NCBI GenBank assembly: GCA_023920165.1 | Contig: CP089276.1 | Span: forward strand, 682,001-746,000 | Direction of reading: 5' to 3' | DNA: 64,000 nt | From: Curvularia clavata | Taxonomy: Eukaryota | In this document: one piece after another, positions 1-64,000 of the stretch | Numbering within the stretch: the stretch's first letter is position 1 | Layout: each line of letters begins with the position of its first letter | Made by a program: the position numbers and the translations under genes | The notes under the pieces: generated by a model | Database searches by the model: none | Told to the model about the DNA's origin: nothing | What the model saw: the letters and a program-made list of their open reading frames with translations, nothing else

Positions 1-3000
1 CCCGCGCTCCAACACGCCTGGCGGCCACTCCAAGAAGCCCTCGTCCTCGTCCAACCACAATGGCCAGCCTCGCGACCGCGAGCAGCGCCCCAGCAGAGAA
101 GGAACCGCGCAGAAGGCTGCCCAAGACGTCGCAGGTCTCAAGGACTACCAGCTCGGCGACTGCTTGGGAAAAGGCGCCTTTGGCAGCGTCTACCGCGCCC
201 TCAATTGGGGCACCGGCGAGACGGTTGCCATCAAGCAGGTCCGCCTCGAGAACCTGGGCGCCGCAGATCTCAAGAACATGGAGATGGAGATCGACCTGCT
301 CAAGAACCTGAACCACCCCAACATTGTCAAGTACCACGGCTTCGTGAGGAGCTCAGAGAGCCTGTATATCATTCTAGAGTGAGCTTCGCCTGCCCGGCGC
401 ATTCGTCGCCTGGAATTGGACCAACTGCTAACCTGCTCAGGTACTGCGAAAATGGATCCTTGCACAGCATCTGCAAGAACTTTGGAAAATTCCCCGAGAA
501 CCTCGTCGCCTTGTACATGTCTCAGGTCCTGCATGGACTCCTCTATCTACACGAGCAGGGTGTTATACACCGCGATATCAAGGGTGCAAATATCTTGACT
601 ACCAAGGAGGGCTTGGTCAAACTGGCAGACTTTGGCGTCGCGACAAAGCAGTCAGGCCTCGACCAGTCGAGTGTCGTGGGCACGCCCTACTGGATGGCTC
701 CAGAAGTCATTGAGCTCTCCGGCGCCACCACCTCATCAGACATATGGAGCTTGGGATGTACCGTCATTGAGCTGATAGAGGGAAAGCCGCCGTACCATAA
801 GCTGCAACCCATGCAGGCCCTGTTCAGGATAGTCAACGACGAGCATCCGCCAATTCCTGGCAGTGCTTCCCCGGTCAGTCGATCCCTTCCAGACCCTGCT
901 ACTCTGAAACGCGTATACTAATCCTTGCAGCTTCTGCGTGAGTTTCTCATGGAGTGTTTCCAAAAGAACCCCACACTTCGTATTTCTGCGAAGCGCCTCC
1001 TCAAGCACCCGTGGATTCTCAGTGCCAAGCGCACTGTTCCTGCGGTCCCCACAAAGCCGACCGAATATCAAGAAGCTGTCAAGTCTGTACAGGAGTGGAA
1101 TGAAGCTTTGAAATCACCCAATTCTCTGCGGAGGACTCCCCGTCTTGGTACCGGTGCGCAACGGTCCTCTCCTGCAGCAGCCAACGGCCCCGGTGCCGCG
1201 TCCCGTAGGGCAGCAGTAAATGTGAACCTCAACATGTCCAAGAATAGACCTACCGCAGAGTCGTTCCGTTCTCCCGACTTGGATCATGATGACAACTGGG
1301 ACAAGGATTTTGCCGAAAGCATATCTCCTCGTGCTCTGCAGATGCCCCATCTCAAACCCCAGGACCACTTTGGTGGTCTCTTCTCAGGTGACAGGCTGAA
1401 AGCATTTGCCAGTTTTGAGTCAGTCACAGAAACAGCCGAGTATGGGGACGGAGAAGCTACCGTCAAGAGCCCGAAGAGCATGCAACAGAACCAGGGTGTT
1501 CCAAAGGCTTCTGGTCAGAGATCAAACGAAAGGGCAAACAGGCCAAGTAGCAAATCTGCAAGCACTGGTCGATCTTCACGATCTGCCTCAAGCGCTACTG
1601 ATTCAGAGTATGAGGACAGGTACGACATACAACCAAGAACAGCTTTCCTTCGAGCAACACCTAGGGCTTCGCAACCTCTGAGACCGAGAAGCGCTGCCCC
1701 GGCGCGTCCTAGCCAGCTATTCCGTGAAGACACGATTGAGGACTACTCGGATCTCATGCCAGCGGACGAGAGCGCTTTTGCACGCAAATTGGCGTCCATG
1801 CAGTACGCTCAACCACCAGCCATGCAGCCTAAGCAAATGGGTGCTAGCAACAACTCGACATCTGATAACTTTTCTCCTCGTCTTTTCCATCCAAGTGACC
1901 TAAAAGGAGGACCCAAGTCCGCAAGAGATATAAAGTCAAGTGGAAACATCCATCAGCGATCAACAAGCTCAACATCGAATCGCAGGCTACACAGGACGCA
2001 ATCTGAAATTGAGATCCAAAAGTATGCTGAGGATGAAGGCGACGACTTTTCAGATGTTTTCGGCGACATTAAGGGCCGTCTAGCTAACCCCGGTCGAGCT
2101 GAAAGTGACAGCGGAAGTGAACATAGTAGTCTTGCCATGATTACATCAAAGATGGCAAGCTCGTTCACCATTGCCGACGAAGATGATCTTGACCCTTTCG
2201 CGAATCTTGATGAGGGTTTGGACAACATCAACCTGGAGAACAATGTTGCGCGAGACCGAGACGATCGCCTGACGAAGATGACAGAAGGCCTTGTTGGCTG
2301 CTTGAAGACCAGTCAGCCGGACGACGAGCTACTCGAAATTGCAGATCAGCTACTACAAGTACTACACGAGTCGCCGGACAAACGCTCAATCATTCTGCGA
2401 AGCCATGGAATGCTACCCATTCTGGAGATTCTCGGAACCAGACCGCACAACGAAGTCGTCCTGCCCCTTCTAAAGATTATCAACCTCATCATCCTGGAAG
2501 ATGCGGAGTCGCAAGAGAGCCTATCGTTCCTTGGAGGAATTCCGACTATCTGCTACTTTGCCTCCAAGAAATTCCCAAGCGACATCCGGAAAGAAGCCGC
2601 TGCGTTCGTGCGGCAGATGTACCAGACAAGTACACTGACGCTTCAGATGTTCATTGGATGCGGTGGCATCAACGTGCTTGTCGAGTTCCTGGAAGAGGAC
2701 ATCGATGCTGAGCGCGATCTGGTGCTCATTGGGGTCAATGGCGTGTTTGGAGTGTTTGAATTACAGGGCCCCACACCGAAGAACGACTTTTGTCGTATAT
2801 TTTCAAGATCCAGTGTGCTGTATCCCCTCAGCTTGGTTTTGAATCGCATGGTCGAGGAAGATGGCGAGGTTGCGAGACTTATTGTGGGTAGGATTGTTCA
2901 GATTTTCCTCATCTTTTCACAGGCAGAGAGCCATGTGAAGGATCTTGTGGCCGACCGGATGATTCTAAAGCGTAAGTCACCTTGATCAGGTCATTCGGAG

Positions 3001-4718
3001 ACGATGCTAATAATACATAGGTGTTCTCAAAGACCTTCGCAAAATGGCTCCACCGCACCAGATCACCATGCTCAAGTTCATCAAAAATCTTAGCTCACTC
3101 TCTTCCACACATGAAGCTCTTCAAAACTCCAATGCAATCGATATTCTCATCGACCTACTCAAATCGACTCGGCAAAAGGACGCAATGAGCCGCAGCCAAA
3201 GCCGGTCTTCATCCGATCCGAAACGCCCACAACCTTTCGCCCGTGAGATTTCGAACCAGATTCTCAACACAATGTACAACTTGTGTCGACACAACAAAAG
3301 CAGGCAGGAGGAGGCTGCGTTGTCAGATATCATTCCCCTTCTCAAGGACGTTGTGCGTGAGGGTGGGCCGCTCAAGGAGTTTGCCCTGCCTGTGCTGCTG
3401 GAGATGGTTAACTCTGGAAAAGTGGCCCGCAAGATGCTGTGGGATGCAAAGGGCCTTGCGTTCTACGTATCGCTGTTGGGTGACCGCAATTGGGCGGTAA
3501 CTGCCTTGGATGCCATATTCGTCTGGTACGTCTCCGACATTCCACTCACTACCTTCGTATAACATGCTAACATCGATATGTAGGCTACAGGAAGAGACAG
3601 CTCGTGTCGAGCAATATCTTCTATCCCCACAATCCAACTTCACAGTCGCTGTCATCTCCGCCTACACGTCCGCGGACCTGCCGCAATCCACTTTTGAGAA
3701 CATGCTCGAACCCTTGCAAAAGGTCGTCCGTTTGTCGCCGCCTATTGCTGCCTCGCTCGCAGTGCCTGAGATCTTCAGCCGAACTGAGCAGAAGCTTGGG
3801 CATAAGGATGCTGTAACGCGTCTGAACTTCCTTCGCATTCTGCGCACGATATGCGATGCAAAGGACGAAGGGTGCTGGCTTGTGCGCGCCTTTGGCTGTT
3901 ATGAGCGCATTACCTGGCTCATGGAACACGATTCCGCTGTGTTAGTACGACAAATGGCTGAAGAACTTGTTCGAGCTTGCGATGAAGTAGAACTTTCGGG
4001 CATAAATAAGGGTTCTAACGGAAAGCGAAGCATCAGTCGCGCTTCTGCAGCAGGTCTCAACCTACGACGTCCTGCTTCCTCGGCTGGTCGACGTGATGGC
4101 TCAGGCTCAAGCACAGGCTCTACCTTGATTGGAAGCGGTATGGGCTTGACACCACCTACGCCTAATTCTCTCAAGAACACATTCATGCTGCCGCCCATGA
4201 GTGGTACCCCTACGTCACTGGGCAGCGGTCGCGACCGCATCACACGCTCGCAATCATCGGCAGGAATGTGGGATCTCGCAGAAGACCCCACCACTGTCCT
4301 CCCTCCCTCATCAGCTCGTTCGAAACCACCCGCGCTAGCACGCAGCTCAACCTCCTTTGCCGCCCTCCAAGGTAACACAGGTACCCCAACAGCAGCTCGC
4401 ACACCATCTCGCCCACCCTCTCGCGACGCAGCCTCTTCGCTCGCTCGTATAGAAGCCAACAATGCCAACAATCCGAATGCAAAATCAAACTCCCGCCTCC
4501 CCAAAGCCCGCCAGGATCGTCTCAGCGAAGCAGTTATCAGGCGTCGGCAGAGTACTGTTGGCGAGAACGACGCCCCAACGAATGGTACGCATGGTACACC
4601 AACGCCACCACCAAGGAGTACTGCGCCACCTCTCCCTCGACTTCAGATCGTACGACGCAGGCGAGAAACTAGCGGTGGAGAGATGAGCACTCCTAGTCGC
4701 AAAGGTACTGCGGATTAG
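1..4718 (+). CDS. sepH: Septation initiation network Ser/Thr kinase, SepH/Cdc7/Cdc15 family (5' end lies upstream of the window)
   Basis: Kinase motifs [37 protein letters not shown], then a low-complexity linker and an ARM-like helical region. GT-AG introns at 379-440, 874-930, 2972-3020 and 3526-3583 join the ORFs in frame; stop at 4718. Confidence 0.93.
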
Positions 4719-5645
4719 AAGGCCGTTGTCGCTGGTGTCGAGCTTCCAGCAGGTGATTACGGATACTTGACGCAGGTGAGGAGACGAAGGGGATGGACGG
4801 GCGTGTAATGGTCCAAGGTGGTCTGCGCTTTCGTTCTGGTTATCCCTTCCAGAACCACAGTTTCTCTCCTTTTCTTTGTATCTTTTTTCTTTCCCCTTTC
4901 CTTCTGTTCAAACATGCATAACGGCGCCCGGCGTTTTTCCAGGCGCTGCCTCAGGCAAGCAAAATTGTGGGGAATTTCTTGCACATTGGGGTGGCATTTT
5001 CACGTACTGGGATCACAGGCGGCTGGGCAAAGCATTGATATAGACGTCTTGCAGGCCTTTTCTTTCCTATGTCTCGCATAGCCTAGGCGTTTTTTCTTTT
5101 CTGGATTGATTGACGGGGTTGCTTTGTGGAGAAGGAAGAGCGAGAAGTGAAATTATCCTCATTTCTTGTCTCTCTCTGTTTGTTCGTTTCTGATAGAGCA
5201 TTGGGTTTTGCAGGAGCAATGTGTGTGCTTCTATTCTGGTATGGTCTGTTGCTGTACTGCTAGCTATGCTAACGTGCAATTGAATGAAGATTGAAATAAG
5301 GCAGTTATGTGTGTAGCAGATACAAAGATGAAGTCATCCAAGCACTATCATAAGGTTGTTTCGTTTTTGTTTTGCCTCTCGGTCTGTCATCAACATCTAC
5401 GCGGCCCCTTTGTAAACAAGTCAAATTGAGGAAACGACTAATAGAAATCCACACTTTCAACTTATGTTCATGAATTCAGTGCCAAAGGAACAAAGCATAG
5501 CATTACTACATATATGATGCTACATCCATTATCTCATTTCAGATTCGTAAACAAAGTCCGCCCATATACTACATCCATCCGAGCAAACTTCCCCACCATA
5601 ATCCTTTTTAATCTTTTTCTACATAACCAGTTATTCATTAACACA

Positions 5646-6485
5646 TTACAACATAACCAGGCCCGCAACAGCAACAACTACAGCCGCTCCCGCTCCCGCA
5701 ACCTTCGCCGCACCGCCCGTAAACGTTGGCAGCGGCGAACTAGCCGTAGTCGCATTAGGAGATTTGGACGGCGTCGCAGCAGACGACTTTGATGCACTAG
5801 GGACCACAGGGACAACGGGAGTCTCGCTGGGCACACTCTTTGACGAAGCCACGCTCTTTGACGAAGGCGAAGGCACCGCCGGCGACGACGACGCCACCTG
5901 GGTTGCGCTCTCGACGGGCGTGGGCTTCGCTGAGGGGACAACTGCAGATGGGCTAGGGGCAGAGCCGGTTGCTGAAGCGGGGGAGTCGGGGATCAGAGTT
6001 ACGTCTACGCCGAAGGCTTTGGCGCACTCTGCGGCGTTTAGGTTCTCGGGACAGCAGTAGGTTTGGCCTGCGCCGTCGTTTGTGCAGTAGTCGCCTGCGC
6101 CGCAGGAGTCTGGGTTGTGTGGGTTAGTTGTGTGGCTTTGTTTACTCGAGGAGTGAATAACAAGGAAGGAGGAGAGGCAGAGGAGGATTCATGCAAACGT
6201 ACTTCCAGTGCCATCTGTGCAGCAGTGGCTTCCGTCGGTAGTCAGGTGGCAGCTTAGCATCGAGTTATCGTTTGAAGGACACTCTGCCGTGTCAGCGCCG
6301 CAGACCTCGGCACAGGTGTTGCCGTCGCCGTTGCAGAGGGTGCTGATGGGGTAGTAGCCTTGTCGTTTGGACATGGCGTTGCCGCGAGGGAGCATGGCGC
6401 CATAGGAGCGAGGGGTGCTCAGTGTGCCTTGAAGGGCGAGGACTGAGGTGCTCAGGAGAGCGAGAGTAACGAGTGGTGCGTGCAT
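5646..6485 (-). CDS. Secreted, probably GPI-anchored cell-wall protein with a Cys-rich N-terminal domain and Ser/Pro-rich stalk (resembles Prp4/CRoW-type proteins)
   Basis: Signal peptide MHAPLVTLALLSTSVLA, KR site, Cys-rich domain (…HCCTDGTGNSCGAGDYC…YCCPE…C), intron 6110-6202, S/P/T-rich region and hydrophobic tail FTGGAAKVAGAGAAVVVAVAGLVML*. Confidence 0.8.
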
Positions 6486-7547
6486 GGTGATGAAAGGTAG
6501 CGACGGACTACTGTAGAGTGAATGAAGATGCAGAAAGCAGTGGGTTCGAGCTGTCTCTTCTGTGCGAGGTTGGAGCGAGACGAAAGACGAAAGACGTCTC
6601 TTATATCTAGACTCTATTCAGCCCCGCGGGCTCGAAGAAAGATCTCGACTTCCAGGCCGCCTCTTCAGCCTTCAGCCATTTTTTTTTCCTATACCACCGT
6701 ACACCGCATTACCCCATACCTGACCCCATTTCTTGCAACAAGCATCATGACCGGTCCTTTGCTTATCGGTAGCTTAATCTGAATGCAACCAATCCACGAG
6801 CTAGATTCTACAACGCCAACTCTTCTCATTCGCTTATTGACGCCTTTCTTAGAGAAGCATTTACTACGAACTGCAAGGGAGGCAAGGCTGAGTACCTCGC
6901 GGGCCCGTATATCGCTTTCGGCACGCCTTGGCATTTCAGTGATTTCAAGCCTTGCAGGTCTTGGCTCGAGGAGATTGCCCAATCGATGGGGATGGTGGCT
7001 GCCGCCTCCGTTGACTTAAGAGGTGTTGTTCCTGCATGTGGGGAAGAATCCAGAGCTAAATTTGTAAGAGCTGAAGTGTGTTGCTGGCTAGTCGGGGAAT
7101 GTCACTTGGTGCACCTGATTGAATGCATGGCGGGTGGGTCCAGGGTCTGGTGCCTGCATGGACTTAAAGTCTATAGCAGCGGGGTTGCAGGATTTGTTTG
7201 GAGAGGGAGTGTCCTATGCGAGCAAGATGTACAAGGTATGTCGTTTGAACCTCTACAGATCTGCTGCTGACGCATGTCTTGTCGAGATGCTCAGCCGAAC
7301 AGAGTTAACGAGACGAGCAGTATTGGTGTTCTAGCCCCCAACAGCCACATTTCACCATCACACCGCAGCTAGTCCGTCTCTGTGTTAGCGTGCTGGCCGT
7401 AGCGGTCAAGCTGAGCAGCTTTCCATGTGCTGTGGTCCTGCCATTCCGCTGCGCCTCCACTTTTCGCCAGACTATTGATGCGAATGCTGCTTGCGATGCA
7501 CCGTACAGCCCTCAGGAACAACTAAACAGTTGTGCTGGTCGAACCGC

Positions 7548-9653
7548 ATGCCTTTGCCAAAGTGCCTCAGGGGCCCCGTGCGCCGGGCCTCCACGCGCCA
7601 ATCGCAACGGAACAAATGTCGCATGTGTAATCATCTCGATCCGAGAGGCCATACCAGCTCGGTGTATGCGAACGAAGACGTCAAAGAGCCTCGTGCGAGC
7701 CTCAGCCTGGTGCTTGATGCTTTGAGTTTAGCAAAGGTGAAAGAAAGTGGATGTAGATTCTGCCTTGTCTTAGCCCTTGTTCTAGATGCTTTTTTTCCTA
7801 AATGGAGAGGCGCAAGAGTCAGAGTCAATGTCGACATAAAAGAGAAGGGCACAATCAAGGTCACGTTAAGCGGGGAACGTTGGAAGGATGAGATTGCCGA
7901 AATCTACGCCGCCCCAGGTAGGCAACTTTTCCCCGTGGCCAAGTTAGTCCTTTTTTGAAGCAGTGAGCTGGATGGTTTAGCCTCTGGATGAACAAGGAAA
8001 AGGCTATTATGTTCGCACATGGCGTCTATCTAACAACTTGCAGCGTCACGGCCACCATGGCCTACCTTGGGCTCTGCGCATCACATCCCAACCAACTCGG
8101 GATCGGATGACACATTCAACTTCATTCGGCGCTGCATACAAGGTTGCATTGGCAACCCAAAGCACACAGCCTGCAAATTTCCGTGTCCATCCAATTTCGC
8201 GCCTCCTAAGCGTCTTCTCGACGTAGGGAAAAGCTCATCACCTGTTAGACTTGTGGACACGCAAGACAAAAACTTTCAGTATGCTGCGCTTTCGCACTGC
8301 TGGGGATCATCCCCGCCGCTCATTGCAACCAAAGGGAACTGGGCCAAGATGAGCGTCAACATCCCTTTCGATTCTTTTCCTCCTTTATTTCAGGATGCGA
8401 TCATCATTACTCGCCAGCTCGGCTTACGCTATTTATGGGTTGACAGTCTCTGTATCATTCAAGATTCAATCCGAGACTGGGAAACTGAGTCGGCAAAGAT
8501 GGGCAGCATCTACCAGAACAGCTACGTCACGATAGCTGCGACACAGTCAGATAACAGTAGTACAAGATGCCTGGTTGAGAGGCGGAAGCCTGTTAAGATA
8601 TTATACCGCAACACCAGCGGAAAAGAAACCGCACTCAGAGCAAGGAAGATTTTAGATCACCATCCCAGCCACGCGCCGGGTGGAGGTCCTGCAAAACCAG
8701 TCGGTCCACTCACATCACGTGCTTGGGCGCTTCAAGAGCATGTTCTGAGTACGAGGATACTGCACTACACCGCAACAGAACTTTTGTTCGAGTGCAAAAC
8801 ATCATATCGTTGCGAGTGCATGCCAGAACGCAGGTCCTATCCTACAACCCCCGCGTTGATACCGAAAGCCGTTTCAAGCAAGAAAGTAGATGCTGTATGG
8901 CAGGCGTGGCAACGTATCATCGAGCACTATACGGCACGCCAGCTCACAGTGGGCACCGACAAACTCCCTGCGATCTCGGGTATCGCAAACAAAATCAGAA
9001 AAGCAACACACTCGGACTATCTCGCGGGCTTATGGAAATCCAACCTAGCTTCCGATCTGCTATGGCACGTGGACCAGTCAAACCTTCCTCACTCTGATGC
9101 CTTTGCACTAGAAAACTGGCGTGCGCCTTCTTTCTCTTGGGCAAGCTTGAATGCGCCCATCACTTACACGGTGTTAGACGAGGAGGAGCGCGAAATGTTC
9201 CAACCCACCATCGCCATTCTCAACTGCAAGATTACGCCTGTTGGGCTGAACCCGCTAGGTGCCATCTCGAGCGGATCCGTAAAGCTACGTGGCCCAGCTA
9301 TCTCCTGCACATTGTCTGCGAACCGAAATCACGGGGCCTGGGAGTATGATCTTGCGATCAAAGGAACAAGTACCATACGCATGTTACACGACTGCTTACT
9401 CACTGAAGTTGAGTTTGAAAATGATCGAGGAGAAAAACAACGAACAGCTCGTCGCGCACTAGCTTCTGATACCATATGTCGATTTGACACAAAGGCATTG
9501 TGTTTGGGTGTCGCCCGGTACGACAATGTTGTCGCGGGTCTAGTGCTGGGAGTATCGGCTCAACATCATCCAGCATGGGAGCGACTAGGGACTTTCGCAG
9601 CAGGTACCGAGGCAATTGAAAGGAGCAAAGAGATGGAACTAGTTCTTGTTTAA
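7548..9653 (+). CDS. HET-domain (heterokaryon incompatibility, PF06985-type) protein
   Basis: YAALSHCWG, DAIIITRQLGLRYLWVDSLCIIQD, WETESAKMGSIY and RAWALQE motifs; N-terminal CxxC…CxxC exon. Intron 7918-8043 joins it in frame to ORF 8067-9653. Confidence 0.9.
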
Positions 9654-11837
9654 TGCGGATCAACCCCAAGAGTTCAGTTGTATACCCGCGGATGTGGTAC
9701 TTGGGTTTCAGTGACATCATGTATTCTAGCGTTCCGTACTTTGCCGTCCTATTACACTTGCGACATCATTAGAGAAATGATGATTGACCTGTTTGGTATC
9801 ATTGATAGGCAGAATCTTGTAGTACTAAGAAGATTTACATTCTCGATAGTACGGCTGCATCTGAACTTGTCAAGCTTGAATATGCGACTATTCTTTCCAT
9901 CCTCGTGATATGCACACTTTGCAATATTGGAGGGTATCTCCGGTTGGGCAATTCCTACGAATAAGGCTCTGGTAAATGCCGAAAAGGGAAAAGCGACACA
10001 CCCATCGGAACCTCACACCACCATGTTAGAACGATGGGGAGTGAACGTGAGATTTTCCACCCCACTCGCCCTTGTAGTTTAATTGAATGTACCGCACCAC
10101 TGGTTTGCTGTCACGGCAATCATTTCCAGTGATGTCAGATGCTATCAATTGACTAAAACCGCTAGCTTTACAGCCGTCAATCAAGTAAACAGATTCATCA
10201 CTCGGGAATCATAGTCTGGGCCACACCTCAACGAGGGTGTTCGCTGATCGATCCATAATGGCTGATGTTCTCCATCAGGCTGGCAGCCCAAAGCTCAATT
10301 ATGACGCTCCCATTAAGTTCGCAGCAGGCACGGGCTAATAAGATTCAAGGGCCTTGCACACCGGTAGCCCGGGTTTTCAGCCCTGTGGCTTATCCTGTGA
10401 TTATTTGGTTTCCGGGATGCTCGAAAGACCATAGCGGCTGGGATCGGGGGTTATGGCTGACGCGTCTCGGTGACACACTTCGCCCTTGCGCCCTCATGTC
10501 TTCGAGACAGTGGGATTGGAGAGCCTGAGCAGCACAGAGTTTAAATCAAGCTTACCTATCTTGTGTCTGGCAGTCAGCAACGTCAGAAACAACGCCCTCT
10601 TTACTCCCGCCCATATGATGGCAACAAATACCGATCTCAAGCGATGCTGTGCACGACAGGAGAATGCAAGCTTGTGCTCGCACCCCCATCGAGTAAAGTT
10701 GCGACCAACGTCTTAGCACGATGGGGATAGCGGCATACTATAATTACCCAATATGGCCTGGCTGGCGTTAAGGAAACGGCTTGTGGAGAGCAAAACTCTC
10801 CTGCAATCGGTATCTCATACGTTAGTTGGTCTCGCACCCACAGCAAGTCTGTGCTTCTTCCTGTTGCTCCCAGCACGTCTCCTCTCGCTCGACTCGTCAG
10901 CCCCGTCTAGATTGCACCGCCGCCATGGTCCTCTTTTTTGCTTTCCCCCCTTTGGTACCAATAGGCCATGTGCGATCCTTGATTCGATGTGCCAAGGGCC
11001 ATAATTACCGCCCAGAGCCAGGCGCTTCCCGTTCTTAGCGGCTTGACTCGCAGGCCAATAGAAATCCAGATCTTATGAAGTTGCATTATTATAGCTTTCG
11101 GCAACAAGTCTGGGTCTTACTTTGAGAACTGCTTTTGTTCTCTAGAGTTCGATGAATGGATAATGCGCTTTCACAGGATAAAGGGTGGAGGCTGGTGGAG
11201 ATCAGAGATGTGAATTCAAGGTCACGGGGATTGTTCGGTTTCAGGAGTCCGAGGAGTCAGGGGGGGCCAGGAAGCTTGTGTGCGCTGTTTCAATACTCGG
11301 ATGACGTCTAGTTCTCCATGATCTCAATAGTGAATACACGGTAAGTTTTCCTGGTGTATTGGTCTTGTTATTCTAGATGATGTCGTGCATACTGTCCTCC
11401 TATGATAGCCAGGTACTAGCGCCGCCGATCTCCGGCTAGCGTGGCCTTGGGCGAAACAGTTCGAAACGCCCGCAACTGCGCTTGTCCTGCCACGGTCCGC
11501 GCCTTTAAACACTCCATAGCCTGTAGCACGCAAATAGAGCAGTAAACGGACCTAGCTTCCCCGGGAGGATCGTTGATTCATGTTAGTCTCCGAGATGATT
11601 TGCTTTTGGCGCCGTTTGTTAAGCGGATGGCCTGAGACCCCAGTGCAAATGGCCTGTTTCGTGGACCAGCTGTTTATATAGGAGGATGGCCTTCCACGAG
11701 CGTGGTCCTCCACCGCCTACACGAACAAGTTTTGGGACATTTGTTCGGCTTATTCATAGCTTCTTTGTTTTTGACCTGTGTTCGCTGGTCGTTCGTTCTT
11801 TTCGTCACTCGTTTAACATCCACTCTTTTCTCGCACC

Positions 11838-13898
11838 ATGTTGCACTCAGTTTTCCTTCTTTCTCTGCTTACGAGCACCGCCTTCGCCCAGCTTTGCGAG
11901 AGCAACTTGAAGACTTATGTTGGGAGCCTAGCGCTTCCTACTACTTTCTCTCCTGTCAAAACTGCAGGGCTGACCGGACTACCGCACCACCACCGCACGC
12001 CATTCGCCGTCTCGCCGGATGGAAAATCAGCATATCTTGCATACCTCGACGCATCAGAGATCGGCGTTTATGTTCAAAAGGTTGATCCTGTTACCTTCAA
12101 GGCCGTGGGGAAAGCCGTGAAAGTGCATTGCGGAAGGGAAGCTGGTGGCCTCGTCGCTCACAATGATGGATTCGCCCTTCTTACTAACGAACCAATGCCT
12201 CAGGGCACACCCAACGCACCTCCTAAGAATACTCCTGTAGCTGTACTGTACCGTTACACTGGCGACAAGCAAACCTTCAAGACCTTCCTCAGTGGCCCGG
12301 GCAACATCGCCGAGGCAGGCGCACTGTGTTCTCCGCAGCTGAACGGTGACCTTGCGTATTCCGAGGACACTGGCATGTATGGAGCCTACTTTGTCGTCTC
12401 CGGATACGATGGCCCCGCAAAGGGATATTCTGGAGATTCTCTTCAATACGTTAGCCAGAACGGCACCCTCGAACGCATCGCGGGTGCAACTTCAAGCTGG
12501 GGCTGCTCCCTGAACACTGGTATTGCGCTCGAGGCCTCTGGCTCAGCGCCTTTTGCCAGCGTTTGCGCAGATAATCAAGGTGGAATCTGGCTCAACACCG
12601 GTGGTACTGGTATGGAAAAGACTGGTACCAAGATCTCCAACGAGTATGCTCGCAAGGGTGCTCTGAATGAGCCCATGGGAGGCATTTCTGGTTCTTACAG
12701 CAGCCTTGCACGCTTCATCAACAAGGACTCCTATATCTTCACCTGGGTATCTCGAGGTGCCAAAGACTTGACTGTGAACAGTGACTTGGGCGAGGGTTAC
12801 ACAACTTCCAAGGCCCGAACCCAGAACCGTAATGTCGCTATCGCTACCTTTTCGGATAAGAAGACCCTAAATGGCAAGCCAGCCACCGGCCAGCCTGGAG
12901 CCAATGGTGACTCGCAAGTGAACTGGATCACAACCGGCTCTGCTGACTGCCACAATGCCCACGTTGCCCCTTTCGATGGCAGCAATGCACTTGTCACGTG
13001 GGAGGAGATTGCTAAACCAACCTGCGAGTTGCCAGCTGGAGGCTGCCAGGGCAAATTCACAGGTACTTACTTCCAGCTCGTCAAGGACGGTAAGAAGGTT
13101 GGCAAGCCGGTCAAGTCCACGAATGTGTATGTTTCTGGAGACATGGTCACGATGTCTGATGGCCGTGTATGCTGGCCTTATGTCGACATGAACTGGACCC
13201 TCGATGGCCCCGTTCTCCAACCCAAGATGTGCAACTCCATCAGCTTTGCATGCATGGGACTTGGCCAAACCGGACAGACTGCACCCCCTAAGTCCTCCTC
13301 GCCATCCAAACCATCGTCGCCTCCTATGGTCTCTTCCCCATCGAAGCCTTCTTCGCCATCAACACCTTCCTCACCTTCTAAGCCCTCCACTCCCGCCAAG
13401 GCCTCCACACCACCCGTATACTCCGCCCCTCCTGCTTCAACTCCCGCGAAAACCGCCCCATCTGCACCAGTCCTCACCGCTGCCCCGCCGCCGCCCGACA
13501 CATCTTTCGCGCTGTTCAACCCCGTCAGCACCCCCGTTGGCGGCGGTGGCTACAACCCTTACGAGTCCGTCTACGTCCCCGCCTCGCTCTCTTTCAACCC
13601 CATCCTAGCCCCAGCCTTCACGAATGTCTTCCCTGGTCTCCCCGGCGAATTCACAGCTGGCCCCGTCTTTCCACCTGTGCAGACACGCTTCCCACACAAG
13701 ACGCCTACTTCTACCCCTGCAGCGCCTACCGGACCAAGCGTCCCTTGCTCTAACAATGGCGGTAGTGGAGCGTATGGTGGAGCGCCAGCGTACGGCAATG
13801 GGGGCAACTCCCCTTGCACGCTTGAGACGAGGGTCAGGCCCTCGCCTACGGCACCTGCGTATGGTGGATCTGGATATGGATCTGGATCTGGGTATTAG
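11838..13898 (+). CDS. Secreted uncharacterised protein, 686 aa: a ~470-aa globular, beta-rich domain plus a Pro/Ser-rich tail ending in Gly/Tyr repeats
   Basis: Intronless ORF, signal peptide MLHSVFLLSLLTSTAFA, several Cys, SSPSKP repeats, terminal GYGSGSGY; TATA-like tttatatagg near 11673. Confidence 0.8.
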   Translation: MLHSVFLLSLLTSTAFAQLCESNLKTYVGSLALPTTFSPVKTAGLTGLPHHHRTPFAVSPDGKSAYLAYLDASEIGVYVQKVDPVTFKAVGKAVKVHCGREAGGLVAHNDGFALLTNEPMPQGTPNAPPKNTPVAVLYRYTGDKQTFKTFLSGPGNIAEAGALCSPQLNGDLAYSEDTGMYGAYFVVSGYDGPAKGYSGDSLQYVSQNGTLERIAGATSSWGCSLNTGIALEASGSAPFASVCADNQGGIWLNTGGTGMEKTGTKISNEYARKGALNEPMGGISGSYSSLARFINKDSYIFTWVSRGAKDLTVNSDLGEGYTTSKARTQNRNVAIATFSDKKTLNGKPATGQPGANGDSQVNWITTGSADCHNAHVAPFDGSNALVTWEEIAKPTCELPAGGCQGKFTGTYFQLVKDGKKVGKPVKSTNVYVSGDMVTMSDGRVCWPYVDMNWTLDGPVLQPKMCNSISFACMGLGQTGQTAPPKSSSPSKPSSPPMVSSPSKPSSPSTPSSPSKPSTPAKASTPPVYSAPPASTPAKTAPSAPVLTAAPPPPDTSFALFNPVSTPVGGGGYNPYESVYVPASLSFNPILAPAFTNVFPGLPGEFTAGPVFPPVQTRFPHKTPTSTPAAPTGPSVPCSNNGGSGAYGGAPAYGNGGNSPCTLETRVRPSPTAPAYGGSGYGSGSGY

Positions 13899-14638
13899 GG
13901 AATATGTATGGGCTTAGAAATAGTATTTCGTTGCGTGAAGGCTTAATCGTAATTTCTTTATTTTACTGTGTTGCTCGATTTTGAGTATGTACGATATCCA
14001 TTTTCGAGACTTATCTATTCACAAAGTGGGAATGTCCTAAATACCTGACTGTGCTTTGTCCAGAAATTGATATGGAGTTCACTGTCGATTGTAAATGTCT
14101 GCAAATGAAGACAATGGATATTTTATCTTTGAATTCGACATGATATTTTTCTCGTAGACTCTGTCTTCTGGTTGGATGTCTTCTCGGGTAATTGTTAGAT
14201 GCTGTTGTCTGTTGTTTCAATTTGTCGATGTCGTTCCCCATTGATTCTTAGCGATTCCTCCGCGCCATTGATGAAACGGCGTTTCATGACCAGCTACACC
14301 AGCAAGCCATGAGCAATATTACAGTGAAAGAACAACAGCAACATAATGTCTGTTAGAGCAAGCAGTTCAATGAACGCGTCCACTATGCTCTGTCTCTATC
14401 ATCATCCCCTGACGTCTGCCCATCTCAACAATATAGAAAGGCAAAAATCATCGTAAAGCAAAAGGTTCAACGAATAGTTTAAACAAACACACAGGGTATT
14501 ATACAGGCGCTTGCAAAAGACATCCACACCAAACCAGCCGAAACTCCTCGCTGAGTTGCACATCACTCACTTTCCAACACCTCATCCGAAAAACAAGTGC
14601 TGATGATCGCCCAGCAACCATCCTTAGTACGCACTCAC

Positions 14639-15130
14639 TCAGATATGATCGTGCCGTCCCAGCTTCTTGCCCTTCTTGCCCAACATCTTGGCCTCGCCCT
14701 GTTTGATCTTAGCTAGACGAGCCCTACGCAATATGTCAGTAATGTGCCCCAAACGTGAAGAGCATGGGAAAGACGTTATAACTTACTCCTCAGCAGCCTC
14801 CCTCTCCAACCTAGCCACATGATCGCGCGCCTCCCTAACGGCAGCCCTCGCAACAGCCAGTGCCTTATCTGCCTCTCGTTCCGCATGCTCGGCATTAGCC
14901 AGACTCTGCTTTGCGTTCACGATGCTTGGGTCGCCATGGGATCGGCTGAACACGCCTGACTTGAGTGTGCCGCTGGAATGCGAGGCAGAACTACTGTGTC
15001 GGTGGTGGCTGGTCGTCGACGTGGTGTGAGTAGGGGAGGTAGAACGGTGACGAGAGAACAAGGAGGACTTTTGGGTGGGAGCTGGAGCTGGGGGAGGCGA
15101 TGGCTCGCGGCGGGTTCCGAAGAGAGGCAT
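14639..15130 (-). CDS. Small hypothetical protein with a Ser/His-rich N-terminus and a coiled-coil C-terminus
   Basis: ORF 14783-15130 plus intron 14724-14786 (GTAAGT…TAG); last exon EARLAKIKQGEAKMLGKKGKKLGRHDHI*. Confidence 0.75.
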
Positions 15131-15947
15131 GGTTTTGTGATTGGTGGATGTCTTCCGCTTTAGTAATGTATTAAGTGATGATGGAGGGTGTTGGTAGCTC
15201 CTTTAGGGCTAGGGTTGTGAACAAGGAATTTCCTGGACGATAGCTGGAAAAGAAGATAAACAGTAGAAGCAATGCAGGAGATGCCTTATATGTGAATCGT
15301 ATTATCCCTTCCTCGGCAGGTAATATTGTTGCTTCCCGTTGTTGCTCCCCCAGTCCCTCCTCCTGCTGCGTCGAAAAGCAAGGTTCAGCGGAGTGACGTC
15401 GACGTCACATCTCCCCAAAGAAGCTGCGATCAGCAAAAGGCTAACCACCACTGCACGCAGACCGCCACATCGTCATCATTAGGTATATCGCTCGCTTTTC
15501 AGAACGAAATAAGGACAATAGAAAGTTGTCTTGTTTGATGGGATAGAATTGGTAGTCTTATGGTTGAGTTGTATGGGTGGGTCGGGAATGGCGCCCTGCG
15601 CCGGATATACCGGCCTTGACAGAGAGCTAGTGAGCTTGATTGAACCTCAGGTACAGGGTTTTTTCTTGGAGAGGAAAAATGTTGGTGCCGATATAGCCGT
15701 CGTGGTAAAGGCAAGGCTTGTATTGTGGGGGAAGAACTCGAGACGGACCGATAGAGATATTGTCTGCTGAATGTCCATGACACAAGATTCGCAAAGCATG
15801 ATACTGCATTTCCCTTCGATGATAATGCTATTCTCCTATAGGAGACAATAGACCTCCAGATGAACCGCTCGTGCGCCCATCTATGCCGTTTCATATATCC
15901 AAGACGCCAACCCATGCAACCGCTCTATGTTACAACAAAACACCAGA

Positions 15948-17741
15948 TTAACCACACTGCGCATGATCACCTTCACCCATCATGAGCTTTCCTGAAGTCT
16001 TGAAAATACTGATGACCATTACGGTGCATCCGAATGCTACGACAGCACCAGCCACATATGTCATGGTGCTTTTCTGCGATAGCTTGATGTAACAGAGAGG
16101 CGGGAGAATAAATGCTAGCGCACAAGCAGATGTTGCACCAAACAACTCGAAAACAACGCCGATATCGCATGTCAAGAGGGACATCGTAAGGGCAGAAACC
16201 ACAAGCGCAGTGGTGAAGACCATGTGACGGTTAGCATTGTAATGCTCGTCGGGGAACCAGTAGTTGTTCATGACTTCTCGGCAGACAAAGGCTTCTAGTG
16301 GAAGAGTGGTAAGCATGTTCAAACCAAAGAACAGACGTGCAATGTTGACCATGAGGTTGTCGTTAGGGAAATTGTTAAGCACATTGCCAAGTGTCTTGTC
16401 GCCGAAGGTCAGGTAACCTGCCAGCGCCATGACGAGACACGCAACAAGGGATATGCCAGTGCTGTAGTGTGTAACGCGGGAGAAACGGTCAATGGTGGGT
16501 TTACGCAGGGAACCATATATGAGGAGGCTGTTGTGGTGGCAGACAAAGGCAAAAGCGATTACGCCTATGGATTCGAAGATGCCTGGGCGAATGATGAGGG
16601 AGCCGCGAAGTTGGCCTCGGGACTCAGCGGGTACTCGGAAGGATTGCGTCACAACCGTAACGATAATGACGGTCATGCTAACCAAGGCAAACCCGCTGGC
16701 TTTGGCAAGCTGGAAAAGTATTAGGCTACGATCTGTCCTTGTTGGGAATACAAATTACCTTTGAGATGTCCCGGTAGAGCGACAGCGGATATGAGATGCC
16801 GAGAATGAGAAAGATCATGATAGCCCTCCTGTTGGTGAGTAGCCACAGAAAAGACATGTCTGATAGGGAAGGGAACAGCGAATCCATGACCCTTGGTATC
16901 GTGTCACCGATAATAACGCAGAAGGCTACCATGCCACCGAAGGCACTGTATGCTGTCAATACATGTGTTTGTAGATGCGATGAAAATGACGTACAAGAGC
17001 CACTGCGCCAGGGATATAGCGACAAGACCCGATTTCCCAAAGCAATGTTGTACCGTCGCCTGAAATGAGTCCGTTCCGCTGAGCTTCGAGTTTATGACAA
17101 TGAGCCGAATCGTCCAGTCTACCACGATGGTGAGGCCGATCAGGAGGGCGGTCCCTGTGACAAGGCCGGCATTGCGGATAGCGTACGGTTGGCCAATGAT
17201 GCCAGCCCCTCTGTTCCAGGTTAGCTGCCATCCTTCTTCTTTGCCACTGCATGCCTCACATAATGCTGTTTGCCATGTTCAAAAAGGCGCTTTGCATTCC
17301 GCTGCGTGGCCGCGCGCTCTCCAGATGATCTTCTGGGTTGAAGTTTTGTTCCGCAACCGTTACGCTTGGCGCCTCAATGCCTGTCAGCAAAGGCAGCCGT
17401 TGTGTTCTCTCTTGGCCTTCCTCATGGTCCATATAGTCATCTCCGTCCAACTCTACCCAGTCAGCAGCGGTGTTGGCATCTCCGTTCATGCTCCTCCTCG
17501 GCTCTTCGAAGCGGACGCGATTCGGGGTCCTCGGTGTGCCATCGGGGCGATGTTGGGCAAAAGATGATTGCCGTTTGATACCGCCATTTGGGTGTGACCC
17601 TGGGGGTGCCGGGGAGGTGGATGTAGCTCGCGACGACGAAGGCGAGGGCGAGAGGTGTCGCGGACTTGGTTTGATTTCAGGCTCTAACTCCGAGTCGCTG
17701 TCTGAAGGATGCTCATGCAGGAGCTTTTGGCTTTCGCTCAT
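15948..17741 (-). CDS. AVT2: Amino-acid transporter, AAAP/Aa_trans family (Avt2-like vacuolar transporter)
   Basis: SAFLNMANSIIGAGIIGQPYA, FAFVCHHNS and many TM segments; introns 17211-17259, 16946-16994 and 16710-16758. Confidence 0.85.
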
Positions 17742-17960
17742 CGTGGCATTGTCAAAACTGGGAAGATTGATAACTCGAGCCAGCGTGGAACTGTCATCCC
17801 CGACTTCTGGCATCGGCGTCAAGAACATTGGACCCCTGCTCATCCCCTAGCTCACATTAGGAATAGCGCATCTCCGTTCCGAACGGCTGTAACAGGAACG
17901 CACGTGCATCAATGCGGGCAAGCGAAGGCTTCGATTCTTAGATTAACGTGATATGCGGCC

Positions 17961-19196
17961 TCAGTAAAGTGAGGCCTCAAGACTAGGTACTACCATCCAT
18001 TTAAGCGTGGCCAGATGCAACCCTTCAATAGTGGCCGAGGCATTTGTAATCAACGTGGCCATCGCATCCTCGAGATTACACTTGTGCTTGGTGTGGAAGG
18101 TCCAAGATATCCACGGGGGAGACTTGATATGTTTGAGGCGTACACACAAGTCTTCAAAACTGAGTCCGCTGAATGGAATCGTGGGCGGAGGGTGCAAAAT
18201 ATTGGCTTCATTCATTCCTTTTGTCAAAGCACCAAGCAGGAATGACCCACATGGGAAAGATTGTGATGCATCATAAGGACATGTGTAGGAATTGCTCTCG
18301 TAACCTTCAAACAGTCTGTTCAGACCCAGAAAGATGTTTTGGATGGCATAGTACCGCTTGTGCTCAAGATTTTCTGTGGTACATTAGAACGGCACGGAAC
18401 TAAAAGAAGCATACTGCCTACCCATAATCCTCGGAGGAAGAGGTAAGCCCAGCGTGGGTATGACATCTTTGCCGTGTTTGATCGCCACCATTGTAGCTTG
18501 CTCAAACTGTTTCTCGACATTGAAAACCCAGGTGGCCCATATCCACAACACCAAATCTCGACAGTGGGTTGTCGGTACACCGGTTTGCTCGATATCCTGA
18601 AACCACAGGTCTCTGAACATCTCGAGCGCCTCTCCGAAAACATAGTAATCTTCTATTACCGCAATCTTTGCGAGAAGCTCTAGGGTAATCTTTCGTGGTA
18701 CGTGCTTGTTGCGACCATGCACAATCTGCATAACGATGAGGAAGGCTTCAGCATCCCAATCGTAGGTGCTGATATGATAGAGTCCGTCGTTTTTGTTGCG
18801 TATAGACTCCTTAAAACAGCCACTATTCAATGCGTTCTTGAACATGGGAGATGCAAGCACCAAATGACGCGAGGAAACGTGGTAATGAACATCGTCTTGA
18901 GCCGATTCTGTCAATTCTGATGAGGTATCGGAGTGCATGATATCAGTACTGAGGTTGCCGCCAAACAGGGATTTGGTGACTTCTGGGTTACTCTTCTCTG
19001 CAACATTTTGAACAGCTTCCGTCTGTATTTGACCCATTCTGTCTTTGACCACTTTCCTTGCGGTATTCAAGAGACTCAACGACTCCAATGCGTCGTCTTG
19101 TGCGATTTCTCTAGTTCTCCAAGGCGCAAACCTGACGCAAGCATCCTTGAGGGTGATGACCGTGTCGCCATCTGGATCGATTATATATGTAACCAT
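17961..19196 (-). CDS. Fungal BTB/POZ-like domain protein
   Basis: IDPDGD…YHVSSRHLVLASPMFK…FLIVMQIVHG…LAKIAVIEDYY pattern; intron 18374-18421 joins the C-terminal exon (…CGSFLLGALTKGM…PFSGLSF…C). Confidence 0.8.
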
Positions 19197-19750
19197 GACT
19201 GAAATGTAACTGCAGGAGAATTTATGGCGAGAACTGGTGCATATCAAGACACGACTAGCGGTAGGGTGTACCCAACATCAGTGCCGAAAGGGCGGTTTAA
19301 TAGATGTATACTTCTAGAGTTATCAGTCAGGCTTATAAACAATCGGTGTGGGGCCGAGTCCGACATGTGAGCTTTGTTTGTCGGGAAGATGGCTATGATT
19401 GGAGGCTGGTGTTGAGTCGGTGACGCTGCGGTATTGGACTATTTCCAACAGGGATTGTGCTCCTTCAACTAGCGACGCGCATGACACATCAATGGCTTGC
19501 ATCTGTCACCATCGTTACGGTAACTTGCTTCTCAAGGAATATAGATAGAAGATTTCCGTAGTTAGTGCATATCAAAGTTAACCTGAAGATATGTCAAGAT
19601 GTCATTCATTGGGATCGCCTTTCTCACTAATCCACTAATGTTTTGCATCGTCGAATAAAGCGGTGTCTGAGTGAAGAAAAGACGGCAACCGTGGTAAAAA
19701 GCAATCTTAACTGTATTTTGCTCGATGCTTCCGATTTCCGTGAAAACAAC

Positions 19751-20065
19751 CTAAGCACCTCCCTCCCTCTTCGCGTACTCGTCCTCCATTCTTTGCTCGT
19801 ACTCTCTTCCCTTGATCGCGGCGTTCTCGTCTTCTGTTACATCTTGAATACGCCTGGCATCCATATTACGTGTGCTGTCAAGCTGTCTGCCATTTGCATC
19901 TGTCTCAAAGCGCTCAACACGCGGGGCCTCGCCAGGGGCTTGGTGGGTGCGCTGCACACGGGTGCCACTGGGATCTGAATAGGTTTGCTCCGATTTTGAG
20001 ACGGTCTGTCCGTTGATGGTAGTGGAGCTGCTGGAGCTGGAGAAGGATTGGAATGTCGACGACAT
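19751..20065 (-). CDS. Small hypothetical protein (104 aa)
   Basis: Intact ORF with a Ser-rich start and the C-terminus YEQRMEDEYAKREGGA, which I recall from fungal hypothetical proteins. Confidence 0.7.
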   Translation of the reverse strand: MSSTFQSFSSSSSSTTINGQTVSKSEQTYSDPSGTRVQRTHQAPGEAPRVERFETDANGRQLDSTRNMDARRIQDVTEDENAAIKGREYEQRMEDEYAKREGGA

Positions 20066-20683
20066 GGTGGCTGGTTTCTACGTCGATCTGTATTCGTCTT
20101 CGGTGAAGAGAGGAGCTTTTGTTGATCCAAATAGACTATATTTTGCGTTCAAAAGCGGGTACTATGATCAAGGACATGGCGCTATGGTTCTGCTTTTATG
20201 TTGTTGGATAAGCAGTACTGTGATCTCATAGTGTGACGTCATAGGGACCAGCAGTGGTTCACGCCCAGCAAATTGCGAAGAATGGCATGAGCTAGCTGTA
20301 CATGGTGCTAGAGTAACACAGAATTGAGGTCAAAGGTTGGGATGTCGGGCTCGAATGATGTCGTATGGCAGTAGTCGTGGTCTGCGTCAAAGAAGCCAGC
20401 GTGATGCAACAAGACGACATCGATCAGACCTGTCGAGAATGCGTTGTTTGCAAGCAATGGTTTTTCATTCGCAAAATCGAGGATCTTAACGCGGACCATT
20501 CCAAGTAATCGATGAACGAATCGTTCGTTGTGTCAAGAGATATGTTTCCCTCCCTCAGCCGGTTAGACTTGCCCTGTTCGTGCACCGCGCGACCGCGTCA
20601 CGCCCCTGACAGACGGTGCCAAGCACCCGATAGACAGGCGGCTAAGGCACCAACTCTCCGCCATTCAACACCACCCGCCCACT

Positions 20684-22030
20684 ATGCGCTTGTTTGGTGC
20701 ATCGCTTTTTGCTGCCCTCTTGCCTTTGGTCCGAAGCAACAAAATCCCAGATGCGCTTGATTGTCATGATCCCGGAGATGTAGACGAATGTGCGCAACCC
20801 ATAGCAGATGTCACGGCCGTCGTGCCGGGATCGTCATACATTGCGAAGATTGAATGCAAGGACTGTCCCTTCATAATCCCAGGCGATGACAATCTCGGAA
20901 GTACTGATTATCTGTTTGTATGTCATCGCCACTGCCCCTGCTAAATCACATCATAGTTGTGCTGACAGCGCTTCTAGTTGCTAAACATCACCCTTACCCA
21001 CGACAATCGTACTGTTCTTCTTAATAACCGCCCGCTGTATCCATTACAAACCATACCCACACCCCCGCCCTTCGATGCTGCCCAATACATCCCCGATCTT
21101 TCCAATGCGGACCTTTATCGCGGTCTCACCAGCTCAGACCCGTATTGCATATTTTCGACTCAAACAAACCTAGAATCCGCTGAGTGGTGCTGGAAAATCC
21201 CACTCTGGCCGCATGAACGCCCAAAGTTCGATTATCTCTACATTGCCGAACCGACTCGGTATAAGAGCGACGACAGCCAAGACAACGCAGAATACTGGAA
21301 CCTATCACTGGATATTATTGGGAAGTCACTTTATCAACATGATCCGCTCTGGGAGTATGACCATCCTGAACAAAAGATGTTGTGGATGTTGGTAAAAGGA
21401 ACCCCGCTGAAAACACGGAAGAGTAATGCCGGAGGAGGGAATAAGGCTGCCGATCCTTTCAATGGTCAATCTGATACCCAAAATCAAAAGTACGAATACC
21501 AAATTGTCGACATGCGCCTTGCAGCTCGTGCCTACACATTTCCTGCCAAGAAACCCTTGTCAGTGCTGGGAAGAGTAGGCCACTTCTTCGGCAACGACGT
21601 CTGGGAAGAACAAGGGAGCCGGTTTCTATACCGACAAGAAGAATGGGGGCAGTACGGTAAGAAGGGCACTCTGCGCGACATGTTTGGCGAGTTTGTACAC
21701 TGGGACTCTTGGTCCCTATTCTGGATCGTCTTCTTTAGCGTCATTGGTGGCCTGCTCGCACTTTTTGGTTTCTATAAGCTCTTCAGATGGATCGTTGCAC
21801 AGCGTGAACTCATGAAGTGGGACGGCATGGAAGATGTATGGGAGAATATGAGGAGGGAGAGGCTAGCTGAAGAGGAGGGCGCGCTGCTTAATGGAGAAGC
21901 GAGGTACACCGACGATCCTGATGAAGGAAGCTCATCACAGCCGCCAGCGTATGAGGATGCGATGAAACCGCTACCCAGTAAACCGCTACCCGAGAAGCCA
22001 TTACCTGAGGTCCCTCTCATTGAAGCATAA
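20684..22030 (+). CDS. Type I membrane protein of unknown function
   Basis: Signal peptide, CxxC, intron 20918-20977, a single TM helix (WSLFWIVFFSVIGGLLALFGFY) and a cytosolic tail with PPAY and KPLP repeats. Confidence 0.75.
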
Positions 22031-22623
22031 GCGCGCCGGCCTTCTGGCCTATTTTCCTTAGACATATCTGCAGATACCCATTTGACATTACGCATGTCAA
22101 TACTCATTCCTTGCTATTTCGTTACTGACTGTCCCTACCTACTCTTGCTGGTTCAAGTTTTGTTGGGCTTATAACATATAGCCGCAGAAAGCATTGAATC
22201 AGATCCGATGCTCTTCGTGCGCTTAAACTTTCCTTAGAAACCCAGTCATAATACCAGAAGATGGAGACACATCACATCATAATGTGATTTTCTGCACAAC
22301 GTACTCATCTCGACTATATTTAACTTTCCACATGCGCAACCGGTGCAACTTGGGTCTGCATTGGGATATACTGCGAACGTATGATCACAAAACACCTATT
22401 ATGTCTTGAAGACCGGAGAAGCTATCACGAGTCATGGTCAAAGCCGTTATCGCCGATTGGCATGATATCAGCGGCAAACTAAATCAGGAGACCAAGAAGT
22501 GGGTCGTTTGCATGGTGGCCGCTGAACTACATTTAAAGGTACGCCACCGTCCGGTTAACATTCATATGCTTCCGGAGGCACTACATCCTCTGATGACATT
22601 TGATAAGATTTTATAAAACAATC

Positions 22624-23672
22624 ATGGTTAAAATCGCAGTAGCTGGCGGCACTGGAAGTATGCTTCCCCTTGCTCGTGGCAGATTTACCCCACTTGGAAA
22701 TCACCATATCAGTGTAGATGTGCTATGCTAATACACTCACAACCAGACGTCGCGACCTGCATGCTTAAAGATGCCATTGCTTCTAATCAACACGAAATCA
22801 CCATTTTCACGCGCTCAGCGCCATCAAAACCGCATCCTTCTCCCAAAGTCAACTACCTCCAAGTCGACTACACCTCCCGCGAGGCCTTGACAACTGCACT
22901 CCGTGGATTCCACACAGTACTTTCTTTCTTAGTCGTGCACCTCGATGTCGACAACATCGCTCAGAAGAACCTGATCCACGCCTCTATCGCAGCCGGCGTG
23001 ACCCGTTTTGCACCTTCAGAATGGGGCATCGCCAGCAACAGCGGCGTCAGTAGTTATGACAACAAAGACTACATCCGCAAGTACCTCGAAGACCTCGACG
23101 AAAAGGGCGAGCTCAACGGGATGCAATATTGCCTTTTCCAGCCCAGCATCTTCATGGACTACTTTGCGCACCCCTACCCACTCGAGCCCGACCTCATCAC
23201 CTGGCCCTTTTTCATTGATTTTGAAAACCGACGGGCCATGATCCTCGATGATGGAAACCAGCCTCTTGTGCTAACCGCCATGCAGGATGATGCGGCGATC
23301 CTTTCTCTCGCCCTCTCCGACACGCAGCGTCCTTGGCCACGCGTGGGCGGTATCAGGGGCTGCCGCACCAACATGAACGAGCTAATTGCGCTCGGCAAGA
23401 AGATCCGTGGCGGCGAGTGGTCCATTGACCATATTTCCAGTGAAGATGTGGCTCGGGGTGAAATCAAGTCTAGTTGGATCCCGCCGCTAGACCATCCGGT
23501 TATTCCGCCGGAGGAGCGTGAGAGCTTCTCAAAGGTGTTTTTGATCATGTTCTTCACGGCGAGTAAGAATGGAGCGTGGAACGTGAGTGAGGAGTTTAAT
23601 GAGATGTTTCCTGAATACAAGTTCATGAGCTTGGAGGAGTATCTGACTAAGGCTTGGGAGGGAAAGCCATAG
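22624..23672 (+). CDS. NmrA-like / isoflavone-reductase-like NAD(P)-binding protein
   Basis: MVKIAVAGGTGNVA Rossmann motif across intron 22658-22746; AGVTRFAPSEWG motif. Confidence 0.88.
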
Positions 23673-23759
23673 TTTGTGTTTGGTTAGGAAGCATCTGAAG
23701 TGAAGGGAAGAATGTTAGTGTCAGAGTGTCAGTCCATATGAGACAGAATCAATTTGAGA

Positions 23760-26700
23760 CTATAAATTGTCAGAAATCTCTAGCAGCGATACAAGGCCAA
23801 AGTCACGACCTAGCGCAACTATGTCATCGTACACGGCCACACAATTTGCTCTGTATTCAGGCGGAAGCCACAGCACTCGCGAGCCCCGGTAATATACCCA
23901 CTGCTCTGAAACAAAGATTTCAGGTGGGCTTTTCAGCTTCGGCGATAAAGCAGAAAAGGAAAATCCGGTGGAGGCCGACCCGAAGTTAGTGTGCAAAAAG
24001 ACTGGGTTATCAGAGTACAAGAGCCTGCTAAGAGTAGCATCAGCAGAATGCTTCTGTGGCATTTCCCCCATATTTTCATGCCACAGCTTTTCGTCCCAGA
24101 GCTGAACCGTACCCTTCCTTGATGCTATTGCTAGTACCTCACCATCCGACGAGACAGCCGTCGCGTGGCACTCACTTGGAAGGCTCCGAAGTGTCTGCAG
24201 CAAGTCGCCCGTGCTAACGTCCCACAATTCGACTGTCTCGTCCCAAGATATCGATGCTATCATGCTGCCATCGGGCGAAAAGGCCGCTGCCATAACATCT
24301 GATGAAAAGGCCTCTGTCATAACATTTGATGAATGACCACTAAGGGTGACCCGTATTTTGCCTTGGCATATGTCGAATAGCGCTAGATCTCTCTGATCTA
24401 ATCCTATTGCTAGCAAGGCGCCGTTTGGAGAGAAGCCTACTGCAGTGATGCTCCTTGAATGGCTCTTAAAGCATAGTGCCCCCCTACCCTTGCCTAAGTC
24501 CCAAAGCTTGACTTCCCCGTCCCGGGAAGCTGATGCTAGCCATCTACTATCAGGCGAGAAGGCTACTTTCAGAATGACGTCCGAATGGCCCTTGAGCCTC
24601 TGTGGCTTCTTTTTCGTGTCGAAGTTCCATATGCCGATCACGTAGTATCCTGATTCCCAATTCTGTGATGTACACGCCAGCATCGTGCCGTCCGGTGAGA
24701 GAGCCCACCCCAAGACTGGGCTAGAATAGCTCTCGATCATTTCCCGTTCTGACCCTGATGACACATCCCACAGCTTGATCGTTAATAACTTATCTCCAGA
24801 CACCGACGCCAGCACCTTCCCATCAGGCGAAAAGGCCATGGATTTGACTCCACCTAAGTCTTGCTTGGTTGTTTGCACCACTGTTTCTGTACCTGCATCC
24901 CATAGCTTGACTGTCCCACCAGCTGAAATCGATGCTAGCATTTTACCATTTGGCGAGAAGGCTAGTGCTACAACTTCATCTGAGTGGCCCATAAGTGAAT
25001 GCAGCACAGCCGTCTCAGTCTTCCACAATTTGACTGTCTTGGACGATATGAACCCTAGTGACTTTGCGTCGGATGAGAAGACTAGTGTTTCTCTGAAAGG
25101 GGAATAGCCCACACACGTCTGCAGTGGTTCGCCTGTGTGTACTTCCCACAGTCTAAGTGTATTGTCATATGATGCTGATGCCAATACTGTGCCGTCTGGA
25201 GAGAAGATTAATTGCGTGACCCCGCCCCCATTGTCATTAAGGACCTGCAACATCGCGCCAGTGGTTGCATCCCATAACTTGACAGTCCCTTCACGAGACA
25301 CCGACGCTAGGATATTGCCGTTAGGTGACAGTGCCGCTTTTGCTTTTCCATAGCTCTCAACAGTCCGCATCACTTTGCCCGTTTGTACGTTCAGTACGCT
25401 GGCCGTTTTGGAATAAGAGTCAAATACCAACGCGAATGCGGTACCTTCAGGCGAGAATGTCACTGCCCCAGCGCGGTCTGAAGCACACGCGAACGTTCGC
25501 TCTCTTTTGAAAGTACTCAGGTTCCACAGTTCAACCGTCGCAGACTTCACGCTGTTTATCTGATGTGATATGAATGCTAGCATTCTAGAGTCTGGTGAGA
25601 AGGCCACATCGTCAGTCCAGCCGTCCGAGAACGTCCAAAGTAGCTGGCCTGTGTAGACATCCCATAACTTGACCGATTTGTCGTACGATGATGATACCAG
25701 CATCTTGCCATTCGGTGAGAAGCGTATGCCGAATGAATGGTTTTCGAGTGTGTGAAGTATAGCACCCGTATCTACATCCCACAGATTGATATCACTTGAT
25801 GCCGACGCCAGAATCTTACTGTTTGGCGAGAAGGCCACTGTATTGCCAGTAGAAGAGTGTTCTTTGAGTGTCTGTAGTAGCGCGCCCCACCTGCTGTCTA
25901 CTTGGGGTAGCCTCTTTATCCACCCTGGTATCTTGTCTGCGAACTGCTTCTTTACTATGCTTCCACTCGGTGCAAATACCAGCGCGCTGCAGTACACTTG
26001 CAGAGGGGCTTTCTCGATTGCCGCCCGACTGTATAGCGTAAACCGCTTCATGTCACGTACAAATTCACAAATCTCACGACATTCGTTTGTCTATAGTGCT
26101 ATTAGCTATACTCTGTATGGACTACGGATTGGACCTACTCGTGTCATCGACTCCGACAAAGAGCCAATAGCGTGGATACCTTGTGACAGCTTGCCCATCC
26201 AACACAGCGCCTCTAGCCAGTGCAGGAAGTGCTCTTGTAGAAAGCCATGTACTTCATCGCCGTCATGAAGCTTAGCACCGCCTCGTACAAAGTGTTCTAT
26301 CCAGTAGTGACAGGCATATTGCAGCTCGGAGGGGAGAGCTGGCTTGAACTCCGCCCCCTCATCCTCAGTCACCAATGTACAAACTTTATCAATCCCACAA
26401 GCGCCTTGCTGGAGAGAACTAGACATAAGCTGTAGGCATTTAATTGCCAAGTCTCGATGCGCCTCCTGCTCGTCTACCAGAAAGTTGGTATCGCTGCATC
26501 TATCGCCGCTGAGCAGGAAGTCACGGAACGACGGGTGATGCAGACGGAGCAGCTGCGCATTGTCCTTAGGGATGGCGATAATGGCATTGAGACGTTTCAA
26601 AACCCTGCCCGCATACATCTTCTGGAGTCGGAGAACTTTGAAAAGCGCATCAGCTGAAAGAGGAGAAAGCAAGGTGACCATACCTCCTAGTAAAGTTCGT

Positions 26701-27869
26701 AGATCTTTGTAGTACTTTTTCCGTTCTTGTGCACTGTAATTTTCCGGAACAGACGCCTGTAGCACTGTAGTGTAGATGCTGTCGAGGTGCGCTTCAGGAG
26801 AGCTCTTGTGCCTTCCGCCCTCGAGAAGCATGTGTAGTCTTCCGTCAACATCTGTGCCTTCGCAAATGAAGCGAAAGGCAGTAGCAGCCCAGATGAAAAG
26901 ACCGCTTGCTTTCTGGACTAAGCCGTCAATTGCTTTTGCCTTAGGCCAGTCCTCTTCTATGCCCTCTCCCTGGCGATAACACTCAAACTCATGCCTTAGG
27001 AAAAGATCTATGTCCTGATTGACGGCCAGCGGCGGTATGTCGTGCAGTACAACCTCATATGGCACAAACTTATCATTTTCCTGCAAACGGTTGAACTGGG
27101 ATTGGATTGGCGCTTCGGGCCTGCTTGTCAGCAGTATCCGCAACCGGACCTTCGTTAGTGATTTAGCCTCAGCTAACAACCGCACGATGAGGCCGATGTC
27201 CTTCTCATTCTCGCACTCGTCGAGCGCGTCCACAACTAGAACGAGCGAGGCTGGGCAGCTGTCATCGCTCAGCTCCGATAATGGACCGAGGATAAGATGT
27301 CTCCACTGTTTTTCTAGAGAAATGGTGGCAATATCCTTGCTGTTGAGAGCCTTTTTAATAAGCTGTTTCGACGCTTCCACATTGTGCATAAGCTGCACTG
27401 CGAGGCTCGTTGCGAATTTTTTCGCGTAGCGTACATCTTCGCTGCCACCACGCGAGAAGAAAAAGCTGGCCGCTAGACGATTCTTCTCTTCATCGTATTT
27501 GTGCGCGACCGTCCGCGCGATCGTCGATTTGCCTGTCCCTGCTAACCCGCTCAGCCAGAAGATGCACCGATCGTCTTGCCTGTCCGCCCAGTCGTCTATC
27601 TCATTCAGTAGATCAATACGTGTATCTTCGAGACAGCGAGGTTCGTGTTGATGAGCGGACGAGTATATGGGCGCGTCAATAGCATTCCAATTCCTCAGAG
27701 GATCTTGAGATTGTCTGCACTTGTTAAATATGACAACCACTTCTGTGCAGAGCTCCGACGGTACATACTGTATATGCATATCTCCATACCATTCCACTGG
27801 TCCCATTATTCCAATCTTCGAGTCATGGCTGGTGAAGTTATTGGGTTGGCTATGGGCTGGAGAACTCAT
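23760..27869 (-). CDS. NLR-type STAND protein (NWD2/HET-E-like): short N-terminal putative amyloid motif, NACHT domain, ~14 WD40 repeats; about 1335 aa
   Basis: CLEDTR, Walker A WLSGLAGTGKSTIARTVA, Walker B LVLVVDALDEC, TSRPE, GLFIWAAT, HHPSFRDFL, YACHYW, LHWLEAL, PLQVYCSAL and repeated FSPDG…VKLWD units. Exons 27869-27769, 27714-26139 and 26090-23760. Confidence 0.93.
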
Positions 27870-28432
27870 AGCAGGCGTACGAAAGAGTACAATAGCAATT
27901 ACGGGCAGGTGTAAAGAGGCAGATACAGCCCCATTGATGAGAAGAAACTGGTTGTAGCAACCTCTAAATGCAAATAGGATAGAAAGAATGAGATCCATGG
28001 TCCTTCGGAAGGTAGCAAAGGCACCACATTAACCTGACCCCGCAGCTGAAAAGCGCCACGCCGCATCATCAACGTATGTGTATGCATAAGTGACATGATT
28101 TATAAGGCTATAGAGTGGCATCAGCTGCGGATATACTCTCAGCGCTCACCGGTTCCACGTTGGCCTGATCGTTCTACGTCTCCATAAATTATTGGATCAA
28201 TATAGACACCACTAAACATGAAGTCAAATTCTTCGGAAAATTGTGCTGTAAAAGTGATTAAATTCAACGTCTTGCAGATGAGATGCTCAATATTTGCTCG
28301 CATAAGGACTTCTCCACAGATACATTGGCATCCAGTTGTTCAACGGAGCACGTCCTGCATTATTGCTTCACAAACTATTTAGATAGGACTATACTTGAAG
28401 CCAAAACTCAAGACATGGATGTTGGCCAGACG

Positions 28433-29261
28433 TTAAAGGTTAATATTTCCATGCTGGGTTACGTTATGCCCTATGATTCCAACCTTACTGTTGTTTGTAT
28501 GAAATGTGGCACCATGCTTGCTGTCCTTCTAAACAGTCAGTCACAGTCACAGCTACTCCCAGGCTACGTTTACTTACGGCAGCTCCAATAGCCGCAGATA
28601 TGGCCGCCTCCAGCTCCTTGTCCTGTGATCGGACGATCTCTCTTAAGACAGGCAAGCCCTCTTCGCCAATCTCACGGACTTCATCCTCGCAAAGTTTGCG
28701 CTGCTCCTGCTTTACAGCTGGGAGAAAATCTGGGAGGGTGTCGACTAGGTCCTTGATATCTTCAATCAGCCTCTTGAAGTATCTTTCCTCATATAGCGCC
28801 CACTTCGATTTTTGGGCCAGCGTGCTTTTATTCTGACGCTTGATGCATAACTTGCGCATTTTCTCATGTAGCGACTGGCCGACAGAGTCCATATTGGCCT
28901 TCACCTCGAGTGCGGCGAGATCTGGGTCGTCTGCTCGCTTGCGATGCTTGAATTTGGCGGAGCGTTTCTCGACGTCATCGAATAGGTCCAGTATTTGACC
29001 CAGTACTTCCTCAGCCTTTTCTATGTCTTCCTGCTTGACGCCCGCGGCTTCCAGTGATCGAACGTTCTTTAGATCACCACTGAGGCCTACAGATTCACCC
29101 CATCGTGAGAGCCGTAGCCTCGCATGGTCCAGTTTCAGCAGGCTAGTCTGGAAATTGGTGCCAAAGCTGCGGCCAAGCTGGACATACTCGAAGCATTCCA
29201 CAGCGCTGTTGAAGAGGCCTGCAAGCCCTACGATACCGACGGCGACGCCGACCGTTTCCAT
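28433..29261 (-). CDS. HET-S-like HeLo-domain cell-death effector with a C-terminal putative prion-forming/amyloid motif; 259 aa
   Basis: N-terminus METVGVAVGIVGLAGLFNSAVECFEYVQLGRSFGTNFQTSLLKLDHARLRLSRWGESV closely follows HET-S; KWALYE…LIEDI…LVD motif. Intron 28529-28577 (GTAAGT…CTGAC…TTTAG); last exon KDSKHGATFHTNNSKVGIIGHNVTQHGNINL*. Confidence 0.9.
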
Positions 29262-30257
29262 ATCGAAGGTTTTTCTGATTGAACAGAGACGTAAGATGAA
29301 AATTGTCGAGGGCAATAGTCCACACAATATTACCGATTTATTGAGAAGCAAGCTGGTGCGATGCCTAGGAGCTGGGCGCTTGAATGTAGAATAGAGATAA
29401 CAATGTGGCCAAGAAATAATAGGTCCTTTTAATATACTGTGACTATGTGGCGCAGGGCGTCTCAGCTAGGGGGATGATTATCAATTCTGCCTTACGAAGT
29501 GCCTAGACACAGCCCACCTCTGCATCTGCCCTTGGCACGCAAAAGGAATTATCTTGACGAACTCTATAGTCATATCCGCCTACCTAATGGGTTTCCAGAC
29601 GCATGAGGTGATACATAGAGTCTTCATTGTGCAGCTTGGGGTAGCACTGAGAATCTATCGACCTTTCAACGTCAGGAAAGACTCGAACAGTATGAGGAAC
29701 TATAGTTAAACCTTATACATATCAGTAGTGATTGGAGAGCTAGCACATTTCAGCTGTGGCAGATTGAGATGAGATAGATGTCTCAGCTGCATGGCGCTAG
29801 GAGCCTTGGGTGCATCATTATCGGCGCTAAGACGCCCAGTCTAGTCACATGTTTTGCAGCCGCCAGGGTCTAGTAGTGCTGCTTCAGCATCTTGGCTAAC
29901 TATTACGTGCGTGTCACAAGACCTTTTCATCCACTCTCAGTATGGCTGGTATCTGATGTAATTATATTACGTCTGAACTACCTTCGTGGTTGTAGCCTAC
30001 CGCTCAGCTCCAATCCGGTAAAGTCATACAAGTATATCGATGCTGTAACGCAATTACGTCTCTGAACACCAAAACTGGTTTCTGATCTACTCCGATCTTC
30101 CGATGCAATATCGCGGTTTGCTCTTGCTGCTCGCGGGATTAATGGTGGTTTGTTCCAGCGCAGCCGTGATGTATCGTTCCACGAATCTGGCTCTTCAAGT
30201 AGTTTGTAGCTGTATCGCACTGAGCTGAGAGAAACAAGCAGACTTAGCATATGATCA

Positions 30258-30300
30258 ACACACACATACACACACACATATATATGTGTGTGTGTACACG
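30258..30300. repeat. (CA)n/(TA)n/(TG)n compound microsatellite containing a 30-bp perfect palindrome (30267-30296)
   Basis: tacacacacacatatatatgtgtgtgtgta read directly from the sequence. Confidence 0.9.
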
Positions 30301-30490
30301 TATACAGGAAAAAGTGGGAGATTTTGGCGAAATGATAAGGTCTTGATATTTATATTCTCAAGCGTTTTGTACGAACAAACCGAAAAAGAAGAATAGATAT
30401 GAATATGTACAGTTTAAAGAATGAGGACTGCCCACAGCCGCCCACTTTTGTCCCAAGTAGTCCCACAAATCAGCCCAACAAGACTACTTT

Positions 30491-31597
30491 CTAATGGAAG
30501 TAGCTCTTAATCTTGGGCAGAATGTTAATCCAAGCAGCACCAGTGGTAGGCTCCATGCTGTACATGTAGTCACCCCACCAGGGGCCAGCAGCCCACCAAG
30601 CAGCACCCATCCAGACGTCCGAGTTCTTCTTCATGTAGTCAAGACCACCCTGGAGAGCCGTAATACACTGGGCGTTGCTACCAGCGCCGAACTCGCCAAG
30701 GAAACCCTGGAGCTTGTTGTCCTTGAGCCATTGGGTGGCTGCCTGGAGACGTTCCTGGAGAATGGTGCTGCTAACGCAGTCGGCGTGGGTGCCGGACGAG
30801 TCGCTGTCGAGGTACTGGTGCATCTGGAAGACGAGCTTGTTCTGAGGGTCCTTGAGCTTGATCATGCTTGCGGCGTTGCCAGATGAGACCCAGCTCCAGG
30901 CACCGGTCCAGGAATTGCCCTCAGGGGTGATGTATTGCTTGGTGGCGCCAGCAGCGCGGATTCCGTCGATACCGGCTTGATTGAGGCTGACGACAAGATT
31001 TTGATCCATGTCATGGAACTCATTATTGATATCCAGGATAACCAGCTCGTTGTCCTTAAACGGCGTGGCGACAGTAGTCCACCACTTCTTGAAAGCTGCG
31101 GTATCGGTGATGATCTGGCCGTTGAAGCGGCCGTAGTTGTGTGGCTGGATCATAGCATACGCACCCTTGGAGGTGACGTAGTGCACAAGCTCAGTAAGGT
31201 TTCCAGAGTAGTAGGGGTCCAACGAGCCAGTAAGCCCGCTTGGCGTCAGGCGCTCCATCAAGAAGTTGATGCGGAAAAGGTTCATGCCCTGTGCCAGGAA
31301 TTGGTCAACCTGCTTGGTGTCGATCCAGATGTAGTCCTTGTTGTAGAGGCCGGGAAGGTTAGCCTCGCCAAACTCTGGGCCAGACTCGTTGATACCGAAC
31401 CATTTCAGCTTGCCGCTAGCCTGGCTTGCTGAAGAAGAGCCTGCTGCTGCAGCTGCCGCTGGCGCTGAAGAAGAGCTTGCTGCCGCTGGAGCTGGCGTTG
31501 TAGCAGCCTGAGTGGAACCTTTGGGTTGGTTGCGGTGGGGGCAAGCCAAAGCGGTGCCAGCCAGGGCGACCGCAGCGAGAATGTTGTTAAAAAGCAT
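30491..31597 (-). CDS. Secreted GH5 endo-beta-1,4-glucanase (GH5_5-like)
   Basis: Signal peptide, Ala/Ser linker, GINESGPEFG, PHNYGR, catalytic NNEFHDM and LGEFG, HQYLDSD, WAAGPWWGDY. Confidence 0.93.
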   Translation of the reverse strand: MLFNNILAAVALAGTALACPHRNQPKGSTQAATTPAPAAASSSSAPAAAAAAGSSSASQASGKLKWFGINESGPEFGEANLPGLYNKDYIWIDTKQVDQFLAQGMNLFRINFLMERLTPSGLTGSLDPYYSGNLTELVHYVTSKGAYAMIQPHNYGRFNGQIITDTAAFKKWWTTVATPFKDNELVILDINNEFHDMDQNLVVSLNQAGIDGIRAAGATKQYITPEGNSWTGAWSWVSSGNAASMIKLKDPQNKLVFQMHQYLDSDSSGTHADCVSSTILQERLQAATQWLKDNKLQGFLGEFGAGSNAQCITALQGGLDYMKKNSDVWMGAAWWAAGPWWGDYMYSMEPTTGAAWINILPKIKSYFH

Positions 31598-32878
31598 GGT
31601 AAGGAATGAAATAAGCTGTCTTGGAAAAAAGCTTGGGTTGTCGGCGTACCAAGCAAACTGGGGGCGACCAAGGCTTCTTTATACAAAGGACCATCCAACA
31701 TTAAATAACCACATGGACCACATGGCACATCGCCAGCCGGAATCTAGTGTCCCGTCTCCTCAATAGTATACAATCAATTCCGTCGGTGCTAATATGAAAC
31801 TGGCGCATAGAGAATGGGGTACGCGGTGTTCTGGAGCCGGGATCCAGATTGCATTACCCAAAGCTGCCTCGCTTCGCTCTGATCGGGTAGGGATATGGGT
31901 CATGTGTCGTGCCGCGGACGAAGCAACAGATTGCCATTCGTGGAAGCGGTGGAAACGTGAGGACACGCACGTGTGAAACAATGCGCCATCTGTAAATGCC
32001 GTCAGAGTGTGTGCCGTAATTTCGGGGCTGGCCATGAAACGTTGGACTGGGCATGGATACTCCACGAGGACTAACGTTTTAAACACATGTCACTCGCTGA
32101 TCATAGGCCAAACCCCGTTAGCAAGATTGCCCGTAGATTAATCCTTCTGCGTCCTTACTGTTTTAGTACTAGTGTCATATTTGCCGGTGGGTTTTGACCT
32201 GGGGAACGCTGTCACAGAGGCGATGATGAGAAAGGAAAGGCGCGGGAACGCTAAGCATCAGGAACCGGAAAGTTTAAATTGCTTGACACTTATTATGCAT
32301 TTAGCTTGCTGGACCAGAGCGTAATGTCCACCAAACAAAATTTGTTGACCGCGGTATGAATAGGTTCGTGGTTTTATGAAGGGTTAGGCCTACGTATGCT
32401 TATGCCAGATCGCAGAGCTGTCTCTTCTTACTCAAAACTAGCAGCCGGTCACGTTTTCAGTGTTGCAAATACCTGGTATTGTTAGCAGACCTTGGTTGTA
32501 AAGAGGAGGTGCCTGGGCCTCATGTCGCACAAACAACGACCTCAATCTCGTTCACAGCACCACGTTTTTTGTGGGTAGCCGATCGAACCGGTAGTAACGC
32601 CGGCCCACGCTCTCGGTGCAAATTGTCAGTGCGAACCGTCTGGAAACCCCCCGATACCTGTGGCCTGGAACCGGTCTTGAGTGATCATATGTAGACGAAC
32701 AGGGGCCACCAATCCTGGGCTGTCAGAATGATGTCACTTCATGTGTCCTTCATGTACTTCTTCTACGCAAACATGCAATTGAATTGTGATTATTGCCATT
32801 GAACGCCTACTATGAACATTTCGTCCGATGCAAACCCTGAGCGACTGATATCCAGGACTTCCGCTTGCTGAAAGCTCG

Positions 32879-35493
32879 TCACCGTATGATATTTCGCCGA
32901 TCGGAGACGGGAAACATTTGCTGAGACGAAACACCAAGCTTATTGCTGACCAGATCGCCGGGAGCGTTCTGGCTACTTCTCACACCAGCACGCTGTAACT
33001 TTTTCCATTGGGACTGTGAATAAACAGAAGAAGCAGGGGCCATCGTTAATGGAGCAGTTGGGAGTACCTCCCTGATTTGATTGTAAGCGGAACGTTTTTG
33101 AAAAGAGAGGCTTGCTCCTGCTCGGTTGTATCCCGAAAATTGTTGAGCACACGATGGTCGGATTTGCGAAGGGATGTAAGCCTCATCCTTCCAATACTGT
33201 GGATACTCCGCTTCGGGTCGTCTAATGAATCCAGAAGAATCTAGAAAGCGGCTTTGGTGATGACTTGGGGAAAACGTTGGCTCCGGCCCCACTTGCCTCG
33301 AGCTTTGAGCTAGTTTGTCCGGTGTGTTCCTTGGGCTCACCGGGAAGTCGAAGAAAGAGAGTCCGTTCAGCCCACGGGGCTCAAGCCAAGCGGCCTGTGA
33401 TTTACTTTTCGGTGGCTTTTGAGACCGATAGATCACGGAATGATTTGAACTACCTTCAGGTTCAGTAGGGCCGGACGGCAAATAGGATTGGGCCTGGCGA
33501 TGACCACTCTTAAAATAAGGACTTACAACGGTATCGATCGGGTTGCCCAGATAGTGTCTTTCGGAAGCTGGGGTAGCATGACCAACATCTGGTTGGTTGT
33601 GGTCTCTGTTCGCGTACATGTCAGTTGGTTCGTATTGTGGGTGGTGGCAGTAAGTTCCGGAAGAGACAGAGGATTTGTTTGACGCCTGGTGGAAAGCATC
33701 ATGCCCTGAACCCCAGCGCTCTTCACCTTGCAAACCGGGCTGACTTTTGTATGCATATACTACTTGCCTTTTCATGTTGTCCCCCTGATAACCTGAGCAA
33801 GAGTTCTCGCGAGGGTCTTTCAACTCGAGTTCAACTTCATTATCGTTGGAGAGGACATCCATCAGACGGATGTATGATGGCTCAGCAGATAGTTGAGCAA
33901 CACGCTGCGGGCTCCCGAGATCTGAAAGTTCGGATGGTTTCTCCACGGGAAGAGCACCTGACATATACTGTGGCTCTCCATGGAGCACATCACGGACATG
34001 TTGTCTGATAGACTTGGCAGTCTGGCACCTTCCGTTGTCTTGAATAATTTGAATGTTCCTATCATCCCCTTCTCTTCCTTGCACCACAGGAGAGGACCGA
34101 TCAGTGGAGAACTTCTTCCTCAGGCCAGGGAATATGCTGCGCATCGACTGCATCCTCGATAGTGGCTTCGCTGGGGGTGGCATTTCATGTCGGCCTGAGG
34201 GATGCTCAATCTGCACGTTTTTGGGAAGAGGGGAGTCAAGGCGTTGTCGCTTCATGGGTCGCTGTGCGAAGGGGCTCGAGGATGTTGTACCTACCCTGCC
34301 TGAGGCGTGCGTGGATCTACCAGCAGTATGACTTGAAGCCGTCTTTTGTAACATGGCACCGGAGGCTGCGTCATCGATATTGCGAAGAGCTTCGTAGCTG
34401 TCCAATGCGCTAGGATCATCCCCTTTGAAGTTGGGTATAGGTTCCAGAGGCATGGCAAAGCCCAGCTGGCCAAGTCGCTTCTGCATCTTCTCATTCTGGC
34501 TAAGGAAAAGGTCAGCAGAATAATAGGGATCGATCGGAATGATGTACTTACTCCATCAGCATCGGAACGATATTTAAGTAGTGTCGGATTGCTGATTTGT
34601 TCTTCAAGAACGTCTCTAGATCGCGTGGGTTGACATTGAGATTACGGAAGTGTTCAAGCTTCTGCTCGATACTTTGAAGCCGTTTCACTTCTGCTTTCAT
34701 TGCTTCGAACTGATCTTTTTGCAGTTGCAACTGCTCAAGCTTCTGTTCAATACTTTGAAGCCTCTGTACCTCTACCTGCAATGCTTCCAACTGCATCTGC
34801 AGCTGCTCATTTTCCTTCTTTAGACTGAGCACCTTGGCATGCTCTTCTGACGCGAGCTTTCGCATGGTGCCGAGCTTCCTTTCCGAGTCCGTGAGAGCTT
34901 GTTCAAGCGGCTTGCGGGTTGCATAATTCTTCTGGCAGTATCTTATGAGTGCGATATACTGAAACTACGTCGTGTTAACGAAGTTTGTTCAGGGGTGCAT
35001 AGGGCAGTGCCATACACGTAGAGCATCCATTTCCTTGCCGCTGCAATCAAGCCGGAGTGGTGGTGAGATGAACCAAGAGGGTGGGATCAAAGGGTCATAT
35101 TCGCCCCTGTTGAATCCACGGACAGAGTACAGGAACTGAGGCTCGTGGTTGCCTTTGTCTTTGACACACACAGGACATGGTGCTCTTGGACGCTCTTTGG
35201 CGCTGTGGAAAGGCGCGCCTAGGTATGACTATTAGCAGTTGCTTCGTATCGCATCGTTCTTACTTACCACCACCTTCCAAATGACCACTACAGAAAACAT
35301 GGCTACAGTTAGCGAGGAAGAGCCGAGTCACCAGGCGGTCTTTAGGATTGATGCCATCGGAGAGGCCCAGGACCGTCTCGTCGTGGCCCTCATAGATATC
35401 GGCAAACGAAGCGCCACATAGCGAGCAGGCGAAGATGAAGTTGAGGGGAGCAACGGACGGCTCCATCGGCACTTTCTCAATTGGGGAGCTCAT
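32879..35493 (-). CDS. RING-finger + coiled-coil protein with a long disordered tail; architecture like the Zip3/RNF212 meiotic ligases
   Basis: CSLC…CSHVFCSGH…CPVC RING across intron 35219-35267, LRFQY across intron 34965-35015, coiled coil, intron 34500-34551, then an S/P/Q-rich 535-aa ORF. Family assignment is inferred. Confidence 0.65.
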
Positions 35494-35879
35494 CGCGACG
35501 GGTGTAACAGCGTGTGCTAGTGGAGTAGTGGCGTACAGGTCGTGAATAGGGTGGACTCGTGCGTGATATAGAGTCGAGAAGGAGCAAACGACGGTGCCAA
35601 GACACAAGACCCTGGCGCTTCCTTGCACGGCGGAGTGAAGGTGAGAGTGGGGGTGATAAATGAGAGGTGACAGCACAAACGGGCACGAGACAAATTAGGT
35701 GCATTTACAAAAAAGATACGCAATACACAGAGGTAGGAGCAGCTCAAGTGCAGGTCACAGTCCCATGCAGAGCTTAAAGAACGGGACTGACATGTTTACG
35801 AAAGCGAGTAAAAGAGCCTTCATATTTACAGCAAATCTATCATATTTGTCTTCTCTACCTACCAAGAGAACCATTTTGC

Positions 35880-36585
35880 TTAAGCAAATGTCCGGCATGG
35901 GTATCTGTGTTTTGTTAGCATCACATTTGGCAAGTGGATGGTCTGGGAGCTCACCCATCGCCGTATGACTGCTCAGTCTCCAGCTCATATCGTTTCTTTC
36001 CCTCAACCCCGGTGTCGTGCAGACCGCTTGGTAGTGGAGGCATACCGCCGGGACCCAGTACATCCTTTGCAAGCGCAGTGTTCTTCTCGAATGCGACAGC
36101 GAGTCCCTGTGCACCTTGCTCTTGTGCAGCAACCAAAGACTTAGTGCCTGCCTCGCCAATCAATTCTTGCTTAGGCGCAGCTGCGCTTCCAATCTGAAGC
36201 AACGCAGCAGAGTCGGCTTGGGTAACGGTCGAGAGCCTGGGATAACGTCGTCGCACGTCGCGCTTCCAGTATGGGTTCTCAGCGAGATCAGCAGCAGGGA
36301 CAGTGACGGGGTCATCGTAGGCCATGGGGTCGTTGGCACCGGGGGGCGGGTTGCGGAATTGCGGGTTCAATGGCACACCCGTGGAGCGCTTGGGGTCGAG
36401 GGCGAAGAGCCTGTTTATCGCAGCATAGATTCCGGTAGGCTGGACGGTATATTTCTACATGGGCATCATCAGTATAAGGCCTTCAATTGCAGCAACTGAT
36501 GGGGAGGGGCGTTCGAGTGATGGCATGTCGGTATAGAATTGGGGGGCTGTACCGAGAAGACAGTCGTCTTCAGGTTCTTCGCCAT
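35880..36585 (-). CDS. NADH:ubiquinone oxidoreductase 21.3 kDa subunit (fungal NUO-21.3a type)
   Basis: KYTVQPTG…DPKRSTGVPL…YDDPVTVPAADLAENPYWKRDVRRRYPRLS…YPCRTFA*; introns 36455-36552 and about 35905-35954. Confidence 0.88.
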
Positions 36586-37670
36586 TTTGGGCGCTCAATT
36601 GCCTAGGCAAAACAGAGGAGCGGGATCAGATCGAAGTGTGGGCGTGGTCCTGTTGCGCGTTCAACGTTGCTATCGTGAGGTTGATGTTCGCGAGGCTCGA
36701 CATGTGCCAAGACGGCGATTTCCGCCAGAGAATTGGGGCCTTCTGATTTGCCAATCTCTCTTGAACACCACAGGTTTTGGAATTGCTGTGACGATGCACT
36801 CTCTGAGAGGAGCAACGAATACAGTGTCGTGCAGCTGAGAAGAAGAGCCGCTAAAAGCCTCATGCTGAAATATATCACGAACACGGCCCTTTGTTCTCTG
36901 TTTTGCCTCTAACCCAACGACTTCGGTATGCATTCGAAGGCGAGGCTGACAAGCAAAGGCGCGAACCAACATCGTCTCTGATCGAGACAGCTGAGCGCTA
37001 GATTCTTGGGATTCCCTCTGCACTGACTGAAATCTTATCTTTGGTCGAGATGCAAGTAGCTAAAGATAATGTGGGCAGCGCGGAGAGGATCACGATGGAT
37101 GACGTTAGGGTTGCTTTTTAGCGACTGCTTACATGCATACGCGCACGAGCACGACAGCTGAATACGCTCCAGCTTTCCTCTGCCTCCCACGCCTACGCGC
37201 CTGATATCCGCGACCTTCCTGCTCGTAAACAGCGGGTCGCCCACTGACCTACATCATTATCCGCATTAGCGGCGGGGCCTGCTTGGATATCCGTTACGCT
37301 TGGTTGGGTGCCGCTGCGTTGCTTGGATATCCGACGGTAGCCGCAGTCCACCCCAACATATACCCAGCGTTCCCGCATCGAACCTATGTCGATTCAGCCC
37401 CAGCAACGGAGCAGGTGACTATCCCACCGTGCTCAAATTCTTTGTCATTGCAGATGGGTAGGGTATTGGGGGAACGTGCGGATGGTCGTGGAAGGGCGCT
37501 GTAGTACTTATTCTGGTTTTCCCATGTACCAACCAGCAAATCTTCCGACTGGAATACCATTCTCACTTTGCAACAAGTTTTTTTGTGGCAATGAGATTGA
37601 GTGTATTTCAATAACAACGTCTTCCAAACATCCACAGTCCTACTAGAGACCGATCGCTTGAATTGCTATC

Positions 37671-39299
37671 ATGGCCGTCCTTTTCCTCATAGCCTCCCTC
37701 TTTGGAGCGCTGGCACTTTACGTACGACGCTCTGCTGACCGTTTTGAATCCAACTAACTGGAACTCCAGATTTTTGGTGTGATTGTTTATCGCCTCACCC
37801 TCCACCCTCTGGCCTCCTACCCCGGCCCCTTCCTTGCAAAGATCACAGATATATACCTGGCTTACTACGCCTACAAAGGCTCGCGACATCTCGCTTTCTA
37901 CCGTGCACACGAGAAATACGGCACATATGTGCGTCTGGGACCTAATCTGCTCTCGGTCAACACTGCAACCGGGTTAAAGACTATCTATGGGTTCCGCTCC
38001 AACGTCAAGAAGGCCTCTTTCTACGAGGCCTTTCCTAGCACACCAAAGGCAATCAGCGTTCACAGCGCTATTGACAAGATGCAGCATGCACGGAAGAGGC
38101 GAGTCATGAGTCATGCGTTCAGCGATGCTGCAATCAAGAACCTGGAAAAGTACATCTTGGCCAACGTACGCGTTGGATGTGAGCTACTCGGCCGCAAGAG
38201 CAACAACTGGTCGTCGGAAAAGGCCATGGGCGGCGAGAAAGACGGCGGCTGGAATGACGCCTGGAACGCTGCGCACTGGTGTGAGTGGCTCGTCTTCGAC
38301 ATCATGGGCGATCTGGTGTTCGGAAAGGCTTTTGGCATGTTGGAAAGCCCTGCCAATCGTTTCGCAACCGAACTCGTGGGAAATGCAGCACATCGCCATC
38401 TGATCTGTGGTACGCATCTCACTATTCACAACTGGCATCTGGACAAGCTGCTCTTCCGTAAGATTGCCGGTCAGCGCGCACAGTACATGCAGTACAGCAA
38501 AGGGCAAGCGATGGAGCGCACCAAGCTGGGCCTGGATGTTGATCGCAAGGACTTCTTCTACTACCTCCTGAACGCCAAAGATCCAGAGACTGGCAAGGGC
38601 TTCAGTATGGATGAGCTTTGGGGCGAGTCGAACCTGCTTATTATCGCTGGTTCGGACACCACTTCGACGGCCATGGCTGGTACAATGTTCTACCTCGCAA
38701 CCAACCCATCGGCTCTGCAGAAAGTGTGCAAAGAAATCCGTGAAACCTTTGCTGACGTTGAGGAAATTGTTACCGGACCCAAACTTAGCGGCTGCTCCTT
38801 CTTGCGCGCATGCATTGATGAAACAATGCGCATGACACCCCCGGTAGCTGGTGCTCTCCCACGTGAGGTTCTTACCGGGGGCTTGGATGTTGATGGCCGC
38901 CACATTCCCGCCGGAGTAGACGTCGGCGTTCCCATCTATACGATTCACCACAACCCTGACTACTTCCCTCAGCCATTCGACTACATGCCTGAGCGCTGGC
39001 TTCAAGACCCTGCAGTAAACCCACATTACAACAGTCTCCAGGCGGCCCAGTCAGCTTTCAACCCCTTCAGCATTGGACCTCGCGGATGCATTGGTAAGGG
39101 CCTAGCGTATGTAGAGCTGACCGTAACGATCGCGAGGGTACTCTACCTGTACGATCTGAGACTAGCTCCAGGCATGACATTGGGCGCGGGAAGCAAGGAG
39201 CTGGAAGAGGGCAGGAACAGGCCGACTGAGTACCAGATCATGGATGTGTTCGCGAGTAAAAAGGATGGGCCGATTGTGCAATTCCGTGCAAGGGCATGA
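37671..39299 (+). CDS. Cytochrome P450 monooxygenase (benzoate 4-monooxygenase-like group)
   Basis: N-terminal anchor, intron 37722-37769, AGSDTT, ETMR (ExxR), PERW and heme motif FSIGPRGCIG. Confidence 0.95.
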
Positions 39300-39740
39300 A
39301 TTTAGGTTAAGAAAATCGGTGGCTTCTCATGTCTGGCATCTGCTTAACGTCCATTTTCATTAGAAACTTAGCTCTATCATGGCGAGAACAGCCCTCATAG
39401 TTAAATACGCTTCAGTTCATCTTCATCTGTGAAACCTTGGTTACTGGTCGTGACTAAGTAGTTTTCCGAAAAAATCGATTGCAAAACTATATTGAACTGC
39501 CGTTTTGAAACCTATTAATGCGTGCATGAGAATCCCGCAATAGTGTACATGAGGTGTCGGTGGCTCTACGTAGGATATCGCCTGCTAGGTGTGTGTTATC
39601 GATAGCAATGCTTGGCACCCTTAGAATGTGTGGAACTTTTTCGGCCAATGTTGACGGCCGTCCTGCACCAGAGCACAACAACACCAGAAGTTCTCTGGCC
39701 AACTATACCTCATTCGTATCGGCTGTACCCAAATTCCAAA

Positions 39741-40800
39741 ATGGCCGTCTCAAGGGTGTTCTCGCGGAGCCACCTCGTCCTTCGTGCAGGCGCTTCGTAC
39801 ACACGCATCAGTCCCTCAGCAATTGCATCAATCAATTCATCGCTTCCAAGGAGAACCTTTACTTCCAGTGTATCAAAATGGGAAGAGATTGTTCAAACCC
39901 CTTCAAGAGGTCCAGAGGTTTCCCTCACGGATAACCGCGCCACCTCAACAGGTAACCCAGCAAATTCCATCGCTTTGCTTAGGATATCGAAGCGATTGTC
40001 AAGAGCCGAGATCGAGGAGATGCTGCGGGGAAAGGGCTTCAACATGTATGTTCTCCAATGATGCTGCTCAGTGGCTCTGAAGCACTTTTGTTTGATATTT
40101 TAACTAACAAGGGCACAGCAAGAGACTGCAAATGCGAGTGGATCGCTTTACGTTCCAAAACGACACTCAATGCTTCGTAGAACTGGGAAGTCCTGCAGAA
40201 GCTAAAAGAGCAGTTGATCAACTTAACAAAACAGAAATCCACCAGAAGAAGATCATTGCCGCACCTCTGAAGGACGATTTCCGCTGGGGTTCTGTGGAAG
40301 ACACCAGCAAACTGCCCTTCGGATCACGCTACTTTTTTGACGAGGGCAACGCCGCAGAAGAGGCTATACGGCCGCTGACTGAAGGACGTCGAACCTTGCT
40401 CTCTGTTCAAACACCGGGCTGGTCGCCTAAGTCTCCAATTCGGCAATCCAAAGACAACGCGCTGAACATCATCGGTCAAAACTTTGGCCAATACGGTATC
40501 GAAAGAGTAGGCGACATGTCACCTTTCTTTGGTGATAAAAAAACCAAGCCACGCATGCTATGCCTCATCGACTTCAAGACGAAGGAAGGCGCGGAGCAAG
40601 CCATCAAGGAAAAGCACGACACAGAAATCAACGGCCTTCTCGTATGGCTCAGGCACTCCGAGCCTTCAGCTTGGAGACAACAGCAGTACTGGAAGACTGC
40701 CCCAAAGCCGATAGAGGAACTGCAAGAGAAGGGCGTTTTGTCCAAGGAGATGTACGAGGATAAGTTCGTCAGCCCACTACCGAGGAAGTCACGCCGCTAG
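39741..40800 (+). CDS. RRM-containing protein, probably mitochondrial
   Basis: Arg/Ser-rich presequence-like start MAVSRVFSRSHLVLRAG, RNP1-like CFVELGS and CLIDFKT; intron about 40046-40118. Confidence 0.7.
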
Positions 40801-43239
40801 ACGGCAGGATGACTAGCCCAATGCTTCACTCAAATTCTGTCAACAAGCATTGGTCAACGAAGAAGGCATTGGTGTTTGAGGAAGAGCATGTGACTTGGGA
40901 GTAGCAATTGGTGTAGCTACGCCGAAGATTGCTGGTTCGTAAGATTTTACAGGCCACACCATCGGAGAAGAGAAGTCTTTGTACAAGTACTTGAGGATGT
41001 ATGATAAGGATGTGCTGTATCTTAGATGAACCGTAACAAACGTGTTCCTTTCATTCCATCCAGACAGCTGGACGACAGCCGTGCAAGGATAGGAAATAAC
41101 AAATGACAGATTCTCAACTACAGACCAGTATCAACGCAAGACTGCTTACCCAGCCCTTGTTTTACAGACACATCAGTCCACCTACCGGTGCAAAATTACC
41201 AAGGACCTCCATGTCCGAAATACGTTGCAGCACCTCATTTGCACACGCGCGCACGCCCTGAAACTTCAGCCTTGCATTTTCCGAACGCAGGACCCGTCGA
41301 TGCTCGGAACCCGCAACTTTTCGGACAATCGGCTGACTTTTGCCACACCCAGAAACCCAAGGTTGCCCAAACAGGTAACTCTGCTCAATATCTGTGGATT
41401 CTCTTCGGGGTCGCAGCGAGTCGAGTCCGAGAGATGTCGGAGGACGGGTTCACATAAGATGCGACGGGCGCCCTGGTGTTGTTGAGGATTTTGAGAGAGG
41501 GAGAGAGAAGGAGGGTGTATGGGCAGATGCAAAGGCGCCACACAGCACCACCTACGCACCGAATGCGGAGTCGGCGGTTGTAAAGTTCCGAAGGCAACGG
41601 ATTCAAGAAGCACAAGTCCGGAAGAACCGTTACCTGCTCTATTTGACGCCGCCCGCATAGCCTTTGTGATACTCTCAACAGCGCCTCATTCCCCTTATTT
41701 GTGTTACATCGACATTCTCATTATGGAATATGTTGGCTTGCCCTGTTGATCGTTTCTTCTTTACCCGTTACCTTCCCGCCTAGCACATCCACCGTCCCCA
41801 CCCCAACCCTTCTTTCCCTTCCTTATCAGCACCTCGGCGCACTCGGCCAGCCACTTGTTGCCTTCTAGCTCTCGTTTCGCATTCGTCTTGCCCAATTGCA
41901 GACCGTCTCATCTGGCCAAGAGACCGGCCTCCCATTGTATCGCGTGCCGATGAGTGGCCGGCAGCCAATCAGCGCATAGCAGAGAAGAGACCCTGCATGA
42001 GGCCACGCTAGCAATAGCGTGGCCTGCATATCCAGGGTCCAACCGGTCACCGGCGCGAGAAGGGAGGGGGCGGCGAGGCAAAAACGTCTGGGGCAGATTG
42101 CTAACCTCATCGCCGAAACATGTAGCTAGAATCTCGGAACAAGCAAAAAAATTCCGCCAGCCGGGTTTAGTACATGACGAAGGGCCGAGGCAAGCACACA
42201 AGAGGACGATTTGAAATCCAAACGAAGTGGTTCCTCAACATGTCTGGAAGGACTACGGGGGCTGATGACAGTTCAGATGGCGCTGACCGCGTTCAGCACA
42301 AAGGCCTCGAGGACTCCCTTTACCGCCTCTTGATTGACCTGTCTCTCGCATAGCCGAACCGCCCCAGCCGCACTTCCCCGACACAGTTGCCTCTTCCAGA
42401 CGCAAAAGCGTTCCTCCGGTTGGGTCCGGTCTGGTGGGCTTTCTGCATACTCAAACCCTTATCGCTAATCCGGGGGTGCTTGATACGGAGCAAGCTGGCC
42501 TCGTGGACCCATTTGCTAAAGGGTCCAAGCGCCTTTTTCCCGAGCTACGAAGATCAAAGGAGTCAGAGAGCACAGAGTCAGGCTAGCTGTTGTCAGACGG
42601 CGAGATGCAGATTGGGTGGTTATAAAGATGCCGCCCCCGGCGTCTCGCGAGGCCGAAAGAAGAGAGCTGAAATACAAATTGAATCCTTTGTCCAGTTGTG
42701 TTATTGGAAGTCTTAGTAGACATCTCTCGTTCGTACTTTTGATATTCGTCCAAGACAAGAGGAGAGCATTCCCTCGACACGTGCACACATATTCCGAGTC
42801 CCTTACAGCCGACATCGCTGTCTTGAGCCATCCAACACCTGACCAACCTTAGAAGAAGCGTAGTATCGAGGAAGTCTGGGTGAGTAGTCTCAACTAATCC
42901 CATACCCCCTGCCAATGCATGTATCCATTTGCCCTGCATACCACCACCCTAGCCCACGGCCGGAAACAATCATAAGAAAATAGTCGAAAGCCTCGACCTT
43001 CTTCCCCCCACCCCATTCTCCGCGGAACACGCGAGTAGCCCACTCAGACCATAAATGCCACATGGGAGACAGCGGCTAGAAGATCAACAGGGGAATGAGA
43101 TGAAAGAAGCGGTCAACTAACTGTGTATATAGATCTGGACCCTGGGAAGCTACACAAGCATACACGATAGAAAAACGCAAAAACTACAACCTCTCCTTTC
43201 GTTCCGTTTCCTAGAACCAAACAAAAAAGACCGTCTAAA

Positions 43240-43535
43240 ATGTGCTCATACACATACTCGTGGTACTACTGCAACCACGACTACTACATCTGGTATATGG
43301 ATTTCTACGCCCAACACTCTAACATAAAAAGTCAAGAATCAAAAGCTAATGGAGAAACAACAGGGCCAACAGCATCGAAGTTTGCTCTTCGCGCCTCCTC
43401 TCTGGCTACTCCTACGACGCCTGGTCCATCGACATGTGCTCCAAGATGAAGATCGAATGCGGCGGCTTCTCAAATTACTACTGCAGCGATTGCTCAGAGG
43501 ATGTGGCCCTCGAGTTTGAGCTCGATGAGCTATAA
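43240..43535 (+). CDS. Small Cys-rich protein (74 aa), putative Zn-binding
   Basis: aaaATG start and intron 43293-43363 (GTATAT…GCTAAT…CAG) give MCSYTYSWYYCNHDYYIWANSIEVCSSRLLSGYSYDAWSIDMCSKMKIECGGFSNYYCSDCSEDVALEFELDEL*. Confidence 0.7.
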
Positions 43536-44266
43536 GCGCTCCCTTCTCTCTGCTTCTACTATCTTTTCAGAGGTACGTTTATTTTACTCTTTTTTTTTCC
43601 TTTTTATACCTCGATGCTTCGGTCTCGGGTACAAGAGCAGAACAAACAAGCAAACAAGCAAGCAAAAGAGGTGGTGAACGCGAGCGGGGACGCACTAGTT
43701 CGGAACACGCATGTTGCTTGGAATATGGGGATGGAGTTTAGTCTTCTATGCGACAAGGGGGATGCAGAAAGGCTGACAAGAAACAGATGCAGATGCAGGT
43801 CGTGGCACGCACATTGTCCGCCACGGGTGCTAGGGCTAGCGAGCTAGCCAGCCCTGCGTGTGTGGGCTCACCGCCTTTCCCCCCCAGGCCTCGCCCACGC
43901 GCTCACGATCCGGACATACTATTGTTTTTCTCGCTTTTTCTCTTGTCCTACAGCTTGCATCCGAGCGAGCGCGCGATACCGATTTGCTTTCTTCAGCTCG
44001 AGCGTTCTGGGCACATTGTAGGCGCTTCTTCTCTACCCCCTTCTAAGCTGTTAGGGTGTTGTTTGCGACTTGGGCGTTTATTAGATGGCGTTTGGAATCA
44101 CGCGGTTGCATTGGGGTTCTTGGTATATTGATTGGCTATTACAAGCGTGCATTTGGCTTTTGCTAGATCGAATGCAATGATACTGTGTCTTTATGCAACT
44201 TTCAGTAGTGCAACATTTCCCGATTCCCCTCCCCGCTTGCCCCGGACCGTACGCGAAGAACTCCGT

Positions 44267-45839
44267 CTATTCCGTGAGACTGTCCTCCGCTGTCTTTGGG
44301 CTGACTGTGTGCCCTTCCTCTAGCATTTGTCTCACTTGTTCTGCTCGCCTTCTCGCATCAATGTACATCATAAACTCCTGATATGTCCTCGGCATAACGC
44401 GGATGTTCTTCGGTACCGTGAACGTGTAGTTGAACTGCCCCGTCGGCTTCGAGCGGCCGTGCTCCACATCCCGCACCTTGGAGTCGACCCGGATCTGCAC
44501 TCGGGTGTATTCGGAGTTTTCGTCGAATTGTTCGCCGGGAGCACCAATCAGCGGTGGGTCGGTGTAGACGACCGTTGCCGTCAGGTACAGTATGCTGCCT
44601 ACGGGCACCGGGTTCTGGAAGGTGGACGGGTCCAGCGATACGAACGTCGGACGAGCATGGGCAAAGGCTGCAGCGGTAGTGAAGGCAAGTTCGAAGGTTT
44701 GTTTGAGGAGGAAACCACCGAATATCATAAAGTGGTGTCGGTTACGGTACTGAGGCTGCATGATAGTTGCAGTCTGCAAACGGGTCTCATCCATGGGTAT
44801 TACGTTGTTGGGTTTGCGAAGTTCATCATACGGGTCTGTATCGATCAGTTCGCAGGCTCGTCTTACTACTGTTCAGATAGAACCAACCATGGTACTGCAA
44901 TTGCTTCTGCCAGAATGCATGGATAAGGTCGCTCTCGAGATCGTTTGGCGTGTGCTTGAGAAGGGAGGTTTCTCGGCGCTCTTTTCGCACTTTTGAATTG
45001 CGTTCACCCAGAGCATAGATGCGCTGCTCTTCAGGTGTCTCGATCTTCAGCGGGTTCACGTTCACTGGCCTAGTAGCACCGTTAGTTACCGTCTGTACTC
45101 CGAGTACTGGCGACTCTACTTCTTCGTGACGGGGTCCAAGGAAACCATTGTAAAGGTACAATTGATAAGAACATCCTCGTCTTTGGTCTTTTCGCCGTTC
45201 TTGGGTGCCTTTGCAACCTGCATAGTGATTTCCAAGCTACTCCTGCCTGTCGCATATGTGACACGACCGGAGAGCTCAAGATCACAAATCTCTGTTAGCG
45301 GAGAGTTGATGGTAATACGATCACAGCTTGCAGTGACAGTGGTGACATCTTCTCCCGTGTGCTTGTACCTGCAGGCATATTTAGATGAATGAAGTCATTT
45401 TAAGCAGCTGCTGGAACGCTTACGCAATGACGCCCGAGAGTGCATCAAGATCCATAAAAATAGTGCCAAGACGTATGTGTCCCGATGAATTGAGATATGT
45501 GTCGAGGAGCCATGGATCTTGGGCCAATGGAAGCACGACCGCGTGGTAGCTATCATCCATGCGCTTCGGCGTCAATTTACGATCTTTCGGCAATTCAGAC
45601 TTTTTCGAATCTCCAGTGGGTTCGCTGCCCTTTTCTTGCTGTTTCCGTAGAGCCTCTACCCATGGAGTACGCACTCGCATAGCAGTAAGCTCTCGGAAGA
45701 CCCCATCAGTGCCTCGTGAAGGACTAGAGTGAAAAGACTTGCGAGGTGCGGATAGAATTGCAGCTGAGGATTGTGTGATATTGCTGCATGTTTGAATTTG
45801 ATTGACGCGTTTTACCACGTTCCTGGCTAGGAATCTCAT
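44267..45839 (-). CDS. Mitochondrial acyl-CoA thioesterase, double hotdog fold (ACOT9-like)
   Basis: YLNSSGHIRLG…DLDALSG, VTASCDRI, RNRHHFMIFGGFLLK, FQNPVPVGS; introns near 45369-45423, 45070-45119 and 44836-44887. Confidence 0.9.
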
Positions 45840-46564
45840 TTCGCGAGTCGTCGTGGAACCTACAGAGCGGAGAAGGCGTGGAGTGACGTACTGGCATGGG
45901 GGTTACTTAGCGGCGCAAGGTCTTGGCACGGAAAGAGACACCCGCACCGCTATCATCCTCCGTCTTCCTCGTCTGCTGGGCTTTCTGTGTCGCCTCGATC
46001 TTCTCCGCTGCCGATGAGAGTCTCTCCAGGAGAGAATGTCGCGATCAGTCGAGCTAGGGCGTGCGGTGCTTGCCGTGCCTACTATCAATCACGAGCTTTG
46101 GCTCACGACTTTGATCACCATCTTACCAGAACAGAATGCAACTTACCTTGCACAGCTCACACCAGTCAAATGTCTCGAATTCCTTTCATCTGGGGTACCT
46201 TGGGTTCATCGCGGAAATGACATGCATATGGACTTAAGAATCAATTTATACAACGAGGCATTGCCCTGCGCGCAGCTCCAAGACCTCACAAACGCTGTTC
46301 TTCGGGCTCCAGTAAGCCGTAATCACGGCATAACATGCTCTAACTAATCATGCGCAGATATGGAATCAATTGATGCTGAGGCCAAGCTTTCCTGCCCGCG
46401 ATATAGCAGATCCTGGAACGGTGAGACTCGATATCGGTCACGCGGTCACCGATGGAAGAGAGACAGAGCAAAAGCGTCACAGGCTGTTCTCGAATGTGCC
46501 AGCTTCGGATGTTCGACCACCAGATAGGGTTGTTTCCGTGGCGCTTCAATCGATCCACCTCTCC

Positions 46565-47598
46565 ATGGACATTCTGGAGACTATCCCGCTGCGCAGGCCT
46601 ATCCCGAGGCGATCAAATTCGTACCCAAGCAGGCAAGAAGCTGCCAAACCTGAAGTTGGCGACACAGCTACTACCCTATTTGATCCGGAATCAACAGAAG
46701 ACTCACCACATTGTGATGCATTGAAGCCCACGGTACTAGCTTTAAACAGAAAACGAAAGCGGCCAGTCATTCACACGCCGCCAAATCATCTGCCGTTGTC
46801 CGATCGAGCCTTATCTCAAACTGATTTGCGCACTATGGTTGAAAGCGCATTACGTCTCACCATACGCGGTACTGTAAACAAGCCCCACAATAGCTGCAAG
46901 ATCAAAGCAAGCACATTCCGCTCAGGGCTAGCTGATATAGCTCCCGCATTGTGGAGAGGTGGGTTTTTAGATGTACGAAATATACCACGTCACTCGCTAT
47001 ATTACTGACTTTCGAATAGGCTTTATATCAAAGAGCCCAGCTAATGCCCACGATCACACAATCACTTTTTCAAACAGTCTTTGTAAAATCAATGTCCATA
47101 TCACTTAAATGCAAAATGGAAAGCATCAGCGACGTTATGCGAATGAATCAACAAGCCAAAGATCGTGAACAAGAATATGAAATACAACCTTGTGTTACCC
47201 GTACCAAGTCATCTATCGCAGCTCAATTATGGAACCACTCGCAAAAGATCCTTCTGCAAGATCCCGTACCACCAACACAAGCTTGCGTCGCTTCCGATCT
47301 GGAACAGCTCGATTCAGACTCTGATGATATGCTAGCCGAGGAACATGACGAATGGTTTGAAAATATGCCCAAATTCAATGATGGAGACAATGTTCTCAGT
47401 AACTCGAGCGGGACAATTGATGATGGGTGTACGCTGCCTCCCACCATGTCGACAACGAATAGTGATAAGCATTCCGTTCAAACGTACCAACAGTCTTCCG
47501 GCAAACCCATCCTAGGAACTGACCCTCTAGAATTTGATGAAGAGCTGCTGTTCGATTCCTCGCTTCAAAGAGTCGTATCAACTTCCGACACGCCATGA
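46565..47598 (+). CDS. Hypothetical protein
   Basis: Two ORFs joined in frame by intron 46973-47019; NLS-like RKRKRP; acidic C-terminus. Start codon uncertain. Confidence 0.55.
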
Positions 47599-49795
47599 TG
47601 ACATGACATGGCTTTTTGATCATGTTCGCGGAGGAATGTTCGGTTTCTAAACGCTAGGCCTACGAATTCAAGAAGGAGTGCGCCCATGTTCCCTTTCATC
47701 TGTTGAACATCGCAGTAACTGTTCATGTGATCGCTGCAATAAACGACTTGGAGACTTCGCGTCGGGACATGAGAACTGTTGCGCTGAGCACACACTACTA
47801 TTTTCGGTTGCGAAAAGTCCGTTTGAGCTTGGCTTATATTCGCACCATGTGCTTCCAGATTTTATCGATCACCACTTATAAGATATCTGTACTATATCCA
47901 ACGTGATTTTGATTGGATCTGCTCTGGTATAGTCGGTTTTAATCATTCTTTTGTTAGTTTCCGTTACTATCAAACATATCCTTTTTAACCCGACAGCGTG
48001 TCGAGTTCACGAATAATGAGTGCCCTCTCCTAACTTGAATTACCTGTATAGACTTGAAGCACTAAAAGAGCTCTTCGTATTACGGATTCACTTGCACCCT
48101 CACAGTGCTTGGTGGACTGCAAGTTTTCGCTCGGATAAGCATAAGCCCCGAATCGTGAGCGCCCTGGGCTTCAGTTGAGAAAGTAGCTCCGACCTAGTTT
48201 GATATATATAGAGAGGGCGCTGAGCTAGACGGCTTTTCGCCTCTCAGAGCAACGCTAGCTCATTCGTTTCAGCCTCGCCCTAACTCATTCAGGCGTGCGA
48301 CTCTAACCGGCAACTGTCGACAGACCTTCCGCCAAAACCTAAAGTTGATGCTCGAAACCTTTTTGACCTGGACTTGACCTGGCGGAAACTCCGCTGTCTA
48401 ATCAAAGCTCTTCGGCATGACGGGTTCGCGATATGATAGACTTACGTAACGATGCGCAGTTTGCAATTGCACTGGTGAGGCTAATAGTACTCTTGAAGAT
48501 CTTCGGTGAAGGGGTACTATTCCCTCGTGACCTAGAACGCAGTTTCTCGAGGAAGATTCCCAAACGAGCGTCGACCAATGTCGGCTGTTGCGCACCAGTT
48601 GACCTATACTCCTATGGCCGGGATTTACGAACTTTAACTTTAAGCTGTTGCCAGCCACCTCACCAAGTGCCGTCGCACTAATAGTTAGGAGCCTGGAAAT
48701 CTCGCGCTAACTCGGAAGATCAGGGTCTTTGATCGAACATCCAGTAGAATTGGATCAGTACTTACTCCAGTGCTCCGGGAGATCTGTAAAGCCATTGGGT
48801 CATCAGCCTCCTTGGCTCAACGGCGCTGCGCTTGTCTAATCGCCAAATGCATGATTTTTACGACCGGGTTCGCAAACTTGAGCTTCCTTGGTACAATTTG
48901 GATTGTTATTTGAAACTCTCTCCCACCATACTCACAACAGTAGGCCCTTTTTTGCAGCCAAACATCTACAGTAAAGGCAGAAGATACAATCTTAACACAG
49001 GAAAATATCTGCGTATTGAGCAGAGAATGCCACCACACTCATGGTCAGAGAGCTGAATGAGATGGTGTTTGTAAAGTTTGTCAACGGTCGAGCCATTGGC
49101 CTTGAGACTATGTTTCAACGTCCAGTGCTGTCATCGGTACTTCGCGCCTCAGCCGTGGCGTTCAAACCCAAAACACCGCCAAAAGCCTCAGGATGTAACG
49201 GAAGAGGCGCTCTAGGGCTATTCCTCGGGTTTCTCTAGGGATATATGATGTAACGGAGTCTCCGTTGCTGATATACTGAAGTGCTGAGGTATGCACAAGC
49301 TACATTCTTTTTTCTACTGCAAACTTCGAAACTTCAACCACCATATAAGAGCTAGCCTCACTTAAAACTCTATTTTCCGTTTTTTACCTTCCTTTACAGA
49401 TTTCGAGTTCATCCACCCAGTCAGGAAGGGCTTTACAAGCGCAGTCCTTTTTGTCGATACCATCATCCAACTGTCTCGTTTAGCCTCGCCTTACAATCAT
49501 AATTGTCGATACCGAGATTTCGAGGCCGAAAAAAATATACCGAAAAGGCCGACACCGTTGTTTAGAACTTCGTTAGTGTTGCAGGTTGGAAACAGAGTCG
49601 TCTGTGCCAAAGAACTCACACAAACTGCGACAGGCTTGAAGCCTAACAAATCTTAACCTCCTTTGACTTAGGTAAGTAACTGTATCTTTGCATTCCCTGT
49701 CTTATCACAGAGCTTTCTATAAACAAATCTAGGTTCTACAACTGCGCAACGTTTGCCCCAGTGTATGGTTTTCTGTGTCGAACCACATCCTCGCT

Positions 49796-52353
49796 ATGTT
49801 ACAACCAGACGTGCAAAACAAATACCCGATCGGAAGTACACCACCTAGAACATTCATCCCGTACCTAGTATTTGTATCGCTTCTTGTCAGCTTAACCGGG
49901 ACTTTTACCACTGTAGAGCTGCTGCACCGAAGAGTATCTAGTGTAGGATGGCGCTCTTGGTATGCATTACAAGACCATATCTATGTTTCAACATTTGACA
50001 TCTCGCAGGGCCGATGTTGCAATCTGTTCAACCAACTTCGTAATAGTGGCAGTCTGGTGCATGCACTTCATAGGAAATTCCGCCATTGTCCTTGGTCACG
50101 GAGAACAAGAAATTCAGCTCTACTACGATGTGACATACTCCGCTCTATCAGCTATCCTACCAATCCTTCCTGCCTTTGTAGGACTTTCGATAGCGGCAAT
50201 TTTCTATGAAATCGGTCGCGGAGCTGTTGTTCGACTTGGATCACTTGCTATATGCGGGCTCTGTACCGGGGGTGCAGTAGCGATGATGCGCTACCTATGT
50301 AACAACGGCATAAGCAATCTCATCGTCTCATATAGCTTGGGAAGCATTTTTGGCGCCACAGCTATTGCCATAGTCGCGTGTTCTGTTGGGTTCGGTCTCT
50401 CTTTCTACTGGGGCAGACGTTGGATCAACAATATCTGGAGGCGAATGCTGGTGTCTTTCATACTGGGTCTGGGCGTCTGGGGGTAAGTAGTGTAGGTACA
50501 ACATCATACGGTCATGTTTCTGACATAGTCTAGGATGCATTGGACTGCGGTACTAGGCACTCGGTATCAGATTCGGAGCTATCACGACCAGGAAGATGTG
50601 GACAGAAACACGAGCCTCATCATTGCTTGTTGTCTTGTAAGTCACATGTTTGATTGAAATTCTTTCCAACTAACAATGAGACCAGTTAGTAATTTCATGC
50701 ATCGGATGCAGCATTCTATGTTACATCAAAGAAAGGCAACGGCAACAAACAGAGACCATGGTACAGCAAGTCATCCTAGCTGTTGCTCTTTTCGACGAGG
50801 CAGGGAGCTTGTTGGTTGACAAGATCGGCTTGATGCCATGCCAGACTCTCACAGACGATTTCAACCAAATAGCTTTGGACGATGAATTCAACACATCGCA
50901 CCCGGTTTTTCAATGGATCTTTAGGGTCACAAGGAACTGGAGCGGCATCTCCGATCTCATTCCGTCAATGCACGGACATTTACAATCAGCTGGACGGATA
51001 CGCAACTCGCATTGCGAGATTAATGATTCAGTACGCGCAACCAATTTCCGAGAGTTGTTTTGCATCACGGCCGAAAGCATCGCAGCATCGCTTAACATGA
51101 GCCTCGAAAATCTAGGATGCTTGTACGAGGACGTTTTAACTATTGGTACGACAATGAAGTATGATACGACACGGATGAGCGCACGCTTGGGAACAGCTAC
51201 TCCTGAAATAAAAGCTGCCATCAACAATCTCGAATTGGGAAAAATAACCCCAACTGTTTTTGGCAAGGGCCAGATGCTTCTACTCACAAAAACGGTTGAC
51301 AACACGGAAGCGCACCGACTGCAGCAATTGGGCTACAGGTTTGCTGACGTCGAGCAAGTCAGTGATAACCTAGCTCGTAGCTTTCAGATGCCCTGTGGTG
51401 ATGTCGAGTATCTCATGGCTCGCCTCCATGCTTTCAGCAAAAGGCAGCATCGTGTGCCGAAGAAGGGCACTTACCTTGCCTCCTTCTTGATACAACCGAA
51501 GCCTGGTATGAAGGACATTGACGTTGTGGTATGGCGGGCGAACCCCGGCCGGCTTCCAATGATCAAGCTGGATGAAGATCAACTTGAAGGCCGGCAACTA
51601 GAACTTCTCTCGACATTCGACGGACTCACTTTGGACAAGTGTCTCGCGCAGATCAAAAGATCGTCGAAATTAGGCACCGGTGATACCGCCTTCATGCAAA
51701 AGTTTCGCAATGGGATCGAAAGCCTTCTCCGAGAATGCCCTGAGGAGACTCTACGTTCTGCTCGTTTTTCAGCACAACAACTCGACATGGTGCATGGGCA
51801 GACACAGTTCAGCGAGGCAAAAGTGTTTGCTTTCTGCGGAATCAAGGAGATTTACATCCAATCGCTGCAGAGCCTCACACTAAAGACGATACCGTTTTCT
51901 TTCTTCAACACATATCTCAGGTCACAACCGGAATGCGTGGATCATGACGCGCTGGTCAAAAGAAACCGCGACGAATTTGGCCCTGTACAACAAGCACGGT
52001 CGGGTGCAGCAACACCCACTAGTCTCGGTGCCGGTAGGCCTAAGAATCTGCGCAAGAAGCAATCCTCATTGAGTGTGAGGAGTTGGAATGCAGAAACAGG
52101 GTCGGTAGAATCGCGTGCGAACTATAGACTGACGAGATCTCTCACTGCGGTTTCGGCGCACTTGTGGAGTGGTATGGTCATGACTTCGATCATGAATATC
52201 AGCTCGGCCGACTGCAAAAGTGACGGTAAAGGGGACGCTAATATGATGAACAAAGAGTGCCAGACGCTGGCTGATCGACTGATGTTCATCACGACATCGT
52301 TCCGTGGTTCACACTCGAGCCAAGGGTCCTTCCGATTGGGAGTCCAGAATTAA
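49796..52353 (+). CDS. Fungal MHYT-domain membrane sensor protein
   Basis: TTVELLHRR, WCMHFIGN and GMHWT motifs, multiple TM helices, cytosolic region with FNTSHPVFQWIFRVTRNW; introns 49960-50008, 50483-50533 and 50637-50685. Confidence 0.85.
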
Positions 52354-52883
52354 ACATTTTCTGGCTTATTCTCTTTGTCCTAAGGCTGTCTTCTTTTTTA
52401 TAGTATCGCATGTGGGTATATGTCTATTTGCAATTGAGACGTTCTTTCTTTTGTTAAGCAGCCATGCGAGACATGGTTCGCTGGGTGGAGAATCACTCTT
52501 GCGTTAAGGTGTTTGGAACTCTGGAATGAAAATGCATTTGTTATATCAATGTCGCATATTTGACTTAAGCAACTGTGTGAATCTGGTTATCCAATCGGGT
52601 AAAAAGATGACCGATGAATGGTAACCATAATCAAGGGGCATGTCCGATGGCGGAAGGAAGGTGGGATGCTTGGCATGCCTATGACGCTTCTCTGAACTTT
52701 CTGTGCCCCACTCCCGAGCCATACAAAACATTGACTCAGTTTCGATTGAGCAAAGGCAGCGAAGATAAGACGGCAAGACTCATTTCCTTACTACACGAGT
52801 TATATCTCGTTCATTTCCTAGCCTGAATTATATTTTGAGAAGACCGTTGACGGCTGCGACTCGCCCGCAGCTGCTCGTCAACC

Positions 52884-54206
52884 ATGTCCCCGCCTGCAAA
52901 TACACGAACACACAAACTCTCGCAACTCGCAACCCTCACACCACCGTCTAACTCGCGGACATGGCAGTCCTCGCCACACCCAACTCTTCCCATAGTTGCG
53001 ACCGCCTGCTCAGACCGAAGCGTCCGCGTGTATAGTCTCACGTCCTTCACACTCCTCCACTCGATAACCGGAGGTCACAAGCGCAGCGTACGCACTGTAT
53101 CATGGAAGCCTGGAACACAAGGCCAGAGTGTGTTGGCCACAGGAAGCTTTGATTCGAGCGCCGGCATCTGGCGACGCGAGGAGCAGGGCGCTGCGCTTGA
53201 GAACGACTTTACAAATCGGCGCATGGGCAACCCTGAAGACGATGATGACCGCGATGACGACGCAGACGACTATCAATTTAGCTGCATTCTCGACGGCCAC
53301 GAATCTGAAATCAAGTGTCTGTCGTGGAGCCCTTCCGGGCAGTACCTAGCTACCTGTTCGCGCGATAAGAGCGTGTGGATATGGGAAGAGCTGGAAGACG
53401 ACAACTTTGAGACAGTGGCCGTATTGCAAGAACATGATGGAGATGTCAAGTGTGTTGCATGGCATCCAGAAGAGGATTTGCTGGTCAGTGCAAGTTACGA
53501 TGACACGGTCAGATTATACAGGGAGGACGCAGACGACTGGGTACAAGTCGCCATGATAGATGGACACAGTCAGACAGTATGGTGGACCGAATTTGAAGGA
53601 AGCGGAATGAGTAAGAAGGACTGGAGAGCGCAAAGAGACGGTCTGTCCGCAGAACAAGCACAGTACATTGAAGAACTTGAGCGATCAGGGCCACGATTGG
53701 CGACTTGTTCAGATGACCGCACGGTGAGGATATGGAGGCGGAAGGCGAAAGAGAGGGACGAAAATGCTAGCAGCAATACGGGCATACCAAGCATTATCCG
53801 CTCGGCAGCCATCGATGAAGATTGGTATGAGGAGGCCATTCTCCCACAAGTTCACGAACGCGCCATCTACGCGGTCTCATGGAGTCGCAACACAGGTATG
53901 ATTGTTAGTGCTGGCAGCGATGGCAAGATTGTTGTCTACAAAGAGCAGTGGAGATCGAATGTCTCAGATACCGCCAATGGTGAACAAATGGACCATGATG
54001 CGGCGCAGGCACAGCCACCGACAGAATGGGTAGTTGTTGCGGAACTATTTTCAGGGCACGACGTGTTCGAGATCAACCATGTTGCCTGGGCGCCGAGAGC
54101 AGACAAGGACAAGCGGTTCGAAGGTGAAGAGGTTGTGCTGAGTACTGGAGACGACGGAGAGGTTCGAGTGTGGACCTTGGATGATACATCTGCACCTGGA
54201 ACATGA
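52884..54206 (+). CDS. CIA1: Cytosolic Fe-S cluster assembly WD40 protein Cia1
   Basis: GHKRSVR, LATGSFD, LDGHESEIK, LATCSRDKSVWIWE, LQEHDGDVKCVAWHP, SASYDDT. Confidence 0.93.
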   Translation: MSPPANTRTHKLSQLATLTPPSNSRTWQSSPHPTLPIVATACSDRSVRVYSLTSFTLLHSITGGHKRSVRTVSWKPGTQGQSVLATGSFDSSAGIWRREEQGAALENDFTNRRMGNPEDDDDRDDDADDYQFSCILDGHESEIKCLSWSPSGQYLATCSRDKSVWIWEELEDDNFETVAVLQEHDGDVKCVAWHPEEDLLVSASYDDTVRLYREDADDWVQVAMIDGHSQTVWWTEFEGSGMSKKDWRAQRDGLSAEQAQYIEELERSGPRLATCSDDRTVRIWRRKAKERDENASSNTGIPSIIRSAAIDEDWYEEAILPQVHERAIYAVSWSRNTGMIVSAGSDGKIVVYKEQWRSNVSDTANGEQMDHDAAQAQPPTEWVVVAELFSGHDVFEINHVAWAPRADKDKRFEGEEVVLSTGDDGEVRVWTLDDTSAPGT

Positions 54207-55054
54207 GTAGGTCCAAATACATTACCGCAAACAGTCAAGTTCCGCCGTTTTCTCTCCCCACATCGTATGACCTCATGCGCTCTTTTTTCTCTTTCAAAGC
54301 TGGCAAAACCCGCAACAACAACTTCCCGTCTACGCTCCGCAAATCCCGGCCATTGGCAGCTTCGGACGAGTTCCGTATGCTTTGTCCAGAGTGACTTCCA
54401 AAACATGACATCAGGCCCCCTGTACCATGGCATCCCCCTGTAATGTGATGCAGCACAAGTCTCAATAGGACATTTTACCGAGGAGCGCAATGCTAAGCAC
54501 AAATGCGAATTTCACAGAATGCAGGAATCAGAAGGGGAAGGACAACACGTGGGCCTTCTTTGGCGATTGCTGGTACTCGCCGCTGTGGCGCAGGGGGCGG
54601 CGGGTGCGCTTTCGTCATGCCAAGGTGCAGATCGCGATTAGGATCAAGGCAGGGCCGCGAAATTTACGGCAAGATGCTAGGTGTAATCTACGCGTGTCCA
54701 GCGACACCTATTTGACCTCACCGTCGCGATTGTGATATCTTTTGGCGCCGCTTTGCCTGTATCCTTTGCTGCGCATAGTGGACGAGGCTCTTGCGAGCCT
54801 ATCGTTGCTTCCTCTGATCGGCCCTTTGTAGCTGTACCGTGTGTACCTCTGGCCTCACCCGCATTTTCCCCGTATCGGAATTGCGCTGTGCATCACACAG
54901 CTCCTCGGTCTCTCCACCCCCACCCACCTGCGCTCGCTTCCATCTCAACGTATTTTCGCCAAGCGCGCGTGCTGTGTGAGAACAGACTGGTTGCACCCAT
55001 AGTCTTCCCCCGCTTGTTACTCGGTTCACCGCCTGCGCCTGTCCGACACTGCCT

Positions 55055-56492
55055 ATGCCACCAAAACGAAAGCGAACCACCGCCGTAGACTCCGTCAAGC
55101 AGCACGCCATGGATCCTGTCCAGCCTTCTTCCCGCGATGCATCCGACGAGGGCACCGTAGACCCTGTTCTCAAAGCAGTCGCGTCCAAGAAGGGGCGGCA
55201 AGCCGACGCCAATGGCACAGCCAAACGAGTCCGTGTCGCCAACGGCCCTCACGACGACGAGAGCGACGAGGAGCGCGCCAGCAAGAAGAGCCGCCGTACA
55301 TCATCACCTCTTGGAGACGAACATGGCGAAGCTGGCGAGGCAGAGTCTATGCGCATGCCACCCCCTCCAAAGGCCGGTCTGGTTGATCCCGTTGGCTACA
55401 AGACGAACCCTCCGCCCCAGGGGCGACCAGTCAGGATATACGCAGATGGTGTTTTTGACCTGTTCCACTTGGGCCATATGCGCGCGCTTCAGCAGGCTAA
55501 GACGGCCTTTCCAGATGTCCACTTGGTGGTCGGTGTCACTGGCAACAAGGAGACACATAAGCGTAAGGGTCTAACTGTTTTGTCAGCAAGGGAACGTGCA
55601 GAGAGCGTGCGCCATTGCAAATGGGTCGACGAGGTCATTGAGGACTGTCCCTGGATCGTTACCGCCGAGTTCTTGTTGAAACACAACATTGATTATGTTG
55701 CCCACGACGATCTTCCATACGGTGCAGACGAGGGCGACGACATCTACGGCCCCATCAAGGAGCGAGGCATGTTCCTTGTTACTCAAAGAACGGAGGGTCT
55801 CAGCACAACGGGCATTATTACAAAGTAGGAGCACTTTCTCTACTGACTGGGGCTTTGCTAACACGTTGTAGAATCGTACGAGACTACGACCAGTACATCG
55901 ATCGCCAGCTGAAGCGTGGAACATCACGCAAGGAACTCAACGTATCGTGGCTGAAGAAGAACGAACTTGATATCAAGCGCACAATGGCAGAGCTGCGTGA
56001 CAGCATCAAGGCAAACTGGACCACAACCGGCATAGAACTCAGCAAGGATTTCCGCCAATTTTGGCAAACAAGCCGGCCGGCAAGCCCGGCAAGAACCCCT
56101 ACAAGAGAGCATTCACAAGCCGAAGCAATGGATGTATCGGGCTCCGCTCGCTCGCCCTCGGCACTCTCGCGACTCAGCCACCTCGATATTCCACGTGCAA
56201 ACAACCCGTCTCGGGAATCGTCAGAGTTTACAGCGGGTTACAACCTTGGTTTGATTGGAGGTGTACGATCATGGGTACGTTGGGTCATATTTTGCGTTTG
56301 GGCAAGAGTGGCATGCTAACAGAATGATTGCAGATGGCACGCAGTCGTCGTAACCTAAACGATAGCCGACCCCAGAGCCCCATTGACGATAGTTCGGACG
56401 AACAGGAGGCAAAGAGCCCTCAACAAGAAACTCCCCGTGGACGCACCGGCAAACAAACAAAGAGCGAAGCATCGGTCGAGACTGCGGCTTAA
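55055..56492 (+). CDS. PCT1: Choline-phosphate cytidylyltransferase
   Basis: [18 protein letters not shown] (HxGH), [24 protein letters not shown]; introns 55825-55871 and 56275-56333. Confidence 0.93.
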
Positions 56493-57127
56493 GAACCGTT
56501 TATTCGGTACATGTAGTAGATTATTGGCCTCTCTCCCTTTTTTCCCCTCGTTATTACTACTTATCTTAATATGATCCTGTTGCCGCGACTGGTCTTTCCT
56601 AACTTCCCTGTTTCTTCTACTTGTACGAACAACGGATCATTGTCTCAAACGCAATGGCCTTGACTCTGCTAACAATCAGCTTGATTTGGATTTTCCACGT
56701 TCGCTTTCGACTGTTCGCCGAACAAACGGGCAGATTCAACCCGAAAGACGTGCTTGTATCACACAGCAATCGTCAAGCGCGGACGAAATGGCAGAGATGG
56801 ATGACAGTCAGAGAGAAGGTAAGTTTTTTTTAAACCTGATTGATTGCTTGATTGCTGGGTAAGACACAGGAAGAAGACATGTTTAAACTAAGGATGGATT
56901 CCCAACATACACAGCATTAGAAGATTGAAGCAGCCAGGAACACGCCGACGACACTCTGGTCCTTCATCATTTTCAAGCAGCAAAGTCGAGCAGATAGTAC
57001 TCACTCTGAACCTAGACGATTCGACTATCCTGTCTTGGACCGCCTCATCCATACTCACAGACATACACACATACGTATACAAAAAATCTGCCCAAGCAGC
57101 GTCAACACTGGAAAAAAAGGGGGAAGA

Positions 57128-57424
57128 ATGTGCACAGCCCTCTTCTCCGTCTCCTCGTCCTGCGCCTGTCCGCCCACGCCCGTCTACCCCTACTTGCGGC
57201 TCTGTCTACTGGCCAAGCAGTATGAACCACCGCGCGCGTGTCCCGTCGGCAGCCGCATGAGCCAGACAAGGTGGATGAGGGGCAGGTGTGCGTGGTGTGT
57301 GGGATGCCAAGGGGAAATTGTGAGGAGAGAGAGGAGGGAGAGAGTGAGGAGGGGGCTTGCAGCTTCGGCTTCTACGAATACGAGGGGCAGGGAAAGGGAA
57401 AGAGAGTGGGTGTGGTGGGATTAG
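57128..57424 (+). CDS. Putative small Cys-rich protein (98 aa)
   Basis: MCTALFSVSSSCAC…LC…AC…RCAWC followed by an Arg/Glu-rich tail. The Cys spacing resembles that of the 43240 gene, but the 3' part is low-complexity. Confidence 0.45.
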   Translation: MCTALFSVSSSCACPPTPVYPYLRLCLLAKQYEPPRACPVGSRMSQTRWMRGRCAWCVGCQGEIVRRERRERVRRGLAASASTNTRGREREREWVWWD

Positions 57425-58490
57425 GGACGGATATTTTTTTTTGCCAAGAGGAGGGGGATTAGACGCTTCGTTTTCTTTTTTTGGTTGGGAGAGGGATTGA
57501 GGCGCATGTTGGTTTGGGATGGGGGTGCATGTAGGGGCTTTTCTTGATTTTCTTTTTTTTGGTGGCTTTGCTTTTGATTCGCTGCTGGAGATTGGGCGTG
57601 GGGGGCGAGGGAGTCGGGAAGCAGATCAAGAATGTCCTGTTAATACTCCGTAACAGGTGTACGGCAGTTGGTCAGGTCTAGGGGATTACATAGTCTTAGG
57701 CTGCCGAGACACGTCATGTGTTACGATAGGTGATAGGGATATGGTACGTGTTTCCGAACCTTTTTTCCCATCTTAAGGAGTGGGCTGATGCAGTGGAAAA
57801 TAATGGAACGCATTTGTTGAAGGTGAGGCAACGAGACAGATAGGCGGTTGTTTGGCTCCAGTTATTATTCGTGGTTCTGGCTGCGATAGTTAGTTGCTCC
57901 GGATTACCTAATCGGGACATGCCCTGGGGCCGACGACGAGGCAAGGGGGCGAGACAGCAGACGTCGACGCGAGAGCAAGACTGGAACGTATGATGCGTGT
58001 TAGTTTTGCCTCAGAAAACCTCGGCGTATGTATGGTAGAGAGGGGGGGATCATCGTTTAATTAATACGGTAGCAAGAGGGTGAAGTTGGTTCTTCTCGTT
58101 CAATGACATGAACGACCGGCGCTCGCTCGTTCTTCTAGCGGCGTTCCGGGGGATAGGAACCAAGCTAAGTAAGAGTGAGGCTAAAGCATGGCAGAATGCA
58201 TGGCATGGCCCGTAGGGACGGGGCAAGTTCCGCGCGACGACGGTGTCGAAAAAAAGTGCAGTGGAGAGGAGAGAGCGGACTCTGGTCTCCGCTCTTCCCG
58301 CTGCCCCCTTCGCTTGGCTCCTCCTTTACATGAACGGCCATTGTCTCAGCTTTTGCTTGTGTCTTTCTGAGCGCGCAAGGAAATCGATCGGTGGCTGTGG
58401 TGACGTGATGATGTTCCCAGTACGTGTAGCCAGGGGATTCCTTACAGCGCTCTTCTTGGTCCAGTGCACGACGATGGTCACTGCTGTGCA

Positions 58491-58538
58491 GTATGTGTAT
58501 GTATGTATGCATGCGTGTATGTATGTATGTATGTACAT
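58491..58538. repeat. Imperfect (GTAT)n microsatellite
   Basis: gtatgtgtatgtatgtatgcatgcgtgtatgtatgtatgtatgtacatac. Confidence 0.85.
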
Positions 58539-59882
58539 ACCGCAGAGCCAATATCCGGGAACTCGATGGCTGGCCTAGTTATTCGTCCGGATGGCATGGC
58601 CAGGGCGGTCGCTAACGACGACTCCATGTGTACTAAGACGACGACGACTGTGTGGGCCACGGTCGTGACAGGACGCCGGAAAGAGGCTTTTCATCATCAT
58701 GGGCGCGCTGGGTCATCACGCAAGCCGTGGCCCTGACTTGCTCGCCCTGGAATTTTTGGCAGCGCAGGATAAAAAGTGAGGCGGGTGGTGATGGCATGGC
58801 AGGCAGGGCAGGCGGCCAATCAGGACGCGGGGGGCTGCACATCTGCTGCACTCCCGTCGCTCTCGACATCGTCGCCTCCGCCCGTCTGACGAGCCCTTCG
58901 AGACACCACGGGCGACTAGCGGTGAGTGTGTTGGGATGACATGCCTTGCAGCTTCACCACCCAGCCCAGCACAGCGCACCCCGGGCGTCGACTCACGGAA
59001 CGCCCTAAGCCCGTCGGCGGTTCTCTGGCGATCGCCTCGACCCTCTTGCTTTGGCTCTGCTCTCCACGAGCGCATAACCACATCCGTCGCCCGTCTGTGC
59101 CCTTTGTTTAAACAACGCAAGGACTCCCGACTCGTATCTCAGCCTCTCCCAGCCTGCTGCACTACCGAGCCACCCCCCTCATCCTCTGCCGTCGTCGCTG
59201 TTTGAAGTACGCAGCTCCATCCATCATCGTCACCATCCATCCGCCGACACCACACCACACGACTCCGCGTTACCACTACATGCAGTAGTAACACCCTCCC
59301 TTCCTGTCTGTCTCTCTGTTTTCTGCTTGTTTCTTGTGCCTGTTGCACTTTGCTTTTCCTGCAAAGTGCTTTCCGTCCGAAGCCGTCTCTCTACGCTTCC
59401 GCTCTCTTCCTTGTTCTTGTTACCTTCTGTCATTGCGAATGACCTTCTTGTCCTCCTTCACTATGTTAACGCCTGTCAAGCCCTAAAACTTGCATACCAA
59501 CAGTCGCTATACTATATTGACCTAGTATCCATCCGAGCACATGCCAACAAGGTACGACTTCATCCCGCCTCTGCGCGCTCATCTGACTCGGCCTTTTCAT
59601 TTCGCTCGTTGCAGTGGACCCCCGGCGTGGCTCTGTCAAACAGCCCGCGAACACGTTTCCAGCTTGTGTCTTACAAACTGCGCTGTCTTGGATAGTTTGG
59701 GTGGGCTAACGACTGGTAGTCAGCGCTTGTAGCAACCTTGTGCACTTCTCTTTGAGCATACGCTCTCCAACAGACTTTATCACCACGGCTTCGCCCCATC
59801 CACGCGCCTGCTCCGAAATCGACTTGTTACCGTTACCCGTACCCCCAACCTACGTCATTTGGTGAGAACTCGACCAGCATCA

Positions 59883-61877
59883 ATGCAGAAGAACTTTGGT
59901 GGCGTACGCCAACGCAAGGACATGAGCTCTCACACGTCCAAGACAACTTCCAGTGCCAACCCTCCCTTTGCGTCGGAGCAGCATTATGCTGCACGCTCGG
60001 GTGCAATGGACGTAGACGGCATCGAAGTATCTCCTTCGCCATGGCACGGTTCCATCCCAAGTTCTGAAGGGCAGGCTGTTGAAGAGAGGCACATAGTAGA
60101 CCAAGGTGCAAGACACACTCGAGAGCATACCGCTTCGAGAGAATCAGTCTTGCCATCGCTGTCGCCACGTTGCTATTCACCTGTACAGGAAGAACTTGCG
60201 GAGATGCTCAAAGTTATGCTAAGCGAACAGCACGCGACACTACCGCCTGCCGAAGAGTTGGCGCAAGACTTTTTGTATGCAACACTCACACCACCTGTTA
60301 CAAAGCAGTCGTTGAGCGAGCTAGACATGCAAAGCATAATTACAAACATCAAGCTACGACATGACGTCAACTTTGATCGAGACCTAAGCTTCAGACCAAA
60401 CTTGGATGGAATCAAAGGACAGAAGAAGGAGCGGACGGCCGACAAGTACTGGACAGCGTTGATCGCTGAGCTGGAACTGTACAAGCGCTTGTTCCTGGGA
60501 ACACCGCCAATACCCCAGGCCAAGCTGGAACGATTCGCTCGCGGCGCCCAACGGCGGATACCAATCTTGTTCCAGACTATTCGAGATGTAATCAAAAGCT
60601 TGGTCCCTGACAGTGATCATTCAAGAGTAGACGAGCATCTCGATGGTCCGCTGCTGATGCAAGAGATTGAGCGTGGGGTTTGCGACTTTGTAAGGCTAGC
60701 GGAATGGATTGCACACCTGCTCAAGGAGCACTGTGCCCCGATGCGCGATGTGTGGGTTGACGAGATGGTATCTCTGACGAGGCATGGCGCGGCCACTCAG
60801 GATTCGAAGCAGATTGTCATTGGCCTGAAGACGCTGTTTGCTATCCTCGAGGCTATGAAGCTTGTGAGTATGAATGGTCATACTTCTGTCAGTGAAGCTA
60901 ATTGAGTTCAGGACGTCGCCAACCATCAGATTCGGAATCTAAGGACGCTGCTAATCGAGGATACGGTTAACTTTGAAAAGCATTATCACGTAGACCGGCT
61001 ATTGAATGGCAGGGCCAGGATCAACATCAACGCTGCGAGGAGCTGGTTCACTGCCGCCGTCGACGAATTTGGATCGCAATGCCCATCGCAACCAAGAGCT
61101 GGACCTTGCTTTGAGCTTGAGGTCTTTACACGTGCAGTTACGGCCAAGTCTTTCGGACGAGATAGGCGAGGAGACCTTCCCGAAACTTTCTTTCTCGACA
61201 GCGATCGATTGCGTGCGGTCCGGGCTGAGGTTGATGATCTCGTCATGTTTGAGGTCTGCATGGATATGTGCATCGCAATGGCAAGGCAGTTCGGATACAA
61301 AGGGCCCATCACCCTCCCTATCAGCCAACAACTCCGTTCTGCACTCTCTGCCATCATGGCCGAAGCTGCTGGACATGGAGCTCACCAGTGGATGATGAAC
61401 TCTGGAGCTCTATCCCTGGAGATCATGCGACACGCTTCACGTCTTGCTGGACAGTCGGAAACGTACAGCCTCGACCACATGTCCGAAGCCAACCAGAGTC
61501 TACGCATGCTATTTGTTCGCCGAACAGCCCACCACGCTGCCCGCCTCGAAGCCTCTCTCCTCCCACAGATTCTCGCCAACGTCGACCGCCACAAGGCCTC
61601 GTCGCCGGTAGACTTGTTCGCCAACCTCGTCCCCATCTCACCCTCCATGCCTCCGTTAGCAAGCCTTTCACGCGCTGCTACCCCCGATGCATTCGCTCTC
61701 GCCCACATCCACCCAGAGACGGCCAAGTTAGTAGACCTTGCTAACCGCATTACACACATTATCTTGCTTCATTGGCGCATATGGGCTTCTCTTGCATACG
61801 TTCAAGATGGCGTGTCACCTCAAGTACCCGTAGAGGGAAACTCACCGTCATCTCCTGCTTCACCAACCCAACAGTAA
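59883..61877 (+). CDS. SOK1: Sok1 / T-complex 11 (Tcp11) domain protein
   Basis: PPVTKQSLSELD, LRHDVNFD…LSFRPN, HCAPMRD, and LEAMKL|DVANHQIR across intron 60864-60911. Confidence 0.88.
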
Positions 61878-63526
61878 TAGTCTCAATCAAGACTGTCCGG
61901 GAAAGGCCACTGGAGCTGCGCCACCACGTGCGCCCAACGCATCTTCCACTTCAACCCAAACGAACCCATTTAATGCCTCTCATATCCACGTTTTTTTTTA
62001 TCTTCTTCTCTCTACTTTTCGGCGTTTTACCAAAGGAATCGATCTGGACACACACACACGAGATGCGGTCTATATACCCGGCGCAAAATTGAAAAGGGGA
62101 AATTACTTTTCGACTCCTTTATTCTAACGATACCATTTGTTTGTCTACACTTTTTTCTGGCTCGTTGTTGGTTGTTGATTGTCGACGACCAAGATCGGCC
62201 AATGAAATACGTTTTTTTGTAATGGGTATTGGCGGACGGCGCAAAAGGGAGTTACACAAGTTGTTGTACTTTTACTATGTCTGTTTTTGATGTAGGCTTT
62301 TTGGACATGATTTGATTTTTTTTAAGCGCTGGTGTTTGTAGTGATTGAAAGATGGTAAGATTTGGGAGTGTTTGAATGGTTGCCTTTTCTCCTTGTGTAA
62401 ATGGAATTTATTTATTCATTCTGTTGTTTGAGTATGTATGAGTTTGGAGTGCTTCTGTGTGCAGAGGTTGGAAAGGATGTTGGTATCTCATATATTGGTA
62501 TACATAGCACTATATACGTATCTATGTGTGTTTGTATATTGTGTGTTCTTGATATGAATGTGCGTTCTATAAGGAGGGAAGCAAACAACGGGTGGAGTTG
62601 GACAGAAGCTAGTATTTAACTACGGAGCTAGATTAGCAACCCCACAGCCACAACCGCTGCGCCACACCTGCTGCCTACAACTGCGTCATTAATATCCGGT
62701 TGCGAGCGCAAGGCTGCATCTACTGGGCGGTCTTCACCGGTGCTTATGGATCCTCTGCCTCTAGCATTGTGCAGGACTAGTTTAGCTGGTGCCTTTCAGC
62801 CCTTGCAAACTACAACTGAGAGGACAGGCATTGAATGACTGAACCCTTGACGCCCTTGCGAGACAGTGGCGCCACAGCATGAGCTTTTTTTTCGCTTGCG
62901 GCGAAATGTAGATGTGAGGGCGCTTGTGGGCTGCTCAGCCCTGATGTCAAAAGCTGATGTTGCATAGTGTACTGGCCGTCGCTGAGTGCAGAAACACTAG
63001 TGTTTTGTGCAGCCCTGATATCCAAGACCGCTCTTACACACTACTCTGACCGGCTGCATGCAAGAACAGGGCATTTTGCACATCAGTCATCTGAAATCAT
63101 GCATCTCAGCGGGTAAGACGGGACCGTGTCATTCGGACTTGGGCGAACATGCAAGGCAACACCGCCACACTTTTGTCTTGGCCCAGGCTGCCATGCGCCC
63201 TTTGGGGGCTGGCTCTCTCTCCCTCACGAGAGCCGGATTGCGGGGGTGTGAACTAGCGAGTTGTGCCACTGGAGTCATATCTGCATCGGGGCAATCATGT
63301 GGTTTGGCTGGCCCGGATATTAAATGCATGTTGTTGGGCTGCACTGGTTTGCTTCACACACGCCACCAACTCTTCAACTTCTCTTACTCACTCGGTGCAA
63401 AATTCACTACTCTCATTGACGCCTGACCAGTGGAAGAGCGAACGAACCTTATAAACTCCAGAATTCCCACGATTTTACCACTATTTTGACTCTTACCCTG
63501 AACGCAGCATCGACGGGGTATTAAAA

Positions 63527-64000
63527 ATGGCGAACGTCATGGGGACGCTACCTGAAGGTCTTGCAGATGCGGCAGTTGCGATTCCAGGCCTTGGAGCGAT
63601 GATCCAGGTGCTGATTGGAAAGCTGGGATTTGACATGGGAAACCTCATGTCAATGTACCTGCTGTTGTTTGGGCTCTACCAAGGAGCCATGTTTCTGTAC
63701 AATCAGGGACGGCATTATCTACTGTATGTATCCTCGTTAGACCTTGCATGACTGGATGCTAACAACCGCTAGGAACTACGGAACTTCAGCTATTCGCATC
63801 GACGATGACGATGAGTTGTATGCTCACTTCATCACGTGGATCTCGGCCCAGCGCATGACAGAGCTTAGCCGCGATCTCAAGGCCTCGTCTAGGAAACCGC
63901 GGGCACGTTGCGACGACTCTGACGACGAGGAATCGGAAGACGAGCCAGATCTCGAAGATGTTGTCGATGAATCCGGCATCTTCAATTACGACAAGTGGAC
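63527..64000 (+). CDS. BCS1-like AAA ATPase, N-terminal part (runs off the window)
   Basis: TM segment, intron 63724-63772, then TSAIRIDDDDELYAHFITWISAQ, typical of a BCS1_N region. The AAA domain is not in the window. Confidence 0.65.

What the first reader, a model, noticed from the sequence alone, without database searches (positions are those of the whole stretch)
23760..29261. Adjacent HeLo effector and NACHT-WD40 NLR share a terminal motif: a candidate amyloid-signalling cell-death system
Seen: two co-oriented genes 563 bp apart. The spliced effector ends FHTNNSKVGIIGHNVTQHGNINL*. The NLR, which has no effector domain of its own, begins MSSPAHSQPNN-FTSHDSKIGIMG-PVEWYGDMHI. With one gap the motifs share 8/22 identities (F, S, K, G, I, G, V, G) plus conservative pairs (T/S, N/D, V/I, I/M, H/Y, N/D, I/M, L/I). 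Established: in Podospora NWD2/HET-S and Chaetomium PNT1/HELLP, the NLR's N-terminal amyloid motif templates the C-terminal prion-forming domain of the neighbouring pore-forming effector, triggering necroptosis-like death. Inference: this is a functional pair of that type.
Basis: partly seen in the sequence, partly recalled or inferred. Interest (0 to 1): 0.95.

Follow-up and report, generated by a model that had tools for sequence, protein, structure and literature searches.

The report
Fungal HeLo–NLR amyloid-signalling gene pair
Two neighbouring, expressed fungal genes, a HET-S-like pore-forming death protein and a NACHT-WD40 immune receptor, carry matching short end motifs of a catalogued but little-studied type, so this is a further example of a known cell-death wiring, not a new kind.

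Summary
On the minus strand lie a 258-aa HeLo protein (Pfam HeLo E 1.8e-51; HET-S structures E 6e-38) and, 563 bp downstream, a 1335-aa NACHT-WD40 NLR with no N-terminal effector domain. RNA-derived contigs from two studies and one metatranscriptome show splicing of the effector intron. One contig shows the 54-nt NLR intron just after the N-terminal motif.

The two motifs share 8 of 22 residues with one gap (shuffle p about 0.002). The pair belongs to a conserved, mainly Dothideomycete family. I found 9 further adjacent pairs in 8 metagenome loci and 4 pairs in named genomes. The NLR-side and effector-side profiles are homologous (hhalign 95%, E 3e-8), and cognate partners are more alike than non-cognate ones.

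The NLR-side motif is "NLR39" (PP-like) of Wojciechowski 2022, whose supplement lists one such HeLo pair. The window's pair is a divergent member: both partners lack the central Q, and the NLR motif is one residue shorter and escapes the family profile. Amyloid templating is inferred, not shown. I class it as a new member of a known kind, of modest interest.

The parts
28578..29261 (-). Effector exon 1 (228 codons). It holds the HeLo membrane-targeting domain (residues 5-199, window 28665-29249), with a Gly-rich hydrophobic N-terminus METVGVAVGIVGLAGLF.
   Evidence: Translation. Pfam HeLo PF14479 E 1.8e-51. HET-S/HET-s HeLo structures 2wvo/2wvn E 6.4e-38 and 6.6e-37.
28526..28577 (-). Effector intron, 52 nt (GTAAGT...AAG).
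   Evidence: Contigs of runs X1 and X5 (two studies) and of X16 (on record as metatranscriptome) join 28524 to 28577, 'skips 52, CT..AC (cut +1)'.
28433..28525 (-). Effector exon 2: 30 codons (DSKHGAT + motif) and the stop codon 28435-28433. The whole protein is 258 aa.
   Evidence: The effector-tail HMM, built from 17 homologues without the window, hits this peptide at E 1.6e-6.
28436..28504 (-). Effector C-terminal signalling motif, residues F236-L258 (FHTNNSKVGIIGHNVTQHGNINL), in a single copy.
   Evidence: The position equals that of the published NLR39-type hit in the Paraphaeosphaeria sporulosa HeLo protein (236-257).
27870..28432 (.). 563-nt spacer between the two genes. It contains the effector 3' UTR (RNA contigs reach 28243) and the NLR 5' leader (RNA contigs reach 27910 in X5 and 28011 in X1). 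It also holds an in-frame upstream ATG at 27998 and a short out-of-frame uORF from 27934.
   Evidence: Sequence; ORF 26106-28028; contig pieces.
27769..27869 (-). NLR exon 1 (33 codons plus 2 nt), encoding only the N-terminal extension with the motif.
   Evidence: Homologous NLRs start the same way (MSSLPAHQP.., MSSAQPVSF..).
27771..27836 (-). NLR N-terminal signalling motif, residues F12-I33 (FTSHDSKIGIMGPVEWYGDMHI). It is one residue shorter than its partner's motif and than those of orthologues.
   Evidence: Smith-Waterman 57 against the N-terminus of Corynespora cassiicola PSN61266.1, reached by 0 of 10,000 shuffles. That protein is annotated NLR39 at 12-35.
27715..27768 (-). NLR intron 1, 54 nt (GTATGT...CAG), directly after the motif. 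Homologues have an intron at the same place.
   Evidence: A 5135-nt contig of X5 joins 27714 to 27769, 'skips 54, CT..AC'. Homologous loci read ..IVK/YA.. or hit a stop at that point.
26139..27714 (-). NLR exon 2: pre-NACHT linker, NACHT NTPase (about 27084-27602) with Walker A GLAGTGKST and Walker B LVLVVDALDE, and winged-helix/helical domains.
   Evidence: Pfam NPHP3_N E 9.6e-30, NACHT E 1.1e-8, HTH_TANC1 E 2.2e-5. 19,108 relatives at E<=1e-3.
26091..26138 (-). Predicted NLR intron 2, 48 nt (GTAGGT..GCTAAT..TATAG), in frame and carrying stop codons.
   Evidence: Read from the sequence. Not tested with RNA, because it lay outside the stretch that was laid.
23760..26090 (-). NLR exon 3: WD40 repeat sensor region (10 WD40 stretches by Pfam) and a C-terminal part. 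Stop codon 23762-23760. The whole NLR is 1335 aa.
   Evidence: Translation. Pfam WD40 PF00400 E 1.2e-78, 10 stretches. No DNA-level tandem repeat of WD40 period.

Best explanation
This is a two-gene NLR signalosome of the NWD2/HET-S kind in a filamentous ascomycete, judging by its closest relatives a Dothideomycete.

Proposed mechanism:
1. The NACHT-WD40 protein senses a ligand through its WD40 repeats and oligomerises through its NACHT domain.
2. This brings several copies of its 22-residue N-terminal motif together, and they fold cooperatively into an amyloid-like (beta-arch) nucleus.
3. The nucleus templates the homologous single-copy motif at the C-terminus of the neighbouring HeLo protein.
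4. That conversion releases the HeLo N-terminal hydrophobic segment, which inserts into the plasma membrane and kills the cell.

Shown here: the domain architecture, adjacency, expression and splicing of both genes, family-level homology of the two motif sides, and within-pair co-variation.

Inferred by analogy with NWD2/HET-S, FNT1/HELLF and PNT1/HELLP: amyloid folding, templating and killing.

The motif belongs to the class catalogued on the NLR side as NLR39 ('PP-like'). The window carries a diverged, mutually adapted variant of it, with core G-I-I/M-G in place of G/A-x-Q-x-G.
For: Architecture:
- HeLo PF14479 E 1.8e-51.
- NPHP3_N/NACHT plus 10 WD40 stretches, and no domain in NLR residues 1-89.
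- HET-S/HET-s HeLo structures E 6e-38.

Expression:
- Intron-less joints with GT..AG ends for the effector intron in X1, X5 and X16.
- The same for NLR intron 1 in X5.

The window pair itself:
- 8 of 22 identities, Smith-Waterman 37, reached by 33-34 of 20,000 shuffles.
- In a fixed register with one gap, each partner is the best match of the other among 13 pairs: score 44 against a mean of 15.2 for non-cognates.

The family:
- The effector tail is a family member (HMM E 1.6e-6).
- The NLR N-terminus is positionally homologous to that of PSN61266.1 (Smith-Waterman 57, 0 of 10,000 shuffles), which is annotated NLR39 at 12-35.
- 9 HeLo/NLR pairs carry both motifs in 8 of 49 metagenome loci.
- 4 named-genome pairs have consecutive accessions. 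Two of them are listed as neighbours within 20 kb in S2 Table of Wojciechowski 2022.
- NLR-side versus effector-side profiles: hhalign probability 95.1%, E 3.1e-8, 22 columns in one register.
- An NLR-core HMM ranks 11 NLR ends first, then HeLo tails at ranks 12-20 and 24.

Co-variation:
- Cognate mean 31.4 against permuted mean 22.2 (sd 2.3); 5 of 100,000 permutations reach the observed value.
- The 2 of 13 effectors without Q at core positions 9/10 (window, L004b) both have NLR partners without Q10.

Mechanism of related systems: Daskalov 2012 (sections 7-9, 11 and 16 read) and Bardin 2021 (passages).
Against: - No member of this motif class has been tested for amyloid or prion behaviour. 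The 'Exp.' column for NLR39 in Table 1 of Wojciechowski 2022 is empty.
- The window's NLR motif is not found by the NLR-core HMM (absent from 1044 rows at E<=1000). The effector-tail HMM does not find it either.
- It lacks the family's N2 and Q10, is one residue shorter than its partner, and holds P, W, E and D.
- Without the gap the pair scores 13, ranking 7 and 5 of 13.
- Pairwise similarity alone is only moderately significant. One chance peptide in the window scores higher.
- The gene order is tandem here, but divergent in 9 of 9 metagenome pairs.
- An RNA contig of X1 reaches 28011, beyond an in-frame ATG at 27998 with a good context. A longer NLR isoform with 43 extra N-terminal residues cannot be excluded.
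- The permutation test ignores relatedness among pairs.
Confidence: 0.72

Rival explanations
1. Decayed or rewired coupling. The two genes descend from a signalling pair, but in this genome the NLR motif has drifted too far to template its neighbour (loss of Q and N, a one-residue deletion, a proline). The HeLo protein would then be idle or triggered by another NLR elsewhere in the genome.
For: The window's NLR motif escapes both family profiles. It has a one-residue deletion relative to its partner and to orthologues. The ungapped score is below the non-cognate mean (13 against 15.2). The gene order is rearranged relative to 9 of 9 divergent metagenome pairs.
Against: The changes are shared. 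Both partners carry G-I-I/M-G and S/T at position 2, and with one gap each is the other's best match of 13. Drift of one side alone would not produce that. Both reading frames are intact over 258 and 1335 codons, and both genes are transcribed and spliced. The deletion lies next to G/P/N residues, which are typical of a turn (inference).
Confidence: 0.15
2. Non-amyloid recruitment. The matched ends are a short homotypic interaction motif that docks the HeLo protein onto the NLR oligomer, for example by beta-strand pairing in a finite complex, without prion-like self-propagating templating.
For: No amyloid evidence exists for this motif class. The window's motifs lack the Q/N residues usual in fungal signalling amyloids and contain charged residues and a proline.
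Against: Every functionally studied fungal NLR/HeLo or HeLo-like pair with matched ends works through amyloid/prion templating: HET-S, HELLF, HELLP and CgHELLP (passages of Bardin 2021). The family consensus has the G/N/Q-rich, alternating hydrophobic pattern typical of such motifs.
Confidence: 0.09
3. Chance resemblance between two unrelated neighbours.
For: The pair has only 8 of 22 identities. One unrelated six-frame peptide in the window scores higher (46 against 37).
Against: The same architecture recurs with matched ends, the same register and an intron at the same place in 9 metagenome pairs and 4 named-genome pairs. The two sides are homologous at profile level (E 3.1e-8), and cognate partners co-vary.
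Confidence: 0.02

Closest known systems
NLR39-type NLR/HeLo pair of Paraphaeosphaeria sporulosa (XP_018036993.1 / XP_018036994.1), S6 Table of Wojciechowski et al. 2022, PLoS Comput Biol (PMC9815663)
   Same: The effector is of the same HeLo clade: XP_018036994.1 = P0064, 56% identical to the window's HeLo. The motif positions match: NLR 12-35 and effector 236-257, against 12-33 and 236-258 here. The motif is a single copy on the effector.
   Different: The window's pair lacks the central Q on both sides and the NLR motif is one residue shorter. The paper calls NLR39 PP-like and reports 20 NLRs, 0 neighbour hits and 1 co-occurring pair. Here I find the HeLo partner next to the NLR in every locus with enough flank.
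NWD2 / HET-S of Podospora anserina
   Same: Both have an adjacent NACHT-WD40 NLR without an effector domain, plus a HeLo protein whose domain is a clear homologue (E 6e-38 to 2wvo/2wvn). Both show homology between the NLR N-terminus and the effector C-terminus. The proposed templating mechanism is that of Daskalov 2012.
   Different: HET-S carries two 21-residue repeats forming a beta-solenoid, whereas this effector has one 23-residue motif. The HET-s/HRAM signature and Pfam PF11558 are not matched. NWD2/het-S are divergently transcribed, while the genes here are in tandem (one search says both orders occur).
PNT1 / HELLP (PP motif; Chaetomium globosum and P. anserina)
   Same: Both use a single-copy motif of about 20 residues on the effector. 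The family consensus here has a G/A-hydrophobic-Q-hydrophobic-G core reminiscent of PP and RHIM. The sister clade of these HeLo proteins carries true PP tails: PF17046, 41 of 120 listed homologues.
   Different: The effector here is HeLo, not HeLo-like. The NLR is NACHT-WD40, not NB-ARC-TPR. PF17046 hits neither partner, and hhalign against 41 PP tails gives 0.5% and 2.4%. No third, lipase partner with the motif lies in the 64-kb window.
FNT1 / HELLF (HRAM5) and other HRAM pairs (Daskalov 2015, PMC4518210)
   Same: Both are NLR/effector pairs with matched termini. They serve as precedent for several mutually non-cross-seeding motif families in one species.
   Different: HRAMs occur as two repeats on the effector. 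The hydrophobic pattern at positions 3, 6, 14 and 16 is not kept here.

Membership tests
Fungal NLR/effector amyloid-signalling gene pair (NWD2/HET-S paradigm) | The effector has a HeLo or HeLo-like membrane-targeting domain followed by a short C-terminal extension. | tested here: met
   HeLo PF14479 E 1.8e-51 over residues 5-199, followed by about 58 residues that end in the motif. HET-S structures E 6e-38.
Fungal NLR/effector amyloid-signalling gene pair (NWD2/HET-S paradigm) | [quoted passage not shown] | tested here: met
   NPHP3_N/NACHT starts at residue 90 of the unspliced reading, which is 72 after removal of the 54-nt intron. No Pfam hit lies before it. There are 10 WD40 stretches.
Fungal NLR/effector amyloid-signalling gene pair (NWD2/HET-S paradigm) | The two genes are adjacent. 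| tested here: met
   A 563-nt spacer, same strand. Daskalov 2012 reports both divergent and same-direction pairs.
Fungal NLR/effector amyloid-signalling gene pair (NWD2/HET-S paradigm) | The NLR N-terminus is homologous to the effector C-terminus, with co-evolution within a cluster. | tested here: met
   Window pair: Smith-Waterman 37, p about 0.002. Family profiles: hhalign 95.1%, E 3.1e-8. Cognate above permuted pairs in all but 5 of 100,000 permutations.
Fungal NLR/effector amyloid-signalling gene pair (NWD2/HET-S paradigm) | The motifs form amyloid or prion, cross-seed, and activate the effector's toxicity. | not testable with these tools
   This needs peptides or in vivo fusions. No published test exists for this motif class.
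NLR39 motif class (Wojciechowski 2022) | A 24-residue motif starting at about residue 8-12 of a short-N-terminus NLR. | tested here: met
   The window motif spans F12-I33. All 12 NLR39 rows seen (of 20; the file is cut) start at 8-12. Smith-Waterman 57 against the NLR39-annotated PSN61266.1 N-terminus, 0 of 10,000 shuffles.
NLR39 motif class (Wojciechowski 2022) | A G-hydrophobic-Q-hydrophobic-G core, and a match to the class profile. | tested here: not met
   The window has G-I-M-G, with no Q and one residue fewer. My own NLR-core HMM of 13 relatives does not hit it. The authors' own HMM (S7 Data) could not be read.
HET-s motif / HRAM | Two 21-residue repeats on the effector; N at positions 1 and 18, G at 10 and 17, hydrophobic residues at 3, 6, 14 and 16. 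| tested here: not met
   The 30-residue exon 2 has room for one motif only. PF11558 hits none of the proteins whose tables were shown in full, at E<=1 or E<=10. The N-to-G spacing of 16 is kept in the family consensus, but by my reading of the alignment the hydrophobic pattern is not.
PP motif (Pfam PF17046 Ses_B; FxGx(x)NxGLQLxGxNxGxL) | A match to PF17046, or the pseudo-palindrome centred on Q. | tested here: not met
   PF17046 hits control PP-type tails (P0045 E 1.2e-9, P0096 E 7.8e-7). It does not hit the window's proteins or 4 class-a effectors. It does not hit the 3 NLRs whose full tables were shown. For P0143 and P0147 only the best 25 rows were shown. hhalign against 41 PP tails: 0.5% and 2.4%.
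Sigma motif (GxGxQFNxx / GGTQNINT, three units; PF17106) | A threefold repeat of submotifs A and B. | tested here: not met
   No PF17106 hit. The family's tail end (..HGGQTIxL) recalls submotif B once only.
PUASM | FxGxGxQxxGxGxF, associated with PNP_UDP effectors. | tested here: not met
   The pattern is absent and the effector is HeLo.

The most novel reading that the evidence does not exclude
The NSKI../..RIAIQAG.. motif (NLR39) may be a distinct HeLo-coupled signalling-amyloid family of Dothideomycetes, not a form of PP. The window would then hold a naturally re-coded specificity variant of it. In that variant both partners replaced the polar Q/N ladder positions by hydrophobic residues (core G-I-I/M-G) and the NLR shifted register by one residue. 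That would be a snapshot of how a private, non-cross-seeding signalling channel arises by co-evolution of receptor and executioner.
Probability: 0.3. Interest if true: 0.5.

Novelty: new member of a known kind. Interest (0 to 1): 0.32.

Why it matters
NLR-to-executioner signalling by amyloid templating is an established principle in fungi, with parallels in mammalian necroptosis and in bacteria. One more pair does not change that picture.

Three things are useful to specialists:
- The class catalogued only on the NLR side as NLR39 (20 NLRs, no neighbour hits in the main table) is consistently paired with a HET-S-type HeLo protein. That is so in 9 metagenome pairs, 4 named genomes and this window.
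- The two sides are homologous at profile level, yet separate from canonical PP.
- The window offers a transcribed pair whose core has changed in both partners together. This is a ready test case for how sequence sets cross-seeding specificity.

Tried and rejected
- **Complex prediction.** Three copies of the NLR end plus the effector tail returned 'no answer'. It is evidence neither for nor against binding.
- **Own genome.** It is not held, so paralogous pairs or a better-matching NLR elsewhere could not be sought.
- **Other motif classes.** HRAM, PP, sigma and PUASM were considered and rejected.
- **A third motif-bearing partner** (for example a SesB-type lipase). The effector-tail HMM hits nothing else in the window below E 4.9.
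- **Peptide at 50336-50530.** It scores above the NLR end against the tail, but lies out of frame inside another gene with 5 of 26 identities, so it is chance.
- **WD40 repeats.** They are not near-identical DNA repeats; no period of about 126 was found.
- **RNA cover.** No contig covers 28012-28242, and depths differ between the two genes. I draw no conclusion from either.
- **Run X9.** It holds the exons, but no joint was listed for it.
- **Authors' NLR39 profile.** The .hmm file cannot be read, and S1 Table is cut, so only 12 of 20 NLR39 rows were seen.
- **Tree.** The careful tree did not finish. Only a quick tree is cited.
- **Earlier notes of this scan.** There are none on this genome. 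A word search gave only bacterial analogues, which did not affect my reading.
- **Literature searches.** 'NLR39' occurs in no fungal paper other than the 2022 one and its preprint (10 papers hold the string).
- **Not run.** A second homologue search for named full-length NLRs was judged unnecessary.

Full report
**What is there.**
Read on the minus strand, the finding's span holds two genes.
- The upstream gene starts at 29261 and encodes 228 residues up to a GTAAGT donor at 28577. Pfam assigns residues 5-199 to HeLo (PF14479, E 1.8e-51). The closest solved structures are the HeLo domains of Podospora HET-S/HET-s (2wvo E 6.4e-38, 2wvn E 6.6e-37).
- After the intron, a short exon ends in FHTNNSKVGIIGHNVTQHGNINL and a stop at 28435-28433.
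- The second gene starts 563 nt further on, at 27869, with MSSPAHSQPNNFTSHDSKIGIMGPVEWYGDMHI. It continues into an NPHP3_N/NACHT NTPase (E 9.6e-30 and 1.1e-8) with intact Walker A and B motifs.
- After a predicted 48-nt in-frame intron (26138-26091), it continues into a WD40 region with 10 WD40 stretches (E 1.2e-78). The stop is at 23762-23760.
- Nothing is detected in the first 89 residues of the unspliced reading. The NLR therefore has no effector domain of its own.

**RNA evidence.**
- Of 19 runs listed, I laid four.
- Contigs of X1 and X5 (one organism label, two studies) and of X16 (on record as metatranscriptomic) join 28524 to 28577. They skip 52 nt with GT..AG ends on the minus strand.
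The acceptor is the AG 3 nt further on, so the intron is 28577-28526 and exon 2 begins DSKHGAT... The frame and the motif are unchanged, and the protein has 258 residues.
- A 5135-nt contig of X5 also joins 27714 to 27769, skipping 54 nt with GT..AG ends. This is an intron placed directly after the NLR's motif (...GDMHIQ|QSQDP...).
- X1 and X5 are only guessed to be RNA by the tool. The intron-less joints at two canonical introns argue that these contigs come from spliced RNA.
- The X5 NLR contig ends at 27910. A low-depth X1 contig reaches 28011, beyond an in-frame ATG at 27998. A longer isoform with 43 extra, non-conserved N-terminal residues cannot be excluded.
- Homologous NLRs start like the 27869 reading (MSSLPAHQP.., MSSAQPVSF..). 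The published motif positions (start at residue 8-12 in 12 of 12 rows seen) fit it too.

**Is the resemblance more than chance?**
- That score was reached by 33 of 20,000 shuffles of the NLR end and by 34 of 20,000 shuffles of the tail.
- Against all 2376 six-frame peptides of the window (110,030 residues), the NLR peptide ranks second. The one higher hit (50336-50530) is out of frame inside another gene, with 5 of 26 identities.
- Taken alone the match is suggestive, not compelling. The comparative data decide the question.

**The family.**
- A search with the HeLo exon found 206 relatives at E<=1e-3 among 2221 candidates. The 120 listed are 50-74% identical. Where named, they come mostly from Pleosporales and other Dothideomycetes, and some from lichen-forming fungi.
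- Their C-termini fall into three groups:
  - 41 carry a PP-type tail. Two tested controls hit Pfam PF17046 at E 1.2e-9 and 7.8e-7.
  - 17 carry a complete tail of the window's type, with consensus TFNNYNSKIxxQxxxxxxHGxQ and then a short hydrophobic end.
  - Most of the rest are gene models that stop just after the intron donor.
- In a quick tree (the careful search did not finish), all 41 PP-type proteins lie on one side of a branch (SH-aLRT 90). No PP-type protein lies on the other side, which holds 22 of the 23 window-type rows. The window's protein groups with P0005 (99).
- A scan of metagenome contigs with the HeLo alignment gave 49 loci. In 8 of them, a tail of this type and an NLR N-terminal exon carrying a related motif are both present. 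This makes 9 pairs, because L004 has two.
- All 9 pairs are divergently transcribed. In the 4 family loci without a detected NLR end (L001, L002, L005, L011), less than 270 nt lies upstream of the HeLo gene, so they say nothing. Two further weak or odd tail hits (L018, L037) were left aside.
- Named genomes add four pairs with consecutive accessions:
  - Corynespora cassiicola PSN61266/PSN61267;
  - Exserohilum turcica EOA91948/EOA91947 (locus tags 03400/03401);
  - Stagonospora sp. OAK94516/OAK94517;
  - Paraphaeosphaeria sporulosa XP_018036993/XP_018036994.
- Two of these are listed as neighbours within 20 kb in S2 Table of Wojciechowski 2022.

**Homology of the two sides, and co-variation.**
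- Both sides share one register: F0, N2, K/R6, I7, G/A8, Q10, G18.
- A profile of 13 NLR ends against a profile of 17 effector tails gives hhalign probability 95.1%, E 3.1e-8, over 22 columns.
- An HMM of the NLR ends, run over 15,617 six-frame peptides, ranks 11 NLR ends first. HeLo tails follow at ranks 12-20 and 24.
- Across 13 pairs, scored in the fixed register with BLOSUM62, cognate partners average 31.4 against 22.2 (sd 2.3) for permuted partners. Only 5 of 100,000 permutations reach the observed value. Some pairs are close relatives, so this is not an exact probability.
- With the one-residue gap, the window's pair scores 44. Each partner is then the other's best match of 13. Without the gap it scores 13 (ranks 7 and 5).

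**The window's pair is an outlier.**
- Its tail is recognised by the effector-tail HMM (E 1.6e-6).
- Its NLR end is found by neither family HMM.
- The NLR end is nevertheless clearly the orthologous segment. It scores 57 against the C. cassiicola NLR N-terminus (0 of 10,000 shuffles) and 40 against that of E. turcica (1 of 10,000).
- Relative to the consensus, both window motifs have S/T in place of N2 and I/M in place of Q10. Both have a G one position early (G-I-I-G and G-I-M-G).
- The NLR motif is also one residue shorter between K6 and the conserved G.
- Only two of the 13 effectors lack Q at positions 9/10 (window and L004b). Both of their NLR partners also lack Q10.
- I read this as joint divergence of a working pair, not decay of one side. 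This is inference.

**What it is called in print.**
- Pfam's three signalling-motif models hit neither partner of this family: PF11558 (HET-s), PF17046 (PP) and PF17106 (sigma). For two WD40-rich NLRs only the best 25 rows were shown.
- hhalign against 41 PP tails gives 0.5% and 2.4%.
- Wojciechowski et al. 2022 lists the C. cassiicola NLR with motif 'NLR39' at residues 12-35 in S1 Table. I read sections 19, 24, 33 and 61 and searched the supplements.
- The main text mentions NLR39 once, as resembling PP by its G-hydrophobic-Q-hydrophobic-G pattern.
- Table 1 gives NLR39 20 NLRs, 0 neighbour hits, 2 effectors, 1/1 co-occurrence and no experiment.
- S6 Table holds that single pair, from P. sporulosa, tied to PF14479/PF17111. 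Its effector is my homologue P0064.
- The motif class and one HeLo pairing are therefore on record. The regular adjacency to a HeLo gene, the effector-side consensus and the separation from PP are not stated in what I read.
- 'NLR39' occurs in no other fungal paper of the library.

**Mechanism.**
The model is the one proposed for NWD2/HET-S (Daskalov 2012, section 7). It was shown experimentally for NWD2/HET-S, FNT1/HELLF and PNT1/HELLP (passages of Bardin 2021).
1. Ligand binding to the repeats drives NOD-mediated oligomerisation.
2. The clustered N-terminal motifs fold into an amyloid nucleus.
3. The nucleus converts the effector's motif.
4. The HeLo domain then attacks the membrane.

Here only the parts list, their expression and their co-evolution are shown. 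Folding, templating and killing are inferred. A complex prediction gave no answer.

**Surroundings.**
- The flanking genes are ordinary: an NmrA-like protein at 22632-23669 (+) and a GH5 cellulase at 30494-31678 (-).
- Further away lie a HET-domain gene at 8034-9650, a P450, a kinase fragment and others.
- No other motif-bearing gene lies in the window.

**Verdict.**

Noticed in passing
window 27870-28011: The NLR leader holds an in-frame ATG at 27998 in a good context. It would add 43 hydrophobic, non-conserved residues. It also holds a short out-of-frame uORF from 27934 (about 11 codons). One RNA contig (X1) covers both; the deeper X5 contig starts at 27910.
   Followed up: partly
window 24277-24333: A 27-nt tandem duplication (2.1 copies, 90% matches) lies inside one WD40 repeat of the NLR. 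It gives the doubled peptide ..SSNVMTEAFSSDVMAAAFS...
   Followed up: no
window 8034-9650 (+): A gene with a HET (heterokaryon incompatibility) domain, PF06985 E 1.7e-28, lies about 14 kb from the pair.
   Followed up: no
L004 about 9569-13539: One metagenome contig carries two HeLo/NLR pairs of this family next to each other. Each pair is divergently transcribed and each has its own motif variant. One of them also lacks the central Q on both sides.
   Followed up: partly
L001 180-1007 and L002 30-878: In these two short contigs (1164 and 1041 nt), the HeLo domain and the tail motif lie in one open frame without the intron seen in the other loci. They may be assembled from spliced RNA.
   Followed up: no
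L018 825-1010 (-): A peptide upstream of, and opposite to, a HeLo gene matches the effector-tail profile (E 2.4e-6), not the NLR-side profile. No strong NACHT match was listed for this locus. It may be an NLR end of effector-like sequence.
   Followed up: no
P0067 (Coniosporium apollinis, partial): This is the only protein with a window-type tail that sits inside the PP-tailed HeLo clade in the quick tree. It hints at a motif swap or an intermediate.
   Followed up: no
P0125-P0274 (NLR representatives): NACHT domains 37-52% identical to the window's are joined to many different N-termini. These include HRAM-like, PP-like and this motif, as well as long effector domains. This illustrates domain shuffling among fungal NLRs.
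   Followed up: no

Follow-up and report, generated by a model that had tools for sequence, protein, structure and literature searches.

The locus examined here raises the question of whether the short motif shared by a HeLo effector and the NLR encoded beside it is a genuine signalling motif, and, if so, to which family it belongs. As a model of prion-like signal transduction, amyloid signalling from NLR to effector in fungi stands beside the RHIM of necroptosis and the bacterial BASS motifs; it has so far rested on four validated motif families. The gene pair lies in a 64,000-nucleotide stretch of Curvularia clavata DNA, referred to below as the window.

The effector gene encodes a true HeLo domain, as a sequence-only reading of the window had proposed: PF14479 matches the exon-1 product over residues 5–199 (Pfam, E 1.8e-51). 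Exon 1 is covered by spliced contigs from runs X1, X3, X9 and X10, and contigs from three of the four runs (X1, X3, X10) also span the intron (joint 28524->28577, ‘skips 52, CT..AC (cut +1)’); no contig of run X9 crosses it. The HeLo-tail contigs measure 1053 nt (X1) and 1102 nt (X3, with adapter at the end) and extend from 28243 to 29347/29371. According to these spliced contigs, from runs presumed to be RNA, the expressed tail begins at 28525 and comprises 30 residues (DSKHG...), and the Curvularia clavata gene model agrees with this start (‘GAADSKHG’). The sequence-only reading had given the effector a single motif copy in a tail of 31 residues from 28528, where the in-frame minus-strand translation of 28433..28528 is KDSKHGATFHTNNSKVGIIGHNVTQHGNINL followed by a stop; the single copy stands, while the length and the start have to be corrected. 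The acceptor shift (52 versus 49 nt of intron) leaves the motif unaffected. In homologues, an equivalent small ORF, separate from the HeLo ORF and downstream of it, encodes the tail.

The NLR ORF starts with MSSPAHSQPNNFTSHDSKIGIMGPVEWYGDMHIQ, and its domains were identified with Pfam as NPHP3_N (E 9.6e-30), NACHT (E 1.1e-8) and WD40 (E 1.2e-78, 10 stretches). A 5135-nt contig from run X3 lacks the 54-nt intron of this gene (joint 27714->27769, ‘skips 54, CT..AC’), and the C. clavata model P0134 shares the junction of MHIQ with QSQDP seen in the window NLR. In the spliced product, the Walker A region is located from about residue 87 onwards; we infer a further intron near 26091–26108. A Curvularia clavata protein is 96% identical to the window NLR overall and carries an identical motif. 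Both genes are thus covered by spliced contigs, from runs labelled only as presumed RNA, and positions 28012..28242 between them have no contig cover, which leaves the contigs silent on separate versus joint transcripts; in the C. clavata gene model the two genes are fused.

Features of the HeLo/NLR gene pair, in window coordinates
Feature	Position	Strand	Remarks
HeLo effector gene	29261..28433	-	ends in a short motif-bearing tail
HeLo gene, exon 1	28578..29261	-	228 codons, ATG at 29261
HeLo gene, intron (52 nt)	28526..28577	-	GTAAGT...CTGAC...AAG, tandem NAGNAG acceptor
HeLo gene, tail mini-exon	28433..28525	-	30 aa DSKHGATFHTNNSKVGIIGHNVTQHGNINL plus stop codon
Effector-side motif	28436..28504	-	FHTNNSKVGIIGHNVTQHGNINL, 23 aa, C-terminal, single copy
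Assembled HeLo-tail transcript	28243..29371	-	intron removed
NACHT-WD40 NLR gene	23763..27869	-	ATG 27869, directly downstream of HeLo gene, same strand
NLR gene, NACHT-bearing ORF	26109..27869	-
NLR gene, WD40-repeat ORF	23763..26090	-
NLR-side motif, residues 12–34	27769..27836	-	FTSHDSKIGIMGPVEWYGDMHIQ; last codon completed across the intron
NLR gene, intron (54 nt)	27715..27768	-	immediately 3' of the motif

The motif common to the HeLo tail and residues 12–34 of the NLR spans 23 residues and is present in one copy per protein. Both peptides match the consensus proposed from sequence alone, F-x3-[ND]-S-K-[VI]-G-I-[IM]-G-x(1-2)-V-x2-[HY]-G-[ND]-[IM]-x-[LI], at every residue, and a single BLASTP comparison of the tail with the NLR N-terminus gave 8/23 identical and 18/23 positive positions with one gap (E 3e-4). 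A motif this short, with an identity of just 8/23, could in principle be a chance match of two low-complexity peptides. However, a family profile of 53 related sequences (including XP_018036993.1 and P0144, which was taken as OAK94516.1), from which the window sequences were excluded, scored the tail at 20.3 bits and the NLR peptide at 20.9 bits. Of all 1958 ORFs in the six frames of the window, the two corresponding ones ranked first and second (E 3.7e-5 and 0.012), followed at a distance by the next-best ORF (7.3 bits, E 0.44), and no third motif copy was detected among these ORFs with this profile. Composition-preserving shuffles reached the observed score once in 10,000 for the tail and never in 10,000 for the NLR peptide. 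Furthermore, the same tail/NLR pairing was found again in at least 12 other loci, and each of the 24 motif-bearing homologous effectors (24/24) has exactly one copy. A chance origin is therefore so improbable that it can practically be set aside. With an earlier profile of 23 sequences, the window peptides had reached 10.3 and 6.1 bits and shuffles 13.4 and 8.9; family membership of the window peptides became clear only once metagenome relatives had joined the profile.

The relatives comprise HeLo tails and the N-termini of adjoining NLRs, with one motif copy on either partner, and those with a named source come mainly from Pleosporales. This tail type is present in 24 of 132 HeLo homologues; on the effector side, family-type tails were found in these 24 proteins and in 19 of 80 metagenome loci. 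The tails and the NLR N-termini can be aligned nearly without gaps. Four HeLo/NLR neighbour pairs stem from named genomes, three of them recognised by consecutive accessions and the fourth (P0028/P0144) from the neighbour table of PMC9815663 together with a record match. Within the 80 metagenome loci, the family motif occurs on both the HeLo tail and a divergent NLR in 8 (7 distinct), PP occurs on both sides in 3, and mixed pairs number 0. Searching a library of 1.8 billion proteins with the profile yielded 16 matches at E<=1e-3, of which the nine single-stretch matches are family members (P0030 and eight more), while the seven multi-stretch matches were taken for low-complexity repeats; at 31 positions, the profile is too short for this search to provide a family census.

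On the NLR side, the family was already catalogued as NLR39, with the annotation ‘PP’, by Wojciechowski et al. in 2022 (PMC9815663, Table 1). There, NLR39 is a computational set of 20 NLRs with ‘-’ as its Exp. entry, neighbour hits put at 0 and effectors at 2. Its S6 Table contains one NLR39 pair of an NLR and a HeLo effector, XP_018036993.1/XP_018036994.1, which are P0164/P0061 among the relatives collected here; the effector partner is a HeLo homologue with 56% identity to the window HeLo protein. The NLR39 label is carried by the NLR neighbours of three homologous effectors, i.e. published NLR39 NLRs adjoin homologues of the window effector. The form of the motif is likewise that of NLR39, namely about 24 residues starting at residue 8–12 of a short (<150 aa) NLR N-terminus: the published positions are 8–31, 9–32 and 12–35 (PMC9815663), compared with 12–34 in the window, and in both cases the receptors are short-N-terminus NACHT-WD NLRs. 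The window pair differs from the family in having I/M in place of the central Q, an effector-like ‘DSKIG’ on the NLR side where the family has ‘GGR[IV][GA]’, one residue less before the conserved G of the NLR, and a tail that stops two residues early. As judged from these sequence comparisons, the motif belongs to the family whose NLR side bears the name NLR39, and the window pair is a divergent member of it. The window motif is thus real and expressed, and, since the family is already catalogued, not entirely new. The sequence-only reading had considered a ‘new or rarely described’ motif. Homologous motifs in other NLR/effector pairs are present in the loci counted above, and ‘rarely described’ proved apt: a full-text literature search for NLR39 and the motif strings found the fungal motif mentioned only in the 2022 paper and its preprint.

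Given the published ‘PP’ label, the motif might simply be a PP/RHIM-family motif of the same origin and with the same serpentine fold. The authors of PMC9815663 describe a G-hydrophobic-Q-hydrophobic-G pattern in NLR39, and a GxQxG regex matches 8/20 NLR-side and 6/33 effector-side family sequences. Sister HeLo proteins (50–60% identical) end in tails that are genuinely PP (PF17046) and agree in length and place, PF17046-type tails being PP according to the legend of the BASS preprint and our Pfam controls. The motif is single-copy as in PP and, in locus L004, is also found on a SIR2 effector, which is enzymatic and non-pore-forming. Among 120 predicted SIR2 homologues of this effector, none carries the motif, so that the SIR2 association rests on one locus; most of the 40 tails inspected break off at what is probably an unspliced intron (‘...SGV’). 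Against a PP identity, the full signature N.G.Q.G.N is absent from all 33 effector and all 20 NLR sequences (0/33, 0/20) and from both window peptides, and the strict G-phi-Q-phi-G core, also absent from the window peptides, was matched in 0/33 effector and 5/20 NLR sequences. PF17046 gave no match at E<=10 for five family peptides (two from the window and three others), whereas five control PP peptides were hit at 14.1–39.3 bits. Our own PP profiles, of which the NLR N-terminus profile includes two published NLR07 instances, gave no more than 1.1 bits for the window peptides. An hhalign comparison of the family with PP returned P 0.034 and left the Q columns misaligned, compared to 1.7e-4 between the NLR-side and effector-side PP profiles; against PF17046-type tails and HRAM-like sets P was 0.085 and 0.12, and all three family values are too weak to speak for or against remote homology. 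Finally, the spacing from core to conserved G is two residues longer than in PP, as measured from the alignments. Taken together, we regard plain PP membership as rather unlikely. That NSKI...HGxQ / GGRI...YGD represents a sixth family of fungal amyloid signalling motifs, distinct from PP and not a variant of it, is a tentative proposal. Under it, the receptor and effector consensuses would differ systematically, and the effector copy would be a portable mini-exon of about 30 codons behind a phase-0 intron, carried by two or more types of effector (HeLo and the SIR2-like enzyme of L004). The pairs without Q (the window and the second pair of L004) would then mean that a RHIM-like Q is dispensable and that the fold is unlike that of RIP1-RIP3.

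We further analysed the history of the tail and of the central Q. In a quick tree of 60 rows, the window HeLo protein falls within a clade of 12 rows that all have this tail type (SH-aLRT 99), with P0002 as its closest row (74% identity). The tail type requires two changes on this tree, a number equalled by none of 500 label shuffles. The window tail has a BLOSUM score of 40 against its own NLR and of 6–17 against four other family NLRs. Over 13 pairs, the own-partner BLOSUM sum was 371 compared to a shuffled mean of 319.9 (reached by 2,824 of 100,000 shuffles); the identity-based version of the partner shuffle on the same 13 pairs was not significant (16,287 of 100,000). The central Q is kept in 27/33 effector and 19/19 NLR family sequences, and both window partners have I/M instead. 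Regarding the Q state, 9 of the 13 pairs are Q/Q, 2 are non-Q/non-Q and 2 are mixed, which gives a hint of covariation (one-sided Fisher about 0.08 by hand calculation, the pairs not being independent).

No polar position of the family is better conserved than the Q column, and the window peptides score about 20 bits compared to 39–63 bits for typical members; the window pair could accordingly be read as a decaying relic whose signalling has been abolished by the loss of Q from both partners. Both ORFs are, however, intact, transcribed and correctly spliced, and the NLR motif is unchanged in the C. clavata protein, which is 96% identical overall. The partners have also changed in parallel and are still closest to each other, both partners of the second pair in L004 are likewise without the central Q, and four effector tails have I at the Q column with Q one position earlier. 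Decay is thus a very unlikely explanation.

In our view, the two genes form an NLR/effector module for cell death, with amyloid templating as its most likely mode of signalling (probability about 0.72). The analysis establishes the gene pair with its domains, the shared motif and its family, and transcription and splicing; amyloid formation, templating and HeLo activation are proposed here by analogy with NWD2/HET-S and PNT1/HELLP, both of which operate by NLR-to-effector templating (PMC4518210, PMC7885112). In this model, a cue would be sensed by the WD40 repeats of the NLR, and NACHT-driven oligomerisation would gather the N-terminal motifs (residues 12–34). The gathered motifs could then nucleate a cross-beta fold, which would template the homologous single motif at the HeLo C-terminus. 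Folding of the tail would in turn free the N-terminal membrane-inserting helix of HeLo and lead to cell death.

The motif could instead mediate a specific non-amyloid contact between NLR and effector, e.g. one-to-one beta-strand pairing, or serve another kind of regulation. Besides the ‘-’ entered for NLR39 under Exp. in the published table (PMC9815663), the consensuses of the two sides point in this direction: they differ systematically, NSKI..HGGQ on effectors and GGRI..YGD on NLRs, and the NLR-side profile has a median of 19.8 bits on effector tails and 64.2 on its own side. Heterotypic recognition would tolerate such an asymmetry, which is why we count it in favour of a non-amyloid contact. 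On the other hand, a short motif at the very N-terminus of the NLR and the very C-terminus of the effector, on neighbouring genes and with a HeLo effector, is the architecture of all validated fungal and bacterial amyloid signalling motifs (PMC4518210, PMC9815663). The composition rich in N, Q and G, the alternating hydrophobic residues and the invariant G also argue for an amyloid, as does the AC+ value of 0.80 given for NLR39 in Table 1 of PMC9815663, i.e. the fraction of instances that reach or exceed the cut-off of ArchCandy. We therefore judge a non-amyloid role to be distinctly unlikely.

With signalling by amyloid templating as the preferred reading, the locus and its relatives provide NLR39, formerly a computational footnote of 20 sequences, with HeLo partners and one SIR2 partner. 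The survey missed effectors because gene callers skip the tail mini-exon and the NLR-side profile reaches only about 20 bits. Natural variants without the supposedly key Q are supplied as well, and the expressed pair allows a PP offshoot and an independent fold to be tested against each other. It is also suited to asking how far receptor and effector motifs may diverge and yet template each other.

Compared to known systems, the window peptides fit the described families poorly, in line with what the sequence-only reading had stated for HRAM/HET-s, PP and sigma. No Pfam family, the models for HET-s (PF11558), PP/Ses_B and sigma included, matched them at E<=10, NCBIfam gave 0 matches at the same threshold, and our own PP and HRAM-like profiles stayed at or below 2.3 bits. 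The sigma motif of the Nectria haematococca ses locus and PUASM resemble the window motif in being NLR-associated, single-copy fungal signalling motifs. Sigma, at about 40 residues (PMC5485727), is set apart from the 23-residue window motif by length and by the Pfam models. PUASM occurs only with PNP_UDP, whereas the window effector is a HeLo protein, and its FxGxGxQxxGxGxF pattern is absent from the window peptides by regex.

Similar to PP (known from HELLP/PNT1 in Podospora anserina and Chaetomium globosum, and akin to RHIM and BASS3; PF17046), the window pair carries single copies on adjacent genes, and the family shares with PP a length of roughly 20–25 residues, N/Q/G richness, a GxQxG-like core in part of its members and an occurrence on HeLo-type and, in L004, enzymatic effectors. 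It differs in lacking both the pseudo-palindrome N-x-G-x-Q-x-G-x-N and a PF17046 match, and the window pair is without Q altogether.

HRAM effectors have two pseudo-repeats of 21 residues separated by a loop of 6–18 residues, in a pattern where position 19 is G, position 15 is R/K and positions 5, 8, 10, 16 and 18 are hydrophobic (PMC4518210), whereas the window effector has a single copy in a 30-residue tail and PF11558 is silent. When the window peptides are threaded by eye on the conserved G, positions 16/18 are occupied by T/H in the effector and by E/Y in the NLR, and position 15 by V, which departs from this pattern. An HRAM-like NLR profile, trained on sequences picked by our own regex and unchecked against published lists, gave 0.6 and 2.3 bits, and the echo of the HET-s strand SRVLIG once seen in SKVGIIG finds no profile support. 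What the window pair has in common with HET-S/NWD2 and HRAM1-5 is its layout, a HeLo effector adjoining a NACHT-WD40 NLR, with the motif closing the effector and opening the NLR (PMC4518210), and presumably also the templating logic of HET-S/NWD2.

The minus-strand HeLo effector gene and the adjoining NACHT-WD40 receptor (NLR) gene share a peptide motif that is real and statistically sound. In a single BLASTP comparison, the C-terminal tail of the effector and the N-terminus of the NLR showed 8/23 identities and 18/23 positives (E 3e-4), and the consensus proposed in the sequence-only reading fits both peptides residue by residue. The single-copy state and the true HeLo domain described there were borne out as well: tail and NLR carry one copy each, a profile search including six-frame ORFs detected no third copy in the 64 kb window, and Pfam recognises the HeLo domain. 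The coordinates of the pair, its surroundings and a metagenome pair are collected in the table.

Features of the HeLo-NLR locus and its surroundings (window positions), with a SIR2_2 pair from metagenome locus L004
Feature	Position	Strand	Details
HeLo ORF	starts 29261	-	PF14479, E 1.8e-51, residues 5-199 of 228
HeLo transcript as assembled	about 28243..29371		
Tail, in-frame reading after short intron	28433..28528	-	KDSKHGATFHTNNSKVGIIGHNVTQHGNINL, then stop
Tail-exon acceptor	28524..28530	-	tandem NAGNAG, tttAG/AAG/GAC
NLR ORF, motif-bearing N-terminus	starts 27869	-	MSSPAHSQPNNFTSHDSKIGIMGPVEWYGDMHIQ...; ~560 bp downstream of HeLo gene
Intron directly after NLR motif	27715..27768		54 nt, GT..AG; removed in 5135-nt contig of run X3
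NACHT module of NLR		-	after motif; NPHP3_N 9.6e-30, NACHT 1.1e-8
WD40 repeats of NLR		-	next ORF; E 1.2e-78, 10 stretches
Microsatellite	30255..30300		(CA)n/(TG)n/(TA)n; intergenic, between HeLo and cellulase genes
Glycoside hydrolase family 5 cellulase gene	30494..31600	-	secreted-looking, PF00150, E 6.3e-60; ~1.2 kb from HeLo gene; unrelated to the motif
ORF of 558 aa	32882..34555	-	S/P/Q-rich; no Pfam match at E<=0.001
SIR2_2 pair of L004	L004:5808-7062; L004:7396-8666	-; +	family-type tail GSGTATFHNHNSKIGVGATTMTVNGGQTINL on mini-exon

Both window peptides were compared with canonical fungal amyloid motifs. Pfam models (HET-s_218-289, Ses_B and all others) gave no match at E<=1 or E<=10, and NCBIfam models gave none either. 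PF17046, which a legend of the BASS preprint gives as the model of PP, the HELLP/PNT1-type motif, served as a control: two NLR N-termini labelled NLR07/PP in the survey of Wojciechowski et al. 2022 (PMC9815663) reached 14.1 and 14.9 bits, two further N-termini 25.6 and 26.1 bits, and the tail of a sister HeLo protein 39.3 bits. Our own profiles scored the window peptides at 0.5 bits or not at all (PF17046-type tails, 39 sequences), at 1.1 and -0.4 bits (PP NLR N-termini, 6 sequences) and at 0.6 and 2.3 bits (HRAM-like NLR N-termini, 11 sequences selected by our own regular expression). A pattern search of the peptides found no PP signature N.G.Q.G.N, no G-phi-Q-phi-G core and no PUASM pattern. 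HRAM, the HET-s-type motif, is described as two repeats with G19 and hydrophobic residues at 5, 8, 10, 16 and 18 (PMC4518210), which a single 23-aa copy does not fit. With no model, profile or pattern matching, the earlier description of the motif as unlike canonical ones stands.

A search with the HeLo exon returned 206 proteins at E<=1e-5, and the tails of the best 120 of these plus 12 cluster members were sorted. A single-copy family tail, TFNNYNSKI[GA]xQ[AV][GA]xxx[IV][HY]G[GN]QT[FI]x[FL], was found in 24/132 and a PP tail in 39/132; the remaining 69 showed neither pattern, and many of these stop at the intron start, their gene models lacking the tail exon. Among the matches listed, the closest relative (P0002, HeLo 74% identical) ends in ATFHNHNSKIGAQGSNVTINGGMSF, a tail that bridges the window tail to the family. 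The NLR query returned the neighbours of four family-tailed effectors, three identified by consecutive accessions and one by the 2022 neighbour table together with agreement in organism, length and contig. Their N-termini, F[TN]N[DE]GGR[IV][AG]IQAGxYxV[HY]GDxIVQ, align almost without gaps with effector tails. Among 80 loci of a metagenome scan, 19 carry the family motif; in 8 (7 distinct) it occurs on the HeLo tail as well as on the divergently transcribed NLR, PP occurs on both sides in 3, and there are no mixed pairs. Homologous motifs are thus present in other NLR/effector pairs.

Some relatives depart from this neat split. Coniosporium apollinis P0064 has a family-type tail and a HeLo domain grouping with the PP clade, and two NLRs (P0264 and that at L024:825-1010, minus strand) carry an effector-type motif (...HGGQHxHF) at the N-terminus. 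The latter resemble the effector-like 'DSKIG' of the window NLR, which fits homogenisation between partners. Close NACHT-WD40 relatives with ~50% identity to the window NLR bear very different N-termini, namely HRAM-like (...GAKAQLGNxYHI), PP or whole-domain heads (HET, SIR2, PNP_UDP, HeLo-like; P0153, P0160, P0171, P0173, P0187, P0192, P0210, P0213, P0216, P0238, P0252). A single NOD-WD40 chassis goes with many signalling heads.

The window pair is expressed and belongs, as a divergent member, to the NLR39-type motif family. A family profile built from 53 non-identical sequences, 33 of effectors and 20 of NLRs and all from outside the window, gave scores of 20.3 bits for the tail and 20.9 bits for the NLR peptide of 34 aa, values reached by 1/10,000 and 0/10,000 composition-preserving shuffles, respectively. 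Among 1958 six-frame window ORFs, tail and NLR ranked 1-2 (E 3.7e-5 and 0.012), the next scoring 7.3 bits. A maximum-likelihood tree computed by a quick search on 60 HeLo domains, with 58 rows lacking a visible tail set aside, places the window HeLo inside a 12-row clade entirely of family tail type (SH-aLRT 99), and tail type changes twice on the tree (label shuffles doing as well, 0/500). The sequence-only reading had proposed a new or rarely described family on a true HeLo domain; 'rarely described' holds and 'new' does not, as NLR39 is in the 2022 survey and the profile picks both peptides.

Short NLR N-termini yielded 16 motifs in that survey, whose Table 1 gives NLR39 a length of 24, 20 NLRs, the label 'PP', 0 neighbour hits, 2 effectors, 1 co-occurring pair and no experiment (PMC9815663). 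The only reason stated for this label in the accessible text is the G-hydrophobic-Q-hydrophobic-G pattern. At least 12 rows of its S1 Table are NLR39, from Dothideomycetes, Eurotiomycetes and Leotiomycetes; OAK94516.1, ORY18351.1 and PSN61266.1, with NLR39 at 9-32 or 12-35, are the neighbours of our homologues P0028, P0056 and P0030. The one NLR39 pair in S6 Table, XP_018036993.1/XP_018036994.1 of Paraphaeosphaeria sporulosa with a HeLo-type effector, corresponds to P0164/P0061 of our set, and the family effector accessions that were looked up are absent from neighbour-pair tables S3 and S5 as available to us (PMC9815663). A full-text literature search found the fungal motif NLR39 in this paper and its preprint and nowhere else, and a 2025 methods paper, in the part accessible, still puts the number of fungal families at five (HRAM, sigma, PP, PUASM 1-2). 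Although catalogued, the NLR39 family has hardly been described, and its effector side is new information.

This gap in print has two causes: a mini-exon of its own usually encodes the tail, and the NLR-side profile scores tails low (median 19.8 bits vs 64.2 on its own side). In most tail-showing metagenome loci the family tail is encoded by a small separate ORF 50-70 nt downstream of the HeLo ORF, whereas in the sister HeLo clade the PP tail continues directly from that ORF in 7/7 loci (L003-L014, L021, L022 and L034 vs L016-L020, L042 and L069). On two pieces of about 1.1 kb (L001, L002) the family tail is already joined to HeLo, as in spliced transcripts.

Contigs from public runs of two organisms, with run type guessed as RNA, match the locus without differences (4 runs compared). 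In 3/4 runs (X1, X3, X10) they join 28524 to 28577; the 52 nt left out are bounded by GT..AG on the minus strand. The AG in use lies 3 bases downstream of the one chosen earlier, so the expressed tail exon begins at 28525 and the tail has 30 aa (DSKHG...), a one-codon correction of the 31-aa tail from 28528. The distal AG alone is represented in these contigs, which are blind to rare isoforms; the proximal AG, if used, would add one lysine. Intron-free contigs are confined to gene bodies, one with an adapter end, as expected of cDNA. Among named relatives of the NLR, the best is Curvularia clavata P0134 (96% identity over the NLR), which derives from gene model yc1106_03964 (1571 aa), in which the HeLo and NLR genes are fused by a splice from inside the effector tail ('...ATFHTNN') to the NLR N-terminus ('THSQPNNF...'). 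Contigs at the window form separate pieces for each gene with none bridging them, although uncovered stretches prove nothing, and the fusion therefore looks like an annotation artefact.

The window pair differs from its family at the central Q, present in 27/33 effector and 19/19 NLR sequences, where its tail has I and its NLR has M. Its NLR has 'DSKIG' instead of 'GGR[IV][GA]' and one residue fewer before the invariant G, and its tail ends two residues early. The tail scores 40 (BLOSUM) against its own NLR vs 6-17 against four other family NLRs. Over 13 pairs, own-partner similarity is in modest excess (sum 371 vs shuffled mean 319.9; reached by 2,824/100,000 shuffles by score and 16,287/100,000 by identity), and Q state, by our reading, is Q/Q in 9, non-Q/non-Q in 2 and mixed in 2. 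The Q states hint at cores matched between partners without proving it. Locus L004 carries two neighbouring pairs. One is a HeLo/NLR pair with Q on both partners; the other consists of a SIR2_2-domain protein (E 4e-19) and a second NACHT NLR with a matching N-terminal motif, neither partner having Q. The SIR2_2 tail mini-exon follows a canonical 55-nt in-frame intron (GTACGT...TAG), which suggests that the motif may also serve an enzymatic effector; 0/120 predicted SIR2 homologue proteins had a family tail, most of 40 tails inspected stopping at the intron.

The family resembles PP in its single-copy layout, its N/Q/G richness, the PP tails of the sister HeLo clade and, in a minority (6/33 effector-side, 8/20 NLR-side), a GxQxG-like core. 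The PP signature and PF17046 fail, and hhalign aligns the family with PP unconvincingly, at P 0.034 and with Q columns that do not line up, vs 1.7e-4 for the two PP sides with each other. That the family is PP proper in diverged form seems rather unlikely to us, and that it is separate from PP and independent of it only slightly less so.

A templating cascade from NLR to HeLo is the best-supported reading of the pair. Genes, domains, motif homology, pairing across the family and transcription are observed directly, and amyloid formation and templating are inferred. Ligand-induced oligomerisation of the NLR would come first, followed by cooperative cross-beta folding of its N-terminal motifs; the folded motifs would then template the effector tail, and membrane attack by HeLo would lead to cell death. 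Like NWD2/HET-S and PNT1/HELLP, the pair places the motif at the extreme N-terminus of a NACHT-WD40 receptor and at the extreme C-terminus of a HeLo protein, encoded by adjacent genes. Its value is moderate and lies in giving access to a signalling motif that is uncharacterised, rather than in being a new kind of system.
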